Positions 1 to 33,186 of a stretch of DNA of 33,186 nucleotides are shown here, in pieces. Source of the stretch: an uncultured Saprospiraceae bacterium (lineage in GTDB: Bacteria > Bacteroidota > Bacteroidia > Chitinophagales > Saprospiraceae); NCBI GenBank assembly GCA_964586035.1, contig CAZPHZ010000001.1, forward strand, positions 1 through 33,186, in the 5' to 3' direction. A program made the translations under genes and the position numbers. Below the pieces are notes generated by a model. That model was not told the origin of the DNA. It saw only the letters and a list, made by a program, of their open reading frames with translations, and made no database searches. Positions within the stretch are counted from its first letter, which is position 1; each line of letters begins with the position of its first letter.

Positions 1-56
1 CGCAATCGGTGTGGTGTTACATGTTTTATTGAGTTGCGGTGCTACGTTTCCCGCGG

Positions 57-1523
57 ATGACAAGAGAATTTTTCCTCAACGCCATCTTCCTCATTTTTGT
101 GAACGTGCTCATCAAGCCGTTTTACGTCTTCGGCATCGAGCGCAAGATACAGGACACGGTGGGGGCCGAAACCTACGGCCTCTATGCCACGCTGTTCAGT
201 TTTGCCTTTTTGCTGTTCATCGTCAACGATTTCGGCATCCATTATTTCAATAACCGCACGATAGCCCGGCACCCGCAACTGCTCGACAGGTATTTCCCCA
301 ACATACTGGTGCTCAAGACCATGCTCACCGGCATATACCTCGTGCTGGTGTTTGTGGCCGCCCTCGTGCGGGGTTTCGAGCGGGAGGTATTTTACCTGCT
401 GTTTTTCATCGCCCTCAACCACGTGCTCATCTCGTTGGTGGCCTATCTGCGCTCCAACATCTCCGGGCTTGGGATGTACCGCACCGACAGCGTGGTGTCC
501 ACCCTCGACAAAATCATCCTCATCGTGTTGTGTGCGCTGTTGCTGTGGGGCGGCATTCTTCCGGGCGATTTCCAGATAAAATGGTTCGTGCATGCGCAAA
601 ACATCGCGTGGGGCCTGACGGTCCTCACGGCGTTTTTCATCGTAAAAAAACACCTGCGCCAACCGCTGCGGCTGCGGCTCAACCTGCCGTTTTCCATTGC
701 CGTTTTAAAAAAATCGGCGCCGTATGCGCTGGCTGTTTTTCTGATGACGGCCTACACCCGTCTCGACATCGTCATCCTCGAATGGATGCTGCCGGACGGC
801 AGGCAGGAAGCGGGGATATACGCCGCCGCCTACCGGCTGCTCGATGCGTTCAACATGGTGGGATTCCTGTTTGCCGGGCTGCTGCTGCCCATGTTTGCAA
901 CGCTGCTCCGCAAACGGGAAAAGGGGGCAGCCACCGATGAAGAAATTCCCTCCCTGCTGCGCTTCGCGGTGCAGCTCATCTGGGCGGGCACCATCACGCT
1001 GGCGGTGTCCTGTTTTTTCTTCCGCACGGAAATCATGCTCTGGCTCTACCCGGCCACGGCCACCCCGTATTACGGCGAAGTGCTGGCATGTATCATCCTG
1101 ACGTTGGTGCCGTTCAGCGGCATTTTCATCTACAGCACTCTGCTCACCGCCAATGAGAGTTTGCGGAAAATGAACCGGCTGTTCCTTTTCGGCATCGTGG
1201 TGAATGTGGTGCTGAACCTGTTGCTCATTCCCCACCTGAAAGCCGTGGGCGCGGGAGCTGCCGCCCTTTCCACGCAGGCTTTTGTGCTGGTGGGTCAAAT
1301 GTGGATTGCAAAAAAGGAACTCCGGCTGCCCACCGGGCTGCGGCAGGTGGCCAAAGTGTCGGGATTCGTCACTGTCGTGGTTTTGGCCGATTGGCAACTC
1401 TACAATTTTGCCGGCGGCAGTTGGCTGTTAAGATTCGGGGCAGCCATCGCTGCGGGGCTTCTGCTGGCGTTCATATTCCGCCTCATCCGGCTGAAAATGC
1501 TGTTCGATTTGGTGAAAAGATAA
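57..1523 (+). CDS. Polysaccharide biosynthesis flippase (MOP/Wzx-like multi-pass membrane protein)
   Basis: ORF 39..1523 is hydrophobic throughout with many predicted helices. The N-terminus MTREFFLNAIFLIFVNVLIKPFYVFGIERKIQ resembles Bacteroidota Wzx-type flippases. An in-frame TGA at 30-32 closes the frame, so the gene starts inside the window. ATG 57 is preferred over GTG 39. Wzz- and Wzy-like genes follow. Confidence 0.85.
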   Translation: MTREFFLNAIFLIFVNVLIKPFYVFGIERKIQDTVGAETYGLYATLFSFAFLLFIVNDFGIHYFNNRTIARHPQLLDRYFPNILVLKTMLTGIYLVLVFVAALVRGFEREVFYLLFFIALNHVLISLVAYLRSNISGLGMYRTDSVVSTLDKIILIVLCALLLWGGILPGDFQIKWFVHAQNIAWGLTVLTAFFIVKKHLRQPLRLRLNLPFSIAVLKKSAPYALAVFLMTAYTRLDIVILEWMLPDGRQEAGIYAAAYRLLDAFNMVGFLFAGLLLPMFATLLRKREKGAATDEEIPSLLRFAVQLIWAGTITLAVSCFFFRTEIMLWLYPATATPYYGEVLACIILTLVPFSGIFIYSTLLTANESLRKMNRLFLFGIVVNVVLNLLLIPHLKAVGAGAAALSTQAFVLVGQMWIAKKELRLPTGLRQVAKVSGFVTVVVLADWQLYNFAGGSWLLRFGAAIAAGLLLAFIFRLIRLKMLFDLVKR

Positions 1524-1560
1524 AACCCCGCCCAAACTCCTTACTTTTGCCCGGTATTTT

Positions 1561-1612
1561 GAATGGTTGGATGGTTGGAAATCCATTTAGCCATTCAACC
1601 ACTCAGCCATTC
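1561..1612 (+). repeat. Inverted array of 8-nt words forming an imperfect hairpin just upstream of the Wzz-like start
   Basis: GAATGGTT GGATGGTT (1561-1576) versus AACCACTC AGCCATTC (1597-1612). About 15 of 16 positions can pair, counting G-U. The right side is a tandem set ATTTAGCC ATTCAACC ACTCAGCC ATTCAAC. It ends 8 nt before ATG 1621. Confidence 0.6.
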
Positions 1613-1620
1613 AACTTTTC

Positions 1621-2736
1621 ATGGAGCATAAAGACAACCTGCTCGGCGTCGTCGAGACCATTTTCAAGTGGAAAAAAATCATCCTCATCACCTGCCTCGT
1701 GACGGCAGTTGGGACGGCCATCATTACGCTGCTGCTGCCGGTGTATTACAAATCCACCACTATATTTTATGCCGCCAGCCCCGACCTGGCCATACCTGAA
1801 ACCATTTTCGGCACCTCCACCCAGGCGCCCAATTATTACGGCACCGAAAACGATATGGACCGGCTGTTGAGCATTGCCAATTCGGGTGAGTTGGCGACTT
1901 TTATGATTGACTCATTCAACCTGTACGAGCATTACGACATCGATAGCAGAAGCCCGCTCGGGCCCTACAGCATCCGGCTGAAATTTGCGAAGTATTTTGA
2001 TGTGGTAAAAACCAAATACGACGCCATCGAGCTGTCGGTGGAAGACCGGGACAAAGAACTGGCAGCCCGCATGGCAAACGCGGCCCGGGAGCGCATCAAC
2101 TATTTGGGACAAAAGCTCATCAAAGACAGCCAGGCAAAAATCATCACTACTTACGAGGACAACATTCGGCAAAAAGAAAGCGACCTACACAGCCTGAACG
2201 ACAGTTTGCAGCGGGTGAGGCATCGGTATGGCGTTTTTAATCCCCTGGCCCAGTCAGAGGGCTTGTCAGACCTGTTGGCCAAAGCCCAGGCTAAACGCAA
2301 CAACGCTGAAGCAAAGGTGGAAGCGCTGAAAAGTACCGGCAGTTTCCGGGATTCGGTGTTGCTGCTGCAAGCCAACATCAAAGGCTACGCAAATGAAGTG
2401 GTCAAACTCAGGGAACGGCTCGATACTTTCAACAAGGGCATGGCACAAGTGGAGGTGCTCAAAAACACGCAAACCGGAGCGAGCGAACAATTGGCCCAGG
2501 ACAAAGAGCGCTACAAACAAACCAAGGCTTCTTTCGCCTCCGACTTTCCGGCGACACTGTTGCTTGAATCAGGGCCTGTTCCTTTAATAAAATCGCGCCC
2601 AAAAAGGGCACTTACCGTGGTGGCCGCCACCCTCGCCGCTTTCGTTTTCAGCATCTTGGGCGTCGTCATTTTTGAGACTTACCGGGACGTCGATTGGCGA
2701 ACGATTTTGCATTTTAAGACAAGACAAAGGCGATAG
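1621..2736 (+). CDS. Polysaccharide chain-length determinant (Wzz/PCP family, no kinase domain)
   Basis: N-terminal TM helix (KKIILITCLVTAVGTAIITLLLPVYYKS) with a Wzz-type start. A long coiled-coil periplasmic region follows, then a C-terminal TM (RALTVVAATLAAFVFSILGVVIFE). It lies between the flippase and the Wzy-like gene. Confidence 0.85.
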   Translation: MEHKDNLLGVVETIFKWKKIILITCLVTAVGTAIITLLLPVYYKSTTIFYAASPDLAIPETIFGTSTQAPNYYGTENDMDRLLSIANSGELATFMIDSFNLYEHYDIDSRSPLGPYSIRLKFAKYFDVVKTKYDAIELSVEDRDKELAARMANAARERINYLGQKLIKDSQAKIITTYEDNIRQKESDLHSLNDSLQRVRHRYGVFNPLAQSEGLSDLLAKAQAKRNNAEAKVEALKSTGSFRDSVLLLQANIKGYANEVVKLRERLDTFNKGMAQVEVLKNTQTGASEQLAQDKERYKQTKASFASDFPATLLLESGPVPLIKSRPKRALTVVAATLAAFVFSILGVVIFETYRDVDWRTILHFKTRQRR

Positions 2737-2787
2737 ACATTGGACATTAGATGATAGACGATAGACATTAGACGATAGACGATAGAC
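2732..2787 (+). repeat. Tandem heptamer array, 8 units (GATAGAC/ATTAGAC type)
   Basis: GATAGAC ATTGGAC ATTAGAT GATAGAC GATAGAC ATTAGAC GATAGAC GATAGAC read directly from the sequence. It contains the Wzz stop (2734-2736) and ends 2 nt before TTG 2790. Confidence 0.95.
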
Positions 2788-2789
2788 TG

Positions 2790-4259
2790 TTGAAACAATC
2801 TTTAGCCACGACCGGCCGGCAGACGCGCACCTTGCTGATAGCCTTTAGTGCCGTCCTCATCGCCAGCTTGCTGACGGGGGCGGCGGGTTATTGGTATTTT
2901 CTGGCCGGCATTCCGGCATTGGCGCTGTACGGTTATTTGGCGGTGGTGGATTTTAAAAAAGTGTTTTTTTTGTTATTGGCTTTTTTACCTCTCACCGTGG
3001 AGGTATGGCTGCCCAATGGAACTGTAACCGATCTTCCCACGGAACCAATGATGGTGTTGATGATGGGCATCTACATTTTGTACGCCCTGAAAAACGGGAG
3101 GAGAATGTTGGCCAATTTTGTACGTCACCCCATTGCGCTGCTGTTGCTGCTCCATCTCGCCTGGATGTTTTTTACGGTTATCAATTCGGAGGACTTTGTT
3201 ATTTCACTCAAATTCTTTCTGGCAAAAATCTGGTACGTCACCACCTTTTTCTTCCTTGCAGGCACCCTGCTGAAAACTGAAAAAGACGTAAAATCCATTA
3301 TTTGGGTGGTACTCGTTCCCCTCGTATTTACCATACTCTACGTGCTGATGCGCCACGCCAATTACGGGTTCAGCTTCGCAGAGGTCAACAAAGTGATGTT
3401 CCCATTTTACCGAAACAAAGTGGCCTATGCCTGCATGTTGACCGTTTTTCTGCCATTTGTGTGGCTGGGTCGCGGCTGGTACCGAAAATACTCTTCCTCG
3501 TGGTGGCTGTTGCTGGCTGCTGCGCTCCTAATTTTAGTGGGCATCCAGTTTTCTTATACACGCGCAGCGTATATCACCCTCGCAATGGCCGCCGGTAGTT
3601 ATTTTATTGTGCGATGGCGGCTGATGAAAATCACCCTGACGGTGGCGGCCATTGGAGGAGTGCTATTCGTGGCCGGACAACTTCATCACCGCACCTGGCT
3701 CGACGAAAAGCCTACTTACGAAAAAACCATAACACACGAGCGATTCGACGACCTCCTCAGCGCCACCACTAAAGGGCGCGACGTTTCTACCATGGAACGG
3801 GTTTACCGGTGGGTGGCCGGAGCCCATATGGTGGCCGATAAGCCATGGCTGGGATTTGGCCCCGGCACTTTCACCAAATATTATAAATCGTATACCGTCA
3901 CGGGATTCACCACCTATGTCAGTGCCAACCCGGAAGGTTCGGGAATACATTGTTATTACCTCATGACGTTTGTGGACCAGGGATTCGTGGGAGGGCTGCT
4001 GTTTTTGGCGCTCGTGGCTTTTGTTCTCCTTAAAGCCGAGGTCATTTACCACCAAACTACGGACCCCAATCGCCGCCGCATCGTCTTGATAGCCATTCTC
4101 ACCACCGTCGTCATCGACGGGCTGCTGCTCATGAACGATTTGGTGGAAACAGACAAGACAGGCTCCTTTTTCTTCATGTGCATGGCGCTGCTTATAAATG
4201 TGGACATCGGGAATAAAGATAAACGACCGGAGGAAGTCCTGCACCAAAGGCCGGGATGA
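2790..4259 (+). CDS. O-antigen ligase/polymerase family membrane protein (Wzy_C-like)
   Basis: About 10-12 hydrophobic helices. Motifs FSYTRAAYITLAMAAG and PWLGFGPGTF are typical of the O-antigen ligase/Wzy family. The frame is closed by TAG 2769-2771, so TTG 2790 is the first possible start (next is TTG 2832), and the start codon is uncertain. Confidence 0.8.
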   Translation: MKQSLATTGRQTRTLLIAFSAVLIASLLTGAAGYWYFLAGIPALALYGYLAVVDFKKVFFLLLAFLPLTVEVWLPNGTVTDLPTEPMMVLMMGIYILYALKNGRRMLANFVRHPIALLLLLHLAWMFFTVINSEDFVISLKFFLAKIWYVTTFFFLAGTLLKTEKDVKSIIWVVLVPLVFTILYVLMRHANYGFSFAEVNKVMFPFYRNKVAYACMLTVFLPFVWLGRGWYRKYSSSWWLLLAAALLILVGIQFSYTRAAYITLAMAAGSYFIVRWRLMKITLTVAAIGGVLFVAGQLHHRTWLDEKPTYEKTITHERFDDLLSATTKGRDVSTMERVYRWVAGAHMVADKPWLGFGPGTFTKYYKSYTVTGFTTYVSANPEGSGIHCYYLMTFVDQGFVGGLLFLALVAFVLLKAEVIYHQTTDPNRRRIVLIAILTTVVIDGLLLMNDLVETDKTGSFFFMCMALLINVDIGNKDKRPEEVLHQRPG

Positions 4260-4328
4260 AAAACGGCAGGAGGAAGATTAGCCCAGGCATACAGTTGCCG
4301 CATAATTCCTTTCCGTGCCTCAGGCACT

Positions 4329-5738
4329 TCACCGCAACCCTAACAATGCCACCGTCTCCACATGGTGGGTATGCGGAAACATATCCACTGGCTGGATTTT
4401 CAGTAGGTCGTATTTCTCTTTTAGCAGGCTGATGTCACGGGCTTGTGTGGCAGGGTTGCAACTCACGTACACTATTTTGGGGGCTTCTAATTGAAGGAAC
4501 ATATCCACCACACTGACGTGCATGCCGGCCCGGGGAGGGTCGGTGATGACCAGGTCGGGCTTTCCGTGCTTTTCAGCGAATTCACTGGTGAGAATGTCTT
4601 TCACGTCTCCAGCATAGAAAATGCAATTGGTGGTACCGTTCATCCGCGCGTTTTCCACGGCATCCACTATGGCCTCCGGCACTTCTTCAATACCCACCAC
4701 CTGTTTGCAATATTTAGCTACATACAATGCGATGCTGCCGACTCCGGTGTACAGGTCGTAGACAGTTTCTATACCGGTCAATCCCGCAAATTCCACCACC
4801 TTGTCGTAAAGCACTTTGGCCTGCCAGGAGTTGGTCTGGAAGAACGACTTGGGGCCAATTTTAAACCGCACATGGCCCAATTGCTCTTCGATAAAGGGTT
4901 TCCCGTGGTAGCCTATTATGTCGAGGTCGAGCACATAATCGTTCATCTTTGAATTGATGCAATAAAAAACGCTGGTTAGCATTGGCACCTTTTCAATCAA
5001 TGCGTCGAGGTAACGATTTATTTTCTCCGGGTCGTCTTCAAAAAAGCTAACGATGAGCATCAGTTCGCCGATAGACGAAAGGCGAATCATGATGTGCCTC
5101 ATGAAACCGTCATTTTGGCGGAGGTCGAAAAAAGTAAGGCCCTGTTCGATGGCGACTGCTTTCGCCGCCAGGCGCAATTCATTAGAGGGGTCTGCCTGCA
5201 GCCAGCAGTGTTGAATGTCCACGATTTTGTCGAAAGCACCGGGACGGTGAAAACCCAACACATCCTCCATGTTGGTGGCACCGGTATTCAACTCTTCTTT
5301 CGTCAGCCAGCGCTTATCCGAAAAGGCATATTCCAGCTTGTTGCGATAATAAGTCGTATGGTCACAAGGCACGATGGGCAGAAACTCTTCCGGTTTAATT
5401 TTGGCTATTCTAAAAATGGCATCGCTCACTACCCGCTCTTTGTAATGAATCTGCGCAGAGTAGCTGAGATGTTGCCAGCGGCAGCCTCCGCAAACGCCGA
5501 AATGTTCGCAAAACGGCTCCACTCGGTGCTCCGATAACTTGTGGTAATGGATGGCATACCCATCCATGTAGTCTTTCTTTTTTTTGATGATTCGGGCATC
5601 TACCACGTCGCCTGGCGCTACATGTTCAACAAAAATGACTCGTCCATCGGCATCCCGGCCCACACCTCGTCCCTTATCGGCCATACCGGTGATTTCTATT
5701 TCCTGAACGATTATTGGTTTTCTCTTCCTCCTGCCCAT
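4329..5738 (-). CDS. rlmD: 23S rRNA (uracil-C5)-methyltransferase RlmD/RumA family
   Basis: N-terminal TRAM-like domain (IEITGMADKGRGVGR), Fe-S cysteine cluster CEHFGVCGGCRWQH, SAM-binding DLYTGVGSIAL, and C-terminal VYVSCNPATQARD. Start is set at the internal ATG (MGRRKRKP, 5738) rather than the ORF-track start at 5798. Confidence 0.93.
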   Translation of the reverse strand: MGRRKRKPIIVQEIEITGMADKGRGVGRDADGRVIFVEHVAPGDVVDARIIKKKKDYMDGYAIHYHKLSEHRVEPFCEHFGVCGGCRWQHLSYSAQIHYKERVVSDAIFRIAKIKPEEFLPIVPCDHTTYYRNKLEYAFSDKRWLTKEELNTGATNMEDVLGFHRPGAFDKIVDIQHCWLQADPSNELRLAAKAVAIEQGLTFFDLRQNDGFMRHIMIRLSSIGELMLIVSFFEDDPEKINRYLDALIEKVPMLTSVFYCINSKMNDYVLDLDIIGYHGKPFIEEQLGHVRFKIGPKSFFQTNSWQAKVLYDKVVEFAGLTGIETVYDLYTGVGSIALYVAKYCKQVVGIEEVPEAIVDAVENARMNGTTNCIFYAGDVKDILTSEFAEKHGKPDLVITDPPRAGMHVSVVDMFLQLEAPKIVYVSCNPATQARDISLLKEKYDLLKIQPVDMFPHTHHVETVALLGLR

Positions 5739-6097
5739 ATTTATTAGCTTGTTTTCGCAGCAAATTTCAGGATGTTTTTTGAGAACATAACCCCCCACCC
5801 GAATTTTTCCTCCCCATCTGTCGTGAACGGGTGACGGCCTTGTGATAAAAGCGACTCTGAATTCAATGGGGCGATTCGATGGGAATCATTCAGAAATATA
5901 CTGCCCCCGATGAACTATGCCGGGCAATTGTATGAGTATTTTATGGCAAAAATGTGGTGACTGGAAATTCCATGAGCCGTCTTACATTCTGAACGATGTG
6001 TTTTGAAGGAGGGGCAATTCGTCGAAAAACAAATCCATTATTGCTCTTTACGTGTTTAATTTTCACTGTTTTTTTAAATCGACAAAATTTTTTGAAA

Positions 6098-6778
6098 ATG
6101 GGTATGCTTTATTGGGTATTAGTTATTGGAATGTCCGTCGTTGGATTTGTCATCAGCAACCGATTGAAAGGCAAATTCAAAAAATACAGCCAGGTGGGAC
6201 TGCGCTCCGGCATGGATGGCAAAGAAGTGGCCGAAGCTATGCTCCGGCATTATGGCATCGGCGATGTGAAGATTTCGCAGGGCAAAGGAATGCTCACCGA
6301 CCATTACAACCCAATATCCAAAACGGTAATGCTGAGTCCGCAGGTTTATCAGGGGCGAAATGTCGCTGCCGCTGCAGTGGCTGCTCATGAATGTGGCCAT
6401 GCCGTGCAGCATGCAGAAGCATACGCATGGCTCAAGATGCGATCTGCCTTGGTGCCAGTTGTAAATGTGGCGGCCATGGCCCAACAATGGTTGCTACTCG
6501 CCGCATTTTTTCTGTTCCAGTCTTTTCCTCAGCTTTTGCTGATCGCCATCGTCGCGTTCGCCGTCACAACCCTTTTTGCGTTCATCACACTGCCGGTGGA
6601 ATTCGACGCCAGCCGGCGGGCATTGGTTTGGCTCGACGAAAGCAATGTCGCACAAGGCGCCGAATACGAGGGCGCCAAAGACGCGCTTTGGTGGGCCGCC
6701 ATGACCTATGTTTCGGCAGCGCTATCGGCATTGGTGATGTTGCTCTACCTCGTGCTGAGGTACATGGGGCGGAGATGA
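6098..6778 (+). CDS. Zinc metallopeptidase, YugP/Zn_peptidase_2 family membrane protein
   Basis: Family-typical N-terminus MGMLYWVLVIGMSVVGFVISNRLKGKFKKYS, HExxH motif (AHECGHAVQH) and C-terminal TM helices. ATG 6098 is chosen because it gives the family-typical N-terminus. Confidence 0.9.
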   Translation: MGMLYWVLVIGMSVVGFVISNRLKGKFKKYSQVGLRSGMDGKEVAEAMLRHYGIGDVKISQGKGMLTDHYNPISKTVMLSPQVYQGRNVAAAAVAAHECGHAVQHAEAYAWLKMRSALVPVVNVAAMAQQWLLLAAFFLFQSFPQLLLIAIVAFAVTTLFAFITLPVEFDASRRALVWLDESNVAQGAEYEGAKDALWWAAMTYVSAALSALVMLLYLVLRYMGRR

Positions 6779-6854
6779 TTAGGAATTCGTTCCAAAAACC
6801 TTGTTGAAGAATATATATTTGGCAAGCTTCACAAGGAATTTTGCCTATTTGCAT

Positions 6855-8078
6855 TCAGAACATCAAAGCCAGCAAAAAAGTCAGGACGGTGGCGGCGAAT
6901 CCTACCATGAAAATATTGTAAGAAATTGAAAGGTAGTTGTATTTTTTGTCGAGCACCTTCCCGAGATTGTAGAGGTCGCGGGTCATGTTGCCGTAGAGCA
7001 GCTCGCTGTCATTGAACATTTCGTCCATCAGCTCCTCATATTTTTCCATTTTCAGGGAAACGAAATTCCCAAAGAACACGATGTTTTTCTTGGCCTCGTC
7101 AATGGGCGTGCCTTCGTGAATCAAGGAGGTGACTTTAGGGCGTGCCGCCAAAACGGCAAAAATCAGGGAGGTGAGTCCCGTCACCACAAAAATGATGGCA
7201 GGCATTAAAATGGCGGGATTAGTCTCCGTCATGTTGCGGTAAGAAATCACAGAGATGATTACGGAAATCAGAATGGCGTTCACGCTAATCATGATGTTCG
7301 CCTTATTGTCAGCGATGGAGCTCAGGTTGATGTGGTTCCGATAGTTGGTACGGAAGAAAGTCTGTGTGCCACTGGCAGTCCGGCGTTCCTGATTACGGAT
7401 TTTCCGGTCGTCGAGAGGGTCAACTCTTTTAACTTTTTTTGCCTTTTGCTTTTCCAGCCGGTCTTTCAATGCCACAAAATGAGCGGCAGTCACCGGCTCG
7501 CAGGTTATCTTGCCGTGGGCGGTGTAAAATCGGGCGTTTAGCAATTGCTGGGTTTGGTATTGCTCCCATTCTTCTTTTGAATAATGGAGGTTGAGCAGCA
7601 ACTCCCGTTCGATGCGCAGCAAAGGTGAATTTTCGAAAAAACTCTCCCCGAAATACACAGACCTCACGGCATCGGACAACAACTGCCCAACTGTAGATTT
7701 TGGGGTTTCCCAAAGAATCGTTGCCTTCAAAACAGCGAGGATGGCTCTCTTTTTTCCTGGAGAAAATTGATGGGCATCGAAGAATTTCGTGGCCAATTCG
7801 AGACTCTTTGGCGCAGGGTCCTGATAGTCGAAGAGGAACCCCGCATTTATAAACCAGGCTGCCAGACCGGCCGTTTCCCAATCTCCTGAGGTACTGCCGT
7901 TTGCTTCGGCAAATGTGTTGACAGCTTTGGCGATTTCCATTGTTTGCCGGTAGGAATGGAAAAGGAGTCGTGGGTCAATTTTTTGATTAAAAAGATTGAG
8001 GACATACTGCTGGGCAAGAGCCGAAATATCGGTCTGGGCAAGCATCGGCTCGGAGGTGGGATGTAATTCTTGGCTCAT
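6855..8078 (-). CDS. HD-like (apparently degenerate) N-terminal domain fused to a DUF5706/Pycsar-effector-type 3-TM C-terminal module
   Basis: The C-terminal half has FFRTNYRNHINLSSIADNKANIMISVNAILISVIISVISY plus two further TM helices. I recall this signature from DUF5706 (PycTM-like). The N-terminal helical domain aligns by eye to HD phosphohydrolases but reads FHSYRQT and WFINAG where H..H and HD are expected. Confidence 0.75.
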   Translation of the reverse strand: MSQELHPTSEPMLAQTDISALAQQYVLNLFNQKIDPRLLFHSYRQTMEIAKAVNTFAEANGSTSGDWETAGLAAWFINAGFLFDYQDPAPKSLELATKFFDAHQFSPGKKRAILAVLKATILWETPKSTVGQLLSDAVRSVYFGESFFENSPLLRIERELLLNLHYSKEEWEQYQTQQLLNARFYTAHGKITCEPVTAAHFVALKDRLEKQKAKKVKRVDPLDDRKIRNQERRTASGTQTFFRTNYRNHINLSSIADNKANIMISVNAILISVIISVISYRNMTETNPAILMPAIIFVVTGLTSLIFAVLAARPKVTSLIHEGTPIDEAKKNIVFFGNFVSLKMEKYEELMDEMFNDSELLYGNMTRDLYNLGKVLDKKYNYLSISYNIFMVGFAATVLTFLLALMF

Positions 8079-8181
8079 CTAAAAAGTTTCTGTTCAGATT
8101 GCAAGATAACCTGATTTATTATAAAAATTAGAATTTCATAGTTAGTTTGGTTGAGGTTACTCTCTATTGGCGTACAATTGC

Positions 8182-8189
8182 TATTTTTG
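8182..8189 (+). promoter_or_regulatory. Candidate Bacteroidota -7 box TATTTTTG upstream of the DUF937 gene
   Basis: Matches TAnnTTTG. No well-spaced -33 TTG. It would give a leader of about 130 nt. Confidence 0.3.
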
Positions 8190-8323
8190 AAAGCGCAATA
8201 GGGGAGCGCATTGTCTTATTAAAATAATTCGTCAAAAAAATATTTGAGACTTTCCGGCAATTCCCCGTCTAAACGATGGATTTTACCATCCCTCTTTATT
8301 TATTCACTTCTTAAAAATACAAC

Positions 8324-8950
8324 ATGGCAAACCTTCTCGATTTATTACAAGGTCAAATGAACGATAGTATGATTGACCAACTCTCTGGCAAATTAGGCGG
8401 AGCCGGAAAAAAACAAACAGCAACAGCGGCGCAGGGCATTATGTCCACTTTGGTGAGCGCACTCGCTAAAAATGCGGCAAGCCCCGAAGGTGTCAGCGGC
8501 CTTGCAAATGCGCTCGACCGCGACCACGATGGCAGCATCCTCGATAACCTGACCGGCCTGCTCGGTGGCAAAGAAAAGCCCCGCCCGGAACAGGAACGCG
8601 CCCTCAATGGCACAGGCATAGTAAAACATCTGCTCGGCGACCGTCAAAATGGCGCCGTTGATATGATCAGCAAGATGAGTGGCCTCGACTCCGGCAAAAC
8701 CGGCAATCTCATGAGCATGCTCGCTCCCGTGGTCATGGGCATGCTCGGCAAGCAAAAGCGCGAACAAGGGCTCGACCTTGGCGGTTTGTCTGGCTTGCTT
8801 TCAGGCACCGTCACCCAACAAAAGAGCTCCGGCAATCCGCTCATGGACATGGCCACCAGCTTCCTCGACAAAGATGGTGACGGCAGCGCACTCGACGACG
8901 TGGCAGGCATGGTGGGCAAAGGACTGCTCGGCAAGCTTTTCGGACGTTGA
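8324..8950 (+). CDS. DUF937 family protein with two DxDxDG calcium-loop-like motifs
   Basis: Gly/Leu-rich sequence starting MANLLDLLQGQMNDSMIDQLSGKLG is typical of DUF937. Motifs DRDHDGSILD (aa 65-74) and DKDGDGSALD (aa 182-191). Confidence 0.8.
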   Translation: MANLLDLLQGQMNDSMIDQLSGKLGGAGKKQTATAAQGIMSTLVSALAKNAASPEGVSGLANALDRDHDGSILDNLTGLLGGKEKPRPEQERALNGTGIVKHLLGDRQNGAVDMISKMSGLDSGKTGNLMSMLAPVVMGMLGKQKREQGLDLGGLSGLLSGTVTQQKSSGNPLMDMATSFLDKDGDGSALDDVAGMVGKGLLGKLFGR

Positions 8951-8988
8951 TACGCAAGCTTTTTCCTGAAAGGTTCCACTTTGAGCAG

Positions 8989-9023
8989 ATGGAGGGGAGC
9001 GGTAAATAAGCTGGCCCCTCCAT
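8989..9023. terminator. Hairpin between convergent DUF937 and rsmG genes
   Basis: ATGGAGGGG (8989-8997) pairs with CCCCTCCAT (9015-9023). 9-bp stem, 17-nt loop, no U tract. Confidence 0.45.
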
Positions 9024-9112
9024 AACCGCTCAACCGCTGGTAATTTGGCGCCGCCTATTCCCGCTTTTTGAAAAATGGTTAGCGTACAATTCCCGCTTAT
9101 GCATTTCCCACA

Positions 9113-9742
9113 TTACAGCTGCAGATACACCACGTATTTTTCCTCGAAATAAGACTCGTCGAAATAGCTGCAGATGGGGTAGGTTTCTGTGTACTCGCCT
9201 CTTGGCAGAGCTTTTATCTCCGTATTCAGGTTGCCGCCTTTCAAAGCGATCAGGCCATTGGGTACAGCGTGCAGGTGTTTTTCTTTTGCCAATCGCTGAC
9301 ACCAGGTTAGCAACTGTGGCAGGGCGGCCACTGCCCTCGTCACCACAAAATCGAACTGCTTTTTTTTCAACTCTTCTGCGCGCATTTGCTGCGCGGAGGC
9401 ATTGGTCAGTCCCAACTGTTGAATCACGTCTTCCACCACTTTTATTTTTTTAAGCGTGCCATCGATCAAAAGAAATTTGACCTGCGGAAACAGGATGGCC
9501 AGAGGCACCCCCGGAAAGCCCCCGCCAGTGCCTACATCGAGTATCTCGGTACCATCCAAGAATTGAAATACTTTGGCGATGGCCAGAGAATGTAGCACGT
9601 GCCTTTCGTACAAATTTTCGATGTCTTTGCGTGAGATGAGGTTTACGCGCGCATTCCAGTTGTGGTATAGCTGCTCCAATTGCCCAAACTGCTGCTTTTG
9701 GTTTCCACTAAGGCTTGGAAAGTATTTCGTGATTAATTCCAT
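9113..9742 (-). CDS. rsmG: 16S rRNA (guanine527-N7)-methyltransferase RsmG (GidB)
   Basis: NLISRKDIENLYERHVLHSL and SAM motif ILDVGTGGGFPGVPLAILFP. Length is 209 aa. Confidence 0.95.
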   Translation of the reverse strand: MELITKYFPSLSGNQKQQFGQLEQLYHNWNARVNLISRKDIENLYERHVLHSLAIAKVFQFLDGTEILDVGTGGGFPGVPLAILFPQVKFLLIDGTLKKIKVVEDVIQQLGLTNASAQQMRAEELKKKQFDFVVTRAVAALPQLLTWCQRLAKEKHLHAVPNGLIALKGGNLNTEIKALPRGEYTETYPICSYFDESYFEEKYVVYLQL

Positions 9743-9848
9743 GCTTCGGTATGAATTTTTCCAGGACGCAAGATATTCTTTAGATTTACGAAATCAGCCA
9801 AACTTGGCTTCATTTCTTTGCAATCTGGGAAACTGTCAACTTGTATAA

Positions 9849-10976
9849 ATGAGAATAGCGGTGAATACACGCCTTTTGATAAAAGGCAAATTAGAGGGGA
9901 TGGGATGGTTCACCCATGAAGTCGTAAAACGCTTGGTGCAGGAGCACCCCGAAGATGAATTTATTTTCTTTTTCGACCGTCCTTACAGCCCGGAATTCAT
10001 TTATGGTGACAACGTAACCGCCGTGGTATTGTTCCCGCCGGCAAGGCATCCTGTGTTATTCTACCTGTGGTTCGAGTGGGCGGTGGCAAGTGCTCTGAAA
10101 AAATACCGGGCCGATGTATTTCTCTCCCCTGACAATTTTCTCTGCCTTCGTACCAACGTGAAAACCACTTTGGTGACCCATGATCTCGCACACCTGCATT
10201 TCCCAGAGCAACTCCCTTTTTCGCAGCGCAGTTACTACCGGCATTTTGTGCCTAAATTCAACCGGCGTGCTGACAGAATCGTTACCGTTAGCGAATACAC
10301 TAAAGCAGACATTGTGCGGCAATACGGAATTGCGCCAGAAAAAATCGCCGTGGCCTATAACGGTTGCCGGGACATCTTCCGACCTTTGAGCAAAGGCGAA
10401 GCGCAAAAGATACGCGACAATTACACCAGCGGGCAGCCCTATTTTTTTTACATCGGGGCTGTGCACCCCCGCAAAAACGTACACCGTCTGATTCGTGCTT
10501 TCGATATTTTTAAAGAAAAAACAGGTGCTCCGGTGAAACTGCTCATTGGGGGCCGCTTTGCATGGAAAGCCGGAGAAGTACTCACGGCCTTCAAGTATTC
10601 GAAGCATCAGGTGGATATAAAATTTTTGGACTACCTGGCCGTCGCGGAGTTGCCAAAACTGATGGCAGCGGCCCATGCCTGCACTTACGTCTCGATGTTC
10701 GAGGGTTTCGGCCTGCCCCTTTTGGAGGCGATGAAATGCGATGTGCCCGTCATCACTTCCAATGTGTCGTCGATGCCGGAAGTAGCTGGTGATGCCGGGC
10801 TGTTGGTGGATCCACTCTCCCCGGAGGCTATGGCCGAAGCGATGCAAAAGATTTGGCAAGACCCGCATCTCTCAGTAAAGCTGGTGGCTGCGGGCCGGAT
10901 CCAACGTGAAAAATTCACCTGGCAGCATACTGCAGGTGTGGTATATGAAAATTTAAAAATGAACGCGGACGAATGA
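9849..10976 (+). CDS. Glycosyltransferase family 4 (GT-B, group 1)
   Basis: MRIAVNTRLL start and C-terminal E-x7-E motif region YVSMFEGFGLPLLEAMKCDVPVITSNVSSMPEV. Confidence 0.9.
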   Translation: MRIAVNTRLLIKGKLEGMGWFTHEVVKRLVQEHPEDEFIFFFDRPYSPEFIYGDNVTAVVLFPPARHPVLFYLWFEWAVASALKKYRADVFLSPDNFLCLRTNVKTTLVTHDLAHLHFPEQLPFSQRSYYRHFVPKFNRRADRIVTVSEYTKADIVRQYGIAPEKIAVAYNGCRDIFRPLSKGEAQKIRDNYTSGQPYFFYIGAVHPRKNVHRLIRAFDIFKEKTGAPVKLLIGGRFAWKAGEVLTAFKYSKHQVDIKFLDYLAVAELPKLMAAAHACTYVSMFEGFGLPLLEAMKCDVPVITSNVSSMPEVAGDAGLLVDPLSPEAMAEAMQKIWQDPHLSVKLVAAGRIQREKFTWQHTAGVVYENLKMNADE

Positions 10977-11025
10977 TGATGGGGTTGATTTCTTCCCTGG
11001 CTACGTCTGTAAAAATAAAAGCAAC

Positions 11026-11346
11026 ATGGGATTATTCGGATTTCTAAAACCACCCAAACCCGTGCCTTTCACTTATAGGCCCCGGTTTTACGATGAAAAA
11101 AAAGAGGCCTTTCAGGAACGGCTGAAAAATGCGGAGCAATTGGCCGGCGACAACCCGGAAGCGCTGAAAGCGCGCATTCGCAGCAGCCTCCAACGAAAGG
11201 GACACTACCTCACCGACAAGAGTTACCGCCAACGTCAGCTTATGCGTTCTAATATGCTTCTTCTGGTCATCATCGTCGTACTGGTCGTCGTTGCTTTCAT
11301 TGGCATAGAGGTATATTTGCCCAGGATTGTAAAAATTTTCGAGTGA
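11026..11346 (+). CDS. Small hypothetical membrane-anchored protein (C-terminal TM)
   Basis: 106-aa ORF with a charged N-terminal part and one TM (MLLLVIIVVLVVVAFIGIEVYL). It ends 18 nt before mutL. I recognise no family. Confidence 0.6.
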   Translation: MGLFGFLKPPKPVPFTYRPRFYDEKKEAFQERLKNAEQLAGDNPEALKARIRSSLQRKGHYLTDKSYRQRQLMRSNMLLLVIIVVLVVVAFIGIEVYLPRIVKIFE

Positions 11347-11364
11347 TAAAACAGAATCCATAAA

Positions 11365-13272
11365 ATGGCTGACATAATTCAGCTCTTGCCCGAATCTATT
11401 GCCAATCAGATAGCTGCTGGAGAAGTCGTCCAGCGGCCGGCGTCGGTGGTGAAAGAATTATTGGAGAATTCGATCGATGCGGGAGGTACGAGCATAAAGC
11501 TCATCGTGAAGGAAGCCGGCAAGACGCTAATTCAGGTCATCGACAACGGCTGCGGCATGTCGGAAACCGATGCCCGTCTTTGTTTCGAGCGGCACGCCAC
11601 CTCAAAAATCCGTGAGGCAAAAGATTTGTTTTCCATACGCACGATGGGTTTCAGGGGGGAGGCTCTGGCCTCAATCGCAGCGATTGCTCAGGTGGAGATG
11701 CGCACGCGCCTCCATAATAACGAGCTGGGCACACGGCTTGTAATCGAAGGCTCACAAGTGCTCGTTCAGGAGCCTTGCCAATGCACAGCAGGCACTAATA
11801 TTCAAATTAAAAACCTTTTTTACAACGTGCCCGCCCGGCGCAATTTCCTGAAATCCAACGCTTTGGAAATGCGCCACCTCCTCGATGAATTTCAGCGGGT
11901 GGCGCTGGCCAACGTCGATGTTTTTTTCTCCCTTCACCACAACGGCACCGAGATATTCCATCTGCCCCCCGGCAAATTGCGGCAGCGCATCGTCGGAACT
12001 TTTGGCAAGGCTGCCAACCCCAAATTGGTGAAGGTGAAAGAAGATACTGATGTCATCAAAATTTGCGGATACATCGGCAAGCCGGAGTTTGCCCGTAAAA
12101 ACCGGGGCGAACAGTTGTTTTTTGTCAACCAGCGATTCATAAAAAGCGGTTACCTCCACCATGCCTTGATGTCGGCTTACGAGGACCTTATTCAAAAAGA
12201 TACCTACCCCATGTACGTGCTTTTTATTGAAATGGACCCGGCCAGAATCGACATCAATGTGCACCCCACAAAACAGGAAATAAAGTTCGACGACGAACGG
12301 CTCGTTTACAATTATTTGAAAGTGGCAGTGCGCCACGCACTTGGGCAGTACAGCATCATGCCCACGCTGGATTTTGACCAGGAGACCAGTTTTTCACCCA
12401 CTCAAAATTTTGGATTGCCATTCGAAGTACCGGCGCAGGAAACTTTTGAAAAAGAGCTCTCTGGTACCGGCAAAAACGAATCGCAGGGAAACGCCAATGC
12501 TTCCGGATTTGATGGTAGCAACAATGGCGGACAGGGAACCCCGCAACGCGATTGGCGAAAACTGTTTGAGGGTCTCGACGAGTTGGAAGAAGAAATGGGC
12601 AGTGACGCCCAAGATGTGGAAGGAACCATCACTCTGCAAAGTGGCATCTCAGACAACAATGAAATGGACGGGGGCAATACCTCATTTACCAAAACCCAAA
12701 AAGAACCCTACCAGATCCACAGCACATATATAATCAGCCATATCAAGTCCGGCTTTTTGCTGATAGATCAGCAGGCGGCACACGAACGCATTCTCTTTGA
12801 AAAATACCTCGAAGTACTGGACAACCGGCAGGCTTTCACCCAAAAAGATCTTTTCCCAAAAACGATAAACCTGCCACCAGCCGATGCAGCTTTGATGCAG
12901 GAGATTTTACCGCATATCAATTTACTCGGTTTCGACATCCAACCGTTTGGAAATGGCGCTTTCGTCGTCCAGGGTATACCGGCCGAGCTGGTGGGCCGCC
13001 AGGATGAAGTGAAGCTCATTGAAACGTTGCTTTACCAATACAAGCGCAACGTAGAATTGAACCTTAATATCAGCGAAAACCTCGCCCGGTCGATGGCTCG
13101 CAGTTCTGCCATCAAACGCGGGCAACCACTGGAAGTGCAGGAAATGCGCGAACTTATTGACAAGTTGTTTGCGTGCGCCATGCCTTTCAAAAGCCCTTCG
13201 GGACGCAACTGTTTTATAACCTACGAAATGGAAGCGCTGGAGAAAAATTTCAGGCTTGGCCGGGACCTCTAA
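11365..13272 (+). CDS. mutL: DNA mismatch repair protein MutL
   Basis: N-terminal GHKL ATPase motifs IANQIAAGEVVQRPASVVKELLENSIDAG and DNGCGM. C-terminal dimerisation domain with the QQAAHERILFE motif. Confidence 0.97.
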   Translation: MADIIQLLPESIANQIAAGEVVQRPASVVKELLENSIDAGGTSIKLIVKEAGKTLIQVIDNGCGMSETDARLCFERHATSKIREAKDLFSIRTMGFRGEALASIAAIAQVEMRTRLHNNELGTRLVIEGSQVLVQEPCQCTAGTNIQIKNLFYNVPARRNFLKSNALEMRHLLDEFQRVALANVDVFFSLHHNGTEIFHLPPGKLRQRIVGTFGKAANPKLVKVKEDTDVIKICGYIGKPEFARKNRGEQLFFVNQRFIKSGYLHHALMSAYEDLIQKDTYPMYVLFIEMDPARIDINVHPTKQEIKFDDERLVYNYLKVAVRHALGQYSIMPTLDFDQETSFSPTQNFGLPFEVPAQETFEKELSGTGKNESQGNANASGFDGSNNGGQGTPQRDWRKLFEGLDELEEEMGSDAQDVEGTITLQSGISDNNEMDGGNTSFTKTQKEPYQIHSTYIISHIKSGFLLIDQQAAHERILFEKYLEVLDNRQAFTQKDLFPKTINLPPADAALMQEILPHINLLGFDIQPFGNGAFVVQGIPAELVGRQDEVKLIETLLYQYKRNVELNLNISENLARSMARSSAIKRGQPLEVQEMRELIDKLFACAMPFKSPSGRNCFITYEMEALEKNFRLGRDL

Positions 13273-13315
13273 AAAAAATGGCGAGTGCAAAGCGCACTCA
13301 CCATCCTTTTATTTT
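13271..13315. terminator. Bidirectional intrinsic terminator between mutL and the DUF2911 gene
   Basis: A8 run, then stem ATGGCGAGTGC / GCACTCACCAT (13278-13304, one mismatch), then CCTTTTATTTT. Confidence 0.7.
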
Positions 13316-13380
13316 CAAGTATTGGAATTCAAAATGCACCCGATACTTCTCCAAATTATTTTCTAAAAAAAACTACTGCG

Positions 13381-14229
13381 TTACATTTTCTTCCACTCCG
13401 CAATAGACTCGGTGTTCATCCGCTCGTAGTCCTTATTCCCAGCTTCGGTGGCCAGTTGTTTGGATTTTTCGGCCACTTTGATTGCCTCGGCATAACTCCC
13501 CATTTTAGCAAGGCAAAGAGATTCCTGACGAAGGGTCCAGAAGCGGGGATTCATCACGTTGGCTTTGTGCAGCCATTCATGGGCCTGCTTCATGTCTTTG
13601 TCCGCCTCCATGTAATAGCGTCCGGCGGCGTAGTAATCGTTGGCACTGGGTCCGGCCATGGTGCTTTTGATAGCAGCACTCACAGCCTCGTCAGTGCTCA
13701 GGCCCACCTCGAATTGAACAGCAGTTCTTTCCCAAATAAGCGAAATATTGCAAGAGTTGTTGCGAAGCGACCCCACATCGATGAGAAATGTCTCAACAGT
13801 AAAAGGCAATTCCTGTGGCTTAACCTTGAAGCGGACGGCTTCTTTGGCAGCATCGTATTTCTCGGGAGTTCCCCAATTATCACTATCGGTGTAAAATATT
13901 ATGTCCCACTCATCGGGATTGGGAACTGTGTAAAGTGCGTAGGTGCCGGCCTTGAGCTCCTGGCCCCCGATGTTGACCTTTTCGCTGAAAGTAATGGTGG
14001 TGTTTTCATTGGCACCGGTGCGCCACAAATCTCCCCAGGGCAATAGCCCGCCAAAAATGGTGCGGCCTTTCACGCCGGGCCGGCTATATTCTACCGTGAT
14101 GTCAGTGAGGCCGGCTTTTTGTGTCATTTTACAAAATGGACTTGGTGCCGGTGTCTGGATTTGTGCAGTGGCGGTTTGTAAAACAGCCAACACTGCCAGT
14201 GATGTGAGAGTAAGCAGTACTTTTTTCAT
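13381..14229 (-). CDS. Secreted DUF2911 domain protein with C-terminal TPR-like helices
   Basis: Signal peptide MKKVLLTLTSLAVLAVLQTATAQ. DUF2911-typical TVEYSRPGVKGRTIFGGLLPWGDLWRTGANENTTITF. Start is set at ATG 14229, which gives the signal peptide, rather than 14430. Confidence 0.85.
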   Translation of the reverse strand: MKKVLLTLTSLAVLAVLQTATAQIQTPAPSPFCKMTQKAGLTDITVEYSRPGVKGRTIFGGLLPWGDLWRTGANENTTITFSEKVNIGGQELKAGTYALYTVPNPDEWDIIFYTDSDNWGTPEKYDAAKEAVRFKVKPQELPFTVETFLIDVGSLRNNSCNISLIWERTAVQFEVGLSTDEAVSAAIKSTMAGPSANDYYAAGRYYMEADKDMKQAHEWLHKANVMNPRFWTLRQESLCLAKMGSYAEAIKVAEKSKQLATEAGNKDYERMNTESIAEWKKM

Positions 14230-14365
14230 CTGAAATTGATTTAAGTTAAAATTGAGTGTGAAAATAGCATTTTGTGGAAATTTGGAGCACAGCCCGATTT
14301 CAATTAACGTAATTATAACGATTTCGGAAGCTGCGAAAACCAAGGTCATTTCCGGCTGATTTTTA

Positions 14366-14373
14366 TACCTTTG
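14366..14373 (+). promoter_or_regulatory. Candidate -7 box TACCTTTG for dnaX
   Basis: Matches the Bacteroidota sigma-A consensus TAnnTTTG, 74 nt upstream of ATG 14447. No clear -33 TTG. Confidence 0.4.
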
Positions 14374-14446
14374 CCCACCTGGCGGGCAGCGAAAAATCTT
14401 TTTCATTTCAAAGAATTCCCTGCCCGGCACACACCGTCTGCCGCCA

Positions 14447-16306
14447 ATGAGTTACATCGTTTCCGCACGAAAATACCGCCCGCAACGCTTCGCCGATGTC
14501 GTTGGCCAAAGCCATGTGTCGCAGACTTTGAAAAAGGCATTTCAGACCGACCACCTCGCCCATGCCTTTTTATTTTGCGGCCCGCGTGGCGTTGGCAAAA
14601 CATCTTGCGCACGGATATTGGCAAAGGCGCTCAACTGCCGCAGCTTGACCAAAGACCATGAACCTTGCGGAACCTGCGATAGCTGCATTTCTTTCGATGA
14701 AAATGCTTCCTTTAACATCATGGAACTGGATGCCGCCTCCAATAACAGTGTGGACCACATCCGGGCATTGGTCGAACAGGTGCGCTTCCAACCCCAGCAG
14801 GGCCATTACAAAGTTTATATTATCGACGAGGTTCACATGCTCTCCTCATCGGCTTTCAATGCCTTTTTGAAAACGCTGGAGGAGCCGCCACCTTACGCCG
14901 TTTTTATATTGGCCACGACCGAGAAACATAAGATAATCCCCACGATACTTTCGCGGTGCCAGACTTTCGATTTCAAGAGGATTCAGGTAAAAGACATTAC
15001 CGCTCATCTCGAAAATATTTGCAAAAAGGAAAAGATAAAGGCGGAAAAGGAGGCCCTCCATGTGGTCGCTGTCAAAGCCGACGGTGCGTTGCGCGACGCA
15101 CTCTCGATATTTGACCGGATGGTGAGTTCTTTTGGGAAAAACATCACCTATGCCGATGTCGCCGCCAACCTGAACATCCTCGATTATAGCTATTACTTCC
15201 GCTTTACCGAGGCCCTCTTGGCACAAGATTTAGCCCAGGTTATGCTCATTTTTGACGAGGTGATACGGAATGGATTCGATGGCGATTTGTTCATCAACGG
15301 GCTGGCGGGCCACCTTCGCGACCTCCTTGTGTGCAAAGATGATGGAATGAGCACCCTGCTCGAAGTTACCGATTCACTGAAAGAGCGGTACCATCAACTT
15401 TCTGGCCTGGCACCCACTTCCTTTCTGCTCACCGCTCTCAACATTTGCAATGACTGCGACGTGAATTACAAAATGGCCCGGGACAAACGGCTGCACGTAG
15501 AAATGGCTCTGATAAAGTTGTGCTATATTTCGCAAGCTGTTCAACTCGCCAACAACAGCAAGCCTGCACCCCTACCGGAAAAAAAAACTCCTGATGTAAA
15601 ATCTGCCACAACACCCGCCCCGCCAGTACCTCCGAAATCATCTTCTCAAGTACAAATTACACAGCCGCAACCTCCGCTCACTCCGCCCAAAGACTCTCTG
15701 CCCGAAAATGAACCCGCTCCTCTTTCCGCTGAAGAGCCGGCACCAAAGGACGTTGAAAAAGTGGAAGAAACGCCTGACCCGGGATATGAAAAAAAACCGG
15801 CACCCAATGCCGAAGAAATCTCCAAAGTGCCATCGCTTCGAAAGCCAAATACCGGGAAGATACCCAAAATCCAGTCCCTTACCGATATGCGTGCCGAGGT
15901 GAAAGACAATGAAACAAATGGCTTAAAACTAAAAGAGGATTTATCTCAGGTATCTCTGGATACCGCCTGGCAGAATTACACGGAATCCATCGACCGGGAT
16001 TCTGTAAAAATAGTATTGAAAAACGCCGGAGCCAAGATGACCGAACAGGGAATAGTCGTCAAGGTAGGTTCCGCGCTGGCGGAAAACACCATCCGTCAGG
16101 AGTCCGGTCTCATGGAGTTTTTGCGTGAAAAATTGCAAGCACCGCGCCTTTCTATGAAAATTATCATCGACACTTCGAAAGCACCAGTTGTAAAAGCTCC
16201 TCCCAAAAGGCTTACTGACAGCGAAAAATATTGGGGTATGAAAAGCATAAACCCTCTCGTAGACGAAGTGCGGAAACGCTTTGATTTACAGATAGACGAA
16301 ACTTGA
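14447..16306 (+). CDS. dnaX: DNA polymerase III subunit gamma/tau (DnaX)
   Basis: ARKYRPQRFADVVGQ, Walker A GPRGVGKTS, zinc module CGTCDSC, Walker B IIDEVHML and sensor SRCQ. A Pro-rich linker and a C-terminal tau-type region follow. Confidence 0.97.
   Translation: MSYIVSARKYRPQRFADVVGQSHVSQTLKKAFQTDHLAHAFLFCGPRGVGKTSCARILAKALNCRSLTKDHEPCGTCDSCISFDENASFNIMELDAASNNSVDHIRALVEQVRFQPQQGHYKVYIIDEVHMLSSSAFNAFLKTLEEPPPYAVFILATTEKHKIIPTILSRCQTFDFKRIQVKDITAHLENICKKEKIKAEKEALHVVAVKADGALRDALSIFDRMVSSFGKNITYADVAANLNILDYSYYFRFTEALLAQDLAQVMLIFDEVIRNGFDGDLFINGLAGHLRDLLVCKDDGMSTLLEVTDSLKERYHQLSGLAPTSFLLTALNICNDCDVNYKMARDKRLHVEMALIKLCYISQAVQLANNSKPAPLPEKKTPDVKSATTPAPPVPPKSSSQVQITQPQPPLTPPKDSLPENEPAPLSAEEPAPKDVEKVEETPDPGYEKKPAPNAEEISKVPSLRKPNTGKIPKIQSLTDMRAEVKDNETNGLKLKEDLSQVSLDTAWQNYTESIDRDSVKIVLKNAGAKMTEQGIVVKVGSALAENTIRQESGLMEFLREKLQAPRLSMKIIIDTSKAPVVKAPPKRLTDSEKYWGMKSINPLVDEVRKRFDLQIDET
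15579..15599 (+). other. A9 tract plus immediate stops in both alternative frames inside dnaX (candidate slippage/frameshift site)
   Basis: CCG GAA AAA AAA ACT gives A9 at 15579-15587. The -1 frame reads AAC TCC TGA (stop 15592-15594). The +1 frame reads CTC CTG ATG TAA (stop 15597-15599). Confidence 0.5.
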
Positions 16307-16322
16307 GGCGCAATCCTTTTAA

Positions 16323-16361
16323 CCACAAAAGTTCAGGCCGATGAGGTCTGAACTTTTGTGG
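16323..16361. terminator. 17-bp hairpin between convergent dnaX and the TlpA-like gene
   Basis: CCACAAAAGTTCAGGCC (16323-16339), loop GATGA, GGTCTGAACTTTTGTGG (16345-16361). All positions pair, with one G-U. Confidence 0.65.
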
Positions 16362-16386
16362 GTGTCGAAATATTAAACTGTCTATC

Positions 16387-17874
16387 TCAACCTTTCCGTT
16401 TCGCCATATCCCGTTCAATCATTGTTTGTATCTGATCAACATGCAGGTTTTTTGCAATGATGACGCGGTCGGGGTCCAAAATATAAATCTCTGGAGTGAC
16501 ATCGACAAAATAGGTAGCATATATGGCCTTGTTCGTGGGGTCGAAAACGTTTGTCCAGGTCATGTGGTCTTTGGCGATGTAATCCGTCCACTTCTTATGG
16601 TCCGTATCGACGGCGATTCCATAAACATCCACGCCTTTAGATTTCCATTCCTTGTAAAAATCGACGAGCAGCGGCGTTTCTTTGGCGCAGTGCTCGCAGT
16701 CGGGATTGTACATATACACGATGATGTAAGGTGCCTTGAGGTCGTAAATGGAGCGCAACACGCCGTTGGGGTCTTTGGCGGTCACATTCGGACCTTTTTC
16801 CCCGACGAGGCTGGCAGCCATTTCGTGGGCGCGTAGTTGCAGACTGTAGATTTCCGTAGAATCCGACCAGAATGCACGATCGTACGTGAAGTAATTTTGA
16901 ATCATGTGGACAAAAACAGCCTGGGCGTCCATTAGTGTGGACTCGGTGGGCTCATAACTCAGCGTAATCCAATTTGCAAAAAACTTGAACAATTCGGGAG
17001 ATTTCAAAGTGCGGTCCACAACAAAAGAAGCGGCAGCATTGATGGAGTCGGGCTGTTGCGGCGTCAATTCTTTTATATAGCGTTTCAGCTTATTGTAAAG
17101 CACCGGTGTATAGAGAAGACGCTCGTCATTGAAGTTGACATCATCCCAGAATTGCATTCGGTAGAGGTAGGAGTACCGCGCCGTATCTAGCGTGCCATCG
17201 GGCTTGGTGACATTGCGGAGGTCGGGATTCTGCCCCGCTTTTTTGAACGAAGTGAAAAAAGTGTTCGGGTATTTTTTAAAAATATCCGCTAAAAAAGCCT
17301 GGCGCTCATCCAACAGTTGGTCCTGTTCTGCTTTCAGCTGTTTGTACGCCGGTGTGTTTGGTGCGGCAGATCTCATTTTGGAAGCATTGGCCTGAAATTT
17401 TGGACGTTGACTATTTTCGAATTTCAGCGCCCGGTAGAGAAGCTCATTATCCTGGCTGCCCTCCACCTGCATTGCACCGACGAGGTTGTTCAGATTGGTC
17501 TTCATGGTGAAAGTCTGGTCTTTGTCAATCAGCATCTGAATGTTGCGGTTGCCGGGGAAAACGACGAAGAACATTCCAGGACGGAATGGATCCTTGTGTT
17601 TGAATACCATATTACCGGAGGCATCGATTGAGGAGGAGTCGGCGCGGTAGTTTTGGTCGGCAAATGCGCCGTACAAGTATGCCATTCCGGTGTTGAAACC
17701 CTCCACTTGCACCCGGATGTCCGGCGACTCGCACTCCTCTTTGTAATTTTTAGTGGATATGACCGGTCCTTCCACATAGTTTGATGTGGCCGGAATTTGG
17801 GCCTGCGATGACGATTCTGTGCCGTTGCAGGCGTAAATAAAAGATACGATGGTAATAACGACGAATAGTCTCAT
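16387..17874 (-). CDS. Thioredoxin-fold lipoprotein (TlpA/AhpC-TSA-like C-terminal domain with CxxC; DUF5106-like N-terminal region)
   Basis: Lipoprotein signal MRLFVVITIVSFIYAC. C-terminal thioredoxin fold with YNPDCEHCAKETPLL (CEHC). Confidence 0.85.
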   Translation of the reverse strand: MRLFVVITIVSFIYACNGTESSSQAQIPATSNYVEGPVISTKNYKEECESPDIRVQVEGFNTGMAYLYGAFADQNYRADSSSIDASGNMVFKHKDPFRPGMFFVVFPGNRNIQMLIDKDQTFTMKTNLNNLVGAMQVEGSQDNELLYRALKFENSQRPKFQANASKMRSAAPNTPAYKQLKAEQDQLLDERQAFLADIFKKYPNTFFTSFKKAGQNPDLRNVTKPDGTLDTARYSYLYRMQFWDDVNFNDERLLYTPVLYNKLKRYIKELTPQQPDSINAAASFVVDRTLKSPELFKFFANWITLSYEPTESTLMDAQAVFVHMIQNYFTYDRAFWSDSTEIYSLQLRAHEMAASLVGEKGPNVTAKDPNGVLRSIYDLKAPYIIVYMYNPDCEHCAKETPLLVDFYKEWKSKGVDVYGIAVDTDHKKWTDYIAKDHMTWTNVFDPTNKAIYATYFVDVTPEIYILDPDRVIIAKNLHVDQIQTMIERDMAKRKG

Positions 17875-17996
17875 TGTGCAAAATTTTGGATGCGAAAATA
17901 AGGATTTGTTTGCATCACAAAAAACCGTACCCCGGAGGAAATGTAAAACAATATCCCGGGCCTTTTGAACATCTTTAACACCTCTTTAAATACTGT

Positions 17997-18497
17997 TCAT
18001 CCCACTGCTTCCGGCCGAAGCGCCTGAACGGCGATTCCGGCAAGGACAAATCCCAGAAATATCAGAAAACCAAAGCGTAGAATACGCCAGCCATTCTGCA
18101 TGCCGGCAGCTCTGTAAAATACCCCCGTCACGGCCAGAATTTCCACGAGGTAAACGAGGTTGAACGCCACCAATTGTTTCACCGGAATAGCCACGTAGGA
18201 ATAGAGCCCCAGCGCGTTGGCCACCGAAAATAGAAGCCCGAAAATAAGCCCGAACCGGAGGGCCTCCCTGCCCGGCGGCTTTTCGCCATAAATGTGCGAG
18301 AATAGATACCCGACGAGTGCCGTGAGCAGGAGGAAACTGCCGTACCCGGCGGGTATGAGGCAGGCCAGTTCTTCCAGAGGCTTGATGGCGGCAACGGGTT
18401 CTTCCCATAGAGGCTTGAGCAAACTGGCGTGGAAGAAAAAATCTATCCCGATAAAAACCAGCCAGGCAGACACGGTGGTGATGATGTGTTTTTTCAT
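17997..18497 (-). CDS. Hypothetical integral membrane protein (about 5 TM)
   Basis: A hydrophobic ORF. Start is set at ATG 18497 (MKKHIITTVSAWLVF). I recognise no family. Confidence 0.65.
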   Translation of the reverse strand: MKKHIITTVSAWLVFIGIDFFFHASLLKPLWEEPVAAIKPLEELACLIPAGYGSFLLLTALVGYLFSHIYGEKPPGREALRFGLIFGLLFSVANALGLYSYVAIPVKQLVAFNLVYLVEILAVTGVFYRAAGMQNGWRILRFGFLIFLGFVLAGIAVQALRPEAVG

Positions 18498-18631
18498 AAA
18501 TGCAGGTCTGAACCAGAGGTGAATCCGGCTCCAAATTAAAAAACAAATAACTGTCCCGCCCCACGCGTTGCATAAAACCCGGCATACTAACAATGCCGAA
18601 AGCCTTACCTTTGCAAAAAATCGACAAAGCC

Positions 18632-18814
18632 ATGCTCAAAATACTCATCTGGGGCCTAGTTATTTATTATGTCTATCGCTTTTTTCAACAAAAAGCCCAG
18701 CTGTGGGACGGTGGCAAACAGCAACAAAAATTTAAAGAGTATCCGCCACAGAATGAAAAGGAAAACGGCAAAGACGATGAGGGAGAATACATCGATTATG
18801 AGGAGTTGAATTGA
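18632..18814 (+). CDS. DUF4834 family small membrane protein
   Basis: MLKILIWGLVIYYVYRFF TM followed by a charged tail ending GEYIDYEEL, as in DUF4834. Start is set at ATG 18632. Confidence 0.7.
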   Translation: MLKILIWGLVIYYVYRFFQQKAQLWDGGKQQQKFKEYPPQNEKENGKDDEGEYIDYEELN

Positions 18815-18925
18815 GGCGGCTGCCGTAAAGCGCCCATCTTATGAAGAAAACTAAAGGCTGGGGTAGGGTAACTCAAAAGTGTTGAAGACCAAAAGCAACT
18901 GTTTGAAGCCACGTAACTTTATCAA

Positions 18926-19258
18926 ATGAAACTCCCCAATGCCGCAATGGCTAACATACGTGAGGAAAAACTGACGAAGTATCTTTTGAACTTGTCACAT
19001 CCCGACGGCTTAAACAAAGCAAGATTTTTTATGCTTTGCGGTTTTTCACCTGAAAACCCGGAGGAATTGAGGGATGCTTTACTCACTCATGCACAAACCA
19101 GCAGTGTGAAAGAAACAAAGACAAACCCGTTTGGTGCAAAATATGTACTCGAAGGTACCCTGGCCGCACCCTATGGAACATACCCAAAGATTGTTTCAAT
19201 TTGGATTATCGAGCACGAAAATGATTGCCCGGAACTTGTAACAGCCTATCCATCATGA
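18926..19258 (+). CDS. DUF6883 domain protein (putative toxin-like partner of a two-gene cassette)
   Basis: MKLPNA...KLTKYLLNLSHPDGLNKARFF...FGAKYVLEGTL...SIWIIEHENDCPELVTAYP matches my recollection of the DUF6883 pattern. Confidence 0.75.
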   Translation: MKLPNAAMANIREEKLTKYLLNLSHPDGLNKARFFMLCGFSPENPEELRDALLTHAQTSSVKETKTNPFGAKYVLEGTLAAPYGTYPKIVSIWIIEHENDCPELVTAYPS

Positions 19259-19488
19259 AAAACAATATTAAAGAGTTCGAGAGGGTCATTCTGACTGAAA
19301 ATATCGAAGCTGCTGGCTTGAATGCGGGCGATATTGGCACCGTCGTGCATGTCTATCAGGATGGCAAAGCTTACGAAGTTGAGTTTGCAACACTTCTCGG
19401 CGAATCTATCGCTGTCTGCACTTTGTCGCTGCAGCAAATCAGGGCTATCCGCAAAAAAGAAATTGCACATGTGCGGCCGATAGCCTGA
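19255..19488 (+). CDS. DUF4926 domain protein (small SH3-like partner)
   Basis: MKNNIKEFERVILTENIEAAGLNAGDIGTVVHVYQDGKAYEVEF is a DUF4926-like pattern. Its ATG (19255-19257) overlaps the upstream TGA (19256-19258) as ATGA. Confidence 0.75.
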   Translation: MKNNIKEFERVILTENIEAAGLNAGDIGTVVHVYQDGKAYEVEFATLLGESIAVCTLSLQQIRAIRKKEIAHVRPIA

Positions 19489-19502
19489 AGGACCTAAACA
19501 CC

Positions 19503-20195
19503 ATGCAACCACTGGAAGAAAAAATAGGTGACTGGGTGTTGTATAAAAACAACCAGCTCATCGCTTTTAACAAGCCCGCCGGACTGCCCGTGCAGGCCGA
19601 TAAAACCGGAGACAAGTCCCTGCTGCAACTCGCAGAAATTTACTGTAAATCGAAGTTGTATCTCATCCACCGGCTCGACCGGCCGGCCAGTGGTGTCGTT
19701 TTATTTGCAAAAACAAAAAGGGCGGTTAGTTCGCTGAGCGACCAATTCCGGGAGCGACAGGTGCGCAAAACCTACCTCGCCGTCGTTAAAGAAATGCCGC
19801 CGGAGCAGGAGGGCGTTGCGCAGCATTTTCTCCAAAAAAACGCAAAACTCAATCGCTCGTACACACTTGCCGGAGATGCCGGGCACGGCGGCAAAGCCTC
19901 GGAACTGAAATACCGTGTGTTGGGCAGCATCGACAATTATCATTTGCTGGAAGCGCAACCCCTCACCGGGCGGCACCACCAAATCAGGGCGCAACTGTCG
20001 GCCCTCGGCTGCCCCATAAAAGGCGATGTGAAATACGGCTTCCGCCGCGGCAACCGCGACCGCTCCATCCACCTGCACGCCTGGAAGCTGGCCTTCCGGC
20101 ACCCCGTTTCCGGCGAAACGGTTGAATTGAAAGCCGCCCCCCCGGAAGAAGTCATCTGGGCGGCGTTCGCAACGAGCGGTGTGTTGGCCGGTTAA
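19503..20195 (+). CDS. RluA-family RNA pseudouridine synthase (no S4 domain)
   Basis: Catalytic motif HRLDRPASGVVLFAKT, HHQIRAQL motif, 230 aa. Confidence 0.9.
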   Translation: MQPLEEKIGDWVLYKNNQLIAFNKPAGLPVQADKTGDKSLLQLAEIYCKSKLYLIHRLDRPASGVVLFAKTKRAVSSLSDQFRERQVRKTYLAVVKEMPPEQEGVAQHFLQKNAKLNRSYTLAGDAGHGGKASELKYRVLGSIDNYHLLEAQPLTGRHHQIRAQLSALGCPIKGDVKYGFRRGNRDRSIHLHAWKLAFRHPVSGETVELKAAPPEEVIWAAFATSGVLAG

Positions 20196-20204
20196 CCGGC
20201 AATA

Positions 20205-20252
20205 TTGAGAAAGTTGTGAGGGTCAAGCCTAAATCTTCCTAAACTTTCTCAA
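20205..20252. repeat. 11-bp perfect inverted repeat TTGAGAAAGTT / AACTTTCTCAA in the rluA-downstream spacer
   Basis: Arms at 20205-20215 and 20242-20252 with a 26-nt loop. It overlaps a GTTGAG-word element (20235-20262, minus orientation). Confidence 0.7.
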
Positions 20253-20283
20253 CCTCCTCAACCTATCGCTAAATCTAAAAGAA

Positions 20284-20982
20284 ATGAATCGCTTGACCTT
20301 GATTGCCTCGTTTTTAGTTTTTGCATCTGCCGTATTCGCGCAATACGATGCCGACCCCACGCCTTACGACAGCCTGACGGCGGACCAGCGGAAGGAAATG
20401 GCATTGAGCGCCATCCACGCCATAAAAGACGGGGTGCTGATTCTGCGGTTAGAATCCAACCACCGGAAAATTGAAGAGATGCAGCGGTTGGCAGACCGCA
20501 ACGATTTGAACGAAGCAGAAAAAACCACCTGGCAGGCGAGAGTGACCGCCGTGAAAGAAGACACCCGCCGCCGCAACCAATGGCTCGTGGATGCCTTCGC
20601 AGCTAAATACGATTTTTCCCCGCTGCTCATCATGTACGACACCGCCACGCAACTGCTGAAGCAGGGCATGAAAAGCGGCTATTTTTTAAGCAAAAACCTC
20701 GAACCGGACGCGGAAGCCAGCTTGGGGGAGGTGCCCTACCGCCTCGTCAGGTTCGGCAAGGCTTCCTATGAAAGGAGTTCCGGCGCTTCCGGCCTGGTAC
20801 TGATGGGCAATGATTTTAATGAGCTTCGATCGCCGTTCCCCTATTTTACCAGCCTCAATATTTTTGAAAGACTAAAGCGGCAGGTCAACGAGCAGAAACC
20901 CGAATATTACGAGGCATTGGTGGCAAAGCTGGTGCACCGGCTCAATAAGTTTTACGGGAAAGTGAGGGAAAGTGGTTATTGA
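20284..20982 (+). CDS. Hypothetical secreted protein
   Basis: Signal peptide MNRLTLIASFLVFASAVFAQ. I recognise no family motif. A strong terminator hairpin follows. Confidence 0.7.
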   Translation: MNRLTLIASFLVFASAVFAQYDADPTPYDSLTADQRKEMALSAIHAIKDGVLILRLESNHRKIEEMQRLADRNDLNEAEKTTWQARVTAVKEDTRRRNQWLVDAFAAKYDFSPLLIMYDTATQLLKQGMKSGYFLSKNLEPDAEASLGEVPYRLVRFGKASYERSSGASGLVLMGNDFNELRSPFPYFTSLNIFERLKRQVNEQKPEYYEALVAKLVHRLNKFYGKVRESGY

Positions 20983-21012
20983 ATTTTTCCACTTTGCCAA
21001 AGAGATAAAAAG

Positions 21013-21052
21013 CCCCCGGTACCTGCAGGTGCCGGGGGTTTGCGCTTTTTTT
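21013..21052. terminator. Intrinsic terminator between convergent genes
   Basis: CCCCCGGTACC (21013-21023), loop TGCA, GGTGCCGGGGG (21028-21038). 11 bp with one G-U, followed by TTTGCGCTTTTTTT and preceded by AAAAAG. Confidence 0.8.
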
Positions 21053-21109
21053 GGGGTTAACCTACATCGCATGCAGAAAGCGCTTGCGAAAAATGAGCGC
21101 AGTCTGTGG

Positions 21110-22975
21110 TCAATGCGCATTCACCCAGTTTAGCATGGGTTGCCACGCAACAGTCTTTGCATTGGTGGCGATAAAAGAATCAATGTGACCAAAGTCGAGA
21201 GCAGCCTGGTCGTCGGGGTAGAGTTTCGCTATAACGCTTTCCATCTCAGCATTGGGGAAATAGCTCAATCCGAATGTTGACAAATCGCCGAACCCTCCTC
21301 CCGGAGAAAAGTTGAGAACCGGCACCGAAATGTCGGCGAAATGATCATCGAAAGGTGAGTCCGCATAATCTGTCATCAGGGTATAATAATCAACAAAATA
21401 CTTAGTCGGCTCATAAGTTGCAGCAGATTCTGCAAAGTCATACCACTGTTCGTTGGTGAGAAACTGCAAACCCACAGGGAAATTATTTTCGAACACACCG
21501 GCGAGGAAATGGAAAGGAATTACTCCGTACTGTTGGTAGGTACCAAAATAGAGAGCTGTCTGCTCGTTGGTGAACCCGGGTACTATTGGAGAATCTCCGT
21601 CAGGATCTGTTTTGGCAAGGTTGCCAATAAGTGAAAATCCTATAAATGACTCGTAAGAACCATTATTCCATGCATCCTGGTTTGAAAGTAGCTCGCCAAT
21701 CAGGACGTTATTGTATTCCTCATTATCGCTCTTTATACCGAGATCTATAGCAATGTACCCTTTTGCATGTCTGACCACTTCTTCAAGAGTAGTTTCATGA
21801 TTCAATACAGCGTATCCGGTGGTTACACCACTGCTATACCCTGCCATATCCATTTTGTCAAGTACATCACTGGTGAGAAAGCGGGCGATTCTGGCTACGG
21901 CCATTGCCGTGCGCAGGTCGGTGGTGTTTTTGCCAAGGCCCCAATCTTTCATAAAGCCGAAATCCGTTTCATCTGCGGGCACCAGAGTCCATGCCTGGTC
22001 AATGCCCCAAAAGTCCACGTCGTTTTGTGCCATGTAAACGGCGATGCCGAAGTCATTGGGAGTAGTAGCCGAGTAAAGGCCTGGGAGGGTCATGCCCACA
22101 AAGTCCTTGGCATCTCCGTGCTGGTAAAACAGGGCCTTATCCGTGATGATTGGCTGATACGGTGCTGCTTCTTTCACCACCCGGTGGATGCCGATTTTGT
22201 CATGTGGGTCTGAGCCAACAGCCACCTCGAATTTGTAATGGACGATGTTGCCGCTGATTACCTGGCGTTCGTAATTCATCAGGGTGACTGAAGTAGTGGG
22301 AATGTCCACATTGGCCAATGTGGGCCAACCGGCTTCCGCGATGAGTTGGGAAGCAATGGAATAGGGGTCAACGGGTGTGTCGGCGATGATTTTCGTGACG
22401 ATGTCCTTTTTAATTTTATCAGACATGCAGGGTGGGGGCAGGTTGCCATCGCAAAGCTTATAGCAGGGTTCGTAAACCGGCCCTGCTTTAATGACCTCCC
22501 CGCAGGGGTCCTGAAAGCGGTTTTTCACTTTGTAGGCCGGCCATTTTTTGAAACCGCTGGCGTACATCGAGACGATGGGGTTTCCTCCGGTCCATTTCCA
22601 TTTGGCGATGTTGGAGCGGTCATTCCCTCCGTCATTCTCTTCCTGCGGTTCCTGCCAGCTCCACAGAATGTCTTCTCTGTCGTAAGCCTCCACAAAAAGG
22701 AGGGCATAGACGAGGTCTTCATCGCTGGTGGGATCCCCGACGGATTGCAGTTCTTTTTCCGTCAGCGTCCCGTCATCATTAAGGTCGAACAGCCTCGCAG
22801 CGTATTGCTCGGTTGCCGCCGGGTTGGGCAGGTCGCTGAGGTCGTTCAGCGTCAGTGCTGTGTACTGGGAAGATAGCACTTCTGGAGCGTTTTTTAGTTG
22901 GTCTTTCTGACAGGAACTGATGGCCGTGGCGGCCAGAAGAATGGCCAGAAAGAACTTCATGCTAAAATTTTTCAT
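21110..22975 (-). CDS. Lipoprotein, putative alpha/beta-hydrolase fold (GxSxG GYSSG) with N-terminal EF-hand-like loop
   Basis: Lipobox AATAISSC. DLNDDGTLTEKE loop. Candidate oxyanion YQHGD, nucleophile elbow MAGYSSGVT and late FGHIDSF motif. The fold assignment is inferred from motifs only. Confidence 0.7.
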   Translation of the reverse strand: MKNFSMKFFLAILLAATAISSCQKDQLKNAPEVLSSQYTALTLNDLSDLPNPAATEQYAARLFDLNDDGTLTEKELQSVGDPTSDEDLVYALLFVEAYDREDILWSWQEPQEENDGGNDRSNIAKWKWTGGNPIVSMYASGFKKWPAYKVKNRFQDPCGEVIKAGPVYEPCYKLCDGNLPPPCMSDKIKKDIVTKIIADTPVDPYSIASQLIAEAGWPTLANVDIPTTSVTLMNYERQVISGNIVHYKFEVAVGSDPHDKIGIHRVVKEAAPYQPIITDKALFYQHGDAKDFVGMTLPGLYSATTPNDFGIAVYMAQNDVDFWGIDQAWTLVPADETDFGFMKDWGLGKNTTDLRTAMAVARIARFLTSDVLDKMDMAGYSSGVTTGYAVLNHETTLEEVVRHAKGYIAIDLGIKSDNEEYNNVLIGELLSNQDAWNNGSYESFIGFSLIGNLAKTDPDGDSPIVPGFTNEQTALYFGTYQQYGVIPFHFLAGVFENNFPVGLQFLTNEQWYDFAESAATYEPTKYFVDYYTLMTDYADSPFDDHFADISVPVLNFSPGGGFGDLSTFGLSYFPNAEMESVIAKLYPDDQAALDFGHIDSFIATNAKTVAWQPMLNWVNAH

Positions 22976-23216
22976 GAGAATTCATTTTAGTTGCCTACTT
23001 GGGAAAACGAGGCGTTGGCTATCCTCAAACGAAAGTGACTATTGTTTGGCGGGCATCCGGGGTGATTTTCATGACTGACCGTTTTGAGCCGACCGGTCCG
23101 GGAAGACCTCGGGAAATGCCCGGAATGGTTACCTATTATGCCTGCTTACTGCGAATGTGGCATCCTTGGTTCGCCACTTTATACCAATGTCTCCCGATTT
23201 GTTACCCGGGTGAGTA

Positions 23217-23234
23217 GTTTTTTTTTGGGGGGGG
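23217..23234. repeat. T9G9 homopolymer junction
   Basis: Nine T (23217-23225) directly followed by nine G (23226-23234), inside the 380-bp noncoding gap 22976-23356. Confidence 0.95.
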
Positions 23235-23356
23235 GAGGGCTTGTTTCATGAGGGGATGCATGCCGGCAGTAGTCGCCATTCCTGGCGGCGTTCCGGGCAA
23301 TCAGTTTGATATTTTGGGCGGGTCGCTCCGGTCTGAAAAGAATTTACATTGGGATG

Positions 23357-23743
23357 CTATTGTTGGGAACTGTTAACGGCAGTATCGGGAGGCGTGAGTA
23401 GCGGCTGCACCGGAAGTGAATCATCAGGAGCAATAAATTCAGGTTTCTGTGGTCTTTCAGGCAGAGGCGGAAGGCCAGCGGTGTCGCGGTTCAGGCGGGC
23501 ATTGGCGACGATTGTAGAGTCCACGATGGCAGTTGCACGGTCCATGACGTTTTTCCTGCACTTCATTTCCCAGTTTCTTTTCCAGGTGTTGAGTCTTTTC
23601 GTGACCCTTTCCTGAATCACATCTTCTTTTGTTATGCCTGGTTCCTTTTTCGCACAGGAGGGCAGGCCAACGCATAAGAGCACCAATGCTCCCTCTAAAA
23701 AATACTTAATGAGTGATTTCGTGATTGAGGCCATGTGTATCAT
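23357..23743 (-). CDS. Hypothetical lipoprotein
   Basis: Lipobox LLCVGLPSC with a Pro-rich C-terminus. It overlaps the upstream gene by 4 nt (23740-23743). Confidence 0.6.
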   Translation of the reverse strand: MIHMASITKSLIKYFLEGALVLLCVGLPSCAKKEPGITKEDVIQERVTKRLNTWKRNWEMKCRKNVMDRATAIVDSTIVANARLNRDTAGLPPLPERPQKPEFIAPDDSLPVQPLLTPPDTAVNSSQQ

Positions 23744-24015
23744 TCTTGGCTTTCCCGCTTTATTCGTTCTAAATATTTTTGAATTTCCGATAATCGTTTG
23801 GTCATCATGGAATCCACATTGTGCTGCACGGCACTATCGAAATGGGCTTTGCAGAGGCTGTCCATGACGGGGTGGAGGGAGTCCACCTGCAAGCGGTAGA
23901 GGCTGTCCGCCAATTCGCGGTCTTTATAAGTGAGTGTGGGTGGCGGGTCCTGGGTGCAGGCAGTGGCGAGCAACAGGAAATAGGCTGAGAGCACAACGGT
24001 AATCTTTTTTTTCAT
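23740..24015 (-). CDS. Hypothetical small lipoprotein
   Basis: MKKKITVVLSAYFLLLATAC lipobox. It starts 11 nt downstream of the BatC-like gene on the same strand. Confidence 0.6.
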   Translation of the reverse strand: MKKKITVVLSAYFLLLATACTQDPPPTLTYKDRELADSLYRLQVDSLHPVMDSLCKAHFDSAVQHNVDSMMTKRLSEIQKYLERIKRESQE

Positions 24016-24026
24016 GGCTATGAATC

Positions 24027-24740
24027 CTACCAGTCTTTGGTCACTTTTTTGTGTTTTGCCTGCACCTTGCGGAGCTTTTGCTGCACCTTCTGCTCCTCCT
24101 GGTCCATTATTTCGAGCAACTGCCGGGCCTCTTCCTTACTGAGATTCTGCGGCTGTTCCTGGTTTTTCTGGTGCTCCTGATTTTGCTGCTGTTTCTGGTT
24201 TTGTTGAGGGTCATTTTGATCTTTCTGTTGGTCTTTCTGCTGCTGGTGTTGATCGTTTTGTTGCTGTTGATTGTCCTTTTGCTGTTGTTGCTGTTGTTGT
24301 TTTTGCAATTTTATTTGCTGCAGGGCCATCGCCAGATTTTTTTTGGTGCCGAGATCGTTGGGGGTGAGGCGCAGCGCATTTTTGTAAGCTTCCACACTTT
24401 TGTCGTATTCCTGTTTGAGAAAATGGGCATTTCCGAGGTTGTGAAAAGCCTTGGCCTTTATCTGATTATCGGTTGCAGATTCGGCAGTTTCTTCATAATG
24501 CTTAACCGACTCATCGTATCGCTCCTGCTTGTATATGGCATTTCCGAGGTTGAAAGTGCCCTTACTCGATCTTTTTTTTTCGAGTGCCCGCCGGTAGCTG
24601 TCCTCAGCCTTCGAAAAGTCTTGGCCGTCGTAGTTTCTGTCACCTTTTCGGAGCCAGTTATGCGCAGATTGGGCGCTGAGTACCTCTGGGGCAATTAGTA
24701 ACCAAAGCATTAAAATTTTCAACGAATGCATTTTGTCCAT
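24027..24740 (-). CDS. TPR protein, BatC-like, with Gln-rich low-complexity region
   Basis: Signal/anchor, then TPR repeats (AEDSYRRALE, GNAIYKQERYDESVKHYE, NLGNAHFLKQEYDKSVEAYKNALRL), a Q-rich tract and a C-terminal SKEEARQLLEIMDQEEQKVQQKL as in BatC-type proteins. Confidence 0.75.
   Translation of the reverse strand: MDKMHSLKILMLWLLIAPEVLSAQSAHNWLRKGDRNYDGQDFSKAEDSYRRALEKKRSSKGTFNLGNAIYKQERYDESVKHYEETAESATDNQIKAKAFHNLGNAHFLKQEYDKSVEAYKNALRLTPNDLGTKKNLAMALQQIKLQKQQQQQQQKDNQQQQNDQHQQQKDQQKDQNDPQQNQKQQQNQEHQKNQEQPQNLSKEEARQLLEIMDQEEQKVQQKLRKVQAKHKKVTKDW
24143..24308 (-). repeat. CAA/CAG-rich low-complexity coding repeat (Gln-rich tract)
   Basis: Encodes QQQQQQQKDNQQQQNDQHQQQKDQQKDQNDPQQNQKQQQNQEHQKNQEQPQ. 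The plus strand reads TTGCTGTTGTTG-type runs. Confidence 0.9.
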
Positions 24741-24801
24741 TTTTTAATAATCTGCCGGTGAATTCTATTTGGCGGAAATAAATACCCGCATTTTCAGAAC
24801 A

Positions 24802-24809
24802 CAAAAGTA
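24802..24809 (-). promoter_or_regulatory. Candidate -7 box TACTTTTG (minus strand) for the BatC-like operon
   Basis: The plus strand reads CAAAAGTA, 62 nt upstream of the ATG at 24740. No clear -33 element. Confidence 0.35.
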
Positions 24810-24902
24810 CCTGAGTGTTGTTTAAAACGGGAAAATTCCGGCATTGGTCTTTGATTGCAGGCTCTTAGCCCCACGTAAGCAGTGATTACAGGGTCCATCT
24901 CG

Positions 24903-24910
24903 TATTTTTG
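24903..24910 (+). promoter_or_regulatory. Candidate -7 box TATTTTTG for the FtsX-like permease
   Basis: Matches TAnnTTTG, 77 nt upstream of ATG 24987. Confidence 0.4.
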
Positions 24911-24924
24911 CCCGCCCCTGTTTC

Positions 24925-24952
24925 ACCAATTCACTTTTATCAACCAATTCAC
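24925..24952 (+). repeat. Direct repeat ACCAATTCAC x2 in the permease leader
   Basis: Copies at 24925-24934 and 24943-24952, followed by GTCAAAAC / GTCAAAAAC. It lies between the candidate -7 box and the start codon. Confidence 0.6.
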
Positions 24953-24986
24953 CTTGTCAAAACCCGTCAAAAACTGGCTGCTGAAA

Positions 24987-27608
24987 ATGGCTTGGCGCGA
25001 CAGCCGCCGCAACCGTGGCAGGCTGCTGCTGTTCATTTCTTCCATCGTCATCGGCATCGCCGCGCTAGTGGCCATCAACTCGTTCAGCGAAAACCTCCAA
25101 AAAGACATCGCTACCGAGGCCAAGAGCCTGCTCGGTGCCGACCTCATCGTTCAAGGCAATCAGCCCGCCGCCGACACGATCCTCGAAGCTCTCGACACAC
25201 TCGGTAGTTTGCAGAAGGCTGAAGTTATGAGCCTCGTTTCAATGGTTTATTTTCCAAAAAACGGTGGCACCCGGCTGGCACAGGTCAGGGCCCTCGAAGG
25301 TGGATTCCCTTTTTATGGAAAACTCTCCACCGAGCCAGCCGAGGCTGAAAAAACTTACCGTGAGGCATCCACTCATCACCAACCTCCAACACCAACTCAC
25401 CAAATTGCCCTCGTGGAGAAAACGCTGATGCTCCAGTTCGGCCTGAAACCGGGCGATACCGTGCGGGTGGGCACCATGCCGTTTGTCATCGCTGGCCGCC
25501 TCAACGCCGCCCCGGGCCGGGCAGGTATTGCCGGTTCCATAGCGCCTGTGGTGTACATTCCGAAGAGCTTTTTGCCGCAAACCGGGTTGGTGCAGCGAGG
25601 GAGTTTGATATGGTACCAATACTTTTTCCAGTTTCCCGCAGCAGCCGACGTGGACGCTTTGGTGAAAAAGAGCGTGGAGCCTGTCATCGAAAAGTCGGCG
25701 TTACAGTCCGAAACGGTTGCCGACCGGCAGGAGGGCGTTTCTAACGCCTTCGGCAATATGCGCACATTCCTAAACCTCGTGGGGTTTATTGCCCTCTTGT
25801 TAGGGTGCATCGGCGTGGCGAGCTCGGTACACATTTACATAAAAGACAAAATGGCGAGCATCGCCGTGTTGCGGTGTCTCGGCATCAAAGGCGGCCAAGC
25901 ATTCCGGATATACCTTACTCAGGTGGTAGTGCTTGGGCTGGCCGGCGGCTTGTTAGGTGCACTTGCCGGTAGTCTGTTACAGATAGCGCTACCTTCGGTT
26001 CTCGGCGACTTTTTGCCTTTGGCAAACGTCAGTTCGGATGTGTCGTGGAGTGCCATAGGTTCGGGAATAATCACCGGGGTGAGCATCACGATTTTGTTTG
26101 CCATGCTGCCGCTGCTCGGCATCCGCAGAGTATCGCCATTGCGGACCTTGCGCGCCTCTTACGATGATGACTCCTCCGGAAACGACCCCCTGCGTTGGGT
26201 GGTTTATGGGCTTATTTTTCTTTTTATCTGCGGCTTCACGCTGGTACAAACCAGAGAGCTCCGCTCCATTTTTTTTCCCATAGGGGTAGGGGCAGCATTT
26301 CTGGCACTGGCAGGAGTGGCCAAGTTGCTCACCTGGGCCGTGCGACGGTGGTTCCCCACGAGTTGGAGCTACATTTGGCGGCAGAGCATTGCCAATCTAT
26401 ACCGGCCTAACAACCAGACCCTCATTCTCATCGTGACCATCGGGCTGGGAGCTGCCCTAATTTCGACCTTATTTTTGGTGAAAGACTTACTCCTCAAACA
26501 GGTGGAATACGCCGGTACGGGGAATGTGCCGAACATGATAATTTTCGACATTCAGCCCACCCAAAAAGAAAAAGTGGCAGAGTTGACGTTGGCCAACGGC
26601 CTGCCCATCAAACAACTCGTGCCCATTGTCACCATGCGCGTAGACAATGTGGATGGTGTGACAAAAGAAATGAACCGCCGCGACACCACTGACGTTGAAT
26701 CAGCCGAAGATGCAAAAGCCGAAAGGCGGCGTCCCGGCAGCGATGACGAAGACGGACCGCCTGGCGAAGGGGGGCATCGCCGGGAATGGATTTACGACCG
26801 GGAATTCCGTTGTACCTACCGCGACACCCTCATCGACACGGAAAAAATACTGGAAGGTGAGTGGCGTGGTGAAGTTGGCGATGACGGCATCATTTATATT
26901 TCCATCGCCGATAATGTGGCGAGGGGCATGCGCGCAAAAATCGGCACCAAGGTGACCTTCAACGTTCAGGGGGCGCTCATCGAAACAGTCGTCGGCAGCA
27001 TCCGCAAAGTGGATTTCAGCCGAGTGCAAACCAACTTTTACATCGTCTTCCCGAAAGGGGTGCTGGAGCAAGCGCCGCAGTTTTACGTCATCGTGTCACG
27101 GGTGGAGTCAGAGGCAGCGAGTGCCAAATACCAGCAGGCATTAGTAAAGCAATTCCCCAACGTATCGGTCATCGACCTGACACAGATTTTAAAATCGGTG
27201 GAAACTGTGCTAAATAAAGTCTCGTTTGTCATCCGTTTCATGGCCTTGTTCAGCATTCTCACAGGTATGGTGGTACTCATCAGTTCTGTGGTGCTGAGCA
27301 AATACCAACGCGTGCAGGAGAGCGTATTGTTGCGAACGCTCGGTGCTAACCGCCGCCAGATTTTATGGATTAATGCGCTGGAATACTTCCTGCTCGGCTC
27401 ATTCGCCACGCTCACGGGTATCGGCCTTTCTGTCATCGGAAGCTGGGCATTGGCAAAATGGTCGTTGCATGTGCCGTATACGCCCAACCTTTTGCCGGCA
27501 CTCGGCGTATTCGTCAGCATCACGGCCCTCACCGTTTTAATTGGCATGCTGAACAGCCGGGAGGTGGTGTCGAAACCGCCGTTGGAGGTTTTGAGGAAGG
27601 AGGTTTGA
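24987..27608 (+). CDS. ABC transporter permease, FtsX-like double-domain (YbbP/MacB-type)
   Basis: MAWRDSRRNRGRLLLFISSIVIGIAALVAINSF start. Two FtsX-type 4-TM modules, each preceded by a large extracytoplasmic domain. Start is ATG 24987, because a TAnnTTTG box at 24903-24910 lies inside the longer GTG-24882 ORF. Confidence 0.9.
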   Translation: MAWRDSRRNRGRLLLFISSIVIGIAALVAINSFSENLQKDIATEAKSLLGADLIVQGNQPAADTILEALDTLGSLQKAEVMSLVSMVYFPKNGGTRLAQVRALEGGFPFYGKLSTEPAEAEKTYREASTHHQPPTPTHQIALVEKTLMLQFGLKPGDTVRVGTMPFVIAGRLNAAPGRAGIAGSIAPVVYIPKSFLPQTGLVQRGSLIWYQYFFQFPAAADVDALVKKSVEPVIEKSALQSETVADRQEGVSNAFGNMRTFLNLVGFIALLLGCIGVASSVHIYIKDKMASIAVLRCLGIKGGQAFRIYLTQVVVLGLAGGLLGALAGSLLQIALPSVLGDFLPLANVSSDVSWSAIGSGIITGVSITILFAMLPLLGIRRVSPLRTLRASYDDDSSGNDPLRWVVYGLIFLFICGFTLVQTRELRSIFFPIGVGAAFLALAGVAKLLTWAVRRWFPTSWSYIWRQSIANLYRPNNQTLILIVTIGLGAALISTLFLVKDLLLKQVEYAGTGNVPNMIIFDIQPTQKEKVAELTLANGLPIKQLVPIVTMRVDNVDGVTKEMNRRDTTDVESAEDAKAERRRPGSDDEDGPPGEGGHRREWIYDREFRCTYRDTLIDTEKILEGEWRGEVGDDGIIYISIADNVARGMRAKIGTKVTFNVQGALIETVVGSIRKVDFSRVQTNFYIVFPKGVLEQAPQFYVIVSRVESEAASAKYQQALVKQFPNVSVIDLTQILKSVETVLNKVSFVIRFMALFSILTGMVVLISSVVLSKYQRVQESVLLRTLGANRRQILWINALEYFLLGSFATLTGIGLSVIGSWALAKWSLHVPYTPNLLPALGVFVSITALTVLIGMLNSREVVSKPPLEVLRKEV

Positions 27609-27634
27609 GAGGTGAGAGGTGAGAGGTGAGAGGT
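27607..27634 (+). repeat. Tandem heptamer array GAGAGGT x4 starting at the permease stop codon
   Basis: Four perfect units. TGA at 27606, 27613, 27620 and 27627 covers all three frames. Degenerate GGAGGTT-type words extend back into the CDS 3' end. Confidence 0.95.
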
Positions 27635-27728
27635 AAAGCTATTTTAGGCCGGGTCACGAGTCAGTAACTGTAAAATTCCAGCCATACATCTTTTAACCTT
27701 TAAAGTTTTTTCAGTACGAGGCACTACA

Positions 27729-27749
27729 TACCCCTCACCTCAGACCTCA
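27729..27749 (-). repeat. Heptamers TGAGGTC TGAGGTG (AGGGGTA) starting at the PBP stop codon, minus strand
   Basis: The reverse complement of 27729-27749 reads TGAGGTC TGAGGTG AGGGGTA. The first TGA is the PBP stop. It is partly complementary to the GAGAGGT array across the spacer. Confidence 0.8.
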
Positions 27750-30332
27750 TCTCCCTTTTTTACCAAAAAGCTTTTCTAAAATGTCTCGCTTTTTTTTCTG
27801 CCGTTCCCGCTTTCTTTCAAGGCGCTCGTTTTGCCGGCGGATGCGCTCTGATTCCCGGCTGATGATGGGCGGGATTTCCCGGTGGCTGGAGTCACGCTTG
27901 TCCTTTGGCCTGTTTTTGAATGCTCCCTCTATCATTTGAATGAGTGCCTGCTTTCGGGCATTTGAACTGCTGTCGAAAGGTAGTTGCAACAGCCGGAGAA
28001 AAGAATCCAGCAACACCGAATCGGATGGAATATAATCTGGGCAGTCGAATTCGGCCAGTGTAAGGCTGTCGGGAGCGGTAAATGTGGCGTTGCGGTATTT
28101 TCGGAAACTCCGGGAAGCATATACTTTTCTAAAAAACTTGCCGCAAATAGGGAGCGCTGTGGCCGCGCCCTGCCCCAGGCGTGTAGAACGGAAACGCACC
28201 GCGGGCTGCTCGGCACCAACCCATGCCCCGGCCACAATATTCGGTGTATAGCCGATAAACCATCCGTCGGAATTGTTGTTGGTGGTGCCGGTTTTCCCGG
28301 CCGCGGGGTAGTTGAAACCGCATTGGTAGCGCAACCTCGCCCCCGTGCCGCCATCCACCACACCTTGCAGCAAATGAGTCATCATGTCGGCATGTTGTTC
28401 GAACAGAACACGCTTGAAATTTTTCGGATTCGGTCTTTTATATTGCACGAGGGTATCTCCCGAAGCTGTTTCGATGCGGGTGAGATAGTATGGCTTAGTC
28501 ACTACGCCACGGTTGGGAAAGGTGGAAAACACCTTGACCATGTCGTAAACGGAAGCATCCACGGAACCGAGAGCGATGCCCGGCTCATTGGGGATATCCG
28601 TCGATATACCCATTCTTTTTGCCAACCTGCGCACCGAATCCACGCCCACGCGCATGATAAGCCCCACCGCGACGACATTTACGGAGTGTTTCAATCCGCC
28701 CTGCATGGAGTAGGTGCCGCCGTAGTTACCGTCGGCATTTCGGGGCGACCAATCATTGTAATCCTCATAAGTTACACGGTCGTTGGCCAGCCTCTCGCAA
28801 GGTGGAATTCCACTTTGCAACGCCGTTGCATATACGATGGGCTTAAAAGTGGAGCCGACCTGCCGGATGGACTTCACATGGTCGTATTTGAAATATTTGT
28901 AATTAATGCCACCCACCCAGGCCAGCACTTTCCCGGTTTGCGGCTCTATCGCCAGAAAGCCCGTGTTGAGGGTGGTCAGGTAATACTTGATGGAATCCAA
29001 CGGCGACATGAGGGTGTCTTTGTCCTGGCTTTTCGTTTCCCAGCTAAAAATCGTCATCGGTACGGGCATGTTGAAAACGGAGTCGATTTCTGTCTTCCCA
29101 AGCCCTCTGGCTATTAAGCGCTCATACCTTTTTGACCCTTTTATTGCTTTTTGCAAGAGGTGATTGCTGCCCCATGGCAACGCCCTCTTATAATATTTGA
29201 AATGCTCGTTGAAAGTCTTTTGCACCGCCATCATCTGCTCATTCACAGCCTCTTCGGCATACTGCTGCATTTTCGCATTGATGGTGGTGTAAATCTTCAG
29301 GCCATCGGTATATAGGTTGTATGGCCGCCCATCGGACTTGGTGTAATTCTTTAATTCCTTCTCCAACACCAACCGCAGATTGCCTCGGAAATAGGTAGCT
29401 AAACCTTCATTGTGGCCTTCGGTGCTGTATTTCAGGTCGATGGGCAGTTGGCTGAGCGAGTCGAAAGTGAGTGTATCGAGGCGGCCGTATTTCACCATTT
29501 GTGCCATCACGGTGTTGCGGCGGTTCAGCGCCCGCTCGGGGTGACGAGCGGGGTTGTACGCCGAGTTGGCCTTGAGCATGCCGACGAGCACAGCTGCTTC
29601 TTCCACCTTTATCGCACTCGGTGTGGTGTCAAAAAAATGCTGCGCCGCCACTTTTATTCCGAATACATTGTCACCGAAAGGCACCGTGTTGAGATAGAGT
29701 GCCAGCAATTCATTTTTATCGTATACATGCTCCAGCCGGTTGGCAATGAATATCTCCCTGACTTTGGCCACAGGAATAGTTAGGATGGAAAAGCGCTTTC
29801 GCGGGTACAGGTTTTTTGCCAACTGCTGGCTTAGCGTGCTGCCCCCTCCCCCTGATTTATCCAGCAACAATACCGTCCGTAAAAATACCCGCACCCATGC
29901 TCTGAGGTCAATGCCGCCATGCTCGAAAAAGCGAGCGTCTTCGGTGGAAATGAGTGCATCTATGATGAGAGGAGAAATGTCTGCGAGGTCGGCTGGCAGT
30001 CGGTTTTCAATGTAATATTTTCCCAATAACTCACCGTCGCCAGAATATATCTCGGAAGCAATGTTTTGGTTGAGGTCGTTCAGGTCCGCGTAAGAGGGCA
30101 ATGGACCAAATGCCCCTAAATAAACGAGCAACACGAGGAGTAAAATAATGCCAACCCCCGCCAAACCGGCCAGCCCCGTCCACAAAAATACTTTGGCCCT
30201 ACGGGGATGCCTGGCTTCGCAAGTGCGGTATCGCACGATAAGCGGCCGAAACCAAGTATAGAGTTTCGCTTTGAACGACTTCCATTTTCCCAGCCAGAAA
30301 TCTTTGTGAAAGGGTAATTTAGTGTTTGCCAT
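27747..30332 (-). CDS. Class A penicillin-binding protein (transglycosylase + transpeptidase, PBP1A-like)
   Basis: GT51 motifs EDARFFEHGGID and GGSTLSQQLAKN. Transpeptidase motifs STFKP, SVN and KTGTT. Start is set at ATG 30332 (MANTKLPF). Confidence 0.95.
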   Translation of the reverse strand: MANTKLPFHKDFWLGKWKSFKAKLYTWFRPLIVRYRTCEARHPRRAKVFLWTGLAGLAGVGIILLLVLLVYLGAFGPLPSYADLNDLNQNIASEIYSGDGELLGKYYIENRLPADLADISPLIIDALISTEDARFFEHGGIDLRAWVRVFLRTVLLLDKSGGGGSTLSQQLAKNLYPRKRFSILTIPVAKVREIFIANRLEHVYDKNELLALYLNTVPFGDNVFGIKVAAQHFFDTTPSAIKVEEAAVLVGMLKANSAYNPARHPERALNRRNTVMAQMVKYGRLDTLTFDSLSQLPIDLKYSTEGHNEGLATYFRGNLRLVLEKELKNYTKSDGRPYNLYTDGLKIYTTINAKMQQYAEEAVNEQMMAVQKTFNEHFKYYKRALPWGSNHLLQKAIKGSKRYERLIARGLGKTEIDSVFNMPVPMTIFSWETKSQDKDTLMSPLDSIKYYLTTLNTGFLAIEPQTGKVLAWVGGINYKYFKYDHVKSIRQVGSTFKPIVYATALQSGIPPCERLANDRVTYEDYNDWSPRNADGNYGGTYSMQGGLKHSVNVVAVGLIMRVGVDSVRRLAKRMGISTDIPNEPGIALGSVDASVYDMVKVFSTFPNRGVVTKPYYLTRIETASGDTLVQYKRPNPKNFKRVLFEQHADMMTHLLQGVVDGGTGARLRYQCGFNYPAAGKTGTTNNNSDGWFIGYTPNIVAGAWVGAEQPAVRFRSTRLGQGAATALPICGKFFRKVYASRSFRKYRNATFTAPDSLTLAEFDCPDYIPSDSVLLDSFLRLLQLPFDSSSNARKQALIQMIEGAFKNRPKDKRDSSHREIPPIISRESERIRRQNERLERKRERQKKKRDILEKLFGKKGR

Positions 30333-30428
30333 TTGAAAGAGGAGTGTTTGCAGAATTATGCAAAGGCCATTTTTAAACGGCTTCTTTTGTCTTTTCGTGT
30401 CTAAGAGAAAAAAACAGCCCGTCACTTA

Positions 30429-30457
30429 TTGCCAACTGCCCACTGATAATACCTTTG
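30429..30457 (+). promoter_or_regulatory. Candidate sigma-A promoter TTG-N18-TACCTTTG for the ArnT-like gene
   Basis: TTG 30429-30431, an 18-nt spacer, then TACCTTTG 30450-30457. This is the best match in the window to the Bacteroidota -33/-7 consensus. Confidence 0.5.
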
Positions 30458-30477
30458 CTGCCGCAAAATGTTCGAAT

Positions 30478-32169
30478 TTGCCGAATGTAAACCAACCATA
30501 TATTTTATCAAAAAAAGGCATCCTGCTCTGCGGGGTAGCTCTGCTGCTGTTGCCGGCCCTGCTCACCAACCTCGGCATGCTCGCTTTTCTGGACGACGAA
30601 GGCATCCGTTCTTTGGTGGCTTTGGAGATGAAGCTGTCGGGAAATTACATCACACCCACTCTTTTCGGTGAATTCTATTACAACAAGCCCCCCCTCTACA
30701 ACTGGATACTGCTCGTCTTTTTCGAGCTATTCGGTCGTTTCGATGAATTCACCGCCCGGTTGGCCACGGTTTTTTTTCTGCTGGTTTACGCCCTCACCGT
30801 TTGGCGCATACCGTTGTCTATGCGGCCTAAGCCATCAAACCAACCGGCAACTACCAACTGGCAACTACCAACCGGCAACTACCACCTCCTCACTGCCCTC
30901 GCCTTCATTACCTGCGGACGCATCCTCTTTTGGGATTCCATGCTGGCACTCATCGACATCTGCTTTTCGTGGGTGATGTATCTGATGTTCATGCTCATTT
31001 ACCGGGAGGGAGAGCGTGGCCGGTACTCGCGCATGTTCGTTTTTTCCTATGCGATGGCCGCCATTGGGTTCATGCTGAAAGGATTGCCTGCCCTCGTGTT
31101 TCTTGGCATCGCCCTGCTCACCTATTTACTTTGGCAAAAAAATGGAAGGCGGATTTTCATTTGGGGACACGTGGCGGGTATCGGGATTTTCGCATTTATC
31201 GTGGGGGGGTATTATGCTTTTTACGCCCAAAGCAATGGCTTGGAGGAAGTTCTGCGCACCCTTTTCCACGAATCTGCCAAGCGCACCTTCGTGAAATACG
31301 GATTCGGTCAAACGGCATTGCACATGTTCACCTTCCCATTTGAAATGTGGTACCATTTTCTGCCCTGGACTTTGCTGGCCATTTATTTTTTTAGAAAAAA
31401 TGCCTGGACGCTCATTCGCCGAAACAAATTCATCACCTGGAACCTACTCGTTTTTTTCACCACCGTCATTCCCTATTGGTCGTCGGTGGAGGTATATCCC
31501 CGCTACCTGCTGATGCAAGTACCTCTGGTTTTTTCTGTATTTTTTTACCTCCATTTTCAAAACCGGAAGGAAGGTTCCAAATTGGTGCGTGTGGTGGAAA
31601 CGGTATTATTCGTACTTTGCCTGCTCACCACGGCGGCGAGCCTGTTGCCCCACTTTTGGGAAGCCGTGCAGCACGTGCCGCATCTGCACCTGAAAGCGGC
31701 ATTACTTACCGTGGCGCTAGCTGTATTCAGTTGGCTCTTTTGGCGGTGGCAGGCACATCGCATGCTGGTTTTTGTGTTGGTCCTGCTCGTGGTACGCATG
31801 GGTTTCGATTGGTTTCTTATTCCGAATCGCCTCCAGATAGACTGCGGCACGGAGGTGAGGACAACGACCATAGAGGCGGCTAAATTGGCCGGAGACCACC
31901 CGGTGTACATTTTGGAAAACAGCCTCGGCTTTCAACCCATCACGGGATTTTATTTCAGCCGGGAAACAGGAAAAATAGTCAGGTCAAAATATAAAAATTT
32001 CGACCTGGATGCCCGTTATATCATAAAGCCCGGCGTATATTCTGAAAGCGGCTACACTGAGTTGGCTAAATTCCGGATAAAATGGGAGTGTGGAGAATTG
32101 GCCTTCGGCCCAATTCACGAAGACATGGCCAAAAGAATTGAGAATAGAAAGGAAGTGGGTGAGCAATGA
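30478..32169 (+). CDS. ArnT-like / GT39-family lipid-carrier-dependent glycosyltransferase (multi-pass membrane)
   Basis: First-loop motif FLDDEGIRSLVALEM and YYNKPPLYNW, typical of the ArnT/PMT_2 family, with many TM helices. The ORF is open from ATG 30358, but a good promoter match at 30429-30457 argues for the in-frame TTG 30478. The start is uncertain. Confidence 0.8.
   Translation: MPNVNQPYILSKKGILLCGVALLLLPALLTNLGMLAFLDDEGIRSLVALEMKLSGNYITPTLFGEFYYNKPPLYNWILLVFFELFGRFDEFTARLATVFFLLVYALTVWRIPLSMRPKPSNQPATTNWQLPTGNYHLLTALAFITCGRILFWDSMLALIDICFSWVMYLMFMLIYREGERGRYSRMFVFSYAMAAIGFMLKGLPALVFLGIALLTYLLWQKNGRRIFIWGHVAGIGIFAFIVGGYYAFYAQSNGLEEVLRTLFHESAKRTFVKYGFGQTALHMFTFPFEMWYHFLPWTLLAIYFFRKNAWTLIRRNKFITWNLLVFFTTVIPYWSSVEVYPRYLLMQVPLVFSVFFYLHFQNRKEGSKLVRVVETVLFVLCLLTTAASLLPHFWEAVQHVPHLHLKAALLTVALAVFSWLFWRWQAHRMLVFVLVLLVVRMGFDWFLIPNRLQIDCGTEVRTTTIEAAKLAGDHPVYILENSLGFQPITGFYFSRETGKIVRSKYKNFDLDARYIIKPGVYSESGYTELAKFRIKWECGELAFGPIHEDMAKRIENRKEVGEQ
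30841..30882 (+). repeat. In-frame tandem repeat inside the ArnT-like CDS: six heptamers (three 14-mers)
   Basis: CAACCGG CAACTAC CAACTGG CAACTAC CAACCGG CAACTAC, translated as QPATTNWQLPTGNY. Confidence 0.95.
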
Positions 32170-32204
32170 ACAACGACCGAAGGTCTGAATGAGAAAATGA
32201 GAAA

Positions 32205-33137
32205 ATGAAAATCTCCGTCGTTATAGCGGTATATAATGAAGAGGAAAACGTGCGCCCGATGGTGCAACGGGTAGATGCGGCCCTGACTGGTCGCGACTAT
32301 GAAATCGTTTATGTGGACGACGGCTCCACCGACGGCACTTTGGAGGCATTGAAAGCACTGAAAAACGATCATCTGAAAGTCATCGAGTTTCGCAAAAACT
32401 ACGGACAGAGCATGGCCCTCATGGCGGGCATCGACCACGCGCAGGGTGAATTCATTGTCACACTCGACGGCGACCTGCAAAACGACCCCGCCGATATTTC
32501 CGCCATGCTTCAATTGGCCGAAGACGGAGACTGGGACATGGTGGCCGGCATCCGCGCCAACCGCAAGGATGGCTTTTTGCTCCGCAAAATTCCGAGCCTC
32601 ATCGCCAACTGGATCATCCGCACCAGCTCCGGCGTGAAGATGAAAGATTACGGCTGTGCGCTCAAAGTCATCCGTTCGGAAATAGCCAAAGACCTGGGGC
32701 TTTACGGCGAGTTGCACCGCTTCATCGCCGTGTTGGCGCAGCTCGAAGGTGCTAAAATCACCCAGATGGAAGTCCGGCATCACGCCCGGCAATTCGGCAA
32801 ATCAAAGTATGGCCTTGGGCGCACGGTGAAAGTGATGAGCGACCTGCTGCTGATGCTGTTCCTCAAGCGCTACCTCCGCCGCCCCATGCACCTGTTCGGC
32901 AACCTCGGCGTGGTGCTGTTTGCCATTGGCGCAGCCATCAACCTATATCTCGGCATTTTAAAATTATTGGGCCACGACATTTGGGGAAAACCGCTGCTCC
33001 TGCTCGGCATCCTCCTCGTCATCGCCGGCATACAATTTATCACCATCGGAATCGTCGTAGAAATACAGATGCGCACCTATTTCGAGTCGCAGAATAAACG
33101 GCCGTACAAGATTCGCAGAATTTATACGGATGTGTAA
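32205..33137 (+). CDS. GT2 polyprenyl-phosphate glycosyltransferase (ArnC/GtrB/DPM1-like) with two C-terminal TM helices
   Basis: KISVVIAVYNEEEN, YVDDGSTDGT, LDGDLQNDP and two C-terminal TM helices. Confidence 0.92.
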   Translation: MKISVVIAVYNEEENVRPMVQRVDAALTGRDYEIVYVDDGSTDGTLEALKALKNDHLKVIEFRKNYGQSMALMAGIDHAQGEFIVTLDGDLQNDPADISAMLQLAEDGDWDMVAGIRANRKDGFLLRKIPSLIANWIIRTSSGVKMKDYGCALKVIRSEIAKDLGLYGELHRFIAVLAQLEGAKITQMEVRHHARQFGKSKYGLGRTVKVMSDLLLMLFLKRYLRRPMHLFGNLGVVLFAIGAAINLYLGILKLLGHDIWGKPLLLLGILLVIAGIQFITIGIVVEIQMRTYFESQNKRPYKIRRIYTDV

Positions 33138-33141
33138 AGTC

Positions 33142-33186
33142 GTTGAGAGGGTTGAGGATGTTTAGATAGTTGAGACTAAACCCTCT
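33142..33186 (+). repeat. GTTGAG-word element plus 8-bp inverted repeat after the GT2 stop (runs to the window edge)
   Basis: GTTGAGAGGGTTGAGGATGTTTAGATAG (33142-33169) matches the reverse complement of 20235-20262 at 22 of 28 positions. AGAGGGTT (33146-33153) pairs with AACCCTCT (33179-33186). Confidence 0.6.

Follow-up and report, generated by a model that had tools for sequence, protein, structure and literature searches.

Introduction

The locus described here raises the question of whether a single dnaX gene of an uncultured Saprospiraceae bacterium specifies two clamp-loader subunits, and by which process the second of these would be produced. The gene is located on contig CAZPHZ010000001.1, in a stretch of DNA of 33,186 nucleotides which was analyzed as a whole and is hereafter referred to as the window. 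An earlier note on this DNA had drawn attention to a run of nine A residues inside dnaX, followed by stop codons in both alternative frames, and had suggested that a gamma-producing slippage strategy known from other bacteria operates here as well. In order to evaluate this proposal, the product of the gene, the position of the run and its fate among related genomes are considered in turn, and the competing explanations are then weighed.

The dnaX gene and its product

The open reading frame at 14447..16306 of the + strand (stop codon included) originates from the ORF list and encodes, in frame 0 through the A9 run, a full-length tau-type product of 619 aa and 69 kDa. Residues 2-617 of this protein match the NCBIfam equivalog PRK14971 'DNA polymerase III subunit gamma/tau' with a score of 725 bits for a cut-off of 685. 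The Pfam domains PF13177 (DNA_pol3_delta2), PF22608 (DNAX_ATPase_lid) and PF12169 (DNA_pol3_gamma3) display the AAA+, lid and domain III architecture. The ORF can be assigned to DnaX on the basis of this equivalog model and domain architecture, and the structures of E. coli tau/gamma match the protein as well, at 5e-76.

The clamp-loader core (domains I-III, about aa 1-374, positions 14447..15568 of the + strand) includes the Pfam domains found at aa 21-365 and would be common to tau and to the predicted gamma. The tau linker, located at 15587..15862 (+ strand), is recognizable in the translation as a Pro-rich region, is poorly conserved and variable in the alignment, and would be missing from the predicted gamma. 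The conserved tau-specific C-terminal domain (aa 473-618, positions 15863..16303 of the + strand) is present only in the frame-0 product. The C-terminal region of tau matches positions 397-614 of the PRK14971 profile and, upon comparison by BLASTP with the downstream ORFs of relatives, displays 33-34% identity over ~150 aa with E values of 8e-25 and 2e-24. By analogy with E. coli tau, this domain may bind the polymerase or the helicase. The tRNA-Lys complement was looked for as well and no tRNA genes were found in the window.

The A9 run and the out-of-frame stops

The slippery run (G AAA AAA AAA C) occupies positions 15579..15587 of the + strand and covers E378, K379, K380 and the first base of T381, the local sequence being CCG GAA AAA AAA ACT (codons 377-381, P E K K T). 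The coordinates of the run and its attribution to codons 378-381 by the earlier note were verified within the ORF 14447..16306, and translation bore out the two out-of-frame stops that it had described, with products of 382-383 aa. The first stop is a TGA at 15592..15594 (+ strand) in the -1 frame, which would be reached through transcripts carrying A10 or A7, or else if the ribosome shifted by -1; the predicted product ends in ...PEKKNS and comprises 382 aa (42.9 kDa). The second is a TAA at 15597..15599 (+ strand) in the +1 frame. It would be reached through A8 or A11 transcripts with a predicted ...PEKK(K)LLM terminus at 383-384 aa, and a +1 ribosomal shift likewise reads ...PEKKLLM to this codon.

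The Pfam match to domain III (PF12169) ends at aa 365, corresponding to profile position 134/143, and the A9 run starts 13 codons past this end. Window residues 1-359 also align with residues 1-357 of the crystallised E. coli gamma core construct (1-373). The run is therefore located directly after the core, at the core/linker boundary where it had been placed from inspection of the letters. The complete layout consists of an A9 tract in the sense strand at the gamma/tau boundary, within a single tau ORF and with a stop near in each alternative frame.

The earlier caveat that other A8-A9 runs exist in this DNA was correct. The window includes many A/T7-8 runs and just three of 9 or more. Two of the runs concerned were checked and neither is conserved. 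The A8 run inside the dnaX linker (15789-15796, + strand) corresponds to A7 or longer nearby in only a few relatives. The A9 run of a BatC-like TPR gene (24572-24580, - strand) is absent from 14 distant relatives, a weak control given that only distant relatives (30-45% identity) were found.

Proposed mechanism

The A9 run is, in our estimation, probably a conserved programmed recoding site giving two clamp-loader subunits from one gene, most likely by RNA polymerase slippage. The model can be briefly summarized as follows. RNA polymerase would slip on the A9:T9 hybrid and produce a ladder of transcripts. The transcripts carrying A9 (or A12, A6) would specify the full-length tau of 619 aa, those carrying A10 or A7 would be stopped by the TGA two codons on (...EKKNS) and those carrying A8 or A11 by the TAA (...EKK(K)LLM). 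The short product would be gamma-like, with a mass of about 43 kDa, and would consist of the AAA+ core (domains I-III) alone. The linker and the C-terminal domain, through which E. coli tau binds the helicase and the polymerase, would be missing from this product. From the sequence comparisons presented below we infer that slippage occurs, that transcription is the step at which it does so, and that a functional gamma accumulates.

RNA and protein collections were also queried. None of the RNA runs contains the window sequence. The relative L003 is represented in four wastewater metatranscriptomes by shallow consensus contigs, which are uninformative on run-length heterogeneity. One deep RNA contig across a related run carries the templated A9 in its consensus, and unslipped transcripts would therefore be at least the plurality at that run. 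An exact look-up in a collection of 15 billion proteins retrieved neither the full-length product nor the four predicted slipped products.

Conservation among Bacteroidota

The comparison set comprised 58 Bacteroidota dnaX loci with 50-81% protein identity; these loci are related, and the counts given below are not counts of independent events. A run of A9 or A10 is found at the homologous place in 51 of the 58 loci, on all deep branches. In the rest of their sequence (263 kb), A/T runs of 9 or more are found just 4 more times, and never inside dnaX. The run and both out-of-frame stops are co-conserved across Saprospiraceae/Lewinellaceae and out to Cytophagales, and in the closest relatives the stops persist through a synonymous change from GAT to GAC. 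The alignment of related dnaX genes that the earlier note had proposed as a check was thus positive, the A-run and both stops being conserved together.

The distances to the stops were evaluated in the 45 single-ORF relatives, using the other codons of those dnaX genes as control. A -1 stop is present within 2 codons in 89% of these relatives (18% at control positions) and a +1 stop within 8 codons in 89% as well (38% at control positions). In 89% of the loci, versus 16% of the control positions, a stop is encountered in each of the two alternative frames within 8 codons, and closure of both within 3 codons is found at just 3.3% of the control codons of these 45 related genes. The 45 nt on either side of the run display at most 0.4 bit per column, with the exception of the G preceding the run (1.5 bits) and of the stop-forming positions after it. 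The T maintaining the -1 stop is favored at a synonymous third position (CCT for 17/19 Pro and GCT for 7/7 Ala, versus 31% and 25% elsewhere). For the +1 stop, xTA codons followed by A are favored, with GTA used for 7/9 Val versus 25% elsewhere.

Judged by these comparisons, the arrangement of run and stops is not a matter of chance, and both elements qualify as being under purifying selection at the nucleotide level. What was directly observed is the anatomy of the site, its placement at the boundary between domains and the strong conservation of run and stops at the level of the nucleotides. This evidence, comparative in nature, argues for the gamma-producing strategy suggested previously.

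A natural control is provided by the L015 clade and by L020, in which the run was lost and the peptide is altered as well, from EKKT to PTKT. By our own reading of the L015-clade DNA without the run, the +1 frame is open for more than 25 codons. Two other candidate observations were discarded. The early stop of L033 has nothing to do with the run and results from a point mutation of GAG to TAG. The Lys codon count in the run (91 AAA : 2 AAG) is circular as evidence, the loci having been picked for having the run.

Frame of the tau C-terminus among relatives

The tau C-terminal domain is in frame 0 in most relatives, and a single ORF giving tau by default is present in the window and in 45 of the 59 tree sequences (58 relatives and the window). 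The domain is found in the -1 frame in L048, L078, L053, L054 and L058, and in the +1 frame in L076/L077. These two-ORF relatives would need a shift to make the full-length protein because their frame 0 ends after the run. The two-ORF variants are mostly metagenome assemblies, in which homopolymer length can be wrong; the motif of L078 matches that of L011, which originates from a different data set, and L076/L077 represent two samples. L011 itself is ambiguous as a two-ORF example, with an N run between its A-run and the C-terminal domain, and L078 is used instead.

Transcription versus translation

The earlier note had not decided between the mechanisms of E. coli and Thermus. The present data favor RNA polymerase slippage of the Thermus type over ribosomal frameshifting of the E. 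coli type on account of several features of the sequences: the missing Shine-Dalgarno-like (SD-like) element and hairpin, the length of the run, the C that follows it, the conserved +1 stop and the varying frame of tau.

The competing possibility, which we consider unlikely, is that gamma would be made in translation from a homogeneous mRNA, either by a -1 shift on A_AAA_AAA in the E. coli manner or by ribosomes sliding on the Lys A-run. The heptamer A_AAA_AAA is indeed in phase in the window (GA A_AAA_AAA C) and is followed by the -1 stop two codons later, so that translation could contribute. In E. coli dnaX, the shift takes place on A_AAA_AAG and the stop comes one codon further on (PMC5009743). 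Ribosomes are also known to slide along successive AAA codons (PMC4363877), a movement by which both frames could be entered, and the bare E. coli slippery site allows ~14-16% frameshifting in vitro without stimulators (bioRxiv 10.1101/2025.10.02.679949). However, the AAG A-site codon is absent from the window, the base after the run is C in 75% of the loci and not the G of A_AAA_AAG, and A_AAA_AAA was reported to be far less shift-prone than A_AAA_AAG in E. coli (PMC5009743). The run is maintained at a length of 9-10 nt, which exceeds that of the frameshift heptamer, and selection keeps more A residues than the latter needs.

The stimulators of the E. coli site were searched for in the window and in the family. 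No SD-like element was found in the 25 nt upstream of the run in the window, and such an element is present in 2/52 loci compared to 12% at control positions. No conserved or stable hairpin was found on either side of the run, the downstream 55 nt of the window having an MFE of -0.5 kcal/mol (z = +1.5). The corresponding check downstream of the run in the family returned a mean z of 0.07, with no locus below -2. Both searches being negative, the E. coli stimulator model (SD-like motif and hairpin) was rejected. The occurrence of the essential tau sequence in the -1 or +1 frame of relatives would in addition be left unexplained by a shift operating in one direction, and differing shift directions within one family are a criterion for transcriptional realignment (Antonov et al. 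2013, PMC3711429).

Recoding as opposed to coding or DNA-level effects

It is quite improbable that no recoding takes place and that the run merely encodes a conserved Glu-Lys-Lys-Thr where the linker begins, the lineage preferring AAA and GAA and the stops being by-products of a conserved Thr-Pro-Asp. Such a reading is consistent with the codon usage of these genes, in which AAA represents 71% of the Lys codons and GAA 69% of the Glu codons elsewhere, and with the conservation of the EKKTPD peptide in many loci. The second coding A9 of the window (TPR gene, 24572-24580) also indicates that the organism tolerates such runs, and gamma is here a prediction from sequence comparison. At the above usage, however, about two thirds of the loci should have at least one G within EKK, whereas AAG or GAG interrupts the EKK codons in none of them, and a run that is not intact always goes together with an altered peptide. 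The amino acids encoded after the run vary (T/N/S/K, P/A/N/L, V/L/I/G), while the bases that form the stops are retained (A at the first position, T at the third and the xTA-A pattern). Conservation is otherwise absent from the surrounding linker, and the two-ORF relatives could not make a full-length protein without a shift.

A DNA-level feature, be it a slipped-strand hotspot switching dnaX on and off between cells or length differences among relatives created by assembly, can be dismissed as extremely improbable: homopolymer tracts do vary in length in DNA and are error-prone in assemblies, relatives differ between A9 and A10 and the Logan contigs of run X1 break at the A-run at a depth of about 3x, but the off state of the essential dnaX would be lethal, most A9/A10 differences are frame-keeping base substitutions (ACN to AAN) and not indels, a 93%-identical relative in run X4 has no indel across the A-run, and the L078 motif and the L076/L077 variant each recur, in a second data set and a second sample, respectively. 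The DNA contigs of X1 and X4 are uninformative about slippage.

Comparison with known systems

The dnaX gene of T. thermophilus includes an A9 run with stops near in both alternative frames and is subject to programmed transcriptional slippage (Larsen et al. 2000, as related in PMC1088944 and PMC5009743). The window resembles it by a single tau ORF running through a sense-strand A9, by stops close in both alternative frames and by a truncated gamma, predicted in the present case. The local motif is similar as well, GAG-A9-GCCTGA in Thermus (PMC3711429 Fig. S3) compared to CGG-A9-CTCCTGA in the window and GG-A9-GCCTGA in L011/L078. The window differs in belonging to another phylum (Bacteroidota, Saprospiraceae) and in that its predicted gamma would consist of the core only. 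For Thermus, slippage was measured and the two products were obtained in a 1:1 ratio; for the window, slippage is predicted from the sequence.

Two-ORF dnaX genes with a poly-A run were described in Flavobacterium johnsoniae, F. psychrophilum, Cytophaga hutchinsonii, Capnocytophaga, Chlorobium and Coraliomargarita (Antonov et al. 2013, PMC3711429), and the Flavobacterium, Cytophaga and Chlorobi cases with A10 are displayed in Suppl. Fig. S3 of that work. The gene, the domain boundary, the A9-A10 run and the proposed transcriptional realignment are the same as here, and this exact layout is found in Cytophagales L053, L054 and L058 and in Saprospiraceae L048, L078 and L076/L077. In the two-ORF form frame 0 stops after the run, so that gamma is the default and tau needs the shift; the single ORF of the window presents the reverse situation. 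Poly-A recoding of dnaX in Bacteroidota was therefore already published in the two-ORF form, and the single-ORF case is, from the comparisons above, a well-supported addition.

In E. coli, as predicted for the window, gamma is the core that results when a stop closely following an A-rich slippery site ends translation, with an in-phase A-rich heptamer and a -1 stop within two codons. The window differs from E. coli by the absence of SD-like stimulator, stem-loop and AAG, and by a +1 frame that is closed as well. The last residue of E. coli gamma is 431, so that this protein retains about 58 residues of the linker, whereas the predicted gamma of the window would end at ~380. Caulobacter crescentus also obtains two DnaX forms from one gene, but it does so post-translationally and without a slippery sequence, gamma being generated by ClpXP partial proteolysis (bioRxiv 10.1101/2022.11.10.516041). 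By analogy, proteolysis of the ClpXP type could be the route used in the Saprospiraceae subclade devoid of the run.

A broader scenario can be put forward tentatively, and we regard it as less likely to be right than wrong. Slippage on the Saprospirales run would be bidirectional and efficient enough for the essential tau C-terminus to be placed in any of the three frames, and lineages would flip between tau by default (0), tau by insertion (-1) and tau by deletion (+1) through single-base changes. The site, whose G-A9-(N)CCTGA motif recurs in Thermus and Chlorobi, would in that case have an ancient origin within dnaX and not a convergent one, and the gamma considered here would be a minimal form comprising domains I-III without linker.

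Biological significance

If slippage by RNA polymerase on the A9 run is confirmed, gamma production of the Thermus type would also be found in a large Bacteroidota family that is abundant in the environment. Taken together with the two-ORF cases of Flavobacterium, Cytophaga and Chlorobi, poly-A slippage, and not the E. coli frameshift, would be the common route to gamma in the superphylum. Single-ORF dnaX genes carrying the motif should then be annotated with a second product of about 43 kDa, and it would be wrong to label two-ORF variants as pseudogenes or split genes. The switching between architectures seen in close relatives would provide a natural series in which to address the slippage efficiency required and the reason why bacteria keep a clamp-loader subunit devoid of the tau-specific part.

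The A9 site of dnaX

The dnaX gene occupies 14447..16306 on the forward strand as an ORF of 619 amino acids. The gene call on record (P0051) has 528 amino acids and starts about 91 codons downstream of 14447. The part homologous to E. coli DnaX starts with the ATG at 14447 (MSYIVSARKYRPQ versus MSYQVLARKWRPQ), so the automatic call makes the protein too short. The region at 15575-15599 reads CCG GAA AAA AAA ACT CCT GAT GTA AAA and contains a run of nine A (15579-15587, forward strand, codons 378-381). Gain of one A or a -1 shift (the -1 frame) leads to ...PEKKNS and the TGA stop at 15592-15594, and one A fewer or a +1 shift (the +1 frame) to ...PEKKLLM and the TAA stop at 15597-15599. The short products, which would correspond to gamma, are predicted at 382-384 amino acids and about 43 kDa, versus 69 kDa for tau, the full-length protein; the predicted products were absent from the protein collection. 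The Pfam domain III match ends at residue 365 of the window DnaX (profile position 134 of 143), and its residues 1-359 align with the E. coli gamma core (1-373), the construct used for crystallography. The run is therefore located at the boundary between core and linker. The earlier note had described the run, both stops, the product ends and the boundary position, and every element proved correct upon examination of coordinates, translations, the Pfam match and the E. coli alignment.

Neighboring genes and other homopolymeric runs

The genes surrounding dnaX include mutL (11365-13272), a DUF2911 protein (13381-14430, minus strand) and a thioredoxin-like protein (16387-17874, minus strand), together with a pseudouridine synthase, a class A penicillin-binding protein and glycosyltransferases. 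This neighborhood is ordinary chromosome, with no sign of a mobile element. A 407-residue protein is encoded at 6855-8078 on the minus strand, whose C-terminal 120-150 residues match the Pycsar effector transmembrane module (Pfam PycTM, 5e-27; PADLOC PycTM, 1.5e-16, and 2TM effector models). Its N-terminal 250 residues gave no family match. The gene lies next to those for a Zn peptidase and a DUF937 protein, with no cyclase gene adjoining, and its product may be a defence effector that is an orphan or has a novel sensor.

The G+C content of the window is 50%, yet A/T runs of 7-8 are numerous and just three reach nine. A T9 tract directly followed by G9 (23218-23235; C9A9 on the minus strand) lies in a gap of about 380 nt that separates the minus-strand ORFs 23357-23743 and 21110-22975, both of unknown function; it could be a promoter tract subject to phase variation, or else an oddity of the assembly. 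The earlier note had cautioned that other A8-A9 runs exist; two were followed up, both are present, and neither is conserved in the relatives compared. The first, an A8 at 15789-15796 in the linker part of dnaX (Y E K K P), has on our reading no -1-frame stop close by and its other alternative frame is open to 15902. A programmed role is unlikely for it. The second, a coding A9 at 24572-24580 on the minus strand, belongs to a gene for a BatC-like TPR protein (24027-24740, minus strand; codons L E K K R S) and is followed by a -1 stop three codons later. Its 14 metagenomic relatives, all distant, display ALEEKQRP, ALEKEKE or ALDKKPD instead. This run is probably incidental, and would reduce expression should RNA polymerase slip on an A9 tract.

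Conservation of the run and of the stops

The decisive evidence that the dnaX run is more than a chance occurrence is comparative. A scan using one genome per species retrieved 61 dnaX loci (designated here by L numbers). The 58 from Bacteroidota, at 43-81% protein identity, cover Saprospiraceae, Lewinellaceae, Aureispira, Haliscomenobacter and a few Cytophagales. A9 or A10 is present at the homologous position (codons 366-393) in 51 of these 58 loci. No second A run of at least nine was found within dnaX in any of them, and just four A/T runs of that length occur in the remaining 263 kb of the loci, all outside the dnaX ORF. Wherever the relatives compared encode Glu-Lys-Lys at the site, no G interrupts the run. 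The flanks, anchored on the run and taken at 45 nt on each side, are essentially unalignable (at most 0.4 bit per column). The columns that stand out are the G preceding the run (1.5 bits), the C following it, TGA at +5 to +7 and A at +12. Flanks saturated to this extent argue for selection behind the conservation of the run. In the nearest relatives (89-91% protein identity) the motif is identical save for a synonymous GAT to GAC change that keeps both stops, and a 93%-identical DNA contig has no indel across the run.

The out-of-frame stops, whose conservation the earlier note had proposed to examine in related Bacteroidota, are conserved together with the run. In the 45 single-ORF loci, where tau is read in frame 0, the -1 frame is closed within 2 codons in 89% versus 18% at control codons taken from these same genes, and both frames within 8 codons in 89% versus 16%, these percentages being drawn from loci that share ancestry and not counting independent events. 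Codon usage indicates that the stops are maintained by synonymous choices though amino acids vary: next to the codon that ends the run, Pro is encoded by CCT in 17 of 19 cases (31% elsewhere) and Ala by GCT in all 7 (25% elsewhere), while the +1 stop arises from xTA followed by A, with GTA used for 7 of 9 Val (25% elsewhere).

On a neighbor-joining tree of the N-terminal domains the run is present on all deep branches, with several A9/A10 switches via substitution and two independent losses. The run is lost in one Saprospiraceae subclade (L015, L021, L022, L024, L025 and L026) and in the separate lineage of L020. The site then reads PTKTANF or ANRTAQL, the peptide itself being altered from EKKT to PTKT, and on our reading of the L015-clade DNA the +1 frame is no longer closed nearby. 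Proteolysis, by which gamma is produced in Caulobacter (bioRxiv 10.1101/2022.11.10.516041), is one possibility for these loci, should they make gamma at all.

Layout of tau in the relatives

Most relatives have the tau C-terminal domain in frame 0. L048 and L078, as well as L053, L054 and L058 from the Cytophagales, have it in the -1 frame, and L076/L077 (two JGI samples) in the +1 frame; the two-ORF variants, in which frame 0 stops after the run, are mostly metagenome assemblies, where homopolymer length can err. Their downstream ORFs are homologous to the tau C-terminus (BLASTP, E down to 8e-25). Whatever the layout, a single frame stays open and the other two are soon closed. In L076/L077, a Saprospiraceae dnaX with A10 at about locus position 2630, frame 0 ends after EKKNASLKSAG and tau would require the loss of one A or the gain of two, a layout that we have not seen described for dnaX. 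The layout of L011 is ambiguous because of masked bases. L033, from a glacier-stream MAG, carries a TAG about 7 codons after the run that truncates dnaX in frame 0; the near-identical L030/L031 have GAG, and the TAG reflects a nonsense polymorphism or else an error in sequencing.

Proposed mechanism of gamma production

Poly-A slippage is established for Thermus thermophilus, where gamma results from RNA-polymerase slippage on A9 with stops in both alternative frames (PMC5009743, PMC1088944), a design with which the window dnaX agrees point by point. E. coli gamma relies instead on a -1 ribosomal frameshift at A_AAA_AAG, with an SD-like element upstream and a stem-loop downstream (PMC5009743). 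Unlike in E. coli, the run in the window and its relatives is kept at 9-10 nt, has C as the next base in place of G (in 75% of loci), and has the +1 frame closed too; the predicted gamma is also shorter, ending near residue 380 versus 431. No SD-like sequence was found upstream of the window run, and such an element occurs in 2 of 52 family loci versus 12% at control positions. No hairpin adjoins the window run either: the folding energy of the 55 nt downstream is -0.5 kcal/mol (z = +1.5), and the family mean folding z is about 0 on both sides.

Shift directions differing within one family are considered a signature of transcriptional realignment (Antonov et al. 2013, PMC3711429), and a transcript population with inserted and deleted A's would account for all three tau layouts. 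Transcriptional slippage is thus probably the main route to gamma. The proposal of the earlier note that slippage at this site makes gamma is supported by the comparative test, which would refine the mechanism towards the transcriptional form. A dominant translational contribution appears rather unlikely: A_AAA_AAA is in phase in the window dnaX and A-runs allow ribosome sliding (PMC4363877), but a one-directional ribosomal shift fails to explain the three layouts. The small probability that is left falls to an absence of recoding or to DNA-level explanations.

As for RNA, no RNA run was found to contain the window. Four wastewater metatranscriptomes contain the relative L003 as shallow consensus contigs only, one of which begins right after the run. 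A 7-kb metatranscriptome contig of another relative, at about 50x, crosses a CTG-A9-CGGCTGACCTGA motif with the templated A9, which indicates that no other RNA species there outnumbers the unslipped one, and nothing more.

Two-ORF dnaX genes have been reported that carry A10 in Flavobacterium johnsoniae, F. psychrophilum and Cytophaga hutchinsonii and A9 in Capnocytophaga ochracea; the same layout was described in Chlorobi and Coraliomargarita, and all were assigned to transcriptional realignment (Antonov et al. 2013, PMC3711429). No description was found in the literature searched of single-ORF, dual-stop, Thermus-like dnaX across Saprospiraceae, nor of its interconversion with the two-ORF form among close relatives. 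The prediction of gamma production by slippage in this family is a strong one, but its mechanism is known and had already been anticipated for the phylum.
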